Source: Candidatus Flemingiibacterium sp.
GTDB taxonomy: Bacteria > Bacillota > Clostridia > Oscillospirales > CAG-272
Direction of reading: 5' to 3'
NCBI GenBank assembly: GCA_045635785.1
Contig: JAZTWJ010000107.1
Coordinates: 3,497 to 67,496, forward strand
Length of the DNA: 64,000 nt
Both the position numbers and the translations under genes were made by a program. The number at the start of each line of letters is the position of its first letter. Within the stretch, counting starts at the first letter, position 1. Shown here piece after piece: positions 1-64,000 of the stretch. Below the pieces are notes generated by a model. That model did not search any database. It was not told the DNA's origin and saw only the letters and a list, made by a program, of their open reading frames with translations.

Positions 1-20
1 CGCTCCGCCGCTGTGAGGAG

Positions 21-677
21 GTGGGGATCAACGCCGTGCAATCCCGCGGAAATATGCCCGTCATGGGGCTTCTCGATCGCTATCGCAAAGCGGGCGGTTC
101 CCTTCTTTGGCTTGCTCAAACGGGGAAAAATCTCGAAACCTTTGACGAAGAGCTGGACGAGATGATGAAATATTCGCCCGCCGCCATTTGCATCCACGGC
201 GAGCTGGCGGACGATCTGTATCTGACGGGAAATCTCGATAAATTATCGGTTCTGCTTGAAAAAGTCCGCCGCAAGAACGTTCCTTGCGGCATCTGCGCCC
301 ACTTTCCCGAGGTGCTCGCCTATGCGGAAGAACAAAATCTCCGCCCTGATTATTATATGGCGTCGCTTTATAACCTGACCAATCCCGACCGCTCCCATGA
401 TAAGAATCCCACAGGCGAACGGTTTGAGGAGAGTGATATTCCGCTGATGTATGATGTCATTAAAAAGCTGTCTGCCCCCACCATTGCGCTGAAGATCCTC
501 GGCGCAGGACGGCGATGCGCTTCCCAAGAGCAGGTGCGTGCCGCTTTCATCGAAGCCTTTGCCTCCATGAAGCGCGGCGACGGTGTGCTTGTGGGAATGT
601 TCGATAAGTACGTCGATCAAACAAAGCTGAACGCATCCTACACACTCGATGCCATCCGCCTCGCAGAGGGCGAATGA
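21..677 (+). CDS. hypothetical protein, family not recognised; possibly 5'-truncated by the window edge
   Basis: 218-aa ORF in track. The frame stays open back to nt 3. GTG at 21 abuts GAGGAGG with almost no spacing. A strong terminator follows. Confidence 0.5.
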   Translation: MGINAVQSRGNMPVMGLLDRYRKAGGSLLWLAQTGKNLETFDEELDEMMKYSPAAICIHGELADDLYLTGNLDKLSVLLEKVRRKNVPCGICAHFPEVLAYAEEQNLRPDYYMASLYNLTNPDRSHDKNPTGERFEESDIPLMYDVIKKLSAPTIALKILGAGRRCASQEQVRAAFIEAFASMKRGDGVLVGMFDKYVDQTKLNASYTLDAIRLAEGE

Positions 678-690
678 TTAAGCTGAAAGC

Positions 691-730
691 AAATATCCCC
701 CGACGGACAGTCGGGGGATATTTGGGTTTT
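691..730. terminator. bidirectional intrinsic terminator between convergent ORF 21-677 and glnN
   Basis: AAATATCCCCCGAC-ggaca-GTCGGGGGATATTT forms a 14-bp stem, followed by GGGTTTT. Confidence 0.75.
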
Positions 731-740
731 ATGTATGTGA

Positions 741-2834
741 TTAAATATTGTATAACAGTGCATCGTAGGTGGGGAACGGCCAATAGTCCTTGGCAACGAG
801 CAGTTCCAGAGCATCCGCGGATCTGCGAACCGCATTCATCGCGGGAATGAGGGAATCGCGGATATAGAACATACGGGGTTCCGTCTCCTCTATCGACTGC
901 ATGGTTTGGATAGAAGCATCAAGAAGGCGAATAGAGGTATGCAGTTCGTCCGCCTGTTCGGCAATGGCAGCGATCATTCCTAACTCCGCATTGCAGGTGA
1001 TCTGCAGTGCGATGGAAGCGGATGCACTTTCCGCCAATTCGCGCTTATAGTGCAGAACGGCAGGCAGGATCTCCTTCTTTGCCATATCCAGCATCGTGAG
1101 TGCTTCGATGCTGATCACCTTGCAGTAGCTTTCCATGTGGATCTCATGGCGGGAACGCATCTCTGTTTCGGTGAAAATGCGATGCTTTTCGTAAAGGTCG
1201 ATGTTCTTCTGATTGATGAAATTCGGCAGAGCATCCGGCGTTGTGCGCAAATTCAGAAGTCCGCGCTTTTCCGCTTCATCGATCCATTCATCCGCATAGT
1301 TGTTGCCGTTGAAAATGATGCGCTTATGCTCGGTGTACAGCTCCTTGATCAGCGCTCCAACAGCTTTGTTCACATCCACGCCCGCCGAAAGCTCCTGCTG
1401 TAGCTTATCCGCAATGCGCGAAAGCTCCTCTGCCACAATGGTGTTCAGCGTGAGGTTGGGGCCCGATATGGACATAGACGAACCGCAGCTGCGAAATTCG
1501 AACTTGTTGCCCGTGAAAGCAAAGGGCGAGGTGCGGTTGCGGTCGGTGGTATCCTTGGGGAACTTCGGCAGTACATTGGCGCCGATCTCCATCAGCGATT
1601 TGCAGTGTGCATCGTAGATCGTATCGCTTTCGATGGAGTCGAGGATCGCGGTCAGCTCATCGCCAAGGAAGATGGACATGATCGCAGGCGGTGCTTCCGC
1701 CGCACCGAGACGATGGTCATTTCCCGCCGAGGATACGGAAACGCGCAGCAGATCCTGATAATCATCCACCGCCGCGATTACCGCACACAAGAACAACAGG
1801 AAACGCGCATTGTCCTGCGGCGTTTCACCCGGATCAAGAAGATTTGCGCCGTCTTTAATGGAAAGCGACCAGTTATTATGCTTACCCGAGCCATTGACGC
1901 CCTCGAAGGGCTTCTCATGCAGCAGGCACACCAGATCATGGCGTGCTGCGACTTTTTTCATCATCTCCATGGTGAGCTGATTATGGTCAGTGGCAATATT
2001 GGTGGTGGTGAAGATAGGCGCCAGCTCGTGCTGTGCGGGCGCCGCCTCATTGTGCTCGGTTTTTGCCAGCACGCCAAGCTTCCAAAGCTCGGTATCAAGC
2101 TCATTCATGAACGCCTTTACACGCGGCTTGATGGACCCGAAGTAATGGTCTTCCAGTTCCTGCCCTTTAGGCGGACGTGCACCGAACAGAGTGCGTCCCG
2201 TAATGACCAGATCACGACGTTTTTCATAAAGCGCCTTATCTACAAGGAAATACTCCTGTTCGGGGCCCATGGTAGAAACCACTTGTGCATCCGTACCAAG
2301 CAAATGCAGCACACGGCTTGCCTGACGGGTAACTGTTTCCATCGAACGAAGCAACGGCGTTTTTTTGTCCAGCGCTTCGCCTCCGTAGGAGCAGAATGCT
2401 GTGGGAATGCAGAGTGTGTCATCCTTAATAAAAGCATAGGAAGTGGGATCCCATGCGGTATAGCCACGCGCTTCAAAGGTAGCGCGCAGTCCTCCCGAGG
2501 GGAACGAGGATGCATCCGGCTCGCCCTTGATAAGCTCCTTGCCCGAGAATTCCATAATGATATCGCGGCCCTTATTCACCGGCGTGATAAAGCTATCGTG
2601 CTTCTCCGCCGTCACGCCCGTCATGGGCTGGAACCAATGGGTATAATGGGTTGCACCCTTTTCGATTGCCCAGTCCTTCATCGCGTTTGCGACCACGCTT
2701 GCAACCTCAAGCTCCAGCTCCTCGCCGTTCTCGATGGTTCTCTTCAGCGATTTATAGGTCTCTCGCGGCAATTTCTCACGCATCACGGTATCATTGAATA
2801 CCATGCTGCCGAATATTTCCTGAATGTTGTTCAT
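741..2834 (-). CDS. glnN: glutamine synthetase, type III
   Basis: 697 aa, about 700-aa GS size class. N-terminal region ([13 protein letters not shown]) and central GS catalytic region are recognisable. RBS AGAAAGG lies 7 nt before ATG. Confidence 0.93.
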
Positions 2835-2870
2835 ATTTTTGCCTTTCTGGTGTTTTTATGGAAATATGGT

Positions 2871-2888
2871 CGCTTTCTTTAGAAAGCG
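2871..2888 (-). promoter_or_regulatory. CGCTTTC-N4-GAAAGCG hairpin in the HD-glnN spacer, 37 nt upstream of the glnN SD
   Basis: Sense strand reads GGCGCTTTCtaaaGAAAGCGaccatatttccat...cAGAAAGGcaaaaatATG. The 5' arm is also complementary to the real SD. Confidence 0.3.
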
Positions 2889-2929
2889 CCGTACCGTTTT
2901 CAATTTAATGATAGAATGCGACCGCCTGT

Positions 2930-3589
2930 TTACAGGATCAACTGATTGTTGATGCGAAGACGGAATGCCAGCCCCAGCTTGCGAGCTGCCGCATCGCACA
3001 GCTTCATTCTGCTGAGAAAAATATCGAAATACTCCATGACGGGGCATACCGCAGTATCAATGACGAGCGAAAGCTCGATCTCCCCCTGCTCTGCGCGAAT
3101 GTCAAGCTCTGATTTTTTTACCGAAAAATTCACTCTGTCGTGAATATCAGGATCAACGAGGCTTTCCTTACGTACGCGCGATTCGCGCACATCGGTCTTA
3201 TCGGCAAGGATCAGCGCGGCGGCGATGGCATTGACAGGAAATGCGGTGGCTTCGTCATGATTGCCGATGGCGCAGATAATATCTGCAATTTCTGCAGGAT
3301 CCATGCCCATTTTATCAAGCAAACGGAACGCCATCACGGCACCCGATTGGGCATGCTCCGCGCGATTGACAATATTTCCGATGTCATGCAGATAACCCGC
3401 AATCTCCGCAAGCTCCGCTTCTCTTTTTGAATATCCGAGCGCCAAAAGGATATCCCGCGCGGTGGCGGAAACCTTTCCCACATGGGGAAAGCTATGCTCC
3501 GTGTATCCGAGGGCAATAAGCACCTCGTCTTCTTTTTTGATGTAGGTGCGAATGGCTTCATTCGCCTTGATTTGTTCTATGGTGATCAT
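2930..3589 (-). CDS. HD-domain phosphohydrolase family protein
   Basis: 219 aa with an HD motif (GYLHDIGN ... GNHDE). Confidence 0.8.
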   Translation of the reverse strand: MITIEQIKANEAIRTYIKKEDEVLIALGYTEHSFPHVGKVSATARDILLALGYSKREAELAEIAGYLHDIGNIVNRAEHAQSGAVMAFRLLDKMGMDPAEIADIICAIGNHDEATAFPVNAIAAALILADKTDVRESRVRKESLVDPDIHDRVNFSVKKSELDIRAEQGEIELSLVIDTAVCPVMEYFDIFLSRMKLCDAAARKLGLAFRLRINNQLIL

Positions 3590-3643
3590 TATGTATCATT
3601 CCTTCGCCGTTTTTGGCGGTGTGTTTTGAGTGGGCAACATCCC

Positions 3644-4060
3644 TTACGCATCAAGGAAGCCTTCGCCGAACTGCCAAACCTGCTCCAGCATATGTCCGAT
3701 GTTGCCTTCGCCTGCAAATTTGGTCTGATCGAAATAGTCATGGTTGAAGTCCATCCATAGGAGGGGGTTTTCGTTTCCTTTGATGGGTGTTTGGGTATGC
3801 AGCTTGCCGCACCAAACCTCGACACGGCAATTTTGGTTGTAATATGTAAAGTCCATGAGATGGCGAAGCGTAACTTGCTCTCGGGTGATGGATGTTTCCT
3901 CCAAAAGCTCGCGATAGGCTGCATCCTCGCCCGATTCGCCCGATTCGATTTTCCCTCCCGGAAAGTTGTATAAGCCGAGATAGGGATCTTTGATCCTCTT
4001 GCACATCAGAATGTGCGTTTTATCGGGAGAAAAGATCATCAGACAATTATATCCCTGCAT
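3644..4060 (-). CDS. NUDIX hydrolase
   Basis: 138 aa. Nudix box GGKIESGESGEDAAYRELLEETSI. The start overlaps the nif3 stop (TGATG). Confidence 0.85.
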   Translation of the reverse strand: MQGYNCLMIFSPDKTHILMCKRIKDPYLGLYNFPGGKIESGESGEDAAYRELLEETSITREQVTLRHLMDFTYYNQNCRVEVWCGKLHTQTPIKGNENPLLWMDFNHDYFDQTKFAGEGNIGHMLEQVWQFGEGFLDA

Positions 4061-4830
4061 CAGACTGCCTTGACCAGATTGGAGCTGAAATATGCGGTTT
4101 GGACCTGCGTGTATTCCTTCAAAATCAGCAGCGTCAGATAGCTGCAGATGAAGTCCTCGGTATGGAAGTGTCCCGCTTCAAACAGATTCAATCCGATCGC
4201 ACCCGCATCCTCGAGAATGTGATAGGATAACTGCCCTGTCAGATAGCTGTCAGCGCCGGCTGCCTTTGCTGCCTTAACGAAATCCTTGCCTTCGCCGCCG
4301 CAGATCGCCACGCGGTTTACAACACCGCTTGCCTGCGCAAACAGCACGCGCTCAGCTTGCAATGTTTTCTTGACCTCCAATGCAAAATCCGAACAACCCT
4401 TTGCAATGGGAAGGGTTCCGATCCTGCCGATGTTTCCATCCTCCGATTCGAGAACGGTCACATCCGTCAGTCCAAGCAGCTTTGCAAAAATATCGTTCAG
4501 ACCGCCCGGTGCCGCGTCCATTCTGGTGTGAAAGGACATCACCGAGATCTTCTTTTCCAGACAGCGAAGCACACGCTTTGCCACAGGATCGCTCGGATTT
4601 ACCGCCGTTAACGGCTTAAAGATCATCGGATGATGGGAAACGATGACGTCAAAGTCGCCTTTGATGGCATATTCCACGGTTTCATCCGTCACGTCCAACG
4701 TGCAAAGCACGCGCACGACCTCCCGATTTTCATCCGCGCAAACCATCAATCCGTCATTGTCCCACTCGCATGAAAATTTGCGCGGGAATTTTTTGTCTAA
4801 AAATTCGTATAATTCTTTCACTTTAGGCAT
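4060..4830 (-). CDS. Nif3-like dinuclear metal centre protein (YqfO/GTP cyclohydrolase 1 type 2 homologue)
   Basis: Nif3 N-terminus (ELYEFLDKKFP...WDNDGL...VSHHPMIFKPL). Start moved to the internal ATG at 4830, which has AAGGAGA 8 nt upstream; the track start at 4896 has no RBS. Confidence 0.88.
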   Translation of the reverse strand: MPKVKELYEFLDKKFPRKFSCEWDNDGLMVCADENREVVRVLCTLDVTDETVEYAIKGDFDVIVSHHPMIFKPLTAVNPSDPVAKRVLRCLEKKISVMSFHTRMDAAPGGLNDIFAKLLGLTDVTVLESEDGNIGRIGTLPIAKGCSDFALEVKKTLQAERVLFAQASGVVNRVAICGGEGKDFVKAAKAAGADSYLTGQLSYHILEDAGAIGLNLFEAGHFHTEDFICSYLTLLILKEYTQVQTAYFSSNLVKAV

Positions 4831-4935
4831 TTTTCTGTCTCCTTGCTGTTGATCGGTCGGCGACCTTTTTTTGGAGTCTGCTGCTTTTTTGTGCATTATA
4901 GATATTGCTCTGCGGACGATATACGCAAAGCGAGT

Positions 4936-5628
4936 TCATACCTGTAATTCCTCAATCGTCTTCAAAACCTCAAGATCCATTTGCTGTTCATGCGAATCAA
5001 GTCCGGCAGATGCCCGACCGCGAATGCGCGTTTGGGTGCCGTTTCGAACAAAGTTGAGCCATGAACGGTCCGCTTCGGTAGGAGCTGTACGAACGCGGGC
5101 GAGATTCAGCGCGCCAAGTCGAAGCTCCGCTTCTGTATATGTACGCCGAATGCCGTCAAAACGCGCGGCAATGATTTGATAATGCTTGTTATGCTCTCGC
5201 ACGACAAGCTCATCTAAAATTTGATAGCCATCCGCAAGATAGCGGCGCAGTACTGCCTGCATGGACATGGGCTGAAGAACGAGCAGACATTTTGAGGTGC
5301 GCGGATAGGGGGATGCATCGAGAATGGATGCGATCATTTCACCGCCCATGCCTGCAATGATGATATTATCGGGTGCAAAGGCTTCGATGCCGTCAAGTCC
5401 CGGTCGGCATGCGACGATGATTTTGTCCGCAAGCCCATGCGCGGCAACATTGACGCGCGCACGCTCACAAGGGCCCTCATTGATATCCGAAGCCAGCGCG
5501 CTCGGTGCACCGTTTTCCACTAAATAAATCGGTAAAAGGGCGTGATCGGTGCCAATATCCGCCACACTTCCCTTTTCCACCAGCGATGCCGCGGCGGAAA
5601 GTCTCGCGTCAAGTCGAAAATTTGTCAA
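4936..5628 (-). CDS. trmK: tRNA (adenine22-N1)-methyltransferase TrmK
   Basis: 230 aa with the SAM-MTase motif ADIGTDHALLPIYL. The trmK-nif3 adjacency matches Bacillus yqfN-yqfO. TTG start. Confidence 0.85.
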   Translation of the reverse strand: MTNFRLDARLSAAASLVEKGSVADIGTDHALLPIYLVENGAPSALASDINEGPCERARVNVAAHGLADKIIVACRPGLDGIEAFAPDNIIIAGMGGEMIASILDASPYPRTSKCLLVLQPMSMQAVLRRYLADGYQILDELVVREHNKHYQIIAARFDGIRRTYTEAELRLGALNLARVRTAPTEADRSWLNFVRNGTQTRIRGRASAGLDSHEQQMDLEVLKTIEELQV

Positions 5629-5667
5629 TGATAATCATCACTTTCGCATTTGCGAAAGCTTCCTTTC
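5629..5667 (-). promoter_or_regulatory. SD / anti-SD / SD leader hairpin in front of trmK
   Basis: Sense strand: GAAAGGaaGCTTTCGCaaatGCGAAAGtgatgattatcaTTG. Confidence 0.45.
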
Positions 5668-5681
5668 AGGCTTATACCGCA

Positions 5682-5707
5682 AGCAGGCGCTGTGAACAGC
5701 GCCTGCT
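5682..5707. terminator. GC-rich hairpin just 3' of the DUF1858 gene (the T-run is on the plus-strand side only)
   Basis: AGCAGGCGCTG-tgaa-CAGCGCCTGCT forms an 11-bp stem. Plus strand continues atgCTTTTT; the minus strand has no U-tract, so it may be only a partial terminator or stabiliser. Confidence 0.45.
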
Positions 5708-5714
5708 ATGCTTT

Positions 5715-5915
5715 TTACTTGGATTCGAGGAAATCGTTGATTTTTTCGATCAACGCATCCGCATCGGTGCCATGCACCGCACAAGCCATTTCGATGGTTT
5801 CGCCGCGTGCGGAGGGACAGCCGAGGCAATGCATGCCGATTTCAAGGAAAAACTGTGCTGTTTCGCGATCGAAGTCAAGAACCTCACCGATAATAGAATC
5901 TTTTGTAACTTTCAT
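5715..5915 (-). CDS. DUF1858 / hybrid-cluster-protein-associated redox disulfide domain protein
   Basis: 66 aa with a CxxC motif (MHCLGCP); small single-domain protein of the DUF1858 type. Confidence 0.8.
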   Translation of the reverse strand: MKVTKDSIIGEVLDFDRETAQFFLEIGMHCLGCPSARGETIEMACAVHGTDADALIEKINDFLESK

Positions 5916-6011
5916 TTAATGACCATTGCTTTCACCGCAGTGAAAGCTTCCTTTCTCCCCCTCAGGGGCTTAATTTTTGTTGCAAAAGCTTGAACCTAAC
6001 AAAGTTCAAAC
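5916..6011 (-). promoter_or_regulatory. structured 5' UTR element (copy A of the conserved three-hairpin leader)
   Basis: Sense: GTTTGAACtttgttagGTTCAAGCTTTTGCAacaaaaattAAGCCCCtgagGGGGAGAAAGGaaGCTTTCACtgcgGTGAAAGCaatggtcattaaATG. Confidence 0.5.
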
Positions 6012-6045
6012 TGTAGATGCATCATATTGATTTACATACACCATT

Positions 6046-6074
6046 ATTATACTCCGAAAATGCCGTTTTGTCAA
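6046..6074 (-). promoter_or_regulatory. sigma-A type promoter for the DUF1858-trmK operon
   Basis: Perfect TTGACA-17 nt-TATAAT on the minus strand (-35 at 6074-6069, -10 at 6051-6046). Confidence 0.75.
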
Positions 6075-6128
6075 CGACTACGGGGCACAATTCCCATAAA
6101 ATTTGCGTATTTTTTACTTTTTGCTTCT

Positions 6129-6467
6129 TTATGCCATGTTTTCGGACAGCTTCTTGCCGCCGAGAATATGGAAATGCAAATGCTTGACGCTCTGACAGCC
6201 GTCTTCGCCCACATTTGTGATGATCCGATAGCCGTTAGTCAAGCCTGCTTCCGCTGCGATTGCAGGGATTTTTGCAAAGATTTTTGCAACGATTGCCGCA
6301 TTATCGGCAGCGATGGCATCGGCAGATGCAATGTGCATCTTGGGAATGACCAGAATATGCGTCGGTGCCTGCGGGTTGATATCATGAAATGCCAGCATAT
6401 CGCTGTCCTCATAGGCTTTGTTAGAGGGAATTTCCCCCGCGATAATTTTACAGAAAATGCAATCCAT
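6129..6467 (-). CDS. HIT-family (histidine triad) nucleotide hydrolase
   Basis: 112 aa with the HLHFHILGG triad; RBS AAGGAG. Confidence 0.9.
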   Translation of the reverse strand: MDCIFCKIIAGEIPSNKAYEDSDMLAFHDINPQAPTHILVIPKMHIASADAIAADNAAIVAKIFAKIPAIAAEAGLTNGYRIITNVGEDGCQSVKHLHFHILGGKKLSENMA

Positions 6468-6527
6468 TGGTGACTCCTTGATTTTATAAAAATTTGATGA
6501 AATCGTTTTTTCACATGAACCTTATCA

Positions 6528-8006
6528 TCAGCGAGCCGCGCTGATGCTTTCCACCGCGGCGAGGATCTCCTCACGCTCGTTATAATACAGATAGTCGCCG
6601 CCGATGATCTGATATTTTTCGTGACCTTTTCCCGCAAACAGGATCAGATCGCCTGCCTTTGCATGGGAGATGGCGTAGCGCACCGCTTCGCGTCGATCCA
6701 CAAAGCTGACGTATGGACAGCCACTCATATGCGCTTCGATTTCGGCGATGATCTCCTCGGGCGGCTCATGCCCGGGATTATCGGTGGTGATGATGGCAAG
6801 ATCCGCATACTTGGAAACGACCTCCGCCTGATCGGCGCGACGCTCCTTTGCGCGGTCGCCGATGGATCCGAACAGCACGATCAGCCGTTTTGGCTGATAG
6901 GCAGACAGCGTTTGCAGAGCAGCCTCCATGGATGCGCGATTGTGTGCATAGTCAATGATGGTGATGGCATCGGGCAGTGCTTCTATTGTTTCAAAGCGAC
7001 CGCTGACCGCGGCATTTTTTAGTGCGGTATGGATGGCATCGGGGTTGATCTGCATTTGCTCCGCCACCGCGATCGCCGCAAGTGCGTTGTAGATATTGAA
7101 TGCGCCCGGTATGCGAAGGCTATACGCGTGCTCCCCTGCCTTGCTTTTGCAGGAGAAATTCTCTCCGAGGGCATTTCCGCTTCGATAGCTTCCGAGCTGC
7201 CGTCCGTTTACATCACAGGTGCCTCCCTCGCGCATACCGAAGGTTACGACCAAAGCACTTGCCTGTCGCATCATCACGTCGCAATGCGGATCGTCCGCAT
7301 TGAAGATGCCACAGCGACAATGCTTGAACAGCGCGGCTTTGCACTGCATATAATGCTCAAAGGTCGGGTGTTCCACTCCACCGATATGATCGTGGGAAAG
7401 ATTGGTAAACACGCCGATATGAAAGCGGATCCCATCCACGCGGTGCATAAAGATCGCCTGGCTGGAAACCTCCATAACCACCGCCGCCATGCCGTCCTCC
7501 ACCATTTTTCGGAAAGCCTTGTGAAGCTCGTAGCTTTCGGGCGTGGTGTTTTTGGTTTGGATATATTCATCGCCGATACGAATGCCTGTGGTGCCGATGT
7601 ATGCGGTTTTGATGCCGCCCTTCTCTAAAATAGCGCGCACCAATTCTGCTGTGGTCGGCTTTCCCTTTGTTCCTGTGATTCCGATAACGACCAGCGATCT
7701 TGCAGGATGTGCAAAGAATGCCGCAGATGCATATGCCATTGCCTCGCGGGAATTTTCTACCACGATCTGCGTGGCATCGCTTGGAAGCGGAAGCTCCTTC
7801 TCCGTCAGAAAAGCTCTGCATCCGCGGGCATAGACCGCCTCTGCGTAGTCATGTCCGTCCGACCGCGCACCCTTCAGACAGACAAACAGCTTGTCGCTGA
7901 CATCCGCCGTGCGCGAATCATAGATCATATCGGCAATGTCAACGCTTTCCGCCGCCGGTCCGACGGCTTTGTAGGCAAAGTCCTCGCAAATTTTGCTTAG
8001 AATCAT
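6528..8006 (-). CDS. murE: UDP-N-acetylmuramoyl-L-alanyl-D-glutamate ligase MurE (diamino-acid specificity uncertain)
   Basis: Mur ligase P-loop GITGTKGKPTT. Start moved to ATG 8006, which has AGGAGA 7 nt upstream. The specificity motif reads DNPG rather than DNPR. Confidence 0.9.
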   Translation of the reverse strand: MILSKICEDFAYKAVGPAAESVDIADMIYDSRTADVSDKLFVCLKGARSDGHDYAEAVYARGCRAFLTEKELPLPSDATQIVVENSREAMAYASAAFFAHPARSLVVIGITGTKGKPTTAELVRAILEKGGIKTAYIGTTGIRIGDEYIQTKNTTPESYELHKAFRKMVEDGMAAVVMEVSSQAIFMHRVDGIRFHIGVFTNLSHDHIGGVEHPTFEHYMQCKAALFKHCRCGIFNADDPHCDVMMRQASALVVTFGMREGGTCDVNGRQLGSYRSGNALGENFSCKSKAGEHAYSLRIPGAFNIYNALAAIAVAEQMQINPDAIHTALKNAAVSGRFETIEALPDAITIIDYAHNRASMEAALQTLSAYQPKRLIVLFGSIGDRAKERRADQAEVVSKYADLAIITTDNPGHEPPEEIIAEIEAHMSGCPYVSFVDRREAVRYAISHAKAGDLILFAGKGHEKYQIIGGDYLYYNEREEILAAVESISAAR

Positions 8007-8130
8007 GGTTTGTCTCCTGTATGTGCGGACCACTGCCGCGTGCTTGTTGATGGAAATGCTCTTATGTGAAGATGCCTGCGCGATTTATTTTTTCGCCGTT
8101 TGCTCATAGCACCTCATGCAGAAACCATTC

Positions 8131-8856
8131 TTATCTGCGAAGCTGTTTTCCGCAGGCGAGAATGGATGAGCGTGCAAGACATTCCAGCGAATCCACAAAA
8201 AATTCGTCAAGATGACCTGATTTTTTGATCAGAGACAGTTCTGTACAGCCGAGGATCAGCCGTTCACAGCCAAGACTTCTCATGGCATCGGCGACGGCAT
8301 AAAACGACTGCAGATCGGGCGCGTTGCCCGATTTGATCTCGCCGTAGATGATCTGCATGATACGCCGCTGATCCGCTTCGGACGGCACCAAACATTCGAT
8401 GCCGTGCGATTGGCAGTACTTTTGATAGGTTTGCGAACGGACCGTTCCGTCCGTGGCGAGCAGTCCAAAGCGCTGTACCCCACAGCCCTTGAGGTATTTT
8501 ACCGATTCGTCGATGATATTGAGCATCGGCACAGGAACCGCCGCTTGCAGCTGATCATAAAAATAATGTGCCGTATTGCAGGGGATGGCGATCATATCCG
8601 CGCCAAAATCCACAAGGCGTTTTGCATCGGGAATCATGGCATCAAGTGGATCATCATCCGACTCGCCCACAATAAACGCAGTGCGATCGGGTGTCGTAGC
8701 ACGGCTGGAGATGACGATATCAAGGTGATCCTGGTCGCACGCCGCATCTGTCATCGATGTCAGCAGTTCGTAGAAATACACCGTAGACATGGGGCCGATG
8801 CCGCCCAGCACACCCAGCGTTTTATTCTTTTCCATAATATTTTTTGAATTTACCAT
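8131..8856 (-). CDS. aspartate racemase-type amino-acid racemase
   Basis: 241 aa. N-terminal GVLGGIGPMST and two catalytic Cys motifs (IPCNTAH, LGCTEL) typical of the Asp/Glu racemase family, aspartate racemase size. Alternative start at 8835. Confidence 0.8.
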   Translation of the reverse strand: MVNSKNIMEKNKTLGVLGGIGPMSTVYFYELLTSMTDAACDQDHLDIVISSRATTPDRTAFIVGESDDDPLDAMIPDAKRLVDFGADMIAIPCNTAHYFYDQLQAAVPVPMLNIIDESVKYLKGCGVQRFGLLATDGTVRSQTYQKYCQSHGIECLVPSEADQRRIMQIIYGEIKSGNAPDLQSFYAVADAMRSLGCERLILGCTELSLIKKSGHLDEFFVDSLECLARSSILACGKQLRR

Positions 8857-10054
8857 AATGATTATGCCCGTGCATTAAAAGAAATGCAGTCCTTTTAAAA
8901 TTGAAGAAAGTGTCGGGGCGATACCAAAGTGCCGCATGCGCCTTGCCTGCGCTTGCCAATTTCTTGGCGCGCGCGATATTTTCTTTATCACGGCAAAATC
9001 CGTAAACCACGCGCTTTGGAATGCTATGCCAAAAAATTTCCTCATCGCAGAAATAGGTCTCGCCGAGGTCTTTTTCCTCCACATGATCCTCTACGATATT
9101 TTGCGCCACATTGCAGCCTGCCGATGTGACGTAATGATTGGAGCGCCCAAGTCGCAGATTGATTTCGAATGTGCGGAAGCTTCCGTCACGGCTGTCGAAT
9201 TTGATGTCGAAATTCGAATAACCCACAAAGCCGATCTCTTCAAGATATGCCTTGAATTTTTCCATCAGCGGCTTATCCTTTTCCGTAATGATGGCGCAGT
9301 GATTGCCAAGTCCCTTTGGCGTATGCTCCTCTAAAAGCACATGCCCGAGGCACATCATCTTGACTTTTCCGTGTCTGTCCGAATAAGCGGTCAGCACGCG
9401 CATATTGGAGTCGTCGCCCGGGATCATATCCTGCAAAATGATCTTCTCCGGATAGCCCGAAGCGTATATACGGCGAATGATGATCTCCGCTTCTCCCTTG
9501 GTTGCGGCTGTGTAAACCTTTTTCATACCGTCAAAGGGATATTTCCAATAGATGGCGCTGGCGGAGGGCTTGATGATGACCGGATAGGAAAAACCAAGTG
9601 CGCTTTCATCCAGCACGTTTTGAAGATTTGTATCGGGCGTGATCACCGCCGTTTTGGGATACGGAATACCAAAGCGGTCACAATCCTCATAGAAGTTCGC
9701 TTTATATGCAAGTCTTTCAAACAGATCCGCGCCGATATAAGGCACGATATAGCGCGGACGCAGTTTTTCGCCATGGTGGATCAGCATTGCCGCATAGTCG
9801 TCGGTGCATCCGAATGCGATAAGTGTGGCATCCTGATGCGCCTTTGCAAAATCCAGCAGCGTTTGTACCATAACCTCCGGCTCATCCAGTTTTTCTACGG
9901 CGGTGAAGCGCAGGATACGGGTATAGCAGGATGCGCCGATGGCGTATCTGCCGAATGCCTGCGATTTTACACCGTACTTTTCATGAAAGGCGCGGGCAAC
10001 GCTGTAACAGTTGAGGTCCGCGCCGAGCAGCACGGGAATGATCGTATCTTTCAT
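8822..10054 (-). CDS. ATP-grasp carboxylate-amine ligase (D-aspartate ligase-like by context)
   Basis: 410 aa with ATP-grasp fold features (VIIKPSAS..., EINLRLGRSN). Its 3' end overlaps the racemase start. Confidence 0.65.
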   Translation of the reverse strand: MKDTIIPVLLGADLNCYSVARAFHEKYGVKSQAFGRYAIGASCYTRILRFTAVEKLDEPEVMVQTLLDFAKAHQDATLIAFGCTDDYAAMLIHHGEKLRPRYIVPYIGADLFERLAYKANFYEDCDRFGIPYPKTAVITPDTNLQNVLDESALGFSYPVIIKPSASAIYWKYPFDGMKKVYTAATKGEAEIIIRRIYASGYPEKIILQDMIPGDDSNMRVLTAYSDRHGKVKMMCLGHVLLEEHTPKGLGNHCAIITEKDKPLMEKFKAYLEEIGFVGYSNFDIKFDSRDGSFRTFEINLRLGRSNHYVTSAGCNVAQNIVEDHVEEKDLGETYFCDEEIFWHSIPKRVVYGFCRDKENIARAKKLASAGKAHAALWYRPDTFFNFKRTAFLLMHGHNHYGKFKKYYGKE

Positions 10055-10119
10055 TATATCGTTCCATTGCCCATACGGGCATCCTTATTTATGTTTTATA
10101 TGCGAGATATTTTGGCTCG

Positions 10120-11952
10120 TCAGTCTTCACAGAGGAAGAAGCGCTCGTACCATACAAGAAAAACGTATACGGTCCAAAGGCGACGACAGTTATTCTCCTT
10201 GCCGTCGCGATGTGCATCCAGCAGACGCACCAGCATATCCGTATCGAAAAATTCCTTTGCCGCGTTTGAACACAGCATCTTCCGCATGCGATTGTAATAT
10301 TTTTCTTCTTTGATCCAATACCGCATGGGAACGGGGAATCCCATCTTCTTGCGATCCGCCCATTCATCGGGCAAGGTCAGATTTGCCGCGCGCCGGAAGA
10401 TATATTTTGTATTTTTGCCGTTGATTTTGTATTCGTGGGGAAGCTTTGCGGCATGCTCCATCACCCTGCGGTCAAGGAATGGCACGCGAAGCTCCAGCGA
10501 ATGCGCCATGGACATCTTGTCCGCTTTGAGCAGAATATCGCCCGGCAGCCACAGATTGAGATCCAGATACTGCTTTTTATCAAGCTCCGATTTGCCCTTG
10601 ACACGGGCATAGATGGGCGCTGTAATCTCCTTGACAGAGGGACCGCCGCGATAGGCGGGCTTCAATACCGCCAGCGCGTCCTTTTCTTCCCAAACCTTCG
10701 CCTGACCGATGAAATAATCCTCGGGATTGCCGCTGGATTGGATGATAAAATCATGCCCCTTGAAATAGGGCAGCTTTTTTGCCAAAGCCGCCGCCGCCAC
10801 GCGAAGGGGCTTTGGGATACGTTTGTATCTTTGCATCATCGGGGTTTCATCGTACCATTCGTAGCCTGCGTAAATTTCGTCCGCGCCCTCTCCGGACAGC
10901 ACCACCGTCACATGCTCTCTTGCCAGCTTTGCAAGAAACCACAGCGGAACGGAGGAGAGATTGGAGTGCGGCTCATCCATATGATATTGGATCTCGGAAA
11001 GTGCGTCAAAGCACTCGTCTGCCGTGATCAGCTTGCGATAATTTTCCACGCCCAGCTTTTTTGAAAGCTCGGCGGCATAATCGGTCTCGTTGAATTTTTC
11101 ATAGGCAAAGCCCACGGAAAAGGTTTTATCGGGCATCAGGCAGGCGGTGATATAGGATGAATCCACGCCTCCCGACAAAAATGAGCCTACCTTCACGTCG
11201 GAAATGCGATGCGCTTCCACGGACTCGTGAACGATGTCATCAATTTGCTTGACATAGGTATCGAAATCGCCCTTTTCTTCGGTAAAATCCGCATCCCAAT
11301 AGCGCGTGATCTGCATTTCTCCTCCGATTTTCAAAAGGAAGCGATGCGCGGGCGGCAGCTTGAACACGCCCTCAAAAAAGGTTTCTTCCATCGATGAATA
11401 CTGGAAGGTGAGATAGGGACGCAAAGCGTTTCGATTGAGCTTTTTTACGAAATCGGGGTGTTCGAGGAAGGATTTGATTTCCGAACCGAACAGGTATCCA
11501 TCGTTCGTTTTATAATAATAGAACGGCTTGATGCCGAAATAATCCCTTGCGCCATAGAGGATTTGCTGCTTATTATCGTAGATGACGAACGCGAACATTC
11601 CGCGCAGCTTACTTGCCAGATCCACGCCGTATTTTTCCCAGCCATGGACAAGAATTTCCGTATCGGAGCGCGTACGGAAGGTATGTCCATCCGATTCCAG
11701 CTCCGTTTTGATTTCCATGAAATTATAAATTTCACCGTTGAAGATGACAGCGATGCTTTCATCCTCATTGAACATCGGCTGTGAGCCGCCGTCAAGGTCG
11801 ATGATGGAGAGTCTTCTGAAACCGAGCGCGACATTTTCATCCGTGAACATACCTGCGGAATCGGGGCCGCGATGGATGATGCGGTTCATCATTCGCTCCA
11901 GTATTTCTTTTTTCTTTTCCTGCTTCCCTGCGAAGCCGGCAAATCCACACAT
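10120..11952 (-). CDS. asnB: asparagine synthase (glutamine-hydrolysing) family amidotransferase
   Basis: 610 aa. N-terminal MCG nucleophile Cys, RGPD motif, PP-loop SGGVDSS. Confidence 0.9.
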   Translation of the reverse strand: MCGFAGFAGKQEKKKEILERMMNRIIHRGPDSAGMFTDENVALGFRRLSIIDLDGGSQPMFNEDESIAVIFNGEIYNFMEIKTELESDGHTFRTRSDTEILVHGWEKYGVDLASKLRGMFAFVIYDNKQQILYGARDYFGIKPFYYYKTNDGYLFGSEIKSFLEHPDFVKKLNRNALRPYLTFQYSSMEETFFEGVFKLPPAHRFLLKIGGEMQITRYWDADFTEEKGDFDTYVKQIDDIVHESVEAHRISDVKVGSFLSGGVDSSYITACLMPDKTFSVGFAYEKFNETDYAAELSKKLGVENYRKLITADECFDALSEIQYHMDEPHSNLSSVPLWFLAKLAREHVTVVLSGEGADEIYAGYEWYDETPMMQRYKRIPKPLRVAAAALAKKLPYFKGHDFIIQSSGNPEDYFIGQAKVWEEKDALAVLKPAYRGGPSVKEITAPIYARVKGKSELDKKQYLDLNLWLPGDILLKADKMSMAHSLELRVPFLDRRVMEHAAKLPHEYKINGKNTKYIFRRAANLTLPDEWADRKKMGFPVPMRYWIKEEKYYNRMRKMLCSNAAKEFFDTDMLVRLLDAHRDGKENNCRRLWTVYVFLVWYERFFLCED

Positions 11953-12144
11953 AGTTGTTCTCCATTTATACTCTTTTAGTGAAAATCACACAAGGGAGCG
12001 TGAGCTTCCCTTGCCATGAAAAATCTGCATAACATTTCAATTTTGATTTTCTTAATATTATAGCACAGTTTGTTCGAAAAATAAAGCATTTTCTGTTAAT
12101 TTTTGCTTGCTTTTTCAAGTTTTGGCCGGCTACACCGATTGCTG

Positions 12145-12894
12145 CTACTCCTCGTCGGAAAATTTCATCAGCTTCACTTCTTTGTAACCGTCGATACCGG
12201 CTTTTTGCAGAGCACCGAAAATCCGATGCCGAAGCCCCTTGTTTTGGCGTTCCAAACTCACAAGAAGTTGCTTCATGCTTTCTCGCTCGGTATTTTTATC
12301 CGCAGGGCACGGCGATGTGATAATCGGCAGCGGATGACGATTGGCAAAATAGCGCACATCCTTCTCCTGTGCATATAAGAGCGGGCGTATCATCGTCAGA
12401 TTCTTTCTCGACAGATATGTCACAGGGGAGAAGGAACCGAGCCGTCCTTCGAAAAACAAATTCAGCATGAAAGTATCCACCACATCATCGAAGTGATGGC
12501 CAAGTGCCAGCTTATTGCAATTCTGCCGCTTGCACTCGTCATGCAAAGCACCGCGCCGCATTTTTGCACAAAGTCCGCACGGATTTTTCTCCTTGCGAAC
12601 ATCAAAGACAATACGCGCAATTTGTGTTTTTGTGACGATATACGGTACGTCCAACTCTTTGCAGAGCGCTTCCACTTCACGAAAGTCCACCCCTTCAAAG
12701 CCCATGTCCACCGTTATGGCGACAAGCTCGAATTTTTTCGGATAGAATCGCCTCAGCTCCGCCAGCGCAAACAACAGCGTCAAAGAATCCTTACCGCCCG
12801 AGATTCCGACACCGATACGGTCGCCGTCCTCGATCATGTTGTAATCATCCACCGCACGTCTTGTAAATGAGAGGATGCGTTTGATTTCTTTCAT
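12145..12894 (-). CDS. ttcA: PP-loop ATPase, TtcA-like tRNA 2-thiocytidine biosynthesis family
   Basis: 249 aa. SGGKDS PP-loop plus Cys motifs (NPCGLC, SPCP). Confidence 0.82.
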   Translation of the reverse strand: MKEIKRILSFTRRAVDDYNMIEDGDRIGVGISGGKDSLTLLFALAELRRFYPKKFELVAITVDMGFEGVDFREVEALCKELDVPYIVTKTQIARIVFDVRKEKNPCGLCAKMRRGALHDECKRQNCNKLALGHHFDDVVDTFMLNLFFEGRLGSFSPVTYLSRKNLTMIRPLLYAQEKDVRYFANRHPLPIITSPCPADKNTERESMKQLLVSLERQNKGLRHRIFGALQKAGIDGYKEVKLMKFSDEE

Positions 12895-12933
12895 AATCTA
12901 TTCAAGCCTTTGTCTGACAAAGGCTCCCTTTCT
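12895..12933 (-). promoter_or_regulatory. SD / anti-SD / SD leader hairpin in front of ttcA
   Basis: Sense: AGAAAGGGaGCCTTTGtcagaCAAAGGCttgaatagattATG. Same layout as the other copies, but with a different stem sequence. Confidence 0.45.
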
Positions 12934-13021
12934 AAAAGCAAGTGATATTAAACCGCTTCATAAAAGCGGCGGGGCAAGCATATCATAAAATGAATACATA
13001 ACAGCGTTTGCGGCTTTACTT

Positions 13022-13108
13022 TGGTCAAAAACCACGATTTTGCCGTGCAAATCAAGCCCAAAGGGGCAGAAAGGTAGCTTTCGCCCGAGCGAAAGCCATG
13101 GTTATTCT
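13022..13108 (+). promoter_or_regulatory. structured 5' leader (copy D of the conserved leader)
   Basis: TGGTcaaaaACCAcgaTTTTGCcgtgcaaatcAAGCCCaaaGGGGcAGAAAGGtaGCTTTCGCccgaGCGAAAGCcatggttattctATG. Confidence 0.45.
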
Positions 13109-13669
13109 ATGCCGAAAGTTTTTATTGATCAGGGACACAATCCCGTAAATCCCAACGCGGGCGCGGAGGGAAACGGACTGCGTGAGCAGGACATCACCTA
13201 CCGTATCGGCATCCTTCTCGCGGAGATATTAAACAACAATCCGAATTTTGAGGCTCGCACATCAAGAAATTCTCCCACCGAGCAGATTGGCACGTCAAAA
13301 TCCTCGTCTCTCGCCACCCGTGTATCCGAAGCCAATGCGTGGGATGCGGATATTTTCCTCAGCCTGCACACAAATGCCTCTGCGAATCCCACCGCCACGG
13401 GAGTGGAATCCTTTTCCTATGCCAGAGGAACCAATGGCTTTCGTCTTGCCGAGGACGTGGCGGAAAATCTCGCGCTCATCACGGGACTTCCGAATCGGGG
13501 CACATTTCCCCGCCCCTCTCTGTACGTTCTCCGCCGCACCGAAATGCCGGCGGCGCTCATTGAAATGGGCTTCATCACAAATCCCGGTGATGCCGCACTC
13601 ATGGAGAACCAGCCGGATCTGTTTGCCCTTGGCATTTATAACGGAATTCTCGAATATTTCGCATTGTAG
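13109..13669 (+). CDS. N-acetylmuramoyl-L-alanine amidase (Amidase_3 family, CwlD-like size)
   Basis: FIDQGHN, SLHTNA and EMGFITN motifs. Start moved to ATG 13109; the track ORF from 13040 would read through the leader hairpin. Confidence 0.82.
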   Translation: MPKVFIDQGHNPVNPNAGAEGNGLREQDITYRIGILLAEILNNNPNFEARTSRNSPTEQIGTSKSSSLATRVSEANAWDADIFLSLHTNASANPTATGVESFSYARGTNGFRLAEDVAENLALITGLPNRGTFPRPSLYVLRRTEMPAALIEMGFITNPGDAALMENQPDLFALGIYNGILEYFAL

Positions 13670-13730
13670 CGGGACATACTAAAACCAAACGGATGCAGGC
13701 GTCATTTGCGCTTTGCATCCTCTTTGATAT

Positions 13731-15155
13731 TTGGAGATGTTCATGAAAAAATTCAGTGAAAGCTACGATGAAAATGCCGCAACGCTCGACAGCATATTCA
13801 AAATCGGAACCAATTACGATTTTATCGGGCGCGAGCGCATCATTGGCGGACGCCGCGCGCGCATGTATTTTATCGACAGCTTTGTCAATTCCAATGTGGT
13901 TGACAGACTGTTCGTGTATTTTGCCGAGCTTGATGAAATGGATTCGCCCGAGGGTGCGATGGCAGTTGCGGCGAAATACATGCCGCATACCGAGGCATCG
14001 GTATCAGATGATATGGACCAATTCGTCACCTCTGTTTTAAGCGGAACCATGGGGATCATCATTGATGGATTTGGTGCAGAAGGTATTTTGATGGATGTGC
14101 GCTTTTATCCCGCGAGGTCCGTGAGCCAATCGGAAAATGACCGCGTACTGCGCGGCGCGCACGATTCCTTTATCGAAACCGTCAAGATGAATTCCACGCT
14201 CATCCGCCGACGCATTCGCGATCCGCACCTGACCTTTGAGCGTTTTACCGTGGGCGAGGAATCGAAAACCGACGTGGTGCTTGCCTATATTGACGGAAAG
14301 GCGGAACCTTCTTATGTGGAAGAAATTCGCCGCCGATTATCCTCCATTCGCGTGCATGCGCTGACACTCGGTCAGCAAAGTCTTGCGGAATGCCTGATCC
14401 CACGCGGATTTCTGAATCCCTTCCCCAAATTCCGCTGTACGGAGCGCCCCGACAATGCGGCGGCGCATCTTTTGGAAGGCTTTGTGATCCTTTTATGCGA
14501 CACCTCGCCCGAGGCGATGATCCTGCCCACCTCCATTTTTGATTTTATGCAGGAGACGGACGACTATTATTTTCCGCCGTTTACGGGCAGTTATTTACGA
14601 CTTTTGCGATATGTGGTATTTCTTTTGACTCTGCTTCTCACGCCCACATGGTATTTGCTGATAACGCACACCGAGTGGGTTCCCGATGCCCTGAATTTCA
14701 TTCTCATCGACACCGAGGCAAATCTGCCCATTATCGTCCAGCTATTTATTATAGAATTTGCCCTTGACGGCTTGAAGCTTGCTTCTTTGAATACACCGTC
14801 CTCGCTGAACAATACCTTTGGTGTGGTCGGCGGTTTGATCCTCGGCGATTTTGCCGTTCAAATCGGATGGTTTGTGCCCGAGGTCATCGTTTATATGGCT
14901 TTTGTTGCCATTGCCAACTTCACACAGTCAAGCTATGAGCTTGGCTATGCCTTCAAGTTTATGCGGATGGTTTTGCTTGCCTGCACCGCGATCGGCGGCT
15001 TATGGGGCTATATCGGCGGACTGATTCTCAATACAGCTTGGCTCGTCACAACACCCACATTGAACGGCAAGCGGAACTATCTTTATCCACTCATTCCGTT
15101 TGATGCGCGCGCCATGCGAAATTTGCTCCTTCGCATGCGCTTAAAAACCAAATAG
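13731..15155 (+). CDS. spore germination protein, GerA / SpoVAF family (A-subunit type)
   Basis: 474 aa. Soluble N-domain plus a C-terminal multi-TM region typical of GerA-family A subunits. TTG start in track; ATG alternatives lie 2 and 4 codons in. Confidence 0.82.
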   Translation: MEMFMKKFSESYDENAATLDSIFKIGTNYDFIGRERIIGGRRARMYFIDSFVNSNVVDRLFVYFAELDEMDSPEGAMAVAAKYMPHTEASVSDDMDQFVTSVLSGTMGIIIDGFGAEGILMDVRFYPARSVSQSENDRVLRGAHDSFIETVKMNSTLIRRRIRDPHLTFERFTVGEESKTDVVLAYIDGKAEPSYVEEIRRRLSSIRVHALTLGQQSLAECLIPRGFLNPFPKFRCTERPDNAAAHLLEGFVILLCDTSPEAMILPTSIFDFMQETDDYYFPPFTGSYLRLLRYVVFLLTLLLTPTWYLLITHTEWVPDALNFILIDTEANLPIIVQLFIIEFALDGLKLASLNTPSSLNNTFGVVGGLILGDFAVQIGWFVPEVIVYMAFVAIANFTQSSYELGYAFKFMRMVLLACTAIGGLWGYIGGLILNTAWLVTTPTLNGKRNYLYPLIPFDARAMRNLLLRMRLKTK

Positions 15156-15358
15156 CCCGCAACTCTTCTTTATCCAACAAACGATTTCGATGCTCCCCGT
15201 CGCCGGAATGGTGCGGGGCCATGCAGGCGACGGCCCTCTATCGCCCGCGTTGTTCGCACAAACATCCCCCACGCAGTCGCACACTCCTCGTGCGGAGCGC
15301 TGCATATCCGAGACGGAATCACTGCCGAAGTACCGCAAAAATAGCCTCTTATTAAAGT

Positions 15359-15421
15359 CTTTGCGGAGCTTTCTTCAGAAAGCGACCGTTTCCTCTTTGC
15401 GGAGCTTTCTTCAGAAAGCGC
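15359..15421. repeat. two copies of a 27-nt unit (36-nt period), each carrying a GCTTTC-ttca-GAAAGC hairpin
   Basis: TCTTTGCGGAGCTTTCTTCAGAAAGCG occurs at 15359-15385 and 15395-15421. The second copy is followed by CTCCTTTTTT (terminator-like). Confidence 0.8.
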
Positions 15422-15451
15422 CCGCATCTCCTTTTTTCGGAATCCCTCGGA

Positions 15452-16621
15452 TTACTGAATCACTGTAGACTCCTTCATCGCAGTTGTACAAATTTGGAAG
15501 AAGGTTTTGCCGCGATTGACAAGAAGCGGCTCGCCGTTTGCGGAGAAAAGCTTCACGGGAACATCTTCCGATGCTTTTGACCAAGAGATTTCCTCGTAGC
15601 CGCCCGCGGTGAGATAATAGCCTTCGCCTTTGCCTGTGGTAATGACGTCCATGTGATTATAGCTGTCGCCCACAGATTTTGTGGGACAGTAAAGCACAAG
15701 AATATTGGTGAAAGAAAGCTGCTTATCAGCGGTATTATCCATGTGAGGAACGCCGAGAAATTGCTCGCGGTAATAGACGCCTTCTTCCGCATTATATTTG
15801 AAGTTTGGCATATGAACATTGGAATATGTGACTTGGAGGAAGGCGGCATTGCCGCCTTCGGGCACGCGCACCTCGCCATAGGGGACAAAGTCTAACGGAG
15901 AATCAAAACCGTCCTTTAACGCTGTATTATATTTGCAGAATCGGATCCCCTCAGCGATTCGTGCGCCGTCTGTCATCAGGCTATGCTCATATCCCATATT
16001 GGCGCGTCGCCATGCGTCACGGTAGAACATATTGGGCAAGTACATATTTACGCCGTCCAGATTGTCAACCTTGCGCGATTTGATCTCGACGTACGCCTGC
16101 GTGGAGCCGCCAGCATGAACATACAGCGCATTGTGATTTGCCGCAAAATCAAGGTAATACTCTCTTGAGGAGCGCACCGAACCTACAACAGGCAGACTTT
16201 CGTAATCCGACACGACCATCATCAGTCTTGTCTGCAAGCCTTCCACTACGCATTCATACATGATGTCCGCGTAGGAAACGCCCTCCTGCGGTGTTGCCAC
16301 GCGGATATTGTTGATCATAATTGCCGTCGGTCTCTGCAAGGACAAATCCTTTTGCGCTTCAAGACCTGTCAGCGGATTCAAAAATTCCGGAACTTCTATG
16401 GGAGCCGCGGTCGTTTCCGCAGGTTCTGTTGTTTCGGGCGCGCTTGTTGTTTCGGGTGGTATTGGTTCGGGAACGGTGACAATGTCGAATATCTTGGTCG
16501 CCGTGGTGGCATCGGTCGTTTCGTTTTGGCTTGCGGCAGCACCGCAGCTGTTCATAGAAATGCTCGCCGCAAGCAGCGCCGCAAACAGCAATGCCGCCGT
16601 TTTATTTGTGAAATTACGCAT
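15452..16621 (-). CDS. DUF3048 (YerB-like) lipoprotein
   Basis: 389 aa. Signal peptide with lipobox-like SMNSC, a T/E/P-rich linker, then a DUF3048-type core (PTAIMINN...YECVVEG). Confidence 0.78.
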   Translation of the reverse strand: MRNFTNKTAALLFAALLAASISMNSCGAAASQNETTDATTATKIFDIVTVPEPIPPETTSAPETTEPAETTAAPIEVPEFLNPLTGLEAQKDLSLQRPTAIMINNIRVATPQEGVSYADIMYECVVEGLQTRLMMVVSDYESLPVVGSVRSSREYYLDFAANHNALYVHAGGSTQAYVEIKSRKVDNLDGVNMYLPNMFYRDAWRRANMGYEHSLMTDGARIAEGIRFCKYNTALKDGFDSPLDFVPYGEVRVPEGGNAAFLQVTYSNVHMPNFKYNAEEGVYYREQFLGVPHMDNTADKQLSFTNILVLYCPTKSVGDSYNHMDVITTGKGEGYYLTAGGYEEISWSKASEDVPVKLFSANGEPLLVNRGKTFFQICTTAMKESTVIQ

Positions 16622-16893
16622 GTTTTTCCTCTTTGTTCAGTTCAAATATATCCGTACTATCATTGCCTTTTGCCATACATCTGCATTTTTATTCGCCAAT
16701 GTGAAAAACTGATCGTTACCCTTCTATTATAATGCAAAATCGCAAAAATGTCAATCATAAAACGCCTCTAACGGGCATTTTTTTGATATTTAAATATTGT
16801 TATCTAATATAGTTTACAATTTATATGTAGAATTTTACTTTTGTTTATGGTAAAATATATATAATAAAAATTAGATTGGAGGAATTCAGCAGA

Positions 16894-17163
16894 ATGTCTG
16901 CAAATCATATGATCTATCTCGGCAAGCCGCTTGTACGGCAAGGTGCTCAGCTCTGCTGGGGATATCCCACCGATAAATACGTGCTTGTTCTAGGTATTCT
17001 TTCTACCAAAAAAGTCGGCAATGCCGACGTCCCCGATCAAATTCTTATCCAAATTCAGAGCACTGCGGATAAGAAGGTTGTTAAATTCGGTTCCAAAAAC
17101 GGCTTTGCCGAGGCTTTTGAGTATGGCTCGGCGTGGCTTGAATCCGAGCTTCGCAAGGCTTAA
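16894..17163 (+). CDS. hypothetical small protein (89 aa)
   Basis: ATG 16894 has GGAGGA 9-10 nt upstream. Very AT-rich promoter region 16730-16880. Clean terminator downstream. Confidence 0.55.
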   Translation: MSANHMIYLGKPLVRQGAQLCWGYPTDKYVLVLGILSTKKVGNADVPDQILIQIQSTADKKVVKFGSKNGFAEAFEYGSAWLESELRKA

Positions 17164-17219
17164 TGCGTTGCTTGATGGCTAAAAGGCTCTGTTATTTATC
17201 TTAAACACTCGCACCAAGC

Positions 17220-17247
17220 AAGGGCAAATCTTCGGATTTGCCCTTTT
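17220..17247 (+). terminator. intrinsic terminator
   Basis: AAGGGCAAATC-ttcg-GATTTGCCCTT followed by TTAT. Confidence 0.8.
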
Positions 17248-17261
17248 ATCATTAAAATATA

Positions 17262-17288
17262 CACCCCAAAAGCTTCTGCTTTGGGGTG
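17262..17288 (-). terminator. intrinsic terminator for the minus-strand small ORF
   Basis: CACCCCAAA-N9-TTTGGGGTG; the minus strand continues tatatttt. Confidence 0.55.
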
Positions 17289-17317
17289 CATACAATTTTC
17301 AGATGATATTTTTGCGA

Positions 17318-17562
17318 TTATTCTGCAGAATCTTCGTTTGCTTCATCTACGGGAGTCCGCTTTGCGTAGAGCTTGAAGCCCTTGCGCGTTTCGCGAACGG
17401 TGGAGAAATCGTAGAGCGTTGTCAGCTCGGGATCTAATTGAGGAAGAATGCGAAGAGTCCATCGTTCTTCTTTTCATCGGCTTTGAACATTGCGATGAAC
17501 GTGGTGTCTTCGTCAATTTCCATCTTTGAAAGATCCGGATGCTTATTCGTCAGATCTGACAT
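17318..17562 (-). pseudogene. small ORF split by a 1-nt frame change (42-aa head plus about 46-aa tail); pseudogene or sequencing indel
   Basis: ATG 17562 (GGGGAG upstream) reads MSDLTNKHPDLSKMEIDEDTTFIAMFKADEKKNDG... and stops at TAG 17434. A second frame continues ...LRILPQLDPELTTLYDFSTVRETRKGFKLYAKRTPVDEANEDSAE* with no start codon of its own. Total length is 245 nt. Confidence 0.35.
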
Positions 17563-17711
17563 AACTCCCCATTCAACATAAAAAAGGCTATAACATAACA
17601 AAGTCTATTCTGTAAATAATATAAATAAAATTTACGTTAATTGCAAGAGTTATTTCAAAGGAACTGTCGGAAAATATAAAATTTTTTATGCTTTTTCAGA
17701 AAAAACAACAA

Positions 17712-17752
17712 AAAGAGATACCGGCTGCATTTTGCTTTTGCCTGTATCTCTT
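17712..17752 (-). terminator. terminator after ppiB
   Basis: AGAGATACCGGC...GCCTGTATCTCT stem; T-run on the minus strand (plus-strand A-run 17701-17714). Confidence 0.6.
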
Positions 17753-17798
17753 TCTATTTGCAGAGTTTGACCGTCTGTCAATTTTTACCGAGAAGGAG

Positions 17799-18269
17799 TT
17801 AGATCAGAGTTACCTTCTTCATTCTCTGTTCCTTGATGGGTCTGTCACGGAAGTCCGTATCCACCGATGCAATTCTGTCCACAACATCCATACCTTCAAC
17901 CACGCAGCCGAATGCCGCATAATCGCCGTCAAGATATGCCACGTCCGCGTGACAGATGAAGAACTGTGAGCTTGCGCTGTCCTTCTTTTGGGAGCGTGCC
18001 ATGGAAACGGTGCCGCGGGTATGGCTGAGATTATTGGTCACGCCATTGGATTGGAACTCGCCCTTGATGGTTTCTCCGGAGCCGCTCATACCCGTTCCGA
18101 TGGGATCGCCGCCCTGAATCATAAAGCCCGCGATAACACGGTGGAAAATCAGCCCGTCATAGAATCCCTGCTTAACAAGCTTTTCAAAATTTGCGCATGT
18201 AATGGGAGCAACGGCGGGATAAAGCTCAATTTTGATAATACCGCCGGTTTCCATTTCAATCTGTACCAT
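17799..18269 (-). CDS. ppiB: peptidyl-prolyl cis-trans isomerase, cyclophilin type
   Basis: FHRVIAGFMIQGGDP cyclophilin signature. Start moved to ATG 18269, which has AGGAGA 7 nt upstream. Confidence 0.9.
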   Translation of the reverse strand: MVQIEMETGGIIKIELYPAVAPITCANFEKLVKQGFYDGLIFHRVIAGFMIQGGDPIGTGMSGSGETIKGEFQSNGVTNNLSHTRGTVSMARSQKKDSASSQFFICHADVAYLDGDYAAFGCVVEGMDVVDRIASVDTDFRDRPIKEQRMKKVTLI

Positions 18270-18300
18270 AATACTGTCTCCTTTTTTATTAAAAATATTT

Positions 18301-18957
18301 TTATTGATCAAAGCAGCGGCGCAGCAGGTCTTCCTGCATTCTTGTTCCCCCTGCATTTCCAATACGCTGTAATACCTCGGTGTGCATTGCGATTTTTGCG
18401 ATCTTTTCCATTGCGATCATGCGCTCTGCGGCGTATACGGGTGAATCTGCCATCGCAACCGTACCGCCGTCATGAATGAGCATGCAACCGATTTTTGTGA
18501 TGAAGTTGTCACATTCACTTGCCGTTTGTGCAATCAAAGCACCGAGATTTGCGGCATAATCACCCTCGATCTCGCTTGGGTTCAGCTGTCTTGTGCATGG
18601 AATGGGGCCACCAAAATATTTTGCGTGCAGCATTCCGTAGGGCTTGATTTGCCGCCCTGCCTGTGCAAACGCGGTGGCGCATTCCGGATATCCCGAAGCG
18701 ATGGCTCTCGCTTCGCTATTTTCAAAAATCGCCGCGTACATGGCAAATTCCGCAGGCAGTGTTCCCTGCCCGAACAGGATCTGCCCATCGGGCAATGCCA
18801 CCAGCATATTGTCCTTGTCCGCTTCCACGGCGGCGATCTCTTTTGGCTTGACAACGATCACGCCTGCGGTCCTATCGAAAAGGCTGACCGAGCCGAAGTC
18901 TATTTGGCATAGGAGAAGGTTCGCTTCTGCCGTCTGCTGTCGCAATTTTTCGTGCAT
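18301..18957 (-). CDS. class II aldolase/adducin-fold protein, AraD-like but lacking most metal ligands
   Basis: 218 aa, collinear by eye with L-ribulose-5-P 4-epimerase (EANL..., VKP, AQAG, IPCTR). The HTHS position reads SGYP. Confidence 0.72.
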   Translation of the reverse strand: MHEKLRQQTAEANLLLCQIDFGSVSLFDRTAGVIVVKPKEIAAVEADKDNMLVALPDGQILFGQGTLPAEFAMYAAIFENSEARAIASGYPECATAFAQAGRQIKPYGMLHAKYFGGPIPCTRQLNPSEIEGDYAANLGALIAQTASECDNFITKIGCMLIHDGGTVAMADSPVYAAERMIAMEKIAKIAMHTEVLQRIGNAGGTRMQEDLLRRCFDQ

Positions 18958-19029
18958 ATGGACTCCTTTCGGCGACAGATGCCGCCTTCATCTTTCAAAA
19001 ATAAACGATTTTGATGATACTGTTACCCT

Positions 19030-19692
19030 CTATACATGAAAGCGTTTCGCCAACTCCACGCGTGTGCGACGGTGTGAAAACACCAGCATTGCAATGAAGC
19101 ACAGGATAGATACGCATGCCGCAGTTACGATCGGCCATTCCACATCGCTGACGCCAAATACCCATAGGAAGAAGGAGAGGACGCCCAGAACGGCTATGAC
19201 CAGCTGATAGATGGTATAGGCACGGAAGCGATAGGGACTGATGAGGATCATCAGCATAATCGCCAAGGCGGCTGCTACGATGAGGCCGGGAATGACCCAT
19301 GTAATGGACCAATGATACCAGCCTGTCAGCCAATCTATGAGGACCGTCAAGCCGCTTACGCAAAACAGCTGCATGAGCAGCATGGATGCGGGATTGGGAG
19401 CAGAGCGCAACACGCTGATTGCGCTCAGCCAAACATATATAATTGCGCCTGCTGTAATAAACGCCCACGGATTATCGGTGGGAACCAGATGATTGATCAG
19501 CAAACCGGTTGCAACGAAAACCACCGCAATGAAGCTGATCAGCTTTAACAGCAATGCGCGGGAGAATCTGCTTTTTACATAGGGATAGTCTTCATCGAAG
19601 TCGTCCCCTATTTTTTCTGCCTCCATGTCACACAGTGGGCAGGTCGGCAGATCCCCGCGCAACGTTACGCGGCAATGTCTGCAATATCTCAT
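19030..19692 (-). CDS. zinc-ribbon / multi-pass membrane protein
   Basis: 220 aa. N-terminal CRHC...CPLC motif followed by about 5 hydrophobic helices. The start overlaps the upstream gene by 4 nt. Confidence 0.7.
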   Translation of the reverse strand: MRYCRHCRVTLRGDLPTCPLCDMEAEKIGDDFDEDYPYVKSRFSRALLLKLISFIAVVFVATGLLINHLVPTDNPWAFITAGAIIYVWLSAISVLRSAPNPASMLLMQLFCVSGLTVLIDWLTGWYHWSITWVIPGLIVAAALAIMLMILISPYRFRAYTIYQLVIAVLGVLSFFLWVFGVSDVEWPIVTAACVSILCFIAMLVFSHRRTRVELAKRFHV

Positions 19693-21080
19693 ACCTTGCC
19701 CTCCTTTGCAGTCTTTTTAGGCTTCTTTGGCTTTTTTTCTTTGACGGGCTCGGGCGTTTCATTGCAGGACAGCTCCACAGACAGCCCTTCGTTTGCCAAA
19801 AAGCTGAGCATAAACTGTTCCATGGAATTATCGTCTGTTGTGGACGAAAAACCGATGGTTGCCACGTCGTCGTAGGACATCATCGTAACCTTTTTCGGAT
19901 GCGATTCCGATGCGCCGATGATAAGCTCCGCCCGCTCCACCAGATGTGCGATCATCGGCGACAGCGCAAAACGGCCTAAATTTGAAAATGTCAGCGTATA
20001 TCGTTTCAGCGCGCGGCGGAAGATGATCTGCATGACGAGATCCTTGAGAAAGATCGGCACAAATTTGATGCCCGGAATGCGCTCAATCGCCGCATGTTCC
20101 GCGATCTGCCGTTCGAAATTCTCCCGCGTCAGATTGGCGCGAAAGCTTTCCTTTGTCTTGGCAAGAATCGTTTCGAAGGTTTCTCCGCGCACGGGATAGA
20201 CCGCAATGTTCATATGCCCGAAGAAGTTTCGCAGAGTAATGGAATCGAACATGGACCGAAGATTCACAGGCACGCTGATGACGATGGGGTTTTTGGATTT
20301 GCCGCGCCGCCATGCGGTATTGTAAATTGACCAAATGAGCAATGCCGATATGTATTCGGACATGCTCGCCCCCTTCGATTTTGCAAGCCCCAGCAGCTCC
20401 TTAACGGAAACCATCGCATGCATCACGCCGAGTCGGCTTCCGTCATAGCGATAGCCGTTTAGCCGAAAGGCATCGGGTTGGCTCTGCTTTTTTTTAGGCT
20501 TTGCTGTACTTTCGGTCTCTCTCGGAACGCCCGCATCCGCTGTTTGTCGGAAGGAGTCCTCGTCAAAATCGCGGGCGATCTCATCGACCTCGCGGCGGAT
20601 ATATTCCTCGGGAACCGTTTCGTTTCCGCACTTGATGTTGTAATAGCAATACACGATCAGCCGCAGGAAATTTGTCGCGCCCATGCCGTCGGACAGCGCA
20701 TGATAGATCTCGCAGTTGATGCGTTTTTTGTAATATAGCACGCGAAAAAGGAAGCCCCTCTCCCGTCCGCGATAAATGGGTGCGCAGGGATAGCCGCGCT
20801 CCTCACGAACCACGGGCTTTTCGCGGTTCATATCAAAATAATACCAGAATAAGCCCCGATGCAGCTTCAATGCGAAGGCAGGCATGATCGCCAGCGCCTT
20901 TTCCACCGCCTGCTGTAAGATCTCGGGCTCCACATTTTCCCGCAGGACCACACTCAAGCGGAACACATTGGGGGACCTGGTGCTCGTTACTGCGGGCATC
21001 ATCTTGGCGGTCAGATCCAAACCGTCCCAATACCCGTCATCCATGCCGCTGTGTACGGCTCTTTTCACTCTATACTGCAT
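19689..21080 (-). CDS. condensation / alcohol-acetyltransferase-like HxxxD acyltransferase
   Basis: 463 aa. HALSDGMG (HxxxDG) motif and a Lys-rich C-terminal tail. Confidence 0.68.
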   Translation of the reverse strand: MQYRVKRAVHSGMDDGYWDGLDLTAKMMPAVTSTRSPNVFRLSVVLRENVEPEILQQAVEKALAIMPAFALKLHRGLFWYYFDMNREKPVVREERGYPCAPIYRGRERGFLFRVLYYKKRINCEIYHALSDGMGATNFLRLIVYCYYNIKCGNETVPEEYIRREVDEIARDFDEDSFRQTADAGVPRETESTAKPKKKQSQPDAFRLNGYRYDGSRLGVMHAMVSVKELLGLAKSKGASMSEYISALLIWSIYNTAWRRGKSKNPIVISVPVNLRSMFDSITLRNFFGHMNIAVYPVRGETFETILAKTKESFRANLTRENFERQIAEHAAIERIPGIKFVPIFLKDLVMQIIFRRALKRYTLTFSNLGRFALSPMIAHLVERAELIIGASESHPKKVTMMSYDDVATIGFSSTTDDNSMEQFMLSFLANEGLSVELSCNETPEPVKEKKPKKPKKTAKEGKV

Positions 21081-21081
21081 A

Positions 21082-22269
21082 TCACAAAAGGGAGGTCAGA
21101 TGCCCCACCGACACGTCGGGATCCACGTCCGCGGCGTAATCCACGCCCTCTGTTTCAAAGCCGAACAGTCGCAGAAATTCCTTTTGATATTCGGCAAAAT
21201 CCGCATATTCGCTTACATTTTCGTCGGTGAGGTTATCCCAGAGCGCGGCAATGTCAGCCTGAAGCTGTTCTTCCATCTCATAATCGTCCATGCGAAGCAT
21301 TCCTTCGGCATCAAAGGGCGTACGCTCTGTGCCGTACAGCTTCTCCATCATGCGGACCATCTGCTCGATCACGCCCTCGTGAGTACCGAGCGCCTTCATT
21401 TTTCTAAACAAGATCGAAATGTACAGCGGAACCACGGGGATCGCCGCGCTGGACTGCGTTACCAGCGCTTTGTTCACCGAAATGAATGCCCTACAGGAGA
21501 AATCCTTCGCCATCGCCTTTGCCGTTGCGGCAAGATGCGCCTTTGCCTTGCCGATGGTGCCGTCCTTATAGATGGCGTGGGTAAGCGCGGGACCGATGTA
21601 GCTGTATGCGGTGGTGGTGAAGCCTTTTGCAAGCAGACCGCGCGCCGCCAGCTTTTCCACCCACGCGCGCCAATCTTCGCCGCCCATCACACGGACAGTG
21701 GCTTCGATCTCAGCCTCGGATGCGGGCTCCAATGTTACCTCGGAAAGCTTGCCCGTGCGCAGATCCACGCTCTTTCCCGTATAGGCTGTACCCACGGGCT
21801 TGAGGACGGAGGAAACGCTTGTGCCATCCGCCAGCGTTCGTCTCGGAGCCGCCAGCGAATAGATAAGCATGTCGATCTCGCCAAGCTCCTTTTCGATGAG
21901 ATCGCAAACTGCACCCTTGACCGGATCGGAGTAAGCATCACCCATCACATTGCGGGAATAAAGCCCCTCGGCTGAAGCATACTTGTCAAAAGCTGCTGTG
22001 TTATACCAGCCGGCAGAAGCGCATCGCGTACCAAAAGCGGGCTTTTCAAATGCAACGCCGACGGTGGCGGCTTTGCCGCCAAACGCCGCCGCAATGCGGG
22101 ACGCCAGACCGTAGCCGGTGGAGCTGCCGATGACGAGCACCTTTTTCGGAAGTGCGCCTTCGATGGGGTGAGAAGCGGTATATTGAATCATGCGGCGGAC
22201 ATTTTCGTCACAGCCGATGGGATGTGCGGTGGTACAGATAAAACCTCTGACCTTCGGTTCAATGAGCAT
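21082..22269 (-). CDS. fabV: trans-2-enoyl-CoA/ACP reductase (FabV/TER family)
   Basis: 395 aa. N-terminus MLIEPKVRGFICTTAHP and GSSTGYG dinucleotide motif, characteristic of FabV/TER. Confidence 0.9.
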   Translation of the reverse strand: MLIEPKVRGFICTTAHPIGCDENVRRMIQYTASHPIEGALPKKVLVIGSSTGYGLASRIAAAFGGKAATVGVAFEKPAFGTRCASAGWYNTAAFDKYASAEGLYSRNVMGDAYSDPVKGAVCDLIEKELGEIDMLIYSLAAPRRTLADGTSVSSVLKPVGTAYTGKSVDLRTGKLSEVTLEPASEAEIEATVRVMGGEDWRAWVEKLAARGLLAKGFTTTAYSYIGPALTHAIYKDGTIGKAKAHLAATAKAMAKDFSCRAFISVNKALVTQSSAAIPVVPLYISILFRKMKALGTHEGVIEQMVRMMEKLYGTERTPFDAEGMLRMDDYEMEEQLQADIAALWDNLTDENVSEYADFAEYQKEFLRLFGFETEGVDYAADVDPDVSVGHLTSLL

Positions 22270-22341
22270 TTTTGCAATTCGTCCTTTCTATGAATGCACA
22301 GATCATCTGCACAAATCACGGTGAAATTCTCATTCAAAATA

Positions 22342-22370
22342 ATTATACCGCAAATCTCGCCCCGATACAA
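22342..22370 (-). promoter_or_regulatory. sigma-A type promoter for the fabV operon
   Basis: TTGTAT-17 nt-TATAAT on the minus strand. Confidence 0.6.
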
Positions 22371-22408
22371 GTAGAATTTGTGAATTTTTGTGTCATCGAA
22401 TACAAAAA

Positions 22409-22434
22409 GCGGCGGCGGGAAATCCCGCCGCCGC
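22409..22434 (-). terminator. intrinsic terminator after the M23 peptidase gene
   Basis: GCGGCGGCGGGA-aa-TCCCGCCGCCGC; T-run on the minus strand. Confidence 0.8.
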
Positions 22435-22484
22435 CAAAGCTTCGGCAATGCAAAAAAAGCATCCTGCACGCCTCATGCGCGCTA

Positions 22485-23204
22485 TTATTGATCGGCAGAC
22501 GAAATAAACGTCAGCGGATCCACATATTTGCCGTTTGCCTGCATCTCAAAGTGAACATGCGGTTCTTCCGCGATCTCGATCAGCGCGCTTTCGCCAACGT
22601 ATCCGATGACCTGCCCCACACCGACGCCAACACCGACCTCGATTCCATCGGCAAGCTCGTCCGCCAGATTCTTATAGGTGCTGTAGATTTCCTCGCCGTG
22701 GTCGATGGTCAGCGATTTTCCCATCAGCGGATCCGTCCATATGCGACAGATCACACCGCCCGATGCGGAAAGCACTTCACTGCCCATATCCGCCGAAAGA
22801 TCCACGCCCGTATGCGCCCGATAATCGCTCATCGTCAACGAATAGACAGGGACGTCAATCTCATATTCCTTCGCCACGCTTCCCTCCACGGGAAGCACGA
22901 ACCAGCGAGCCGATGCGGACGCGGGAAGCTCCTTTGTTTCCGCGGGTTTTGCCGTGGTTTCCCCAGCTGAAGTCTGGGCAGCAGATGTGGTCTGGGCAGT
23001 CGTTTCGGTTGTGGTTTCGGTGGGTTTCGAGGTGACGTTACTTGTTGTTTTAGTGACGCTGCCCTCTGCGGGAGGCAGATTTGCCTGCTCCCTTCGGCGA
23101 AGGGATACGGTAAAAACCGATACGCCGACGATGCTTGCCAGCATTGTTGCCAGCAAAAGATAGATGATCGTGTTGATTGAACGCTTTTTACTTTTGTTAT
23201 CCAT
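22485..23204 (-). CDS. M23 (LytM-type) peptidase with N-terminal membrane anchor
   Basis: HTGVD and HVHFE metal motifs, T/S/A/E-rich linker. Start moved to ATG 23204 (GAAAGG 12 nt upstream); the track TTG is at 23216. Confidence 0.82.
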   Translation of the reverse strand: MDNKSKKRSINTIIYLLLATMLASIVGVSVFTVSLRRREQANLPPAEGSVTKTTSNVTSKPTETTTETTAQTTSAAQTSAGETTAKPAETKELPASASARWFVLPVEGSVAKEYEIDVPVYSLTMSDYRAHTGVDLSADMGSEVLSASGGVICRIWTDPLMGKSLTIDHGEEIYSTYKNLADELADGIEVGVGVGVGQVIGYVGESALIEIAEEPHVHFEMQANGKYVDPLTFISSADQ

Positions 23205-23367
23205 GTATGGTACCAACCTTTCATGATTTTCTGATCGGTACTATTTTTGCCGCCGTCAGGGGAATTTATACATGCAGCAGAAGCTAAAATTTCAAGTACA
23301 GCAAAAAAGATGAACGGAAAGAGGACGCTTCCATTCATCTTTGCTTCAAAGTTCGTGTTTTGGGGTT

Positions 23368-24576
23368 TCAAACTTCCTCTACCGCGATGTTCAAAAGCTT
23401 CAAATGCTCAAAAAAGTCGGGGTAGCTCTTTGCAACCGCCTCCGCTCCGTCCAGCTCGCCGCCTGTCAGCGTTAGGAGCACCGAAAGTGCCATCACGATC
23501 CGATGGTCGCCATGCCCGAAAAGACATGCGTTCGGTGTATGGAATGCGGTCGGCTCGATCACCACGGAATCTTCGTAAACGTGGACCGTTGTTCCGAATT
23601 TTCGCAGTTCCTTTGCCATCACCTCTGCTCGGTCGCTTTCCTTGATCTTCAGCCGCTTGGTTCCGTGAAAGATGCCGCCCTGCTTTGCCGCCGCCACCGC
23701 AAAAAGGATGGGCGCAAGGTCGGGGCAGTTTCCAAGTTGAAGTGTCGGTGTCCCGCCGTTTAACTGTACAAAATAATCGCGGTAGACGGCGTCTCCCTGA
23801 AGGCTGTCTTGATTTAGACCGCTTATTTGCACGTCTCCGCCGAAAAGATTCAGCGCATCGGGGAAAGCCGCTCCCGAGGCATCGCCCTCCACAACCACGT
23901 CGGCAGCTTTGTATGCCTGACCGCCGCTGATTTTTAAGGTATTCTCATCCTTCCACTTGACAGAAACGCCAAAGCTGTCAAGTGCAGAGACGGTCATATT
24001 CAAGTAGGAACGGCTTTCCACCGGAGGAAGAATATGAACAGTGCTGTCCTCCTCCGCCAAAGGAAGGGCAAACAGCAAGCCGCTGATAAACTGACTGCTG
24101 ATATTGCCGTCCAGCGTATAATCGCCGCTCTTTAAGGGGCCGCAAACCGTGATCTGCCACCCATTTGATGTATATACAAGCCCTTTTTCTCGGAACAGCT
24201 TTTCAAAAACGGTCATCGGTCGCCGCATCAATCCCCTGGCACCTTGAAATACAGCGGTGTTGCCCGACAGCATCGCAGCGGGAACTAAAAAACGAAGTGT
24301 GCTTCCGCTTTCGCGGCAATAGAGAGGCGTCTGCGGCGTTGCTTTTTTGATATTGCATCCGTATACCGTGATGTCATCGCCTTGCAGTTTTGTCTTTACC
24401 CCCAAGGCATGCAGACAGTCCAGCGTTGCCAGCACGTCATCGCATTTCGAAATTCCGCGAATGACGCTGATCCCATCAGCAAAAGCCGCCGCGATCAGCA
24501 ATCTGTGCGCCATGCTTTTGGATGGCGGTGCCGCGATTTTTCCCTTGGCAATTCCGGGGGTGATCCTTATTCTCAT
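23368..24576 (-). CDS. aroA: 3-phosphoshikimate 1-carboxyvinyltransferase (EPSP synthase)
   Basis: 402 aa with the PSKSMAHR N-terminal motif. Confidence 0.93.
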   Translation of the reverse strand: MRIRITPGIAKGKIAAPPSKSMAHRLLIAAAFADGISVIRGISKCDDVLATLDCLHALGVKTKLQGDDITVYGCNIKKATPQTPLYCRESGSTLRFLVPAAMLSGNTAVFQGARGLMRRPMTVFEKLFREKGLVYTSNGWQITVCGPLKSGDYTLDGNISSQFISGLLFALPLAEEDSTVHILPPVESRSYLNMTVSALDSFGVSVKWKDENTLKISGGQAYKAADVVVEGDASGAAFPDALNLFGGDVQISGLNQDSLQGDAVYRDYFVQLNGGTPTLQLGNCPDLAPILFAVAAAKQGGIFHGTKRLKIKESDRAEVMAKELRKFGTTVHVYEDSVVIEPTAFHTPNACLFGHGDHRIVMALSVLLTLTGGELDGAEAVAKSYPDFFEHLKLLNIAVEEV

Positions 24577-25811
24577 GACTCAAATTCTCCGATGATTTTA
24601 TTTGCATATTCCTGCGCGCCACCCTCTGCGGTGATCATCACATCCGCTGCGGATGCATAAATTTTACGCCGTTCGTTATAACGCGCGGCAAGCGCCTCAT
24701 TGGTGCTTGAAAGAGGGCGGTCATCCGTCGGGATCAGCTCATCAAGCGGTCGGTCGATCAAGTAGATACGGCCGTTCTTTTTCAGCGCATCCACGTTATC
24801 CTCGCGCAGCGGAACGCCGCCGCCCGTGGCAATCACCGCGCCCGTTTTTGCCGCCACCTCACGTATGACCTCGCATTCGATGGCGCGGAACTCCGCCTTG
24901 CCCTCTTTTTCAAAAATTGCGGGGATGCTCATGCCGACTTTTTCTTCAATGAGGCTGTCCGTGTCGATAAATTCGCGGTCAAAATGCTCGGCAATCAGCC
25001 TTCCCACGGTGCTTTTTCCCGATGCGGGCATGCCGATCAGCACGATGTTCTCTTTTTGCCGCTTGATCTTTTCAAAAACCGCATCCAAAACTTCGGGAGC
25101 GAAGGTGCTGTCCGTGAAAATTTCCGATGCCTTCACGCCCTGGGCAACCAGCATATACAGACCGCCTTCCGCGGCAATTCCCCTCGCTTTCGCATTTGCA
25201 ACAAGCGATGTCCGCAGAGAATTGTAGACCGCATCGATCACGCCGATCAGCTTCGGGAACGCGGTCACATCCGCCGCTTCGCCGTATATATTCGGGAACA
25301 TTCCCACGGGAGTCGTATTGATGATGATCTCCGCATCCGTGTGGTTTTGATACAGCTCCTCGTAGCTCACCGCACCATCCTTGCCGCTTCTGGAAACTGT
25401 AACGATCTCGCGCGCAAGCAGCGCCTTTGAAACGGCATACGCCGTCTTGGAGGTTCCACCCGTGCCGAGAATAACTGCTTTTTTACCCTTCATATCAATG
25501 CCTGCATGGGATAAAAGCGCACACATGCCAAAGAAATCCGTATTGTATCCGTACAGCTTGCCCTCGCGATTGACGATGGTGTTGACCGCGCCGATGGATC
25601 TTGCATGCTCATCAATGAAATGCAGATAGGGTATCACAAGCTCCTTATAGGGAATGGTCACATTGATCGCCAGAAAATCACGCGCTGTCATAAAATCGTG
25701 CAGACCGTCCCGCGGAATTTCCTTGATCTCATATTCATAATCCGCCAGAGCATTGTGGATTTCCTTTGAAAAGCTGTGCTTCAAATGCTCTCCGATGCAA
25801 CCGTATTTCAT
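24573..25811 (-). CDS. aroE: fused shikimate dehydrogenase / shikimate kinase
   Basis: N-terminal AroE part (NVTIPYK, NTD, GTGGTSK) and C-terminal AroK P-loop (GMPASGKST). ATG 25811 overlaps the aroB stop (ATGA). Confidence 0.88.
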   Translation of the reverse strand: MKYGCIGEHLKHSFSKEIHNALADYEYEIKEIPRDGLHDFMTARDFLAINVTIPYKELVIPYLHFIDEHARSIGAVNTIVNREGKLYGYNTDFFGMCALLSHAGIDMKGKKAVILGTGGTSKTAYAVSKALLAREIVTVSRSGKDGAVSYEELYQNHTDAEIIINTTPVGMFPNIYGEAADVTAFPKLIGVIDAVYNSLRTSLVANAKARGIAAEGGLYMLVAQGVKASEIFTDSTFAPEVLDAVFEKIKRQKENIVLIGMPASGKSTVGRLIAEHFDREFIDTDSLIEEKVGMSIPAIFEKEGKAEFRAIECEVIREVAAKTGAVIATGGGVPLREDNVDALKKNGRIYLIDRPLDELIPTDDRPLSSTNEALAARYNERRKIYASAADVMITAEGGAQEYANKIIGEFES

Positions 25812-26827
25812 ATAATCGTTTCCTTTTTGACGTGCTGACCAAATGCTTCTATGGTCATCTTTTCGATCCGATATGTGCCGACCGTATCGACAAAGATCGC
25901 GTCCACCATGCCGTTTGCACATTTTTTATCGTGAATGACAAATTCCAACGCCTTATCCGTATCATAGGAGGTTTGCACGGGCAGACCGAGCTTTTCAAGA
26001 ACGGAGAGCAATCTGCCTCGTACCGCCGCCGAGCACATCGGAAGCATGCCAAGCGCCACGCACTCGCCGTGATATAAGTCCGCCATGCCCATCTGCGCCT
26101 CAATTCCATGGCCGAGTGTGTGACCGAAGTTCAGAATTTTGCGCAAATCGCTTTCCCTCTCATCCGCTTCCACAACGGATTTTTTAATCATCAGAGAGCG
26201 CAGAATGATGTCCTCTAAATTTTCTTTGGTCATGCCTTCCCTTTCGAATACGGAAAACAGCGCCGCATCCGAGGTAAGCGACATTTTAACCGACTCGGCA
26301 AGTCCTGCCGCGATCTGTCTTTTCTGAAGCGTAGCAAGCGTTTCTGTGTCGATCAAAACACATTTCGGCTGATAAAACGCGCCGATGATATTTTTCGTAC
26401 CACCAAGATTGATCGCGCATTTGCCGCCGATGGAGGAATCCACCTGAGCAAGAAGCGTGGTGGGGACCTGATAAAAATCAATGCCGCGCATATAGGTTGC
26501 CGCCGCAAATCCGCCAAGATCGCCCACAACACCGCCGCCCACCGATACAAGTGCATCGAAGCGTGTGATGTCAAATTCCATCATCGCCTGCAGTACCGTT
26601 TCCAGCGTTTTCATGCTCTTTGAACCTTCTCCTTCCGCAACGGTAAAGATCATGCTGTCACGAGCCTTTTTTTGAATGCACGCGGCATATTCTTTCGGAA
26701 CGCCGGCATCGGTGAGGATGAATACCCTTCTATTTAAGTTCAGCAATTCTCCCGCGCGGGCAAGCAGACCTTTGCCCACATGGATGTCGTAGCTTCTATT
26801 GCCGAGATCCATTCTCAGACTGTTCAT
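25808..26827 (-). CDS. aroB: 3-dehydroquinate synthase
   Basis: 339 aa with GGGVVGDLGGFAAATYMRG and the DxxxxGGK motif. Confidence 0.93.
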   Translation of the reverse strand: MNSLRMDLGNRSYDIHVGKGLLARAGELLNLNRRVFILTDAGVPKEYAACIQKKARDSMIFTVAEGEGSKSMKTLETVLQAMMEFDITRFDALVSVGGGVVGDLGGFAAATYMRGIDFYQVPTTLLAQVDSSIGGKCAINLGGTKNIIGAFYQPKCVLIDTETLATLQKRQIAAGLAESVKMSLTSDAALFSVFEREGMTKENLEDIILRSLMIKKSVVEADERESDLRKILNFGHTLGHGIEAQMGMADLYHGECVALGMLPMCSAAVRGRLLSVLEKLGLPVQTSYDTDKALEFVIHDKKCANGMVDAIFVDTVGTYRIEKMTIEAFGQHVKKETII

Positions 26828-27918
26828 ACTGCCGTCTCCTTTTTGAATATGCCCGCTGTTTTCAGCTTATCGCAGCAGGATTTTAGCTCCATTAACATTT
26901 CGCTGCCGCTTTCGGTGGCGATGTTGCCCTCCACCTCAACATAGAAATAATACTGCCAAAGCAGCTCCTTCATGGGGCGGCTTCGCAGGGAGATCATGTT
27001 GAATCCGTGCTTTCCGATGATGTCAATGGCTTTTGCAAGCGCGCCCGCCTCGTTGCGAACGGTGAACATTAAGATCGTGTGAACGTCTTTTTCATCGGTG
27101 AGATCGGTGTTTTGAGCCCTTGAGAGCACCGCAAATCGGGTAGTATTGTTTTTGCTGGTATTGATATTCTTTTCCAGCACGCAAAGCCCGAATAATTCCG
27201 CGGCTTCTGCGCTGGCGATGGCAGCAACCGATCGGTCTCCAAGCTTTGCCACATGCTTTGCCGCCAATGCGGTATTGACGTACTCGTGCCCAATAAATCC
27301 CTTATCCTTCAAATAATCCGCGCACTGTCCGAGTGCCTGCGGATGGCTGATCACCTCTTTGATGTCAGAAAGCTTGGCTCCGGGAACAGCAAGCAGGTCC
27401 TGCGATACCGCAAGGTCCATCATGCTATTGACATAAAGCGAACCGGAAAAGATGGAATCCGTAACCTGCGCCACCTCTCCGTTGCAGCTGTTCTCCACGG
27501 GGAGAACAACACAGTCGCATTCTCCGTCAACCACCGAAGCATACGCGGCGGCAAAATCGGGATAAGCGATCTTGCGCGCAGAGGGAAACAGCTTTCCCGT
27601 GGCGATGTGAGCAAAAGCGCCCTCCGTGCCGGAGTAGGCAACCTTCATGCCCGACATCAGCCGATCCTGATATGCCTTTGACAAAGACATGCATCCGTTG
27701 AGAAATTCCACATAATATTCGCGAAGGATCTTGTCCTCCACCAGCTCGGAATTCCGTCGGATCACTTCTTCCTCTCTCGCCGGATCATGAATCTTTAGCC
27801 CATGCTCCTTTTTATATGCACCGACAATCTCTGCCGCGCGCATGCGCTTGCAGAACAGCTCTGCCATTTTTGCGTCGGCTTCGTTGATTATTTTTCGTGC
27901 TTCTTCCAGTGAACTCAT
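26824..27918 (-). CDS. pheA: bifunctional chorismate mutase / prephenate dehydratase
   Basis: N-terminal CM_2 helix bundle, PDT domain (VAYSGTEGAFAH) and a C-terminal ACT-like region. Confidence 0.88.
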   Translation of the reverse strand: MSSLEEARKIINEADAKMAELFCKRMRAAEIVGAYKKEHGLKIHDPAREEEVIRRNSELVEDKILREYYVEFLNGCMSLSKAYQDRLMSGMKVAYSGTEGAFAHIATGKLFPSARKIAYPDFAAAYASVVDGECDCVVLPVENSCNGEVAQVTDSIFSGSLYVNSMMDLAVSQDLLAVPGAKLSDIKEVISHPQALGQCADYLKDKGFIGHEYVNTALAAKHVAKLGDRSVAAIASAEAAELFGLCVLEKNINTSKNNTTRFAVLSRAQNTDLTDEKDVHTILMFTVRNEAGALAKAIDIIGKHGFNMISLRSRPMKELLWQYYFYVEVEGNIATESGSEMLMELKSCCDKLKTAGIFKKETAV

Positions 27919-27940
27919 ACCGTATGCATGCTCCTTGATT

Positions 27941-28969
27941 TTACTTATTTAATGATTCCGCAATTTCGTAGATCAGCGCTTCTGTCTTTTCCCATCCGAG
28001 GCAGGGGTCTGTGATAGACTGACCGTATACTGTACCGTCGGTTTTCTGCGCGCCGTCTACCAGATAGCTTTCGATCATGATGCCCTTGACCATCTTCTTG
28101 ATCTCCGCATTCTGACGGCAGCTGTAAAGGATGTCTCTTGTGATTCGCACCTGCTCAAGGTAATGCTTACCCGAATTTGCGTGGTTGACATCCACGATAA
28201 CGGCGGGATTGGACAAATTGGTGCCGTTATATGCGTCAAGCAAATTGATCAGATTCTCATAATGGTAGTTGGACACCGCACGACCGCCGAAATCCTGATA
28301 GCCGCGGAGAATGGCATGGGCATAGGGATTGCCTTCGCTATCCACTTCCCAACCGCGGTAAATGAAGGTGTGCTTATGCTGTGCCGCCGTGATGGCGTTC
28401 ATCATGATCGAAAGATCGCCGCTGGTGGGATTCTTCATGCCTACGGGAATATCCAAACCGGAGGCGGTCAGTCTGTGCTGCTGATTTTCCACAGAACGCG
28501 CGCCGACAGACACATAGGAAAGCAGATCGGAAAGGTAGCGGTAATTATCGGGGTACAGCATCTCATCCGCACAGCTGAAGTCATAATCACGCAGTGCAGA
28601 CATATGCAGATCACGAATGGCGATGATGCCCTGCAGCATATCGGGCTTTTCGGTGGGATTGGGCTGATGAAGCATGCCCTTGTATCCGTCACCCGTGGTT
28701 CTGGGCTTGTTGGTATAGATGCGCGGAATGATCAGAATGCTGTCCGATACCTTGTCCTGCACCGTACGAAGCTTGCCGATATATTCCAAAACCGATTCCT
28801 TATGGTCGGCGGAGCAGGGACCGATGATCAGAAGCAGCTTGTCCGATTCACCGCGAAATACGCGCTTGATCTCTTCGTCTCTTTCTTCCTTGACCTTTGC
28901 CATTTTTTCGGTAACAGGATATTGTGCCTTGATATCCTGGGGAATGGGAAGCTTGTGATGGAAATTCAT
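27941..28969 (-). CDS. aroF: 3-deoxy-7-phosphoheptulonate (DAHP) synthase, class I
   Basis: LLLIIGPCS ... KPRTT motifs. Start moved to ATG 28969; the track's 49-aa N-terminal extension looks non-coding. Confidence 0.88.
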   Translation of the reverse strand: MNFHHKLPIPQDIKAQYPVTEKMAKVKEERDEEIKRVFRGESDKLLLIIGPCSADHKESVLEYIGKLRTVQDKVSDSILIIPRIYTNKPRTTGDGYKGMLHQPNPTEKPDMLQGIIAIRDLHMSALRDYDFSCADEMLYPDNYRYLSDLLSYVSVGARSVENQQHRLTASGLDIPVGMKNPTSGDLSIMMNAITAAQHKHTFIYRGWEVDSEGNPYAHAILRGYQDFGGRAVSNYHYENLINLLDAYNGTNLSNPAVIVDVNHANSGKHYLEQVRITRDILYSCRQNAEIKKMVKGIMIESYLVDGAQKTDGTVYGQSITDPCLGWEKTEALIYEIAESLNK

Positions 28970-29038
28970 GTTCACGACTAAATACCTCGTCTTTAATAAA
29001 ATATCTGTTAGATAACAAAAAACCGCTGCTAAATAACA

Positions 29039-29087
29039 AAAATCCGCATGGAATTTGATGTTCATCAAATTTTTGTGCGGATTTTTC
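29039..29087. terminator. long palindromic terminator/attenuator hairpin between the SGNH gene and the aro operon
   Basis: AAAAATCCGCA...AATTTGATG..CATCAAATT...TGCGGATTTTT, with T-runs on both strands. Confidence 0.6.
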
Positions 29088-29204
29088 TTTATTCCCTTAT
29101 AACTGCTGTTCACCACCGAGCCGACGGCGAAAAAACCATCGAATTCAGCGGACTTCGGCTAAAGCAGAAAAACCGCACGGATATTAACAGTTTATTCATA
29201 TTTG

Positions 29205-29849
29205 TTACATTGCCAACAGCGCCGCTTCTATGACCTCTGCTAACTTCACATGTCCCGCATCATTGGGATGCAAGCCGTCGGGACAGAATTTCGCTTTGAT
29301 GATGTCAACCCTTGGCTGTATACCCGAAAGGCTCCACAGATCAATGATCGGAAGCGAATAATGCGCCGCCACCTCTTTGATCTTTTCCACATATTCTCTG
29401 AGTACCCTTCCGTTGCGGTTGGGTACGTCTTCGGAAATTCTGTGCATGGGTGTCATCACCACGATTTTTGCATCGGGGAACCGTTCCAGCGCATTTCTAA
29501 ACAGATAGTGGCACGCGCCGATAAAGGTGTCCGGCGTGCGGTCACCATCCTCTCCAAAGGGAGCATCGCCGTGACCGAAGTCGTTCGTACCGCCGAAGAT
29601 CACCACCAGCTCAGCGCCTTCTTTCAGGGCGATAATACGCATGCAATAATCCTTGTCGTGATCCGGCTTTCCCTCGGTGGGAACGATCTGTCTGGCGAAT
29701 CTGGTTCCGCTGATGCCGTCAATTTCTGCATCCATGTGATATTTTTTCGCGAGAATGCGTGCAAAGGTCTTACTTTGTTTATCCGACGTTCCCGCGCCTT
29801 CGGTGATGCTGTCGCCCAAAAACGCGGCTTTGATATTTTCAAGTTTCAT
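29205..29849 (-). CDS. SGNH/GDSL hydrolase family protein
   Basis: GDSITEG, GTND and DGLHPN blocks; start at ATG 29849. Confidence 0.85.
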   Translation of the reverse strand: MKLENIKAAFLGDSITEGAGTSDKQSKTFARILAKKYHMDAEIDGISGTRFARQIVPTEGKPDHDKDYCMRIIALKEGAELVVIFGGTNDFGHGDAPFGEDGDRTPDTFIGACHYLFRNALERFPDAKIVVMTPMHRISEDVPNRNGRVLREYVEKIKEVAAHYSLPIIDLWSLSGIQPRVDIIKAKFCPDGLHPNDAGHVKLAEVIEAALLAM

Positions 29850-29871
29850 ATTAACCCCCAAAATAAAGTTC

Positions 29872-29899
29872 GCCGAGCCTCATGCTTCGGAGGCTCGGC
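29872..29899 (-). terminator. terminator after the response regulator gene
   Basis: GCCGAGCCTC-N8-GAGGCTCGGC; the minus strand continues gaactttatttt. Confidence 0.7.
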
Positions 29900-29950
29900 T
29901 GTCATGTTTTTAATCGCTTCCGATCGGTCTATAGTGTCCTAACCTACGGA

Positions 29951-30640
29951 CTACTGCAAAAGCTCAAACTTATATCCTACGCCCCAAACGGTTTTGAGTA
30001 CCCATTTGTCGCTGACGCCCTCGAGCTTTTCGCGCAGACGCTTAACATGCACATCCACGGTGCGCGAGTCGCCCAGATAATCGAAGCCCCAAACCTTGTC
30101 CAGCAACTGATCACGGGTAAATACGCGGTTATAGTTGGATGCGAGGAAATAAAGCAGCTCCAGCTCTTTCGGGGGAATATCCACGGATTTGCCCTTCAGC
30201 TTGAGCTCATACTTTTGACGGGAAATCTCGATATTGTCAAATTTAATGGTCTCGTCATCATTCTGTGTATCATGGGCGGAATAACGGCGAAGCACCGCCT
30301 TCACTCTGGCAGAAAGCTCCTTTGTTTCAAAGGGCTTTACCATAAAGTCATCCGCGCCGAGCTCGAGTCCCAGCACCTTGTCAAAAACCTCACCCTTTGC
30401 GGTCAGCATGATGATGGGCTTAGAAGATACCTCGCGAATCTCGCGGCATACCTGCCAACCGTCCTTTTTCGGCAGCATGATGTCGAGCAGAACCAGATCC
30501 GGCTCGCACATTTTGAAAAAGCTTACGCCCTCTGCACCATCGTTGGCGGTCTTGACCTCATAGCCCTCGTTTTCGAAGTACAGGCGAAGCAGGTCGCAGA
30601 TGTTAAGATCGTCGTCCACAACTAAAATTTTTGTTGCCAT
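29951..30640 (-). CDS. OmpR/PhoB-family response regulator (no adjacent kinase)
   Basis: Receiver domain (ILVVDDD...DLVLLD...TAKG) plus a winged-helix C-terminus (TVWGVGYKF). ATG 30640 has AAGGAGG 8 nt upstream. Confidence 0.9.
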   Translation of the reverse strand: MATKILVVDDDLNICDLLRLYFENEGYEVKTANDGAEGVSFFKMCEPDLVLLDIMLPKKDGWQVCREIREVSSKPIIMLTAKGEVFDKVLGLELGADDFMVKPFETKELSARVKAVLRRYSAHDTQNDDETIKFDNIEISRQKYELKLKGKSVDIPPKELELLYFLASNYNRVFTRDQLLDKVWGFDYLGDSRTVDVHVKRLREKLEGVSDKWVLKTVWGVGYKFELLQ

Positions 30641-30784
30641 TGATATATCCTCCTTATACTTTTGATCGTTTTTCATTATTAAATATTCCTGTCCGAAAGA
30701 CAGATTTTCCGCGCCAACCATACAATACCATAGGTTTGTGACGGCTATATGATGGCAATCTGTTCGCAAACCGAACAATTTTCC

Positions 30785-30818
30785 GTTAACAATTTGACGA
30801 ACATCACAAATTGTTAAC
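30785..30818. promoter_or_regulatory. 12-bp perfect inverted repeat, candidate operator
   Basis: GTTAACAATTTG-N10-CAAATTGTTAAC in the RR / secreted-protein intergenic region. Confidence 0.4.
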
Positions 30819-30957
30819 ATTGTCAAAGGTTTGTCACTATTCATAATTATAAACCATCGCAAACCGAAAGTGGTGAATTTTTTTTGAATAATCTTACACT
30901 ATTTATTGAATTTCGCGCATAAAATCCTGAAGATAGTGCGAAAAGATGCGATTTCTC

Positions 30958-30986
30958 TTGACAAGCGGCACAATTTGTGCTATACT
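30958..30986 (+). promoter_or_regulatory. sigma-A type promoter
   Basis: TTGACA-17 nt-(TGc)TATACT. Confidence 0.68.
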
Positions 30987-31053
30987 CTATCGTGGATTTT
31001 TGTGCAATCCCAATTTTTTACAAACGATTGCTTATAATGAAAGGAACCCTCTC

Positions 31054-32172
31054 ATGAAAGCTTTACGGTTATTGAGCACGGCGTTTATCTGTGTGCTGTT
31101 GCTTACCTGTGCGCTGTCGGCAAGTGAAGTCTCTGTGATATTAGACGAAAAACCGCTTGCTTTTACATCGCCGGCGATGCTGTATGATAATCGCACCCAT
31201 GTGCAGGCGCAGACACTCTTTTCTGCCGCAAATTGCCTCGTCCTCGCAGACGGGGATTCCATCAGTGCATGGAAGGGCGAGAACGCATTTATATTTAATG
31301 AAAACGGGCTGTTTCAAAACGGAAAGCTTGTAAGCGGTACCGAGCCGACAAACGGCTTGCTTCCGCTTCGTGCGGCAGCAGAAGCAATGGGTATGCGCGT
31401 GAATTGGTGTGCAAAAACTCTCACCGCCACGCTCACGACACCTCGCGGACAGCGGACGTACGAGACCATCATAAACGGCTCTGCTGTCTATCCGTATTTC
31501 GAGGGTGAAACAGCGGTGAACGCACAAATCGAAGCCTTCGTCGCAGATTATTGCCAGCGAAGTGACTTGCGCCTCACATTTGAGATCACTTGCAATCGCA
31601 AAAATTATCTTTCGATGCTGTTTTATGAGCACAGAGCAAGCGGTATTCGCCGCCATGCCATGAGCTTTGACATGGCATCCGACGGAAAGCTGCTTGCAAT
31701 CAGCGATGTACTGTGTGCGGACATGCTGGAAACGATGCCGCTTTCCGAGGACAGCGCATGGCATCTGACATGCGATGGCGTGAAGATTTTTGACGACAAG
31801 CGCGGCATCAGCGCGGAGCTGCCGTATCAAAGCGGCGTGCTTCTCATTGATCTGTCGGGCGCAGGGCTGAAAACACTGACAGCATCTTTGGAAGGCAACA
31901 GCACTACGGGCTATCTTTGGCAGTCTGAACTGCCGGAAGAACTTGTTTCGGCAGTGTATGAATATGAGCTCACCAAACCGTCAGACGGCGGGATCATGAG
32001 TGTAGGCGGTATCTCCCGTTTCCATATCACGGGATTGTCCGAGGGCTATGGCGAGCTGATTTTCCGTTATCTGCGTCCGTGGCAGGCGGATTCGGTGCAA
32101 AAAACCATCACCTACTGTATTTATGTGGAAGCGGATCACACCATCACGCTTCTTGATATTCGAGAAAGCTGA
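31054..32172 (+). CDS. secreted multidomain protein: Cu-amine-oxidase-N-like stalk + DUF3298/RsiV-like + chagasin-type (I42) peptidase-inhibitor domain
   Basis: Signal peptide. LPLRAAAEAMGMRVNW stalk motif. C-terminal NSTTGYLW / VGG / RPW motifs of the I42 family. The track start at 30946 would include the promoter. Confidence 0.7.
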   Translation: MKALRLLSTAFICVLLLTCALSASEVSVILDEKPLAFTSPAMLYDNRTHVQAQTLFSAANCLVLADGDSISAWKGENAFIFNENGLFQNGKLVSGTEPTNGLLPLRAAAEAMGMRVNWCAKTLTATLTTPRGQRTYETIINGSAVYPYFEGETAVNAQIEAFVADYCQRSDLRLTFEITCNRKNYLSMLFYEHRASGIRRHAMSFDMASDGKLLAISDVLCADMLETMPLSEDSAWHLTCDGVKIFDDKRGISAELPYQSGVLLIDLSGAGLKTLTASLEGNSTTGYLWQSELPEELVSAVYEYELTKPSDGGIMSVGGISRFHITGLSEGYGELIFRYLRPWQADSVQKTITYCIYVEADHTITLLDIRES

Positions 32173-32246
32173 CCGCTTTGGTCGATATAAACAGAATTAT
32201 ACGACATATATCGACGAAATTTTCACTTAAAACATGAAATTTACAC

Positions 32247-32275
32247 TTGAAATAAACCGCATTTTGCGTTACAAT
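32247..32275 (+). promoter_or_regulatory. sigma-A type promoter for pgi
   Basis: TTGAAA-17 nt-TACAAT. Confidence 0.6.
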
Positions 32276-32420
32276 ATTATTATGTAAATTTTTCTCGATT
32301 ATAAATCGGCGTATTCTGCCTATCATAAATTCGTCGGTTCTAAGAAAGCCGTCTTCGGCGGTTTTGATCGCAAAGCAAAGATTTTCAATCGGCATTTTTC
32401 GATATTTAAGGAGACATAAC

Positions 32421-33761
32421 ATGGCACTTCAGTTAAAAGATCAATATATTGCGGATTTCCTAACGTCCGAGGATCTGGTCGGCATTGAACCCGCCATCAA
32501 GACGGCAATGGCACAGCTTAGAAACAAAACCGGACTTGGCAGCGATTTCCTCGGTTGGGTTGATCTTCCCGTTTTATACGACAGGGATGAATTCGCACGC
32601 ATCAAGCTTGCGGCGGCAAAGATTCAAAAGAACTGCGATATTCTTGTGGTCATCGGCATCGGCGGCTCTTATCTGGGCGCACGTGCCGCCATCGAATTCG
32701 TCAAATCTCCCTTGTACAACGAGAAGAAAAAGGACACACCTTCCGTTTATTTTGCGGGCAACAATATCTGTTCCTCCGCATTGGCAGAGCTGCTGGAGAT
32801 CTGCGAGGGCAAGGATATCTGCGTCAATGTGATCTCAAAATCGGGTACCACCACAGAGCCTGCGATTGCTTTCCGCATTTTCCGCGATATGCTGGAAAAG
32901 AAGTACGGCGAGGAGGGCGCTCGCGAGCGCATTTTTGTCACCACCGACAAGGCACGCGGCACACTCAAATCCTTTGCCACCGACAAAGGCTATGAAACCT
33001 TTGTCGTGCCGGATGATGTGGGTGGACGTTATTCTGTTCTGACGGCTGTGGGACTTCTTCCCATTGCGGCGGCAGGCTGTAATATCGACGCCATGATGGC
33101 AGGTGCGGCGGCGGCGCGCGAGGCATATTCCTCCGATGTGCTTGCGGAGAATGATGCGGCAAAATATGCGGCACTCCGTAACATCCTATACCGCAAGGGG
33201 ATGACCACGGAGATCCTCGTTTCCTACGAATCGGCAATGCTGATGATGAATGAGTGGTGGAAACAGCTTTACGGCGAATCCGAGGGCAAGGCAAACATGG
33301 GTATCTTCCCCGCCTCGGTCATTTTCTCCACCGATCTTCACTCCCTCGGTCAGTATATCCAAGAGGGCAGACGCAATCTTTTCGAAACGGTCGTGGCAAT
33401 CGAAAAATCCAACGATACCGTTATTATCCCGAATGATCCCGCAAATATTGACGGGTTGAACTTCCTCACGGGCGAGGAGCTGCAAATGGTAAACAATGCG
33501 GCAATGAATGCAACGCTGCTTGCTCATATGGACGGCGGCGTGCCAAACATTCTGCTTCAGCTGCGCGACCGCTCGGAGTATTCCTTCGGTTGGCTCGTGT
33601 ACTTCTTTGAGCTTGCCTGTGCAATTTCCGGCTATACTCTCGGCGTGAATCCATTCAATCAGCCCGGTGTGGAAGCATACAAAAAGAATATGTACGCTCT
33701 GCTCGGCAAGCCGGGATATGAAGCGGAAAAGGCGGCTCTTGAGGCAAGAATGGCAAAATAA
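32421..33761 (+). CDS. pgi: glucose-6-phosphate isomerase
   Basis: 446 aa. [11 protein letters not shown] and SKSGTTTEP motifs. AAGGAGA 7 nt upstream of ATG 32421. Confidence 0.93.
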
Positions 33762-33867
33762 TCCACTTCGGTGATTTAATTTTTGTTGCCTTCTCACAAG
33801 TATAACGTCAAGTTTTGTACAACTTGTAAAAACTTTGCGAAATCGTATATTTTGTTGATAAATCCTC

Positions 33868-33896
33868 TTGAAATTTTTGCTGATTTAGTGTAAAAT
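33868..33896 (+). promoter_or_regulatory. sigma-A type promoter
   Basis: TTGAAA-17 nt-TAAAAT. Confidence 0.6.
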
Positions 33897-33953
33897 ATAA
33901 ATACGGAGATAGACCTCGGTTGTATCGCCTGAAATTCAAGGAGGATTACTCAC

Positions 33954-34361
33954 ATGTTAAAGTTAATTATCGGCGTAAAGGGCACAGGCAAAACCAAGCA
34001 GTTGATCGACATGGTCAACGAAGCTTCTGAAAAGTCGCTCGGTTCGGTAGTCTGCATCGAAAAGGGTACCAAGTTGACCTATGACATCAAGCATACTGCC
34101 CGTTTGATCGATACGGAACAGTACGGTGTCTGTGATGCACAGTCTCTGTTCGGTTTTATCGCAGGTATCAGCGCCTCCAATCACGACGTTACTGATATAT
34201 ATATCGACTCCGCGCTTAAGATTTGCGGCAACGATCTGGCAAGCTTTGAAAAGCTTTTGGACGAAGTCAACGTTCTCGCTACAAAGCTTGAGCTTCACTG
34301 CACCATGACCTCTTCGATCGCAGCAGATGAGGCTACAGACACGATCAAGAAATATCTTTAA
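33954..34361 (+). CDS. small stand-alone P-loop NTPase (135 aa), family not recognised
   Basis: Walker A GVKGTGKT at residues 7-14; possible Walker B DIYIDS; AAGGAGG RBS. Confidence 0.6.
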   Translation: MLKLIIGVKGTGKTKQLIDMVNEASEKSLGSVVCIEKGTKLTYDIKHTARLIDTEQYGVCDAQSLFGFIAGISASNHDVTDIYIDSALKICGNDLASFEKLLDEVNVLATKLELHCTMTSSIAADEATDTIKKYL

Positions 34362-34379
34362 GGCTGACTGAAAAACAGA

Positions 34380-34411
34380 TTCTGCCGCAAATAGCTTTAT
34401 TTGCGGCAGAA
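34380..34411 (+). terminator. terminator-like hairpin
   Basis: TTCTGCCGCAAAT-agcttt-ATTTGCGGCAGAA forms a 13-bp stem; weak U-tract. Confidence 0.6.
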
Positions 34412-34470
34412 TTCATGTGTTATGACATCTTGTCCGTGCGCGGAATTCTTATTATAATTTGGAGTTAGAA

Positions 34471-35157
34471 ATGAAGAAAACGATTAGAATTGCGGCATTT
34501 GCCGCTGCGCTTCTGTCTCTTGCCGTCATGTCGGCAGGCTGTCGGAACGAAAAGCAGATTTCCGAGGATCTTTCAGCCGTTGTTTCGGCGAGCGAGCAGC
34601 TTATTGCGCTGGAAGCAGGCGAAATCATGCTTCACGAATCTGTCAAGCTTGACAATGATGTAGAGGGACATGCGGTGAACAGCATCACCGAATTATATGT
34701 GAAATATGTGCAAAAGGACAATGTTCTCGATTACGATCTCGGCGTAACGGTGACTCGCGTGGTCGGCGGTGACATCACCAGCTACGACGCGCGCCATGAA
34801 AACGGAAAATTCGAGCAGTATCTCAACGGCGAGGAAGTATCCGTTGACCAGATCCCCGAGCCGGATCTGTTTGATCGCTTCCGCATTGATATAACCGCCG
34901 CAGATATTGAAAATATCGAAGTTTTCACAAAAGAGGGCTTGACCTGTTATGCTATGTCGATGATGGATACTTATGCCGACAGCTTTGATTATGAGAAGGA
35001 CGGCGTGAAATACGATTGCACGCAGGTTGTTTATAATTATAACATAGATGCTGAGGGTGTACTTCGTCAGGTTTTGGCAGAAAAGACCGCAACCTTGACA
35101 GATGCTTCAGGCGCATCGCAATCCGTGGTGGAATTTTCACAGGCAATTTCCGAATAG
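34471..35157 (+). CDS. hypothetical lipoprotein
   Basis: Signal peptide with lipobox MSAGC. GGAG 6 nt upstream of ATG 34471. Confidence 0.7.
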   Translation: MKKTIRIAAFAAALLSLAVMSAGCRNEKQISEDLSAVVSASEQLIALEAGEIMLHESVKLDNDVEGHAVNSITELYVKYVQKDNVLDYDLGVTVTRVVGGDITSYDARHENGKFEQYLNGEEVSVDQIPEPDLFDRFRIDITAADIENIEVFTKEGLTCYAMSMMDTYADSFDYEKDGVKYDCTQVVYNYNIDAEGVLRQVLAEKTATLTDASGASQSVVEFSQAISE

Positions 35158-35163
35158 TTTTAA

Positions 35164-35189
35164 GGGGACGCATCCGCGCCCCCTTTTTT
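35164..35189 (+). terminator. intrinsic terminator
   Basis: GGGGaCGC-atcc-GCGCCCC followed by TTTTTT. Confidence 0.8.
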
Positions 35190-35321
35190 GATGCATCAGG
35201 CAATGCCCTTTCGCGTTGCGAGGCGCACGGTGGGCACGCTCCATTTTTGTCAAAATATAGTCGCACATCACAATTTGTACAAGTTTTTCCGATCCATTTT
35301 GTTAATTTCTTTGAAAATCTA

Positions 35322-35350
35322 TTGACTTTGCTTGGATTTTATGATATACT
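35322..35350 (+). promoter_or_regulatory. sigma-A type promoter
   Basis: TTGACT-17 nt-(TGa)TATACT. Confidence 0.68.
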
Positions 35351-35400
35351 CTTATATGTAAACATAAGGCGCAATTTCTTTGGAAAGGTCGAGTTAGCGT

Positions 35401-35724
35401 ATGAAAACACAAGTACCGCATAATGTTCTAACCATTTCAGAAATGACCAAAAGACCCAATCGTATGAATGCGGAGGTCATTGACATCGAAAATGTTATCC
35501 TTACCGAGGAGTTAATAAAAAAACTGCGCGCAAGCCGCAGTATGTTTAATAAAAGTACATATGTGCAGATCCTCTGCGGCGGCGTTCGCTACAATGTAGA
35601 AGGGCTTGATCGACTGAAAAACGATCGCTATCGTTTGACACTCATCTCACCGGAATTTCACGCAACGCTTCACGGATACAAAGACGGTGCCGTACATCTG
35701 ACAAAAATTTCTGCCATTTCTTAA
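35401..35724 (+). CDS. hypothetical protein (107 aa)
   Basis: ORF with GGAAAGG 12 nt upstream of ATG, plus its own promoter and terminator. Confidence 0.5.
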   Translation: MKTQVPHNVLTISEMTKRPNRMNAEVIDIENVILTEELIKKLRASRSMFNKSTYVQILCGGVRYNVEGLDRLKNDRYRLTLISPEFHATLHGYKDGAVHLTKISAIS

Positions 35725-35786
35725 GCAAATATCCCATCTTTGTATACAGCAACGAAAATCCGTTAAAATGAAATATCATCTTAAAC

Positions 35787-35818
35787 GCGCGCTTTCTTTC
35801 CGGGAAGCGCGCTTTTTT
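35787..35818 (+). terminator. intrinsic terminator
   Basis: GCGCGCTT-N10-AAGCGCGC followed by TTTTTT. Confidence 0.8.
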
Positions 35819-35853
35819 ACGGTTTTTACAAATTATACACATTACAAAACAAT

Positions 35854-35877
35854 TTGTTAACAATTCTGTGATATACT
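35854..35877 (+). promoter_or_regulatory. extended -10 promoter overlapped by a 10-bp perfect palindrome (candidate operator)
   Basis: TTGTTAACAA (35854-35863), then ttctgTGaTATACT (-10 at 35872-35877); no good -35. Confidence 0.45.
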
Positions 35878-36005
35878 GTATTCAAATCAATGTATCATCA
35901 CAGACGGATGCAAAGAAAAGATGCAGCTTTGCGCGAAGCGACCTGATCCCCATCAACATGCAGAGAGGCATGATCCATACTTTTTATTAAACGGAGGACG
36001 TGTAC

Positions 36006-37283
36006 ATGACACCCAATTCCAACACCCGCAGTGAAAAACTCAAGCTTTTTGTATGCACGGACATTGTCAGCTTGACGCCCGGCTACATGGAGCCCGATGA
36101 TTCCCAGTCGCTGATTCGACTGCTTTGCTTTTCCGATTTGTTCGATATTCGCGGAATCGTAGCCACCGCGCACAAGACCATTGGAACCCATATGCACATC
36201 GTTGACGAAATTCTCGACGCATATGAAAAGGTTTATGATAAATTCTGCGTACATTCGTCCGAATTCCCGACTCCTGCATATTTGCGAAGCATCTCCTTCT
36301 CCGGAAGCGAGCAGAACGGCCTTGAAAATATGGGCGAGGGCAAGGATACGGAAGGTTCCATGCATATCGTTCGCGCGATCAACGAATCCGATACACCCAT
36401 TTGGTTTGTACTGTGGGGCGGCGCGCTGGATCTGGCGCAGGCTATCTGGTATGTTGATAAAAACTATTCCGAGGAAGATGCAAAGGCTTGGCGTGCAAAG
36501 ATCCGCATTTATTCCATCGGCGACCAGTACGATAATGCAGGTCCTTGGATCCGCGAGCATTATCCGGATATTCATTATCTCTCCAGCTACGGCGCATACC
36601 GTGGCGTATACCGCGATGGCGATGTTTCCCTTTCGAGCAGCGAATGGGTGGAAGAAAACATCAAAGGGAACGGACATCCCCTTGCCACCATTTATCCCAA
36701 TTACAACGGCGGCGACCCTTGGGGCGAGGTCAAGGGCATCAAAGAGGGTGACACACCTTCCTTCCTGTTCCTGATCCCCAACGGCTTGTGCTTCCCCAAT
36801 CAACCCGAGCTTGGCGGCTGGGGCGGACGCTTCCAGACTCAAAACGGCATTCGCTACACGGACGACGTGGATAATTGGGAGGGCGAAGCTGCGCCGCGTT
36901 CCAACGTATTCCGTTGGCGTGAAGCCTTCAACAGCGAATTTGTGGCAAGACTGCGTTGGGTAAACTGCACGCCCGCAGAAGCGATCTATCCGCCGATCAT
37001 CGAGGGCGCACAGCAGCCTGAAGTGCTGAATGTCCGCGCAGGCGAGAGCATCAGCTTGAAGGCGCCTGTTGTACATGTAACCAACGGCAACGAAAAGTTC
37101 TCCTACCGTTGGTTTGTATATCCCGAAGTGGAAAACATGCCCGAGCTTGTCACCGAAGGCAATGATGTGCGCTTCACCGTTCCCGCAGACACCAAACAGC
37201 TCGTGGTAAACTTTGCTGTCAAAAACGGCGATTTTCCCTCGATTACGCGCTACAAGCGTTGGATCCTCCACGTTGACGCATAA
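36006..37283 (+). CDS. DUF1593 (nucleoside-hydrolase-like N-domain) family protein, no signal peptide
   Basis: EPDDSQSLIRLL...IRGIV N-domain motif typical of DUF1593. GGAGGA 8 nt upstream of ATG 36006. The 457-aa antisense ORF is rejected. Confidence 0.78.
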   Translation: MTPNSNTRSEKLKLFVCTDIVSLTPGYMEPDDSQSLIRLLCFSDLFDIRGIVATAHKTIGTHMHIVDEILDAYEKVYDKFCVHSSEFPTPAYLRSISFSGSEQNGLENMGEGKDTEGSMHIVRAINESDTPIWFVLWGGALDLAQAIWYVDKNYSEEDAKAWRAKIRIYSIGDQYDNAGPWIREHYPDIHYLSSYGAYRGVYRDGDVSLSSSEWVEENIKGNGHPLATIYPNYNGGDPWGEVKGIKEGDTPSFLFLIPNGLCFPNQPELGGWGGRFQTQNGIRYTDDVDNWEGEAAPRSNVFRWREAFNSEFVARLRWVNCTPAEAIYPPIIEGAQQPEVLNVRAGESISLKAPVVHVTNGNEKFSYRWFVYPEVENMPELVTEGNDVRFTVPADTKQLVVNFAVKNGDFPSITRYKRWILHVDA

Positions 37284-37323
37284 TTGACGAACGATTCATC
37301 TGTTTAGACAAAAGCACAAATTT

Positions 37324-38706
37324 ATGAAGCCAAATATTTTATTCATATCCTGTGATCAACAGCGTTGGGACTGCCTCGGTTTCAATCACAGATATCCTGT
37401 CAAAACGCCGCATCTCGACCGACTTGCGGAGGAGGGCGTGTGCTTTGATCAAAGCTTCACTCCGCTCCCCACCTGCTGCCCTGCCCGACAGGCGCTCATC
37501 TGTGGCAGACGCCCCGAGCGTTACGGCGCGCTGTTAAACTACGATCAGGGGATCCCCGTGCACTCCCTCACCCCCGATGCCTTCTCTTGGGCAAGAGAGC
37601 TCAACGCAGACGGCTACAAAACCGCCTATGTGGGCAAATGGCACGTCAGCCCCAAATATACGCCCCTTGACTTCGGTTACGATGTGTATATCAGCGAATG
37701 GGATCTGAGTGCGCCCATGAAGAAGAAGCATCCAAACTGCAAGTTTGAGAAGAGCTTTTTCGGTGAAAAAAGCCCATTCCCGCTTGAAGATTCGCCCACC
37801 CATCAGAATGCCGCCCATGTGATCAGGCTCATTGATGAGTATGAAAACGGGCCGTGGCATATCAAGATGGATTTTGCGGAGCCGCATCTGCCGTGCCGCC
37901 CATCCGAGCCGTTCGCCTCCATGTACGATCATGAGGATATTCCCCGTTGGCACGCCTTCGACGATCCGCTGACAGACAAACCGTACATTCAAAAGCAAAT
38001 GCTTTTGAATTGGAAGACAGAGGCAATGGGTTGGGAGGATTTCGAAGAAACAGTCAAATTGTATTACGGCTATATCTCTCAGGTCGATGATGCCATCGGC
38101 CGTGTAATCGAGCATCTTCGGAAGAAGAATATGCTTGACAACACCATCATCATCTATACCGCCGATCATGGCGATATGTGTGGTGATCGGCATATGATGG
38201 ACAAGCATTATATCATGTATGAAGAGGTTATACATGTGCCGCTGGTCATCCGTGCGCCCATGCTTTCTGAGGGCGGACGCCGTTGCGATGCCATTGTCAC
38301 GAATATGCTGGATCTGGTTCCGACCATATTGGAAATGGCAGGTCTGGAAGCCCCCGAAAATTCTGACGCGATCTCTCTGATGCCCTATTTGAAGGGCGAA
38401 GAACATCCGTCTCCGCGTCGGTATGCGCTGACCACCTACAACGGTCAGCAGTTCGGATTGTATCTGCAACGCATGATCCGCGACAAACGGTGGAAATACA
38501 CATGGAATCCCACCGATGTAGATGAGCTGTACGATTTGGAAAAGGATCCGTATGAGCTGCAAAATCTTGTGCATGATCCATCTCACGCCGAAATTTTGCA
38601 AAAGCTGCGCATTGATCTGTTCAACGAACTGTTGGCTGTGAACGATTTTACGACTCACGGCAGACAATGGATGAAGGATCAACTGCTGCTCGGACGAAAG
38701 ATCTGA
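37324..38706 (+). CDS. Cys-type sulfatase (formylglycine-dependent), cytoplasmic
   Basis: N-terminus NILFISCDQ, sulfatase signature CCPARQALICG (C-x-P-x-R), YTADHGD. No signal peptide. Confidence 0.9.
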   Translation: MKPNILFISCDQQRWDCLGFNHRYPVKTPHLDRLAEEGVCFDQSFTPLPTCCPARQALICGRRPERYGALLNYDQGIPVHSLTPDAFSWARELNADGYKTAYVGKWHVSPKYTPLDFGYDVYISEWDLSAPMKKKHPNCKFEKSFFGEKSPFPLEDSPTHQNAAHVIRLIDEYENGPWHIKMDFAEPHLPCRPSEPFASMYDHEDIPRWHAFDDPLTDKPYIQKQMLLNWKTEAMGWEDFEETVKLYYGYISQVDDAIGRVIEHLRKKNMLDNTIIIYTADHGDMCGDRHMMDKHYIMYEEVIHVPLVIRAPMLSEGGRRCDAIVTNMLDLVPTILEMAGLEAPENSDAISLMPYLKGEEHPSPRRYALTTYNGQQFGLYLQRMIRDKRWKYTWNPTDVDELYDLEKDPYELQNLVHDPSHAEILQKLRIDLFNELLAVNDFTTHGRQWMKDQLLLGRKI

Positions 38707-38710
38707 TACA

Positions 38711-38743
38711 AAAAGCCGCCAAGGCAAAACCTTGGCGGCTTTT
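38711..38743. terminator. bidirectional intrinsic terminator
   Basis: AAAAGCCGCCAAGG-caaaa-CCTTGGCGGCTTTT forms a 14-bp stem. Confidence 0.82.
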
Positions 38744-38766
38744 GTTATGCAATTTTGGAACGACTT

Positions 38767-39882
38767 TTAGAATGCCATGCGTCCCCATCCGCGATTTTTG
38801 CCGGAAATGGGTTCGAGATTCAAAAGCTCGCGCGCGGTATTTACATAATAGCGGTAATTTTCCAGCGGAGTGCCGTTGGGGATTCTGTGGTCCAAACCAA
38901 AGGCAACGCCACCCTCCTGCATCAGAGGCTGCATCTTATACTCCAGCTCCTTGCGGATATCTTCCTTGGAAGAACGAAGGATATGCTTGTCAATGCCGCC
39001 CTTGAACTTGATGGCATTGCCGTACTTTTTACGCAGCGCGACAATATCCATTCCCGCAGCAGGCTCGCAAGGATAGAAGATGTTGACGCCTGCTTCCATA
39101 AACGGTTCGATGACCGATTCCACGTTGCCGTCGCTGTCCTGCGAGAACAGGCGCGTTCCTCTTTCCTGCAAAAGATCCCAAATTCTTCTGTAATAAGGCG
39201 AGATAAACTCTCTGACCTGCTTCGGGCCGACCAGCGGACCCGATTTGCCCGCCAAGTCTTCATGAACAGCCAGGTTGTCGATGGTAAGCTCGCGGGTGAT
39301 CGCTTCATAAACCTTGAAGGTGGTATCGGACACGGTGTTGATGATGTCCATCATCAGCTCCGGATCCTCGTAATAGCAGATACACGCACCCTCATCGCCC
39401 ATCAGCTCACGCGGAAGGTCATATCCGCCGGGCATGCCGGCAATGATCAGTACGCCCTCCGACTGCAGCTTCTTTGCGCGCTCAAGTCTCTCGCGGTCGA
39501 TGCGGTCGGGAGTAAAGGTGAACATGTGCTTGATCTTCAGCCAGCTGTCCATATCCTTGACCGGATAATCGAGGGGCAGCGGAATGCTGGCGGTCGACTT
39601 GATCAGCTTCATGGTTCTGCCGTAGCCGTCTTTTGTGATACGGTATTCGTCAGTTTCCTCCAAAACCTCGGATTTGAAGGTGTTGCGCGCGCCTGTGCCG
39701 CCGATCCAAAAATTCGGAATGTAGTCAAATTCAAACGCCTCAAGCGAAATTTCCTCGGGGGTTGCGCCCTGCTCTGCCCATTCCTTTTCAAGTCCCACAA
39801 GCGGACCGAAAAGCTCACAGAACATCTGCCGTTCGGGCTTTCCCGTCATCAACTCAATGTATTGCGTTCTTGTCCATTTCAT
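38767..39882 (-). CDS. URO-D/MtaA-like (uroporphyrinogen decarboxylase family) putative corrinoid methyltransferase, paralogue 1
   Basis: 371 aa. AGGAG 9 nt upstream of ATG 39882. SQDSDG at the position where other paralogues have HxCG. GLDHRIPNG near the C-terminus. Confidence 0.78.
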   Translation of the reverse strand: MKWTRTQYIELMTGKPERQMFCELFGPLVGLEKEWAEQGATPEEISLEAFEFDYIPNFWIGGTGARNTFKSEVLEETDEYRITKDGYGRTMKLIKSTASIPLPLDYPVKDMDSWLKIKHMFTFTPDRIDRERLERAKKLQSEGVLIIAGMPGGYDLPRELMGDEGACICYYEDPELMMDIINTVSDTTFKVYEAITRELTIDNLAVHEDLAGKSGPLVGPKQVREFISPYYRRIWDLLQERGTRLFSQDSDGNVESVIEPFMEAGVNIFYPCEPAAGMDIVALRKKYGNAIKFKGGIDKHILRSSKEDIRKELEYKMQPLMQEGGVAFGLDHRIPNGTPLENYRYYVNTARELLNLEPISGKNRGWGRMAF

Positions 39883-39977
39883 AGCAGTAACTCCTGTAAT
39901 AAATATAATTTTACTTTGGGTTTTGCGCCGTTCAAATCCGGTAATAATCGTCTCAAAATTTTTCGTTTTCCAAACCA

Positions 39978-40006
39978 ATCATAACATATTTCCGCTGAAA
40001 AATCAA
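39978..40006 (-). promoter_or_regulatory. sigma-A type promoter for paralogue 1
   Basis: TTGATT-17 nt-(TGt)TATGAT on the minus strand. Confidence 0.6.
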
Positions 40007-40044
40007 CCCTTTTTGCCAAACATACCGAAAATCTAACAGGTGAC

Positions 40045-40088
40045 CTAAAATTTGGTCGTTTTTTTTCTAAAGATTGGTCGTTTTTTTT
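40045..40088. repeat. tandem 22-bp direct repeat immediately upstream of the corrinoid-operon -35
   Basis: CTAAAATTTGGTCGTTTTTTTT / CTAAAGATTGGTCGTTTTTTTT (20/22 identical). Confidence 0.8.
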
Positions 40089-40099
40089 GGAAATATCTC

Positions 40100-40128
40100 T
40101 TGAAAAACAAATCAAATCATGTTATAAT
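40100..40128 (+). promoter_or_regulatory. sigma-A type promoter for the corrinoid protein operon
   Basis: TTGAAA-17 nt-(TGt)TATAAT. Confidence 0.72.
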
Positions 40129-40211
40129 GGTGATAGGGCATTGTACCCTTACTACCCTAATAAATTAGGGAATATTTTACAAAAACTAAAACAAAGACAG
40201 GAGACTGCACC

Positions 40212-40856
40212 ATGAGCATTTTGAATGAAATTTCGACTAATCTTCAGGCAGGCAAGGCAAAGATCGTTAAGGAGCTTGTACAGCAGGCACTCGACGAAGG
40301 CATCAACGCCAAAACGATTCTTGAAGAAGGTCTGATCGCCGGCATGAACGTTATCGGCGAAAAGTTCAAGAACAACGAGGTTTATATTCCCGAGGTTCTG
40401 GTGGCTGCAAGAGCGCTGAACATGGGAACCACCCTTCTCAAGCCCTACTTCAGCGAAGCAGGTATTGAGTCTGTTGGCCGTGTATGCATCGGTACCGTTC
40501 AGGGCGACCTGCACGACATCGGTAAGAATCTGGTTAAGATGATGATGGAAGGCAAGCAGCTGGAAGTTGTTGATCTTGGCACCGACGTTTCCGCAGAAAA
40601 GTTTGTACAGGCTGCTGTTGAGCAGAACTGCCAGATCATCTGCTGCTCCGCACTTCTGACCACCACCATGGACGTTATGAAGGACGTTGTTGAGGCAGCT
40701 AAGGCAGCAGGTATTCGCGATAAGGTTAAGATCATGATCGGCGGCGCTCCCGTTAACGAGGATTACTGCAACAAGATCGGCGCGGACGTTTACACCATTG
40801 ATGCAGCAAGCGCAGCAGATGCAGCACTTGAGCTCTGCAAGGCAATGAACGCGTAA
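40212..40856 (+). CDS. corrinoid (B12-binding) protein, MtaC/MtbC-like
   Basis: 214 aa. N-terminal helical cap plus a Rossmann B12-binding domain with DxHxxG (GDLHDIGKN). AGGAGA RBS. Confidence 0.9.
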   Translation: MSILNEISTNLQAGKAKIVKELVQQALDEGINAKTILEEGLIAGMNVIGEKFKNNEVYIPEVLVAARALNMGTTLLKPYFSEAGIESVGRVCIGTVQGDLHDIGKNLVKMMMEGKQLEVVDLGTDVSAEKFVQAAVEQNCQIICCSALLTTTMDVMKDVVEAAKAAGIRDKVKIMIGGAPVNEDYCNKIGADVYTIDAASAADAALELCKAMNA

Positions 40857-40934
40857 GGCATTACATAAGCGATAACGAGCTTTTTTCTGCCTCGCGCACT
40901 GTCTAATTTGAAAACATATTCAAGGAGAAACACG

Positions 40935-42008
40935 ATGCAAAAATTGACTTCCAGAGAGCGCATATTACGTGCGATCCGTCATCAGGAAATCGACCGTATC
41001 CCGATGGTTGACTCCGCTTGGAGAGGTACCATCGAGCGTTGGAGACGCGAAGGCCTTCCTGCCGGCACCAATTGGGAAGATTATTTTGGATACGATAAGG
41101 TTGTCCGCATTTTCCCCGACACTTCCCCTCGCTTTGAGAAAAAGGTTTTGGAAGAAACCGACCGCTATCAGATCGTAACCACCTCGTGGGGTATGACACA
41201 GAAGAAATTCTTTGAGCTTGACTCCACGCCCGAGCCCCTCGGCTCCTACTACTCCTCGTCCGATAAGTGGGAGGAGTGCAAGGCGCGCATTCTCACCGAT
41301 TATGAAGACCGTATTCCGTGGGACCACATCAAGAAGAACTATGCATATTGGAAAGAAAACGGCTATCTGCTGCAGTTAGGCTTCTTCTTCGGCTTTGACA
41401 TCACCCACTCCCATCTCGTTGGAACGGAAAACGTTCTGATCGGTATGTATGAGGAGCCGGAATGGATCGAGGACATCTTCGATACCTGTCTGGGCGTCGC
41501 GCTGAGACTTTCCGAAAAGCTGCTTGATGCAGGCTACGAGTTTGACGGCATCTTCTGGTATGACGATATGGGCTACAAGGGCTCCACCTTCTTCTCCCCC
41601 TCGCTGTACCGCTCGCTGCTCAAGCCCTACCACAAGCGCGCTGTTGATTGGGCGCATGCTCGCGGCATGATCGCTGAGCTTCATTCCTGCGGCTTCATTG
41701 AGCCTCTGATGGATGACCTTATCGACATCGGCGTTGATATGCTCAACCCCCTTGAGGTTAAGGCAGGCATGGATCCCTTCAAGATGAAGGAGAAGTACGG
41801 CGACAAGATCGCATTCCGCGGCGGTATCAATGCTCAGCTGTGGGATAAGCCCGATGAAGTGCTTGACGAGATCTCGCGCCTCATCCCCGTACTGAAGGAA
41901 GGCGGCGGATATGTATTCGCTTCTGACCACTCCATCCCCAACTGCGTAACCTTCGATACCATGAAGAAGATCGTCGCGCTGGTTAACGAGCTCGGCAAGT
42001 ACAACTGA
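40935..42008 (+). CDS. URO-D/MtaA-like putative methyltransferase, paralogue 2 (HSCG class)
   Basis: 357 aa. AAGGAGA 7 nt upstream of ATG 40935. LHSCG ... SDHSIPNC. Confidence 0.78.
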   Translation: MQKLTSRERILRAIRHQEIDRIPMVDSAWRGTIERWRREGLPAGTNWEDYFGYDKVVRIFPDTSPRFEKKVLEETDRYQIVTTSWGMTQKKFFELDSTPEPLGSYYSSSDKWEECKARILTDYEDRIPWDHIKKNYAYWKENGYLLQLGFFFGFDITHSHLVGTENVLIGMYEEPEWIEDIFDTCLGVALRLSEKLLDAGYEFDGIFWYDDMGYKGSTFFSPSLYRSLLKPYHKRAVDWAHARGMIAELHSCGFIEPLMDDLIDIGVDMLNPLEVKAGMDPFKMKEKYGDKIAFRGGINAQLWDKPDEVLDEISRLIPVLKEGGGYVFASDHSIPNCVTFDTMKKIVALVNELGKYN

Positions 42009-42250
42009 TTTGATATCATCATAAATCTATAACCGATTGCCAAACGCTGTTTTGCAATCGAACCGCTGCAGGCGGAGCCATCGGGCGATTTGTATACCAA
42101 ACGCCCGATGGACACCTGTTGCATTTTCTACAGTGTCTTTTCCGGCGATCAATCTGCCCGAAAAGACTCTTTCATTACAACCGTAATTTCACATCTGTTA
42201 TCGCTTCTTTTGCGGTAACAAATGACGACAAACAATCGATAGGGATTATT

Positions 42251-42808
42251 ATGGAAAATCAAAAACTTTTTGATACCTTAAAAGACATTGCAGCGGAGCT
42301 TGGAGCCTTCCGTTCCGCAATTCTTCCCGCAAGCGAAGTGGTGACAGACCGCGTCTTCCGCGAGCTCTGCAAAAACAATTCCTGCGGTGTTTATGGCAAA
42401 TGCTACACCTGTCCACCCGATGTGGGCGAAATTGACGATCTGATCGCCGATTTGTACAAGAGACAGTATATGTTTTTCTATCAGACCGTCACCGAGCTGG
42501 AGGACAGCTTCGATATTGAAGGTATGCAGCTTGCCAAAAAGAAGCATGTCAAGCTTGCCCTCGCACTGCGCGAGCGTTGCAATGCACTCGAGCTGAAAAA
42601 TGCACTGCATCTGCAAGGCGGCGGTTGCGGCGTATGCAAGGTCTGCGCCAAGAGAACAGACGAGCCCTGCCGTTTCCCCGATAAGGCGATTTCTTCGCTG
42701 GAAGCATACGGCATTTATGTCTCCAAAACTGCCGAAAAAACGGACATGAAATATATTAACGGTCAGGACACCGTTACATATTTCGGTGCGGTTTTCTTCG
42801 ATTTTTGA
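42251..42808 (+). CDS. DUF2284-type predicted metal-binding protein
   Basis: 185 aa. Cys-rich motifs CGVYGKCYTCPP and GGGCGVCKVC. Start chosen at ATG 42251; the track extension upstream is not convincing. Confidence 0.72.
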   Translation: MENQKLFDTLKDIAAELGAFRSAILPASEVVTDRVFRELCKNNSCGVYGKCYTCPPDVGEIDDLIADLYKRQYMFFYQTVTELEDSFDIEGMQLAKKKHVKLALALRERCNALELKNALHLQGGGCGVCKVCAKRTDEPCRFPDKAISSLEAYGIYVSKTAEKTDMKYINGQDTVTYFGAVFFDF

Positions 42809-42837
42809 GATAACTTGAAATTACGAAAGGGACTATC

Positions 42838-43845
42838 ATGAGAAAGCCTGATTTTGATAATCTGCTGATGGTGTTGAACCGTGAAAAGCCAAGCAGAAAG
42901 ACGCTCTTTGAATTTGCCATTTCACCTAAAATGGTAGAGCATATCACATCCCCTGCTCCCAGATCCAACGGGGATCTCGCTTATCGGCAATGGTTTGCGG
43001 ATGGCGTTGCAAAGCTCGGATATGATTTCGTTTGTTTTCATCCCACGAAATTCTATTTCAAGCGCAAATCATCCGAATCGCACGAAAAGAAAAGCAGCCG
43101 TTCGCTCAACGAAACTGCGACCATCACCGACTGGGATTCGTTCGAACAATACAAATGGAACGAGCCGGAGGACTTCCCTTGCTCTCTTGACGGCTTGAAG
43201 CTTCCGGATGGCATGAAGGTGATCCTTTTTTCATCAGACGGCGTACTTGAAAATACCATTGGTCTTTTTGGATATGACAATCTCTGCTATGCCTTGTATG
43301 AAGACGAAGAGCTGGTAAGCACTGTATTCCAGAACGTCGGTGAGCGTCTCTACCGTTATTATGCAGAGTATGTGCATGACGAAAGAGTCGGCGCCCTTCT
43401 CATAAACGATGACCTCGGCTTCAATACGCAGACGCTCCTTTCGCCTGAGCTGCTCAGAAAATATGTATTCCCTTGGCATAAGCGTTTTGCTGAGCTGGCG
43501 CATCGCGAGGGTAAGCCCGCGCTGCTTCACTCCTGCGGCAATTTGAGCAAGGTATACGATGATATCATCGATGTACAGAAATTCGACGGCAAGCATTCTT
43601 ATGAGGATGGCATTCAGCCCGTCGAGGAGGCATATAAGATGCTGCACAAGAGAATTGCGGTTCTCGGTGGCATTGACGTAGACTTCCTCTGCCGTCGCAC
43701 GCCCGAGGAAATTGAAAAACGTTGCCGTGAAATGCTCGATTTAGCAGAAGCGGACGGCGGATATGCACTCGGAACGGGTAACAGCGTTCCCACATATATG
43801 CCGGTCGAAAATTATTTCGCAATGCTGAAAGCAATCGAAGACTAA
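42838..43845 (+). CDS. URO-D/MtaA-like putative methyltransferase, paralogue 3 (HSCG class)
   Basis: 335 aa. GAAAGGGA 7 nt upstream. LLHSCGN. Confidence 0.78.
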   Translation: MRKPDFDNLLMVLNREKPSRKTLFEFAISPKMVEHITSPAPRSNGDLAYRQWFADGVAKLGYDFVCFHPTKFYFKRKSSESHEKKSSRSLNETATITDWDSFEQYKWNEPEDFPCSLDGLKLPDGMKVILFSSDGVLENTIGLFGYDNLCYALYEDEELVSTVFQNVGERLYRYYAEYVHDERVGALLINDDLGFNTQTLLSPELLRKYVFPWHKRFAELAHREGKPALLHSCGNLSKVYDDIIDVQKFDGKHSYEDGIQPVEEAYKMLHKRIAVLGGIDVDFLCRRTPEEIEKRCREMLDLAEADGGYALGTGNSVPTYMPVENYFAMLKAIED

Positions 43846-43864
43846 TTCATAATCATATCGAAAT

Positions 43865-43908
43865 GGGAGGGCCCTCGCGGTGCAAACCGCGAGGGCATGA
43901 TAACCAAA
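43865..43908 (+). promoter_or_regulatory. SD / anti-SD / SD leader hairpin in front of paralogue 4
   Basis: GGGAGG-GCCCTCGCGG-tgcaaa-CCGCGAGGGC-atgataaccaaa-ATG, with a perfect 10-bp stem. Confidence 0.5.
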
Positions 43909-45033
43909 ATGACAAACAGAGAACGCGCCATGAATATTTTGCACTATCGGGATGTGGATCGCATGCCGGCAGTGCATTTTGGCTATTGGAAAGAGCTTCT
44001 TGAAGAATGGGCTGTGCAGGGAAAGATCCCACAGCACATTGCGGATAACGCAAAAACATCCCATGCGGCGGAGGTTGAGCTGGACAAGCTGATCGGATGG
44101 GATTTCGGTTGGAGCAATACCTTCAGCGCAAGGAGCGGACTTCGTCCGGCCTTTGAACGCAAGGTGCTGGAAACTTTGCCCGACGGTACCCAGAGAATCC
44201 AGAACGGCAGCGGCTTGATCGAAAGGATCCGTCCCGGTGTGGTTTCCATTCCGTCGGAGGACGACTATCTTCTCAAGGACAGAGAGGCTTTTGAGACACT
44301 GTATCGTCCAAAAATGCAGTTTTCGTCCGATCGCGTCGATACGGAATATTTCAAAGCTTTTAACGAGAATGTTTATAATAAGACGGATTATCCCATTGCC
44401 ATCTTCTTAGGAAGCGTGCTCGGAACCATCCGCAACATGGTCTCCGTCGTTGGCATGAGCTATTTGGTTTACGATGAGGATGAAGATCTGTTTGCCGATG
44501 TAGTGGATACCTTCGCCGAGATGCAATGCAAATGCGTGGAGGAAATTCTGAAAACCGGCGCTAAATTCGACTACGGTCACTATTGGGAGGATGTCTGCTT
44601 CAAGAACGGTCCGCTGATCGCTCCCGAGTTGTTCGACGAGCTCTGCGCGAGACATTACAAGCGCAGAAACGATCTCTGCCGCAAATACGGCATTGATATC
44701 ATTTCCCTCGACTGTGACGGTGTGACCGATAAGCTTTTGCCCACATGGTACGAGAACGGCGTTAACACCATGTTTCCCATCGAGGTTGGCGTATGGGGCG
44801 ATCAGTTTGAAGCTGCCAGAGAGAAATTCGGCAAGGGCATGCTTGGCGTCGGCGGCATGGACAAGACCGCATTCCGCAAGGATAAGGCGGCTGTGGACGC
44901 AGAACTTCGCCGCATGGAGCGATTGGCATCCATGGGTGGCTTTATTCCCTGCCCCGATCACAGACTGATGCCCGGCTCCAAGTTTGAGCTAGTTCAGTAT
45001 TACGCAGAAGAAATCAAAAAAATCAAGCTTTGA
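43909..45033 (+). CDS. URO-D/MtaA-like putative methyltransferase, paralogue 4 (DCDG class)
   Basis: N-terminus MTNRERAMNILHYRDVDRMP aligns with paralogue 2 (TSRERILRAIRHQEIDRIP). An in-frame alternative ATG at 43897 abuts the hairpin. Confidence 0.78.
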   Translation: MTNRERAMNILHYRDVDRMPAVHFGYWKELLEEWAVQGKIPQHIADNAKTSHAAEVELDKLIGWDFGWSNTFSARSGLRPAFERKVLETLPDGTQRIQNGSGLIERIRPGVVSIPSEDDYLLKDREAFETLYRPKMQFSSDRVDTEYFKAFNENVYNKTDYPIAIFLGSVLGTIRNMVSVVGMSYLVYDEDEDLFADVVDTFAEMQCKCVEEILKTGAKFDYGHYWEDVCFKNGPLIAPELFDELCARHYKRRNDLCRKYGIDIISLDCDGVTDKLLPTWYENGVNTMFPIEVGVWGDQFEAAREKFGKGMLGVGGMDKTAFRKDKAAVDAELRRMERLASMGGFIPCPDHRLMPGSKFELVQYYAEEIKKIKL

Positions 45034-46574
45034 TCATAGCATCAAAGCACCGGAGAGGAGAAACTACCATTTCTGCTTCTATTTTAATTACAGTTAACGG
45101 AGAAAAGCGCACGGTCGAGGCAGGCACGCGGCTTTCGGAGCTATTTTTGACAGAGCTTCCCTGCGGCGCGCACGGCAAATGCGGCAAGTGCAAGGTTCGG
45201 GCAAGCGGCGAACTCTCGCCGCTGACAAGCGCCGAGCAAAAATTGTTGGACGCGAAGGAGATCTCTGACGGCATCCGCCTCGCCTGCTGCACGGACATTC
45301 TCGGCGAATGCACGGTGGAAACAGCGTTCGAAAAAAGCAAGGACGACGCGGTTTTGACGGCAGGCAGAGCCAAGAATATCACGCTGAACGCATCCTTCAA
45401 GCAGATCGGTGCCGCCATAGACATCGGCACGACCACCCTTGCCATCAGACTGCTTTCCCCCTTAGGGGAGATCCTCGCGGAGGGCGGTATGGCAAATCCC
45501 CAAGCATCCTTCGGCGCAGATGTTATTTCCCGCATGGAATCCCATCTGGCGGGCAATGGTGCGGAACTGGCTGATACCATTCGAAGTGCCATCGACCGCA
45601 TGCTTGCGGATCTTTGCAAGGGCATCGGACGGGATCCTTCGGAAATTGACGGGTTGGTCATCACAGGCAATACGGTCATGCTTTATCTGCTCACAAATAC
45701 CACACCCGAGCCACTCTCCCATGCGCCCTTCACGCTCACCCGCGATTTTGGCGAAGCCATGTCTGCCAAGACGCTCGGCTTATCATCTGCCGCGCCTGAC
45801 GCAGAGGTCTATCTTGCCCCCTGCATCTCCGCATTTGTAGGCGGCGATACGATCTGCGCGATCCTTTGCGGCGAGCTTGTCGGCAAGGAAAATGCAATGC
45901 TGGTTGACATCGGCACAAACGGCGAAATGGCGCTTTACTGCAAAAATTCGCTGTACACCTGCTCCACCGCCGCAGGCCCTGCCTTTGAAGGCGTTGGCAT
46001 TTCCATGGGTATGCGCGGCGCACCGGGTGCCATCGACAAGGTTTACTTGACCGAAAACGGCATCTCCGCCCATGTTATCGGCGAAACAAAGCCCGTCGGC
46101 ATCTGCGGAAGCGGCATTGTGGATGCCATGGCAGCACTGCTCGAAAACGGAACGGTGGATGAAACCGGCTTCATTGAGGAAGACGAAGTGATGATTCTGC
46201 CGCCGGTCGCACTCACGGGGCAGGATATTCGCATGATACAGCTTGCAAAGTCTGCCATTTACTCGGGTCTAAAAACGCTGATGCATGCGGCAAATATCGA
46301 CGAGAGTGAGGTCACAACGCTCATGATCGCAGGCGGATTCGGAAGCTATCTGAACACCGTCAGCGCGGGCAGGATCGGCTTGCTTCCGAAATCTTTGGTC
46401 AGCAAGGTTGCCGTTATCGGCAATGCGGCGCTGGGCGGCGCAGAGCTTCTGCTTTTGAACACCGCCATGCGAAAGGATGCCTATGCGCTGGCAAAATCGG
46501 CGCAATCCATTGATTTGGCGAGCGATCCCTATTTCGCAGATACCTACATCGAAGCGATGATGTTTGAAGAATAA
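45030..46574 (+). CDS. corrinoid reductive activase (RACE/RamA-like: [2Fe-2S] ferredoxin domain + ASKHA ATPase)
   Basis: CGAHGKCGKC...LACC ferredoxin-type Cys pattern, then DIGTTT and DIGTNGE ASKHA phosphate motifs. Start uncertain (TTG 45030 or ATT 45069). Confidence 0.85.
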   Translation: MIIASKHRRGETTISASILITVNGEKRTVEAGTRLSELFLTELPCGAHGKCGKCKVRASGELSPLTSAEQKLLDAKEISDGIRLACCTDILGECTVETAFEKSKDDAVLTAGRAKNITLNASFKQIGAAIDIGTTTLAIRLLSPLGEILAEGGMANPQASFGADVISRMESHLAGNGAELADTIRSAIDRMLADLCKGIGRDPSEIDGLVITGNTVMLYLLTNTTPEPLSHAPFTLTRDFGEAMSAKTLGLSSAAPDAEVYLAPCISAFVGGDTICAILCGELVGKENAMLVDIGTNGEMALYCKNSLYTCSTAAGPAFEGVGISMGMRGAPGAIDKVYLTENGISAHVIGETKPVGICGSGIVDAMAALLENGTVDETGFIEEDEVMILPPVALTGQDIRMIQLAKSAIYSGLKTLMHAANIDESEVTTLMIAGGFGSYLNTVSAGRIGLLPKSLVSKVAVIGNAALGGAELLLLNTAMRKDAYALAKSAQSIDLASDPYFADTYIEAMMFEE

Positions 46575-46597
46575 ACTTAAGAATTGTATTCTTTTTT

Positions 46598-46636
46598 TAA
46601 GAAAGCTTTCGCCGATGCGAAAGTCATGGTGATTTT
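46598..46636 (+). promoter_or_regulatory. anti-SD / SD leader hairpin in front of paralogue 5
   Basis: AAGAAAGCTTTCGC-cgat-GCGAAAGtcatggtgattttATG. Confidence 0.45.
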
Positions 46637-47695
46637 ATGATTTCACTTCAAAAAGAGACTCTCGCTCTGCTGGAGGACATTGAAAACCGTATCGACCCCG
46701 AAACCGAGGAAGATTTTCGCAATCAATGGAGGGGCTTCTTATACGGCGAATTCAAAGGCGATCTATTCCACCCCGAACGCAAGAAATTGTCCCCACCCAA
46801 ATACGAGCCTCCCTTTGTTCCCATCAACGATGCCCTTAGCAGTGTTGAGCTGATGCTCAGAGCACAGCTTTCCTCGGTTTCGGTCGCGCTCAATACCCCC
46901 CATCGGAATCTTTGCATGCGCGCGAATTACGGAACGGGTATTATGACATCGCTGTTTGGCGCAGAGATTTTCGTGATGCCCTATGCCACCAATACGCTTC
47001 CGACCACCCGTCCCATCAACGACACTGAATGGATCCGCCGCATGGTGGATAAGGGCGAGCCGAATCTGATGGGTGGCTTTGGTAGCGATGTGTTTGCATT
47101 TGGCGAGCTTTGTGCGGAAGTATTCGAAAAATATCCGCGCATTCGCTCCTATGTATCGGTCTATCACCCCGATTTACAGGGTGCGCTCGATATTTGCGAA
47201 ATGCTGTGGGGAGCCGAAATGTTCTATGCCATGTATGACGAGCCGGAGCTTGTCCATAGTGCCCTGCAGCTTTCCGCCGACACGTTCACATCCTTTATGC
47301 ACAAATGGCATCGAATCTTCCCTCGCAACGATGAGATGAATGTCCATTGGGAGTTTCTCTGCCACCGCGGCTCCATTTTGATACGCGACGACAGCGCGAT
47401 GAATCTCACGCCCGAATTTTACAAGGAATACGCGGCTCCCTATGATGCGCTCCTTTTAGAACGCTTTGGCGGCGGCGCGGTGCATTTCTGCGGACGCGGA
47501 GATCATTATATCGAAACCATGTCCGAAATCCCCTATCTTTACGGCATCAATCTCTCGCAACCCTCATACAACGATATGGAAAAGATCTATCGCAATACCG
47601 TTGACAAGGGTATTCCGATCTTTAATTTGAGTGCGCGTCAAGCAAAAGCGGACATCGGCCGCGAGGGCGGTTTCCATCATCTTGTCAGCATCTGA
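46637..47695 (+). CDS. URO-D/MtaA-like family protein, paralogue 5 (HFCG class, divergent)
   Basis: 352 aa. AVHFCGRGDH. Last gene of the plus-strand operon. Confidence 0.72.
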   Translation: MISLQKETLALLEDIENRIDPETEEDFRNQWRGFLYGEFKGDLFHPERKKLSPPKYEPPFVPINDALSSVELMLRAQLSSVSVALNTPHRNLCMRANYGTGIMTSLFGAEIFVMPYATNTLPTTRPINDTEWIRRMVDKGEPNLMGGFGSDVFAFGELCAEVFEKYPRIRSYVSVYHPDLQGALDICEMLWGAEMFYAMYDEPELVHSALQLSADTFTSFMHKWHRIFPRNDEMNVHWEFLCHRGSILIRDDSAMNLTPEFYKEYAAPYDALLLERFGGGAVHFCGRGDHYIETMSEIPYLYGINLSQPSYNDMEKIYRNTVDKGIPIFNLSARQAKADIGREGGFHHLVSI

Positions 47696-47715
47696 TTCCT
47701 GTTTTAATACAAAAA

Positions 47716-47745
47716 GCCGCACATTCTTCTATGAGAATGTGCGGC
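47716..47745. terminator. bidirectional terminator
   Basis: GCCGCACATTCT-tctatg-AGAATGTGCGGC, flanked by an A-run and a T-rich tail. Confidence 0.75.
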
Positions 47746-47767
47746 GTATTAAATTTTATACGAAATT

Positions 47768-48886
47768 TTATCGTCTTTGCGGACCGCGCATGCAGATCTG
47801 CGCGATCTGCTGCAGACGCTCTATCGCATAGGGAAAGAACGCTTTGTATGCCTCGCAGTGGACATTGATGTCCGGCTTTCCATCCGCAAATGGCTCGCGA
47901 TCCCGTCGGCATCCGCCGCGGCAAATGGGATACCATTGGCATCCGTCACACTGTGCATGAACCGCTGTTGATGGCTCCGTAAACCGCTTCGCCTGCTCCG
48001 AACCTCGCATATCCGCAAAACTGTCGGTGGCAACATTTCCAAGCCTAAATTCATCCAACACATAAAAATCGCAGGGATAAACGCTGCCATCGCCTTCGAT
48101 AACAAAATAGCAGGTGCAAAAGCCGCTCATACCGCAGGCTTCGGGCGGCTGTCCGCAAAGCATACTTACATAGTTGTCAAAGTTTCGCACGCTGACAAAG
48201 TGTCCGCTCATGAAGTCCTGATAATAACAGTCAAAGGTGGTTTTCAAAAACTCCGCGTAACGCTTCCCATCCAACGAATAAAGCTGTTTCTCGCCATCAA
48301 AGCCGTCAATGCAGGGGATAAACTGAATATATCCAAACTTTTTCAGCGCATTGTAAACCTTCTGCGGATGCCTTGCCACCAGATTGTTCACCACACACAA
48401 CACATTGTATTCCACATGATAACGGTCAAACAGCGCGGCGGTTTTCATAATACGGGCATAGGTTCCCTCTCCCGCTCCATCAATGCGCATGCTGTCGTGA
48501 AGCTCGCGGTATCCGTCCACCGACAATCCAACGAGAAAATGATTCTCCGCGAAAAATTTCGCCCATTCTTCATCAATGATATATCCGTTGGTTTGGATGG
48601 CATTGCGAATTTGCAGATGCTTCGTATTATATTTTTTTTGCAGGTCGATGAGCAGGCGGAAATAATCTAAGCCCGCCAGCGTAGGCTCGCCCCCTTGGAA
48701 GGAAAAGCTGCACAAGCCCTCTGCCTCATCAAGCGCGCGTTTGACCATCGTTTCGAGCAAAGCGTGGCTCATGATGCCGTAGGATTTCACCTCCCGATGG
48801 TCGGTAACATCGGCGTAAAAGCAATATTTGCATCGCATGTTACAAAGTGAGGACGCAGGTTTGATGAGCATGGTAATGGGTGGCAT
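47768..48886 (-). CDS. anaerobic sulfatase-maturating enzyme (radical SAM / SPASM)
   Basis: CNMRCKYC radical-SAM cluster motif plus C-terminal SPASM Cys clusters (CGMSGFCTC, CDGCQWYPICRGGC). ATG 48886 has GGGAGAA upstream. Confidence 0.88.
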   Translation of the reverse strand: MPPITMLIKPASSLCNMRCKYCFYADVTDHREVKSYGIMSHALLETMVKRALDEAEGLCSFSFQGGEPTLAGLDYFRLLIDLQKKYNTKHLQIRNAIQTNGYIIDEEWAKFFAENHFLVGLSVDGYRELHDSMRIDGAGEGTYARIMKTAALFDRYHVEYNVLCVVNNLVARHPQKVYNALKKFGYIQFIPCIDGFDGEKQLYSLDGKRYAEFLKTTFDCYYQDFMSGHFVSVRNFDNYVSMLCGQPPEACGMSGFCTCYFVIEGDGSVYPCDFYVLDEFRLGNVATDSFADMRGSEQAKRFTEPSTAVHAQCDGCQWYPICRGGCRRDREPFADGKPDINVHCEAYKAFFPYAIERLQQIAQICMRGPQRR

Positions 48887-48934
48887 AATTTTCTCCCGTA
48901 TATGAAAATAATATTCGCGCTCACGCGCCAAAAT

Positions 48935-50098
48935 CTACTTTGCCAAATACAGCGACATGACGACCGTCAAAATCGCCAGAAATGCAAAATTGATCGCAAG
49001 GAACAGCAGAATGTAAGATTTGGTTCGCGCAGGATAATTTTTTGTGAATTCGCGGAAGGTGATCAGACTCGCCAGCGATGCAATGAGTGTTCCCACGCCG
49101 CCAATATTCACGCCGATCAACAGCGCACGGTAATTCTCTGTAAACTGCGAAAGTAAAATTGCCGACGGAACATTGGATATAAACTGACAGGATAAAATGG
49201 AAGTAATGAGCGTATTGCGTTCAAGAAGCCCCGAAACGAATGCCCGCACCGCCTCAATGCGCGCCATATTGCCGCTGAATACAAAAAAGGCGACAAAGGT
49301 TCCAAGAAGCGGATAATCCACCATTGCCAGCGCCTTTCTATCAAGAAAAAGCAGTGCAGGAACAATTAAAAATCCGAACTGATAGGGAATTCCGCGGAAC
49401 ACAATGGCAATCGCAAACACAAACAACACCGCCAACAGTATCGCCTGTTTTTTAGGCAATGGCGGCGTGTCGTCCGACGGAATTTCAACTTTAACAGACT
49501 TCACAAAGAAACAGCAAAGTGTAATGATCACAATGGAAATCACAAAGGGGAGAGCCATGATTGCCATAAATTCGCCGGTGGGAATGTTGAATTTCGTATA
49601 AAGGTAAAGATTCTGCGGATTGCCGAAGGGTGTGAGCATGCCGCCGAGATTTGCCGCCACATTCTGCAAAATGAAGGTAAGTGCGGTATATTTGGTATGC
49701 CCCGTCACATTGAGGACGAAGTATCCAAGCGGTAAAAAGGTCAGAAGCGCCATGTCATTGGCGATCAGCATGGATCCGATGAAGGTGATATAGACCACCG
49801 CAATGACCGACAGTCGAATGCTGCCGCACCGCCGTACCACTTCCCTTGCGAGAATGTAAAAAAAGTTGATGTTTTTTAGTCCGCAGACCACCGCCAATAC
49901 AGAAAACAGACAAGTTAGTGTCTTGAAGTCGAAATAATGAAGATACGCCGCATCGGGCGGAACGATGCACATGGTGACAAGCGCCGCCACACAGGCGATG
50001 AGAAATACCGCGTTTTTCTTAACAAAAGCAATTATAGGGTTAGCATGCACCGTTTCAGCGGCGCCGATCCGTTTATTTGAAAAGCCAAAAAATCGCAA
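48935..50098 (-). CDS. ArsB/NhaD-superfamily (citrate-transporter-like) anion permease
   Basis: 387 aa, polytopic, with the GGMLTPFGNPQN motif. TTG start with AAGGA 11 nt upstream. Confidence 0.72.
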   Translation of the reverse strand: MRFFGFSNKRIGAAETVHANPIIAFVKKNAVFLIACVAALVTMCIVPPDAAYLHYFDFKTLTCLFSVLAVVCGLKNINFFYILAREVVRRCGSIRLSVIAVVYITFIGSMLIANDMALLTFLPLGYFVLNVTGHTKYTALTFILQNVAANLGGMLTPFGNPQNLYLYTKFNIPTGEFMAIMALPFVISIVIITLCCFFVKSVKVEIPSDDTPPLPKKQAILLAVLFVFAIAIVFRGIPYQFGFLIVPALLFLDRKALAMVDYPLLGTFVAFFVFSGNMARIEAVRAFVSGLLERNTLITSILSCQFISNVPSAILLSQFTENYRALLIGVNIGGVGTLIASLASLITFREFTKNYPARTKSYILLFLAINFAFLAILTVVMSLYLAK

Positions 50099-50249
50099 AA
50101 TTGTTGCCGTCCTTTACTCGCCCACTGCGAAACCATCGACATGTTCATGCTTCGCCGACTTGTCTTTTTCTGCAGAGGCTCATATTGTCGATTTTGTATG
50201 TGGAATGATTGTTGTATATTCGTATAACCAAAAGTTACCGACGTTGTTT

Positions 50250-52484
50250 TTATCGTGTTTCCCTAAGCTGTTTTAACAATGTGATAGCTGCATCCGCATC
50301 CGATTGTGCAAGTCGGCGAAACTTCGCTGCGGTTTCGGCAATTGATGCACGGAGGCCCTCTTGATCGGTCATAATATCGTCTATCTTCTGACGCAGATTA
50401 CCTTCCTTGATGGTGCGAATATCCAGCGTTTTTGCTTCCTGCCCGATATAGGAAAGAAATGCATCAATTTTCGGGTCATAGGAAATGCCTGTCATCGGCA
50501 CACCCATGGCTGCGGCATAAATCAGCGTATGCAGTCTTGTTCCCACCACAAACTCTGCGTCTGCAATCAGACCGCAAAGTTCGGATGCGGAAAGTCCGCT
50601 CACCACAATACCCACGCCGCATTTTTCGCGCAATGTCAACGAGACCGCCATGTCACGGCTTGCATGCATGGGCACGATTATAGGCAACAGCCCATAGTTG
50701 CTTGCCACCAAAGCAAGATCGGCAGCGATCACGTCCACCGTCTTCATGCTTGATTTTTCGCCGAAATTATTGCCATCCTTGACACTGACAATGAAGTATT
50801 TACCGTTAATTTTTTCCCGTGTGCGGATGTGTTCGCACCAGCTCGCGTCGGATGCTCGGATGAGAAAAGCAGGGTCTGCGGTAACATGAAGCGCCGTCCT
50901 ACAACCAATCTCTCGCGCGGTTTTCTCTGAAGATGGCTCACGGAAGCTGACATAATCCGCACTTTCCATGACAGCCACCGCTTTTTCGCGGCCGCTTTTA
51001 GAAACAAGCGGCCCGAGTCCGTTGGCATACAGCATGGTTTTCAATCCGCGTTTTTTTGCCATGCGCAGAATGGTGAGATAATAAAACAGGCTTTTTTTAC
51101 TGGTGCCATCCTGCAGAAGACTGCCGCCGCCCGAAATGAGCAGCTTCGCATGCCGCATTTCAGTGGCGATGGCAAACAGATTGAATCGATGGATAGCACG
51201 GACGCCGACGGCTCGAGTCAGCCTGCGAGGATTCTTTGCCAACACCGTAATGCGCGTATCGGGCTGACGCTCTCTTATGCCGCTCACAATGGCATCAAGC
51301 AGCGAATCATCGCCGATATTGTGAAAGCCATAGTAGCCGGAAATAATGACATCTCCGCGCTTATAATGACGCCGCGGTTTCAGCCTTTCATAAACGGCGA
51401 TATGATCATCCGCCATTTTCGCAACGGAATAGCTTTCCATTACCACTTGTCTGCCAAGTCTGCCGCAGGCTGCGCGAGCATCCTCCGACATATGGAATAT
51501 TTCAAGCAGATCGCGCTCCACGTCCGCCGTTTCGGCAAGACGGGAACCTCTAAAACAGAAGTTGGTGGCACGGGCAAAAGGAAGAATTTCCTCTCTTACC
51601 ACGCCACTATAGCCAAGAGGGCCCACCAGAACCGTGGGGCGTTCGCTGCTCATTGCTTCCAACGCCGCTCGAGAAACGCCCACAAAGGCATCACAGGTCG
51701 CCACAAGCTCCGCAATATCGGTGCGCGGGCCCGTCAGACGTATAACCTCTCGTCCGATGGCGGCATTTGCCTCCGACGCCTTTGCTGAAAGCGCCGCAAA
51801 GGCATTGCCACCGCCAACGATGAGAATTTCCAGATTGGGAATTTCCGCCGCAAGCTTCACCGCCGCTTCGCAAAGAAGCAATGCGGGACGAACGGTGGAA
51901 TCATCGATGCGGCTGACGGACAGCACGCGAAATTTGCCATCCTCCAGCGCAAGCTCTGCCTTCAAAGCTGCATTGTCGATGGATTTATGGAAACGCACCG
52001 TGTCAATGCCATTGATGGTCACTGTGATGGTGTCGTTCGGCACACCATACTTGTCTATTAGATACTGTTTGATATCGCAGCTTACCGCAAACGTATGCTC
52101 GCCCCAATCGGACAGCCTCGCCCACAGCGCGTTTACGGAGAATACAAAATGGGTAGAAGTTACAAAACGAAAGCCCAATTTTTTTGCCAGAATGCCACAT
52201 ACAAAAGCAGGAATGCGCGAATGCGCATGCACAATGTCAAAATTCTCCGCTTTGATGAACGCACCCAGTTTATTAAGACTTTCCATCACCGCAACGGGCT
52301 TTTTGGTATGCAGCGGCACCTTGAAGTGCTTGACGCCCGACTGCTCCAGCGCATTCACATAAACGCCGCCGTTGGATGCAACGGTAACATCATGCCCTCT
52401 CGCCGCCAGCTCTCTTGCCAATTCCACTACATGCGTCTCCGCGCCGCCGATGACCATCCACATATGGCAGATTAGTATTTTCAT
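50250..52484 (-). CDS. fusion protein: GT4 glycosyltransferase + polysaccharide pyruvyl transferase (CsaB-like)
   Basis: 744 aa. N-terminal GT4 part (GGAETHVVELAREL) and C-terminal CsaB-type part (ISGYYGFHNIGDDSLL...LISGGGSLLQD). Confidence 0.82.
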   Translation of the reverse strand: MKILICHMWMVIGGAETHVVELARELAARGHDVTVASNGGVYVNALEQSGVKHFKVPLHTKKPVAVMESLNKLGAFIKAENFDIVHAHSRIPAFVCGILAKKLGFRFVTSTHFVFSVNALWARLSDWGEHTFAVSCDIKQYLIDKYGVPNDTITVTINGIDTVRFHKSIDNAALKAELALEDGKFRVLSVSRIDDSTVRPALLLCEAAVKLAAEIPNLEILIVGGGNAFAALSAKASEANAAIGREVIRLTGPRTDIAELVATCDAFVGVSRAALEAMSSERPTVLVGPLGYSGVVREEILPFARATNFCFRGSRLAETADVERDLLEIFHMSEDARAACGRLGRQVVMESYSVAKMADDHIAVYERLKPRRHYKRGDVIISGYYGFHNIGDDSLLDAIVSGIRERQPDTRITVLAKNPRRLTRAVGVRAIHRFNLFAIATEMRHAKLLISGGGSLLQDGTSKKSLFYYLTILRMAKKRGLKTMLYANGLGPLVSKSGREKAVAVMESADYVSFREPSSEKTAREIGCRTALHVTADPAFLIRASDASWCEHIRTREKINGKYFIVSVKDGNNFGEKSSMKTVDVIAADLALVASNYGLLPIIVPMHASRDMAVSLTLREKCGVGIVVSGLSASELCGLIADAEFVVGTRLHTLIYAAAMGVPMTGISYDPKIDAFLSYIGQEAKTLDIRTIKEGNLRQKIDDIMTDQEGLRASIAETAAKFRRLAQSDADAAITLLKQLRETR

Positions 52485-52582
52485 GGAATACCATGACCTT
52501 CGCCGCAGCGAAAGCCGCCTTTCTCCCCTATTGGGGCTTGGTTTTCATGCAAAAGCATCCGTTTGAAACCGGATCTTCAAAC
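52485..52582 (-). promoter_or_regulatory. structured 5' UTR element (copy B of the conserved three-hairpin leader)
   Basis: Sense: GTTTGAAgatccggTTTCAAACggatGCTTTTGCAtgaaaaccAAGCCCCaataGGGGAGAAAGGcgGCTTTCGCtgcgGCGAAGGtcatggtattccATG. Confidence 0.5.
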
Positions 52583-52643
52583 TTTTTCTATCAGGTCTGA
52601 TTGCAAAATCAGACAGCGATGCCTGTTCGATATTCTACTTTAT

Positions 52644-52672
52644 AGTATACCACATTGTCCCCTATTCGTCAA
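52644..52672 (-). promoter_or_regulatory. sigma-A type promoter for the GT4-CsaB gene
   Basis: TTGACG-17 nt-(TGg)TATACT on the minus strand. Confidence 0.72.
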
Positions 52673-52847
52673 CCGCATACGGGAATTTTCCACACAAAGA
52701 CGGTGAGATAGGCAATCTTACTATACAAAAAACATCTATATGGTTTACGGCGTCAGGGCTCCAATTGCCCCATGCGGTTCAAACCATTATAGATGTTAAA
52801 GAAAGTATTGCACACGATGAGGGATTTGTCAACACCCAAAATAAAAA

Positions 52848-52872
52848 ACCGCTTTCCTCGATGGGAAGCGGT
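52848..52872 (-). terminator. terminator after tRNA-Leu
   Basis: ACCGCTTTCC-tcgat-GGGAAGCGGT, flanked by A- and T-runs. Confidence 0.7.
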
Positions 52873-52881
52873 TTTTTTGAT

Positions 52882-52968
52882 TGGTGCCGGTGGCGGGGGT
52901 CGAACCCGCACGATGTTGCCATCAATGGATTTTGAGTCCACCTCGTCTGCCAATTCCAACACACCGGC
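52882..52968 (-). tRNA. tRNA-Leu (anticodon CAA), CCA encoded
   Basis: 87 nt. Acceptor GCCGGTG/CACCGGC, anticodon loop CTCAAAA, long variable arm, T-arm GCGGGTTCGACCCCCGC. Confidence 0.93.
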
Positions 52969-52976
52969 GGAAAAAA

Positions 52977-52995
52977 ATCGCCGCATTGCGGCGAT
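52977..52995 (-). terminator. terminator-like hairpin between the two tRNAs
   Basis: ATCGCCGC-att-GCGGCGAT, flanked by A- and T-runs. Next to it is the 16-nt palindrome GGTTCGCGCGCGAACC (53004-53019). Confidence 0.5.
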
Positions 52996-53024
52996 TTTTA
53001 GGTGGTTCGCGCGCGAACCAAACG

Positions 53025-53100
<76 letters not shown>

Positions 53101-53116
53101 ATCAAACACGCTTATA

Positions 53117-53145
53117 ATTATACCACAGCTTCCCCTATTTGTCAA
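53117..53145 (-). promoter_or_regulatory. sigma-A type promoter for tRNA-Thr
   Basis: Perfect TTGACA-17 nt-(TGg)TATAAT, with an A/T-rich UP-like tract upstream. Confidence 0.8.
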
Positions 53146-53197
53146 GAGATTCGGCGAATTTTCAAAAAAACTTTTGCGCGCGCGCCGGGCAGACGGG

Positions 53198-54856
53198 TTA
53201 TTCCTCTTTTGACAGCGGCATTTGAACAACGCTATTTCGAACCTTCTCGCGCACCTTCAGCACAAAGGATGGCGACACCGAAAGCTCGTCGATTCCCATA
53301 CGGAGAAAATCCGCCGTCAGCGATGTATCTGCCGCCAGTTCGCCGCAGATGCCGATCCATTTACCCGATCGGTGTGCATTTTCTGCCGCCAATGCAATCA
53401 ACCGAAGCACAGCCGCATGATGAGAATCCGCGTAAGACTCCACTGCTTGATTCTGCCGGTCGCATGCCAGCGTATATTGTGTCAGATCATTGGTGCCGAC
53501 GCTGAAAAAATCCACCATCGGTGCCAGCCTGTCGCTGATGATGGCGGCAGCCGGCGTTTCGATCATAATGCCGCGCTCCACCTGCTCGCCCATGGGAATA
53601 TCTGCCGCCGCAAGCTCCGCTTTGATCTGCTCGCAGAGGCTGAGAATCTCCGCCACCTCCCCTTCGGAGGTGATCATGGGAAACATGATGCCTAATTTTC
53701 CATAGGCAGACGCGCGGTACAAGGCACGAAGCTGTGTTCGGAAAATTTCGGGGCGACTCAGGCATAGTCGGATGCCGCGAAGCCCCAAAGCGGGGTTCTC
53801 TTCCCTTTCGAGCTTAAAATACGCCGACTGTTTATCCGCGCCGATATCAAGCGTGCGGATGATGACGCGCTTTCCCGCCATTTTTGAAAGCACGCGCCTA
53901 TATACTGCGAACTGTTCCTCTTCCGATGGGAAGTCGCGCCCATCCAAATAAAGAAATTCGCTGCGAAAAAGCCCGATCCCGCCCGCATCATTGCGAAGCA
54001 CCTCACCGATCTCCACCTCACTGCCTATATTGGCAAGGATCTCGATTTTGTGTCCGTCCCGCGTCACATTTTCCTTGCCACGAAGCTTTTCAAGTAGCCG
54101 AGCATGTGCCTGCTGTTCGCAAATCTCCTGCTTGGCACAAGCGATGGCATCTTCATCCGGCGAAAGCTCTATCTCTCCCGTTCCACCATTGACGATCGCC
54201 TGCATGCCATCCTTCACCGCGTTAAGAAATGCGCTCCCCACCCCTACAACCGCAGGAATGTTCATACTCCGTGCCAAAATCGCCGTGTGTGAGTTGACCG
54301 AGCCGTGGGCGGTGACAAAGGCAAGCACCTGCGTTTTATCGAGTGCCACCGTTTCTCCCGGCGCAAGATCATCCGCCGCCAGAATATAGCTGCCTGATGA
54401 CATTTCCGCTTCTTCGCCGTCGGAAAGACAGCGGATCAGCCTGCCTGCGATGTCATGCACATCCGCCGCCCTCGCCTGCATGTAGCCATCCTCCATATCG
54501 GAGAAGATCGCCGCAAAATTGTCCGCCGTCATTGCCGTCGCCCACTCCGCATTCACCGATTGATCGCGGATCATGCTCTCCACCGATTTCCCGAAATCCT
54601 CGTCATCCAACATCATACGGTGGATCTCAAAAATCTGCGCTCCCGACTCGCCTACCTCGCGAAGCGCTTTTTCGCGAACGGCAAGCAATTCATCCTTCGC
54701 CGTCTCCTTCGCCCGTTCCCATCGGCAAAGCTCCGCTTCGATGTTGTCAATACGCCGCCTCACAACGGGCGCATTCTGCCGCTTTAACACGCGGATCTGC
54801 CCGACGGCAATGGCGGCGGCTACACCCTTCCCCACAAACTTCACAGACTCGCTCAT
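53198..54856 (-). CDS. ptsI: phosphoenolpyruvate-protein phosphotransferase (PTS Enzyme I)
   Basis: 552 aa. Active-site region SHTAILARS. Overlaps the ptsH stop. Confidence 0.94.
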   Translation of the reverse strand: MSESVKFVGKGVAAAIAVGQIRVLKRQNAPVVRRRIDNIEAELCRWERAKETAKDELLAVREKALREVGESGAQIFEIHRMMLDDEDFGKSVESMIRDQSVNAEWATAMTADNFAAIFSDMEDGYMQARAADVHDIAGRLIRCLSDGEEAEMSSGSYILAADDLAPGETVALDKTQVLAFVTAHGSVNSHTAILARSMNIPAVVGVGSAFLNAVKDGMQAIVNGGTGEIELSPDEDAIACAKQEICEQQAHARLLEKLRGKENVTRDGHKIEILANIGSEVEIGEVLRNDAGGIGLFRSEFLYLDGRDFPSEEEQFAVYRRVLSKMAGKRVIIRTLDIGADKQSAYFKLEREENPALGLRGIRLCLSRPEIFRTQLRALYRASAYGKLGIMFPMITSEGEVAEILSLCEQIKAELAAADIPMGEQVERGIMIETPAAAIISDRLAPMVDFFSVGTNDLTQYTLACDRQNQAVESYADSHHAAVLRLIALAAENAHRSGKWIGICGELAADTSLTADFLRMGIDELSVSPSFVLKVREKVRNSVVQMPLSKEE

Positions 54857-55110
54857 AAATTCTCCTCAAAAAATGCCACCAGCTCAGCTAACGCCGCCTC
54901 TTCATTTTCGCCCTCAACTCGCACCTCTATGGTATCGCCGCATCGCACGCCAAGACCCATGACGGCAAACAACCGCGACGCATTCGCCGACTGCTCTCCT
55001 TTGATAAGCGTCACCGATACGCCCATCGACTTTACTTTATTGACCAGCATTCCTGCGGGGCGGGCATGAATGCCCGCCTCGTCCTTAATCTGATATTCAA
55101 ATTTTTTCAT
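54853..55110 (-). CDS. ptsH: phosphocarrier protein HPr
   Basis: 85 aa. His-15 motif GIHARPA and Ser-46 region. Confidence 0.94.
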   Translation of the reverse strand: MKKFEYQIKDEAGIHARPAGMLVNKVKSMGVSVTLIKGEQSANASRLFAVMGLGVRCGDTIEVRVEGENEEAALAELVAFFEENL

Positions 55111-55113
55111 CGT

Positions 55114-57228
55114 CTACCTCACAAGTTTCAAAAGATCCCGCGTGGGCGTGACGTCGCCCTCGGCAAGCGCCTTTATTTCGGAAAATTCGTCGCTGTTGCA
55201 AACGACCATCGGTGTCGTCAGCGCATACCCCTCGTTTTTGATGCCCTCCATATCAAAGGAAACCAGCACCTCGCCTTTTTTTACTGTCTGCCCCTTGGTG
55301 ACATGGGTGGTGAAATATTTGCCGCCCAGCTTCACCGTATCAATGCCAATATGCAGCAGAATTTCACAACCCTCTGCCGTAAGATTCACGGCGTGCCCCG
55401 TATCGAACACATCTGCGACCACAGCATCGCAGGGTGCATACAGCCTGCCATCGGACGGTTCAACGGCAATGCCGTCACCAAGCATTTTCTTTGCGAAAAC
55501 ATCATCGGGAACCTCGGCAAGCGGCACGATCCTTCCTGCCATATGGGCAGAGAGCATCCTATCTTCGCCACCGGAAGGTGCCACTTTTTCCACCTGCGCC
55601 GATGCGGTATGCGCGCCGATAATTTCATCCGTGCGTACCGCATCGGGCGAATCCATGAAGTCCTCAAGCTGTGATTTCACCACAGAAACCTGCGGTCCGT
55701 AAATGATTTGCACACCCTCTCCCTTTCGGATGACACCGGATGCGCCGCTCTGTCGCAGGAGCGAATCGCTGACATGTGCGGGATTTTTCACCGTGACACG
55801 CAGTCGTGTGGCACAGGCATCCAGATCGGAGATATTAGTCTTTCCGCCGAGCCCTTTCAAAATGAGCGCAGGTACGAGAAGCGAGGCATCGTCGGCTTTA
55901 TCCTTGCGGGCATTATAGTCTGCGCGGGTGTAAAGCTTGGTTTCCTCGTCATCCGCCTCTCTGCCGGGCGTTTTGAGATTCAGTCCGCGAATCATGAGAC
56001 TAAACAGGAAATAATATACCACCGCGTAAACCGCGCCGATGATCACGATCCATATCCAATTGGTCTTGGCATTTCCCTGCAAAATACCAAACAGCGTCAA
56101 GTCGATCAGACCGCCCGAAAAGGTCATTCCCACACCCACGCCGAAGATATGCGTCAGCATGTAGGAAAGTCCCGCAAGCACGCAATGGATGGCATAAAGG
56201 ATGGGAGAAACAAAGAGGAAGGTGAATTCAATGGGCTCGGTGATACCGGTAAGCATGGCAGTCAGCGCCGCCGATAATAAAAGGCCGCCCACGATTTTTC
56301 TTTTTTCAGGACGTGCCGCACGGTACATGGCAAATGCGGCGGCGGGCGAGCCGAAGATCATAAAGGGGAATTTTCCCGACATAAAGCGGGTTGCGGATAC
56401 GGAAAAGCGTTCGGTCGCTTTGGATGCAAGCTCGGCGAAATAGATATTTTGCGCGCCTTGTACGAGCACGCCGTCGATGACCGCAGAGCCGCCCACCTCC
56501 GTCTGCCAGAAGGGCATATAAAAGACATGGTGCAATCCAAAGGGGATGAGCGCACGCTCTATGATGCCGTAGATCCATGTGCCCGCATACCCCGATGCCA
56601 GCACCAAATTGCCAAGCGAAGCGATCAGCCGCTGTACGATCGGCCAAAGATAGAACATCAAAACGCCTACAAACAAAAAGACAAGGCTTGAAATGATCGG
56701 AACAAATCGCGTACCGCCAAAAAAAGCGAGCACCTGTGGAAGCCTTATTTTATAGAAGCGGTTATGCAAAGCCGCCACACCAAGTCCCACGATGATGCCG
56801 CCAAATACGCCCATTTGGAGCGTTGGAATACCAAGCGCCGTGGTAGTAGAGTTGGCGGGTAAGCTTTCCACACCGCCGCCCATGTGGATGAGCGCGCTGA
56901 TGGCGGTATTCATAACCAGATAGGCGACTGCGCCGGAAAGCGCCGCCACCTCCTTCTCCTTTTTCGCCATACCAATGGCAACACCCATGGCAAAAAGTAA
57001 CGCAAGATTGTCAAAAACGACGCTGCCGGTTTTGCTCATAATATCGAGGATGGTGTAAAGGATACCTCCCTCATATATAATCCCCGTTAATCCATAGGTT
57101 TCGAGGGTGGTGGCGTTGGTGAAGGAGCTGCCGATGCCAAGCAGCAAGCCCGCCACCGGCAGAATCGCGATCGGAAGCATAAAGGAACGACCGACGCGCT
57201 GCAATACGCCAAAAAAGCCGGATTTCAT
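55114..57228 (-). CDS. PTS glucose/GlcNAc-family transporter, fused EIIC-EIIB-EIIA
   Basis: 704 aa. EIIC membrane domain, EIIB ACATRLR motif, EIIA(Glc) HIGIDTV motif. Confidence 0.9.
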   Translation of the reverse strand: MKSGFFGVLQRVGRSFMLPIAILPVAGLLLGIGSSFTNATTLETYGLTGIIYEGGILYTILDIMSKTGSVVFDNLALLFAMGVAIGMAKKEKEVAALSGAVAYLVMNTAISALIHMGGGVESLPANSTTTALGIPTLQMGVFGGIIVGLGVAALHNRFYKIRLPQVLAFFGGTRFVPIISSLVFLFVGVLMFYLWPIVQRLIASLGNLVLASGYAGTWIYGIIERALIPFGLHHVFYMPFWQTEVGGSAVIDGVLVQGAQNIYFAELASKATERFSVSATRFMSGKFPFMIFGSPAAAFAMYRAARPEKRKIVGGLLLSAALTAMLTGITEPIEFTFLFVSPILYAIHCVLAGLSYMLTHIFGVGVGMTFSGGLIDLTLFGILQGNAKTNWIWIVIIGAVYAVVYYFLFSLMIRGLNLKTPGREADDEETKLYTRADYNARKDKADDASLLVPALILKGLGGKTNISDLDACATRLRVTVKNPAHVSDSLLRQSGASGVIRKGEGVQIIYGPQVSVVKSQLEDFMDSPDAVRTDEIIGAHTASAQVEKVAPSGGEDRMLSAHMAGRIVPLAEVPDDVFAKKMLGDGIAVEPSDGRLYAPCDAVVADVFDTGHAVNLTAEGCEILLHIGIDTVKLGGKYFTTHVTKGQTVKKGEVLVSFDMEGIKNEGYALTTPMVVCNSDEFSEIKALAEGDVTPTRDLLKLVR

Positions 57229-57324
57229 AATGATATTTCCTTTCCTATATAAAGATTCACGCCGTTATTATCGCCCAAAAAGAAAACAATCATACCAAAC
57301 GCGAATATTTCTCATTCCACAAAA

Positions 57325-57351
57325 AAAGCCGCCACATAGCGTGACGGCTTT
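57325..57351 (-). terminator. terminator in the ptsG leader (possible antitermination target)
   Basis: Sense: AGCAAGGCAAAAGCCGTCACgctatGTGGCGGCTTTTTTT, about 95 nt upstream of ptsG ATG. Confidence 0.6.
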
Positions 57352-57566
57352 TGCCTTGCTCTCACTTGGAAAAAAGCGCAGACTGCATAAAAAATTCCCA
57401 AACATATTCGGACGGCATGCGGTGATAATAATAGCAGAGTCGGGCGGAAACGCCTTGACTCCCCTTAACAGATCGTCTCCGCCCGACAATTTCGGTTTCG
57501 TGAAATTTTGCGAAAAACGCGGATGCGGTCGATCATATAGATAGTTTGGGTAAAAGGAGAATAATT

Positions 57567-57827
57567 ATGTCTAACAACACAAACAAGATCGTTGTCCCCG
57601 AAGCAAAGGCTGCCATGGAGCAGTTCAAGATGCAGGCGGCTAATGAAGTGGGCGTCAATCTGAAGCAGGGCTACAACGGCGAACTCACATCCCGTCAGGC
57701 TGGCTCTATCGGCGGGCAGATGGTCAATAATATGAATCCCATACGAACCGAGGTTTTTGAGCGAAAGAGCAGAACTGCAAGGGGACATAAGCTTACGGTG
57801 CGGTACATAGTCAAGCTGGCATTGTAA
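57567..57827 (+). CDS. alpha/beta-type small acid-soluble spore protein with an atypical C-terminus
   Basis: VPEAKAAMEQFKMQAANEVGVNL...LTSRQAGSIGGQMV core. AAAGGAGA RBS. Confidence 0.8.
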   Translation: MSNNTNKIVVPEAKAAMEQFKMQAANEVGVNLKQGYNGELTSRQAGSIGGQMVNNMNPIRTEVFERKSRTARGHKLTVRYIVKLAL

Positions 57828-57828
57828 A

Positions 57829-57852
57829 AGAGGGGATCAGAAGATCCCCTCT
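57829..57852 (+). terminator. intrinsic terminator
   Basis: AGAGGGGATC-agaa-GATCCCCTCT followed by TTAT. Confidence 0.8.
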
Positions 57853-57887
57853 TTATAGTTTGCGCTTACGTGTAATAGGTATATACC

Positions 57888-59966
57888 TTATTTCAGATAT
57901 TGATACAGCGAATCAAAGGCACCAACCGTTTGTGCACGGAATATGGGAGAGTATCCGATCAGCACGATCTCGCCCTTGCCATAGCTTGTGCGAATAATGG
58001 CAGGCGTACCGTCGGGAATGATGCTGTTGCCTTGAAAGGTACCCTCAATTTGATATTTTTCGGCATAATAGGTTTCATGAATGTGCATCACGGGCATGAA
58101 CCATCCTACTGCATGAAAATCTTTGCCGTGCGCATTGACTCTATTCAGACGCATCTGAACGCCGGGATATTTTGCACCTACATCCTGAATATCCAGCCCG
58201 AACGTTTCGATTGCATAGGGCACCGCTCCGCCAAAGGCAATGAGACGACCGCCTTGCTCCACAAATGTCCGCAGTCCCTTCCTACCCGCCTCACGCAGTC
58301 CACTGCGATACTTTTGAGGCTGGTTGCCGAGGTACTCACTTTTGCAAAGAGATTCATCGCCGTCCATATACTGCTTGGTATCCTCCGGAAGGATCAAAAT
58401 GTCTGCGTTCACATTACCGGAGATGATGTCATCATCCAAAACAGAACGGAAGGGACACTGATGCTGATCCAAAACGCAACGAAGCCAACCTTCATCCGTA
58501 TTTCCGGAGTAGTAACGCTTGTAGATGGCGATCTTTTTATCAGTCTTCCAGCTGTAGGAAGCGGAGGTGTGGTGATAAACATCAAAATGTTCCTGATCAA
58601 ATTCTGCGGAAGAAATCACATCTGCCGTAACATAGCCCGCAACAGACGACGATGGTATTTTACCGGGTGTGGTGTTGATCAGCGCATTGAGTATGAAAGC
58701 ATAGGCACTCTGTGCTGTTGGGATGGCGATGGTTCCCTTGGGATATACCCTTGCATCTGCCACGAAGGATTCCTTTGCTTGATACATGGCAATACGGTGA
58801 TGAGAAAGCGCTTCAAAAATCTTATCCGTGGACTCGCCTGCGGGAATCACATATAATGCGGCAATGCCGCTGTCGATCGCCTTTTGCTTTTGCTCTGCTG
58901 TTTTGTGACACATGGCATCCATCACACGCGCAGGATTGCGCCCCATGGTATCAAGGACTGCCATAGCGGCGACCTTCTGCTGTTTTACAATATCACCGAG
59001 CTTCCACAGACCGCCCTTCCAAGGGTTGGGGAAAAAGGGCGTGGGCTTCATGGGATCCTCATGAACACCAAAGGGCTTCAGCTGTTCTTTGTAGATCAAA
59101 CGGGGGCTCGCCATTTTGGCATGGGAAGATTCGGTCAAAAGACCGACAATATTGTGTACACCGGCTACAGATCCAAAGCTGGCGGTGCCTGACGCGCCGA
59201 ACATTTCGCTGACGACACCTTGAACTCCTTCTGCCTCCAGCGCGTAGCCCATATCCGAGCCAAAGAAGTTTTGCTCACGCAAAACCATGGCGCTGATGCC
59301 GTTCGTGATGGGGCCTTTATATGGCGGGATAAACATTCGGCTTGTATAGCTTCCCATCTGATGGTGGTCCACAAACAGCTGGGGGCACCATTCCTCGTAC
59401 ATCGCCTTGGACAGATATTTGGATTCGACCAAATTGCAGAATGCCGCATCGCGGTTGTTATCATGACCTGCATAGTGATGGTACAGATAGGGATAGGTCG
59501 TTGCCTCGTGCTCCGTTCCCAAATACTCGTTGTAGAAATCAGTGATCATGATCTGACCGTCGGGATTGGCGCTGGGGATCATCACCAAAACCACATTATC
59601 CAAAATGTGCGAATGATCGCCGCTTAAAAGCTCATATGCAAGCAGCGGAGACATTTGGGTGCCGCCAAGTTCCTTTGCGTGCAAGCTCATAGACTGCATG
59701 CAAATGCATACGTTGCCGTTGTGACGCCCCTCGTACATCGCCATGCGAGAGTCAGCCTTGATCTGTTCCAGATTTGCCATGTTTTTTTCGGAGGTGATGA
59801 CCACCTGAATAAAGGGATTGCCGAGGGTGGTTTTGCCGATCTCTGTAACTTGTATACAGGGGCTTTCCTTTGCCAACAATTTGTAATATTCGCACAAGCG
59901 ATCCCAACGGGCGATCTTATAATCATCGCCGGGGCAGAATCCAAAAAAGCTTTGTGGTGAGGTCAT
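57888..59966 (-). CDS. M14-family zinc carboxypeptidase-like protein (692 aa, no signal peptide)
   Basis: HAKE (HxxE), NPDG and DHHQ motifs. Confidence 0.82.
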   Translation of the reverse strand: MTSPQSFFGFCPGDDYKIARWDRLCEYYKLLAKESPCIQVTEIGKTTLGNPFIQVVITSEKNMANLEQIKADSRMAMYEGRHNGNVCICMQSMSLHAKELGGTQMSPLLAYELLSGDHSHILDNVVLVMIPSANPDGQIMITDFYNEYLGTEHEATTYPYLYHHYAGHDNNRDAAFCNLVESKYLSKAMYEEWCPQLFVDHHQMGSYTSRMFIPPYKGPITNGISAMVLREQNFFGSDMGYALEAEGVQGVVSEMFGASGTASFGSVAGVHNIVGLLTESSHAKMASPRLIYKEQLKPFGVHEDPMKPTPFFPNPWKGGLWKLGDIVKQQKVAAMAVLDTMGRNPARVMDAMCHKTAEQKQKAIDSGIAALYVIPAGESTDKIFEALSHHRIAMYQAKESFVADARVYPKGTIAIPTAQSAYAFILNALINTTPGKIPSSSVAGYVTADVISSAEFDQEHFDVYHHTSASYSWKTDKKIAIYKRYYSGNTDEGWLRCVLDQHQCPFRSVLDDDIISGNVNADILILPEDTKQYMDGDESLCKSEYLGNQPQKYRSGLREAGRKGLRTFVEQGGRLIAFGGAVPYAIETFGLDIQDVGAKYPGVQMRLNRVNAHGKDFHAVGWFMPVMHIHETYYAEKYQIEGTFQGNSIIPDGTPAIIRTSYGKGEIVLIGYSPIFRAQTVGAFDSLYQYLK

Positions 59967-60007
59967 GAGGGTCTCCTTTCAAAAATGGTTTATATTATTT
60001 TGTTACG

Positions 60008-61120
60008 TCAGTTCATTTTGCCGTATTTAAGACCGGCATCAATAAAGCGGAGATAATTGTTCACCGCGTGGGGGGAGAGGGTGTTTTCATAGGGGCCGGC
60101 GGTGGGAGACAGAATAAACTTTCCGTCACTTGCCTGCGCGAAGGCATCCTTTACCTGCTCCTCGATCTCCTCGGGGGAAAGGCGAATCATATCGTCATAC
60201 TGCACCGGTCCGATCAATGCCATATCGCGGCCGAGGATCTCGCGCGCCTGCGTTAAGGTGCAGTCGCCGACGGGTGGCGCTTCGATAGTGTGAAGACCGT
60301 CGGGATTGATCTCCTTCATGCCTTCTCTGACATGGAAAAGATTGCCGTGATAATGAACGATGGAAAGCTTTCCGTAGGAGCGGATCAGATCCACGATCTT
60401 CTTCACATAGCGAACCGACAGCTCGTTGAAGCGGCTCGGTGAAACCAGCGGAGGCCCCGCAAATTCCGCACCAACGATAAAATAGCAATCCGCCACATCG
60501 TTTTCCAGCAAATAGCGATACAAAGGAAGCACGCGCTCACACATGCAGTCCAAAAACTCGATCAGCAAATCATAATCGGTGGCTGTAAAAAGTGAGAAGT
60601 TTTCGGCACTCATCAGGTTGTACAGCACGCCAAGCGGATCGCCGATGTCCATCATGAACAAGCCCTTGTCACCAAACTCAAGTCTTTCCTCGCGCAGCTT
60701 ATCCAAATTCGGCGTAGGAGCAACATAGGGGATCGCCATGACATCGCGAAGCTGTTCCGGCTCGTCGATGAAGAATTTTACCCTTGTCGGATCTCCGCCG
60801 CGGGATGTATGTCTGGTCAGCGTGCATCCGGGGGCATGGAGAATGGTCTCATGGACGGTATTCTGCCCTTCGGTACGCGTCACATGCTCAAATTTGATGT
60901 CGGGATTGGCGTTGTAGGCAAATCCGCAATTCAAATTGCGTCTGTCAAAGCTATCCACATCGCCCGCGAGGATTCGCTGCATGATAGGAGCATATGCGGG
61001 CTGATTCCATACATCGGTATAATAGCTCACACGGTGCCACGGGAACAACAGCCAAATGGGAAAACGATCCACCGGCTCACCGGCAAAATGCCGTAATAAT
61101 CGTTCGCGGCTTGTTAACAT
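60008..61120 (-). CDS. URO-D/MtaA-like family protein, paralogue 6 (HYHG variant)
   Basis: 370 aa. N-terminus MLTSRERLLRHFAGEPVDRFP parallels paralogues 2 and 4. IVHYHGN. Confidence 0.72.
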   Translation of the reverse strand: MLTSRERLLRHFAGEPVDRFPIWLLFPWHRVSYYTDVWNQPAYAPIMQRILAGDVDSFDRRNLNCGFAYNANPDIKFEHVTRTEGQNTVHETILHAPGCTLTRHTSRGGDPTRVKFFIDEPEQLRDVMAIPYVAPTPNLDKLREERLEFGDKGLFMMDIGDPLGVLYNLMSAENFSLFTATDYDLLIEFLDCMCERVLPLYRYLLENDVADCYFIVGAEFAGPPLVSPSRFNELSVRYVKKIVDLIRSYGKLSIVHYHGNLFHVREGMKEINPDGLHTIEAPPVGDCTLTQAREILGRDMALIGPVQYDDMIRLSPEEIEEQVKDAFAQASDGKFILSPTAGPYENTLSPHAVNNYLRFIDAGLKYGKMN

Positions 61121-61256
61121 AACATTCTCCTGTTATTTATAGGATTGGTAAGTCAGCCTCAATTATCCATAAACATTATATCGCATAGGATCTCAAATGT
61201 CAAGACGTTTTTCTGAAAGCAGGAAATTTACGGCAGAGGATTTTTGTTCAAACCAC

Positions 61257-61285
61257 TTGTAATTCATCCGCAAATGTGCTATAAT
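61257..61285 (+). promoter_or_regulatory. sigma-A type promoter for the histidine kinase gene
   Basis: TTGTAA-17 nt-(TGc)TATAAT. Confidence 0.6.
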
Positions 61286-61407
61286 CAAAAAAGAGAAATC
61301 GCCATGCGCATAAGATCATCGCTTCTTCATCGGCTGATTTTACGTTTCAACCATTTTCGAATGATAACCCATTCCTGCCGATCGGCAGCGGAAATGAAAT
61401 ACTGACC

Positions 61408-62874
61408 ATGTTCAAATCGCTATTTACAAAATATATTACGGCATTTATGCTGATCATTGGCATCAGCTTTCTGATCGTGTCGTTCATCGTCCACCAAATG
61501 GCACATTCCTACTCCCGCACCGCCAAGCAGGACATGCTCGACCGTACCGCGGATACTCTCACGACCACCGTAACCGAAAGCTTCCGCGAAAGCAACAGCT
61601 CCGATTTTAATCAGTTCATTTATTTCAACCGCAAGCAGCTCATCTTTGTTTTGGAAGCACTGTCAAGCAGCAATGAGGATATCTTCATCCTGGTTTCCGA
61701 TTCCAATGGCGCGATCCTGCTTGCCGATGAGCGCATGTCTGCCGAACAAATTCAAAACAACATCCCTCTTGACGTGGTTTCCGACCTCGCCTCGAACGGC
61801 GAAAAATCGCTTACGGGCAATCTTGGCGGCGCGCTTTCGGGACAGCATCTCATCAAGGCGGCACCCATATCCGCAGAAGACGGCAGCTTTGTCGGAGCCG
61901 TGTTCGTATGCTCCGCTACAGAGCAGATCGAAGCCTTTGTCGAAACCATGGTCAAAACCATCATTATGGCATGCCTTTGGGTCATGCTCGCTGCGCTTGT
62001 TGCCGTCTATTTTATCAGCGAGCGCATCATCGCGCCGCTCAAAAATATGTCCAAAGCGGCAAAAAGCTTCGCGCAAGGAAAATTTGATGTTCGCGTTCCC
62101 GTCACAGGCAGAGACGAGGTCGCAGAGCTTGCCACCGCTTTCAACAACATGGCATCGGGCATGGCGCATATCGAAGATACCAGACGCACCTTCCTTTCCA
62201 GCGTCAGCCATGATCTGCGAACACCCATGACGTCCATATCCGGCTTCATCGACGGCATCCTCGACGGAACCATCCCTCCGGATAAGCATGAATATTATTT
62301 GGGTGTCATCCGCACGGAGATCCGCCGACTCTCACGCCTTGTCATCAATCTTCTCGACATTACAAGAATCCAGGCAGGCGAGCGAAAATTCACTATGGAA
62401 GCCTTTGATATCTGCGAAATGGGCAGATTGATCCTCATCGGCTTCGAACAAAAGTTAGAGGCAAAAAAGCTGGATGTGGAATTTGACTGCGCCCGCGATA
62501 AAATGATGGTCTATGCGGACCGCGACGCCATCTATCAGATTTTCTACAACATCTGCGACAATGCCGTCAAATTCTCACGCGAGGGCGGCAAATACAAAAT
62601 CAGCATTCTTGAAAAGGATAAAAAAGTCTATGTCAGCGTTTTTAACGAGGGGGCAGGCATTCCCGCGGACGAGCTTCCCTTCGTATTTGAACGGTTTTAT
62701 AAGAGCGACAAATCCCGCGGTCTCGATAAAAGCGGCGTAGGTTTAGGACTGTTCATCGCAAAGACCATCATCGACGCCCATGAGCAGGAGATCTGGGTAA
62801 AATCCGTCCACGGTGAAAACTGCGAATTCGTCTTTACCCTTTCCGCTTCCGATATGCTGATCCCAAAGGATTAA
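61408..62874 (+). CDS. HAMP-domain sensor histidine kinase (no adjacent response regulator)
   Basis: Two TM segments, HAMP domain, H-box SHDLRTP, N/G boxes. Confidence 0.9.
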   Translation: MFKSLFTKYITAFMLIIGISFLIVSFIVHQMAHSYSRTAKQDMLDRTADTLTTTVTESFRESNSSDFNQFIYFNRKQLIFVLEALSSSNEDIFILVSDSNGAILLADERMSAEQIQNNIPLDVVSDLASNGEKSLTGNLGGALSGQHLIKAAPISAEDGSFVGAVFVCSATEQIEAFVETMVKTIIMACLWVMLAALVAVYFISERIIAPLKNMSKAAKSFAQGKFDVRVPVTGRDEVAELATAFNNMASGMAHIEDTRRTFLSSVSHDLRTPMTSISGFIDGILDGTIPPDKHEYYLGVIRTEIRRLSRLVINLLDITRIQAGERKFTMEAFDICEMGRLILIGFEQKLEAKKLDVEFDCARDKMMVYADRDAIYQIFYNICDNAVKFSREGGKYKISILEKDKKVYVSVFNEGAGIPADELPFVFERFYKSDKSRGLDKSGVGLGLFIAKTIIDAHEQEIWVKSVHGENCEFVFTLSASDMLIPKD

Positions 62875-62940
62875 ATTGCGACGCTAAGTTTCATACAAAC
62901 GCCATCTGAACGCCGATTGCGCGCACCGAATGGCGTGCAA

Positions 62941-62965
62941 AAAGGGGACGCATTGCGTCCCCTTT
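62941..62965. terminator. bidirectional terminator
   Basis: AAAGGGGACGC-att-GCGTCCCCTTT. Confidence 0.75.
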
Positions 62966-63554
62966 ATTCTGTCCAAAGAATGGTATGATACCGATTATCA
63001 CGAAAAACCTTCAACTCCACAGATCCTGTCGCCGCATGGATCAATCGATCCAATGAAGCGATATCCGAAATTTCAACACTGTTCACAGCGACGATAATAT
63101 CGCCCGATTCCATGCCGGCAAGTCCTGCCGCGGAAGTAGGCTCCACCTCGCTGATCATCACACCGATCGGAATTCGGTAGCGACGGGAAATCTCTGCTGT
63201 CACGTTCTGTATATTGCCGGAGGATACGGTCTCGCCAATCAAGAAAACACTTCCGTTAGAAGAAGCGCTCTCCTGCTCTTGCAAAGTCTCATCCGGCATG
63301 GATCCGCGCGGAAAATACAAAAAGCGGTTTTCATCGATCATTTCATAGATCATCATACCGCCGATCACGCCCGTGACACCGAATGCGATCACAAGACATC
63401 CTGTCGCAAGTGCCCGCGAAGCCTTTGCGAGACGGGAGCCGTTGCGCTCGCGTCTGAATCTCTCATAATCCAAATGTCCGCCGTAGCCGCCGTAAACAGA
63501 CTCCCCGACATTCTTTTTTTCTTCAGTTTTTGCTTCGTTGAATATGCCGAACAT
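62964..63554 (-). CDS. membrane-anchored PDZ-domain protein
   Basis: TM helix, then a PDZ domain (GVMISEVEPTSAAGLAGMESGDIIVAVN). Start moved to ATG 63554. Confidence 0.72.
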   Translation of the reverse strand: MFGIFNEAKTEEKKNVGESVYGGYGGHLDYERFRRERNGSRLAKASRALATGCLVIAFGVTGVIGGMMIYEMIDENRFLYFPRGSMPDETLQEQESASSNGSVFLIGETVSSGNIQNVTAEISRRYRIPIGVMISEVEPTSAAGLAGMESGDIIVAVNSVEISDIASLDRLIHAATGSVELKVFRDNRYHTILWTE

Positions 63555-63861
63555 AAAACCCCCGAAAGTGCCTATTGAACATCTCCGAAAATCATAAACG
63601 AAAAAAGCGATGCATTCTTCTTCCGCGAAAATATTTTCAGAGAACGACTTCTTATGTGATACCATTATATCAGACAAATATGAATATTTTTCGGGCAATT
63701 TATGCACAAAGGTAAATTAAATTTGAAGTTTTACGACAATTCCTGTAAAGATTTTTCACATGGCAATGATCGGCTAAAAAACAAGCACTTTTTTAATCGT
63801 ATTCTCTCGAACGCCCTTTTCCAAAACGGTGTTTATGGATGATGGCATGTGGGATGGGGAT

Positions 63862-64000
63862 TCATTCCCCGATATAAGTAAACCGCTGATAAACCGCGCC
63901 GTCGCGCTCTACGGTTTCATTCCACATGGACGCAGGGCGCACCCAAAGCTCGCCCTCGCCGTACAGCGCACGATAGATCACCATTTCTTCTAAGGTTTCG
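63862..64000 (-). CDS. DUF1653-like protein, C-terminal fragment (runs off the window)
   Basis: Hand translation gives ...ETLEEMVIYRALYGEGELWVRPASMWNETVERDGAVYQRFTYIGE*. Not in the ORF track because it is open-ended. Confidence 0.55.
   Translation of the reverse strand, partial: ETLEEMVIYRALYGEGELWVRPASMWNETVERDGAVYQRFTYIGE

Follow-up and report, generated by a model that had tools for sequence, protein, structure and literature searches.

The 64-kb window, by which we mean the whole stretch of 64,000 nucleotides analysed, carries on its minus strand a gene (50250-52484) whose product joins a GT4 glycosyltransferase and a CsaB pyruvyl transferase in one protein, identified from Pfam, its homologues, and an alignment with orthologous loci (alignment A5). 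Its start codon, the ATG at 52484, is the native start common to the GT4-CsaB orthologues. The native promoter, TTGACG-17-TGgTATACT, lies at 52644-52672 on the same strand; it scored 10/12 with the TG extension in the promoter scan, is kept in four orthologues free of the leader element described here, and by this sequence comparison is outside the element. The adjoining segment (52615-52643, minus) is the remnant of a short native 5' UTR (…GTAGAATATCGAACAGGCATCGCT; alignment A5), about equal in length to the entire 27-nt leader of the orthologue L073. It probably holds a decayed native Shine-Dalgarno sequence (SD), judging from the general enrichment of SD-like motifs to the left of long copies of the element. 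The element itself begins with a hairpin of the H0 type, GTCTGATTTTGCAATCAGAC (52595-52614, minus; family consensus GTYTGA…TCARAC), and folding places a second one, GTTTGAAGATCCGGTTTCAAAC, at 52561-52582. Tandem H0 units were also seen at the locus L050. The degenerate middle (52525-52558, minus) contains a weak P2-like hairpin (CUUUUGCAUGAAAAC) and CAAGCCCC-AAUA-GGGG, is missed by the model of the 5' part (R2), and lacks both the helix P1 and the strand that makes up the 5' side of the long-range helix seen in the family. Then follow, all on the minus strand, an SD of the element's own, AGAAAGG (52518-52524; core pattern and folding), which is predicted to be unpaired, and an 8-bp hairpin with one G-U pair, GCUUUCGC-UGCG-GCGAAGGU (52496-52515; folding and the family model R1), which separates the SD from the start codons. 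The tail AUGGUAUUCC (52485-52494) contains an upstream AUG, ATG1 (52494-52492), out of frame with the gene.

This leader (52485-52614, copy B) and its relatives at 5916-6011, 5629-5668, 13007-13108, and 46599-46636 (copies A, C, D, and E, respectively) are copies of one dispersed, non-coding, hairpin-rich element. Copy A (minus strand; R1 and folding) precedes a DUF1858 gene (ATG 5915) and comprises H0 (6011-5988), a P2-like hairpin, a CCCC/GGGG pairing, the SD (5956-5950), the hairpin (5947-5928), and ATG1 (5926-5924), which opens a reading frame of MVIK whose stop overlaps the gene start (ATGA); its promoter, TTGACA-17-TATAAT (6074-6046, minus), scored 12/12. Copy C (minus strand; core pattern, R1, and folding), which consists of the 3' module only, precedes trmK (TTG 5628) with the SD TGAAAGG (5668-5662), the hairpin (5659-5640), and ATG1 (5638-5636). 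Copy D (plus strand; R1 and folding, with helices assigned by comparison with alignments A4 and A6) precedes an Amidase_3 (CwlD-like) gene (ATG 13109) and retains the family architecture except H0: UUUG(C)GGCUU (13007-13016) pairs with AAGCCCAAA (13054-13062) in the long-range helix, followed by P1 (13022-13034) and P2 (13038-13052) within it and by the SD (13068-13074), the hairpin (13077-13096), and ATG1 (13098-13100) beyond it. Copy E (plus strand; R1 and Pfam), again the 3' module only, lies between two operon genes, after a stop codon at 46572-46574 and before a 352-aa URO-D-like ORF (ATG 46637); its AAGAAAG is fused to the hairpin (46605-46624), and the frame of its ATG1 (46626-46628) reads MVIL before a stop with an ATGA overlap. 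The preliminary description of this DNA had listed A, B, and D as three similar leaders, with the two promoters and the extra hairpin of copy B (52614-52595). All of these are present, and the three leaders can be aligned, best over the 3' ~55 nt (alignment A1), but the total of three falls short of the five copies in the window.

The element is found within a clade of gut Oscillospirales (Clostridia). Its exact core gave 68 matches in genome contigs, every one of them in Oscillospirales-type assemblies; a metagenome-assembled genome of 'Acutalibacter sp.' was the richest with 15, and the next two held 9 and 7. The core pattern AGAAAGGNNGCTTTCNCNNNNGNGAA matched four times in the window, where 0.04 matches were expected from shuffles. 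Model R1 found 82 copies in 0.5 Mb of loci, in addition to the five in the window; 69 of the 82 had been found with a search pattern that forced the core sequence, so that the conservation of the SD, the stem, and ATG1 is partly by construction. Across the family the length varies from about 40 to 190 nt, and loop-defined subfamilies are present within one genome. About 85 copies were all in the sense orientation relative to a downstream long ORF, which begins 11-16 nt past the hairpin in every sense copy, and the right end of each copy lies 0-3 nt from the native start codon. Copies sit either in the 5' UTR of a gene or in the gap between two operon genes, and the similarity of paralogous copies extends leftward as far as H0 and rightward as far as the ATG of the gene. 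We found no earlier description of the element in the literature on Clostridia or Ruminococcaceae.

The constant part of the element is its 3' module, in the order of the SD AGAAAGG (frequently in the longer form AGAAAGGAGG), the 8-bp hairpin, AUGGUNAUA, and the AUG of the gene. The 3' end of Firmicute 16S rRNA, …CCUUUCU-3', is complementary to AGAAAGG. According to the preliminary description, the hairpin sequesters the SD. In the predicted ensembles it does not: it sits 3' of the SD, between the SD and the start codon, the SD has a mean probability of being unpaired over the family of 0.64, the hairpin stem one of 0.03, and the only sequestering pairing predicted is a weak 3-bp UCC:GGA. The mean free energy of the hairpin over the family is -10.9 kcal/mol, and among the less constrained copies its stem varies with compensation. 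No second SD was seen near the real start in the window leaders or the locus copies. In the linear sequence, ATG1 lies 23 nt from the SD and the AUG of the gene about 35 nt from it; with the hairpin looped out, these distances become about 3 nt and 13-15 nt, respectively, compared with a mean of 7.45 nt for native GGAGG-to-ATG spacings. One family member (L015) has no hairpin and carries a contiguous SD, GAAGGCAGGUGA, 5 nt before the AUG. ATG1 is highly conserved and is better placed relative to the SD than the AUG of the gene. A CcpA cre-like operator was rejected for this region, as the GAAAG-N4-CTTTC spacing is wrong for cre.

Long copies consist of the 3' module together with the hairpin H0 and a three-way junction. 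Of the 38 hits of model R2, 37 directly precede a 3' module, and the sole exception, L015, lies directly before a gene start all the same. The helices covary; 94.2% of the cells pair, and compensatory changes occur in 16 of the 31 pairs, whereas none of 500 shuffles reached this and slid controls gave 31-51%. The 5' part can adopt two mutually exclusive folds, each compatible with all sequences. In the window, R2 detected none of copies A, B, and D, and its single hit (E = 0.42) fell on an unrelated hairpin. These comparisons changed the assignment of several earlier features. The 'hairpin 1' thought to be the same in each copy is H0 in A and B but the TGGT/ACCA of junction helix P1 in D, and the two are not homologous. 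The 'GCTTTTGC block' forms the 5' arm of a hairpin, UUUUGC-N3-GCAAAA, and in the wider family AAGCCCC is the 3' strand of the long-range helix. A leader peptide across the 5' part was also considered and rejected by inspection, since the H0 lengths (18-24 nt) differ by non-multiples of three and the candidate frames meet stops.

Comparison with orthologues gave insight into how the copies arose. Orthologues differ, from gene to gene, in whether they carry the element. Plain leaders without it were found in the orthologues at L008, L024, L069, and L071-L073, which belong to other genera and have ordinary short leaders; at L008, for example, the DUF1858 orthologue has a plain GGAGG-9-ATG leader and the trmK orthologue a plain SD. 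In alignment A5, the window shares the promoter and the coding start with the four GT4-CsaB orthologues and differs from them by about 130 additional nt. Genus-level orthologues were used because identity to the GT4-CsaB protein is no higher than 62% even in its best homologue and the genome of the window is absent from the 68 loci. The left flank of the long copies points in the same direction. Of 37 long copies, 27 have an SD-like 4-mer within the 16 nt preceding H0, compared with 10 of 37 in a control window and a fraction of 0.16 in random windows, and the purine content there is 0.78 as against 0.55. The mean spacing from this SD-like motif to the element is 4.9 nt, compared with the native GGAGG-to-ATG mean given above. 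The flank is purine- and A-rich without a fixed word, and thus has no conserved target tetranucleotide. The longest end-to-end complementary run averaged 4.6 nt, against 4.5 nt in shuffles, and no target-site duplication was found at the copies; with neither terminal inverted repeats (TIRs) nor target-site duplications (TSDs), identity as a MITE was rejected. We infer that the copies arose by insertion, a term which, with no TIRs, TSDs, conserved target, or adjacent transposase, rests on orthologues of 59-62% protein identity. The sharp boundaries and the likeness of copies in one genome could also result from gene conversion between leaders that already existed.

Taken together, the element would be a leader cassette, similar to REP2 of Neisseria, that was inserted between the start codon of its host genes and their native SD and now supplies a hairpin-split ribosome-binding site of the kind known from T4 genes 25 and 38; we assign this reading a probability of about 0.62. 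The element would be transcribed from the promoter of the host gene. As it separates the old SD from the AUG, it must supply a working ribosome-binding site, and from predicted accessibility and position we infer that its SD may drive translation and that the 8-bp hairpin may act as a spacer-shortening device by looping out about 20 nt, with the short A/U-rich tail (AUGGUNAUAA) leading into the AUG of the gene. H0 and the three-way junction would be structural parts that may serve propagation or mRNA stability. A bolder extension, which we regard as speculative and rather doubtful, is that the element is selfish DNA homing to the few nucleotides between SD and start codon and surviving through its replacement ribosome-binding site, so that several per cent of the genes in a genome share one cassette, open to joint control by the cell or by the element. 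It is also possible that the GGUNAU after the hairpin extends the complementarity to the 16S tail, forming a split SD. The GG is present in 10 of the 13 copies in which it was not forced and lies 6-8 nt before the AUG of the gene, and the hairpin-less copy at L015 agrees; the position needing G for full complementarity, however, is G in only 6 of 69 copies.

The closest known systems are the REP2/CREN repeats of Neisseria (PMC3184786) and the IR-A/B repeats of Borrelia (PMC9031163), which bring a ribosome-binding site together with an ATG immediately upstream of ORFs. REP2 and IR-A/IR-B are multi-copy, 120-150 bp long, devoid of TIRs, and endowed with internal stem-loops, and the element is likewise multi-copy, without TIRs, and rich in stem-loops. 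All of them lie upstream of ORFs in the orientation of the ORF and carry a ribosome-binding site plus an ATG, which in REP2 and the IR repeats is fused to the host ORF, and all are found before a given gene in some strains or lineages and are missing in others (PMC3184786; PMC9031163). REP2 and IR-A bring their own promoter, whereas the element has none and is read from the host promoter; a consensus copy contained no sigma-70-like site. The SD-AUG hairpin, the covarying three-way junction, and a probable orphaned native SD on the left flank are also features of the element as opposed to those repeats. The density is higher, with 5 copies per 64 kb in the window compared with 26 REP2 copies per Neisseria genome. 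The element belongs to another phylum than REP2, and the likeness is one of architecture and position; sequence homology to REP2 or IR-A across phyla is unlikely. The precedent for a hairpin-split SD is in T4, where a hairpin shortens the SD-AUG spacing from 22 to 5 nt in gene 38 and from 27 to 11 nt in gene 25 (PMC3014915). The split initiation regions of T4 and the element share a distant SD and start with a stable hairpin between them, although the folded spacing to the AUG of the gene (13-15 nt) is longer in the element than the 11 nt of gene 25. In T4 the arrangement was proved by mutation at single loci; in the element it is a prediction for a cassette that recurs before dozens of cellular genes and offers two candidate AUGs. 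In STAB-SD 5' mRNA stabilisers, such as that of Bacillus thuringiensis cryIIIA (GAAAGGAGG), a long SD-like GAAAGG(AGG) stands a good way upstream of the start codon. The element shares with them such an upstream motif, which could bind the 16S 3' end, but the STAB-SD mRNAs possess an additional, functional SD beside the AUG, and no other SD was seen in the element. Pneumococcal BOX, Correia, ERIC, bcr1, Rickettsia RPE, and MIRU resemble the element in being short, modular, hairpin-forming, and present in many copies, with lineage-specific variants and some in-frame fusions to ORF ends (PMC3184786). Most of these, however, either possess TIRs or are located at the 3' ends of genes or in varied intergenic positions, and none is described in the literature covered here as always lying 11-16 nt before start codons and replacing the SD.

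The conservation of ATG1 allows a different, though unlikely, account, in which the element is the copied 5' UTR and first four codons (Met-Val-Ile-Lys) of an ancestral gene and ATG1 is the real start, giving an N-terminal extension where it is in frame and a short upstream ORF (uORF) with re-initiation where it is not. With the hairpin looped out, the 3-nt distance from the SD to ATG1 is near the 22-to-5 nt case of T4 gene 38. The usual spacing from ATG1 to the ATG of the gene is exactly 12 nt, and the two are in frame in 51 of 81 copies; G-U-N-A-U-A is conserved after ATG1 with its most variable base at the third position of the Val codon; GTG (twice) and TTG (once) replace ATG1 in unforced copies; and several uORFs end in an ATGA overlap (A, E, L012, and L031). 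Against this, ATG1 is out of frame in 37% of the copies, including all five in the window, and in ten copies the uORF extends more than 30 nt into the gene. The ATG (or TTG) of the gene is kept in every in-frame copy, which would be unexpected for an internal Met; ATA or AGG stands at ATG1 in 4 of the 13 unforced copies; and the N-termini of orthologues agree with the second ATG. The N-terminal signature 'MVIxM' is absent from the orthologues because those orthologues are without the element.

The sequence of the module could instead be kept because a factor acting in trans (an RNA-binding protein or sRNA) recognises it and thereby governs a global post-transcriptional regulon for translation or stability. 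The sequences of the stem (GCUUUCGC/GCGAAAGC) and tail (AUGGUNAUA) are kept while the loop is free, the module is retained at orthologous genes across species while the upstream part drifts (pheT in L019, L038, and L047), and there is a precedent in Neisseria, where REP2/CREN genes are co-induced (PMC3184786). The conservation of the stem is nevertheless largely imposed by the search pattern, the less constrained copies change the stem by compensation, every kind of housekeeping gene is involved, and no candidate factor was identified, and we therefore regard such a regulon as improbable.

Quite improbable, in our view, is a role of the hairpins at the DNA level, as single-strand transposable ends of the IS200/IS605 or REP/RAYT type, protein operators, or antisense terminators, with the effect on translation tolerated rather than selected. 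Palindrome-associated elements derived from IS200/IS605, like REP/RAYT, have subterminal hairpins at both ends, a strict orientation, and neither TIRs nor TSDs. The element resembles them in these respects, with a near-perfect subterminal palindrome at each end (H0 on the left, the 3' hairpin on the right) and a fixed orientation; its antisense strand has a T-rich run after the 3' hairpin that was flagged as terminator-like, and the loop-defined subfamilies within one genome would also fit. On the other hand, it has no conserved target tetranucleotide at its left end and no transposase gene among the adjacent genes, none being found by Pfam among 78 downstream proteins. G-U pairs confined to the sense strand (copy B, L003, L024, L027, L045, and L049) point to pairing at the RNA level, and the conservation of the 3' module at orthologous genes points to selection on the side of the host gene; both argue against a DNA-level role.

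What the preliminary description had proposed was a cis-regulatory RNA of the riboswitch kind: several hairpins would make up a sensor for a small molecule or second messenger, and this sensor would govern a hairpin that sequesters the SD. Its observation of transcribed, structured 5' leaders common to unrelated genes is borne out by the predicted promoters, the folding, and the 116 Pfam families matched by the downstream proteins, and so is the lack of a match to known riboswitches: gathering and permissive scans of Rfam 15 with the window, copy B, 18 loci, and a consensus copy matched no family, the hits in the window and the 18 loci being tRNAs and a tmRNA only, with the best sub-threshold ones (E 0.07-0.4) belonging to unrelated families. 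A ligand-sensing riboswitch is hardly tenable all the same, since, although the element is a structured, covarying 5' UTR element missing from Rfam with two exclusive folds in its 5' part, its genes have no theme, it occurs in many copies per genome and gene by gene, with orthologues that do without it, no aptamer core is common to all members (C, E, and many locus copies are the 3' module only, and A and B, with a decayed 5' structure, have no junction), and its SD is predicted to be unpaired upstream of a hairpin that is always formed. A connection to the cell wall, seen in two of the three genes then known, is a coincidence. It had further been reasoned that copies of a mobile repeat found mostly away from 5' UTRs would speak against regulation; a dispersed repeat is what was found, but always at 5' UTRs.

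The genes served include all kinds of housekeeping genes, among them pheT, purA, topA, dnaE, cysS, and hisD. The 78 downstream proteins match at most three to any one Pfam family, those three being orthologues. In the window, 5 of roughly 60 genes carry a copy. If the reading as an inserted leader cassette is right, a noticeable share of the housekeeping genes in some gut Oscillospirales would have abandoned their ancestral SD and would be translated through a common repeat-borne SD-hairpin-AUG cassette. They would amount to a natural experiment, replicated many times over, on the way in which Gram-positive ribosomes deal with a structured SD-AUG spacer, which has so far been documented mainly for two T4 genes. 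The element would also be a second, much larger case beside Neisseria REP2 of a repeat fusing its own translation start to host genes, and would raise anew the question by what route such repeats arrive at start codons with such precision. In practical terms, until these leaders are catalogued they will go on being picked up as candidate riboswitches, and an in-frame ATG1 misleads start-codon calling in annotation. One carrier, Massiliimalia massiliensis (L052), is in culture, which makes experiments possible.

The three leaders that the preliminary description had noticed in the window, upstream of the DUF1858 (copy A), GT4-CsaB (copy B), and Amidase_3 (copy D) genes, are present and align over about 100 nt, with the final ~55 nt being nearly identical (alignment A1). 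The promoters it placed upstream of A and B also exist, and Pfam supports its gene identities (GT4 with PS_pyruv_trans, DUF1858, and Amidase_3). The core AGAAAGG-NN-GCTTTCNC-N4-GNGAA matches four times in the window, compared with 0.04 expected from shuffles. A covariance model of the 3' module (R1), searched across the entire window with filters off, detected five copies: A (5973–5918, minus strand), B (52541–52486, minus), D (13051–13106, plus), and two additional ones. Copy C (5685–5630, minus) is upstream of trmK, identified by Pfam, and downstream of the DUF1858 stop codon and a GC-rich hairpin; copy E (46583–46634, plus) is between a stop codon (46572–46574) and the ATG (46637) of a URO-D-like ORF. 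The GC-rich hairpin that separates copy C from the DUF1858 stop (5682–5707; 11 bp, GCAGGCGCUG-UUCA-CAGCGCCUGC) is terminator-like only on the plus (antisense) strand, no U-tract being found on the gene's strand. Immediately upstream of the copy B promoter are tRNA-Leu(CAA) and tRNA-Thr(GGT) (52882–52968 and 53025–53100, minus), separated from copy B by a promoter-like site (TTGACA-17-AATACT with TG, 52832–52804). The gene following the Amidase_3 gene belongs to GerA, and the organism is thus a spore-former.

The Rfam 15 search of the window returned only two tRNAs, in agreement with the earlier failure to match the leader to a known riboswitch consensus. A permissive scan of copy B gave no meaningful match, consensus-type copies from other loci likewise matched no Rfam family, and such membership was ruled out. 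Searching GAAAGGNNGCTTTCNCNNNNGNGAARGNNATG in one genome per bacterial species found 68 loci, all in Oscillospirales-type Clostridia, most of the genomes being MAGs; for ~21 fixed bases in ~1.2×10^12 positions, we estimate fewer than one chance match. Titles of the carrier records include Acutalibacter, Flemingibacterium, Massiliimalia massiliensis, Ruminococcus, Oscillospiraceae, and 'Eubacteriales'. One MAG contains 15 matches, and two more contain 9 and 7. R1 found 82 copies in 0.5 Mb of fetched loci, 13 of which were outside the strict pattern.

The 3' module consists of (CAAYUCC-N2-4), AGAAAGG, NN (mostly A and then A/G), GCUUUCGC-N4-GCGAAAGC, N, and AUG-G-U-N-A-U-A-A-N(1-3), followed by the gene's AUG, the apparent conservation of the core being largely fixed by the strict search pattern. 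Long copies (107–194 nt) additionally possess a near-perfect 5' hairpin, H0 (GTYTGAAARATAAATYTTTCARAC), GUUUUGYG, and a three-way junction composed of a long-range helix (UUGYGRCU/AGYCRCAA) and the helices P1 and P2 (UUUUGC-N3-GCAAAA). The covariation of the helices held in a check run on 15 full-length copies: 94.2% of the cells pair, and compensatory changes occur at 16 of the 31 pairs. None of 500 shuffles reached these values, and sliding the partners lowered pairing to 31–51%. Less constrained copies show compensation in the 3' hairpin as well (GCUUUUGC/GCAAAAGC, GACUUUGC/GCGAAGUC, AACUUUGC/GCAAAGUU, and CAC/GUG), and its G-U pairs occur on the sense strand only, indicating that the pairing is RNA-level. 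The 5' part permits two mutually exclusive folds, each compatible with all the sequences.

The window copies are worn members of this family. Copy D keeps the junction and lacks H0; copies A and B keep H0 (two in B) but no longer P1 or the 5' strand of the long-range helix, a local CCCC/GGGG hairpin replacing the lost junction parts. The helices previously equated as a 'hairpin 1' kept in each copy are therefore non-homologous. A model of the 5' part (R2) detected none of copies A, B, and D; its sole match in the window (38713–38801, plus; 16 bits, E = 0.42) combines a GC-rich hairpin (GCCGCCAAGG…CCUUGGCGGC) with a subsequent UUUUGUU and probably represents a conventional terminator with no relation to the element.

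Some copies from other genomes show further variation. Modules are amplified in tandem within single copies: three consecutive H0 units at L050:4530–4560, and a threefold repeat of CCGCGAAGCGGGAAUUUUG (P1-like hairpin plus AUUUUG) at L011:3290–3360. In many copies of JAFLRP01 ('Acutalibacter sp.' HAN004; e.g. L010, L037, L044, L054, and L062), other conserved hairpins (GGAGUUUGACC-N3-GGUCAACCUCC, AAAGUUUCCC-N3-GGGAAACUUU, and AAAGUUCGUC-N4-GACGAACUU) replace or extend the junction, some pairing an SD-like GGAGG with CCUCC. In the antisense reading, the T-rich SD complement (TTCCTTTCT) comes after the 3' hairpin, which was flagged as intrinsic-terminator-like (window 5928–5947 and 5641–5658, plus; L014:2014–2033, minus), as was H0 followed by GUUUUG on the sense strand (L014:1912–1935).

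In none of the copies does an SD-like sequence adjoin the real start codon, and the sole SD is the element's AGAAAGG, frequently AGAAAGGAGG, which is complementary to the general Firmicute 16S rRNA 3' tail (…CACCUCCUUUCU-3'). Partition-function folds of 67 copies predict that no part of the leader is more open than the SD (P(unpaired) 0.64, compared with 0.39 for the upstream leader) and that the 3' hairpin is always closed (P(unpaired) 0.03, mean dG −10.9 kcal/mol). The hairpin thus does not mask the SD, contrary to the SD-sequestering role first proposed for it, and fills the spacer instead. Looped out, it leaves 3 nt from the SD end to the element's own AUG (ATG1) and 13–15 nt to the gene's AUG, so that it would shorten the effective SD–AUG distance. 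The same hairpin-in-spacer device is present in phage T4 genes 38 and 25, where the hairpin brings spacings of 22 and 27 nt down to 5 and 11 nt, respectively, and its destabilization lowers translation (PMC3014915). The copy at L015:2901–3017 (plus), back to back with a normal copy on the opposite strand, has a complete, covarying 5' part and no hairpin. Its contiguous SD, GAAGGCAGGUGA-ACAAA-AUG, is 5 nt before the AUG, and AGGUGAACAAAAUG corresponds in position to the post-hairpin AUGGUCAUAAAAAUG of other copies, suggesting that the hairpin interrupts a formerly ordinary extended SD.

Our conclusion, inferred from sequence like all functional statements here, is that the cassette brings in the ribosome. 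It would then have to allow initiation at the gene's AUG, either directly or following a short translation event. ATG1 is itself a possible initiation codon: its geometry to the SD is good, among unforced copies it is swapped for GTG twice and TTG once, it is followed by G-U-N-A-U-A, whose variable base falls on the wobble position of a Val codon, and, with a default distance of 12 nt, it is in frame with the gene's ATG in 51 of 81 copies. As a protein start, however, it is out of frame in 37% of copies, including all five in the window, the resulting short ORFs ending at positions between 5 nt ahead of the gene start and 755 nt beyond it; 4 of 13 unforced copies have ATA or AGG in its place; the gene's own start remains ATG or TTG in all in-frame copies; and the N-termini of orthologues agree with the second AUG. 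In copies A and E, ATG1 opens four-codon ORFs (MVIK-stop and MVIL-stop) whose stop overlaps the gene start (ATGA), which is not so in B, C, and D. The GG of ATG1, 6–8 nt before the gene's AUG and retained in 10 of 13 unforced copies, could conceivably extend the SD complementarity, but the next position, expected to be G, is G in just 6 of 69 copies.

All sense-oriented copies precede a long ORF, which starts 11–16 nt (most commonly 13 nt) past the hairpin, and all 38 R2 matches are just upstream of gene starts, 37 with the 3' module next. The 78 downstream proteins matched 116 different Pfam families and include no transposase; no family is represented by more than three proteins, all such cases being orthologues (pheT ×3, purA ×2, and topA ×2). 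This diversity rules out a metabolite-specific regulon. The suggested cell-wall link is coincidental. A regulon in which a trans-acting factor uses the shared cassette is possible. A riboswitch, the sensor reading first proposed, was rejected on the basis of the gene diversity, the orthologues with plain leaders, and the open SD.

Such plain leaders precede other-genus orthologues of DUF1858 (L008, GGAGG-9 nt-ATG), trmK (L008), and GT4-CsaB (L024). For copy B, four orthologues (59–62% protein identity) all align with the window at the promoter (TTGAC-17-TGTGGTAYAMTATAA) and the coding start (ATGAARAT…CATATGTGGATGG); their leaders are ~27–60 nt with an ordinary SD, and the window has ~130 nt extra (alignment A5). 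These relatives have almost no module copies in 63 kb. The filled-versus-empty comparison is only genus-level, since the databases contain no close relative of the window organism, the best homologue being 62% identical. In the 16 nt to the left of H0, 27 of 37 long copies carry an SD-like 4-mer, whereas a control window gives 10 of 37 and random windows give 16%; purine content in this stretch is 0.78 vs 0.55. These motifs differ in sequence and distance among copies. Since the similarity of near-identical paralogous copies ends just inside them, at A(A)GTYTGA, they are flanking DNA, and they resemble native SDs that have been orphaned. Their distance to the element averages 4.9 nt, and that of native GGAGG to ATG at the same loci averages 7.45 nt, compatible with an insertion point 2–3 nt before the ATG, which agrees with the 1–3 bases that vary at the right end of the element. 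We infer that insertion of the element has separated the start codon from its native SD.

No TIRs or TSDs were found in the family, ruling out a MITE. Their absence and the strict orientation would fit a DNA-level, transposon-end role of the palindromes, which is compatible with the data, but the sense-strand G-U pairs and the conservation at orthologous genes point to a selected RNA-level function. For orthologous copies in related species (L019/L038/L047, L027/L045, and L048/L055), the alignment extends across the flanks and the module is retained as the upstream sequence drifts, so copies are inherited and maintained once placed. Identity at unconstrained positions is 0.594 within and 0.441 between genomes, and loop-defined subfamilies exist inside one MAG; this homogenization within lineages may reflect either continued copying or gene conversion.

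Our literature searches found no description of the element in Clostridia. The nearest described class comprises Neisseria REP2/CREN and Borrelia IR-A/IR-B, 120–150 bp repeats without TIRs that contain internal stem-loops, lie immediately 5' of ORFs, carry a promoter, RBS, and ATG, and vary in their presence before a given gene (PMC3184786; PMC9031163). Our element has all these traits except the promoter, and differs further in its hairpin-split SD, covarying junction, and orphaned native SD on the flank.

A short variant precedes clpC at L069:9755–9803 (minus), in a relative otherwise poor in elements: GAGAAAGGAC-GCUUUC-GCAAA-GAAAGC-AACACUGUCA-AUG, without an upstream AUG. In L071 and L072, clpC has a plain SD at the corresponding place, and the comparison points to a hairpin-only unit being able to follow an SD that may be native. 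At L066:3782–4133 (minus), a tmRNA gene (146 bits) and a tRNA are close to one copy, which looks incidental. The GT4-CsaB orthologue at L069:9980–10000 begins with GTG (…GAAAGGGAGGUCUUGCC-GUG-AAAAUACUA…), and the database protein P0009, like P0005, P0011, and others, is called from a downstream Met (MWMVIGG…), a start-codon miscalling unrelated to the element.
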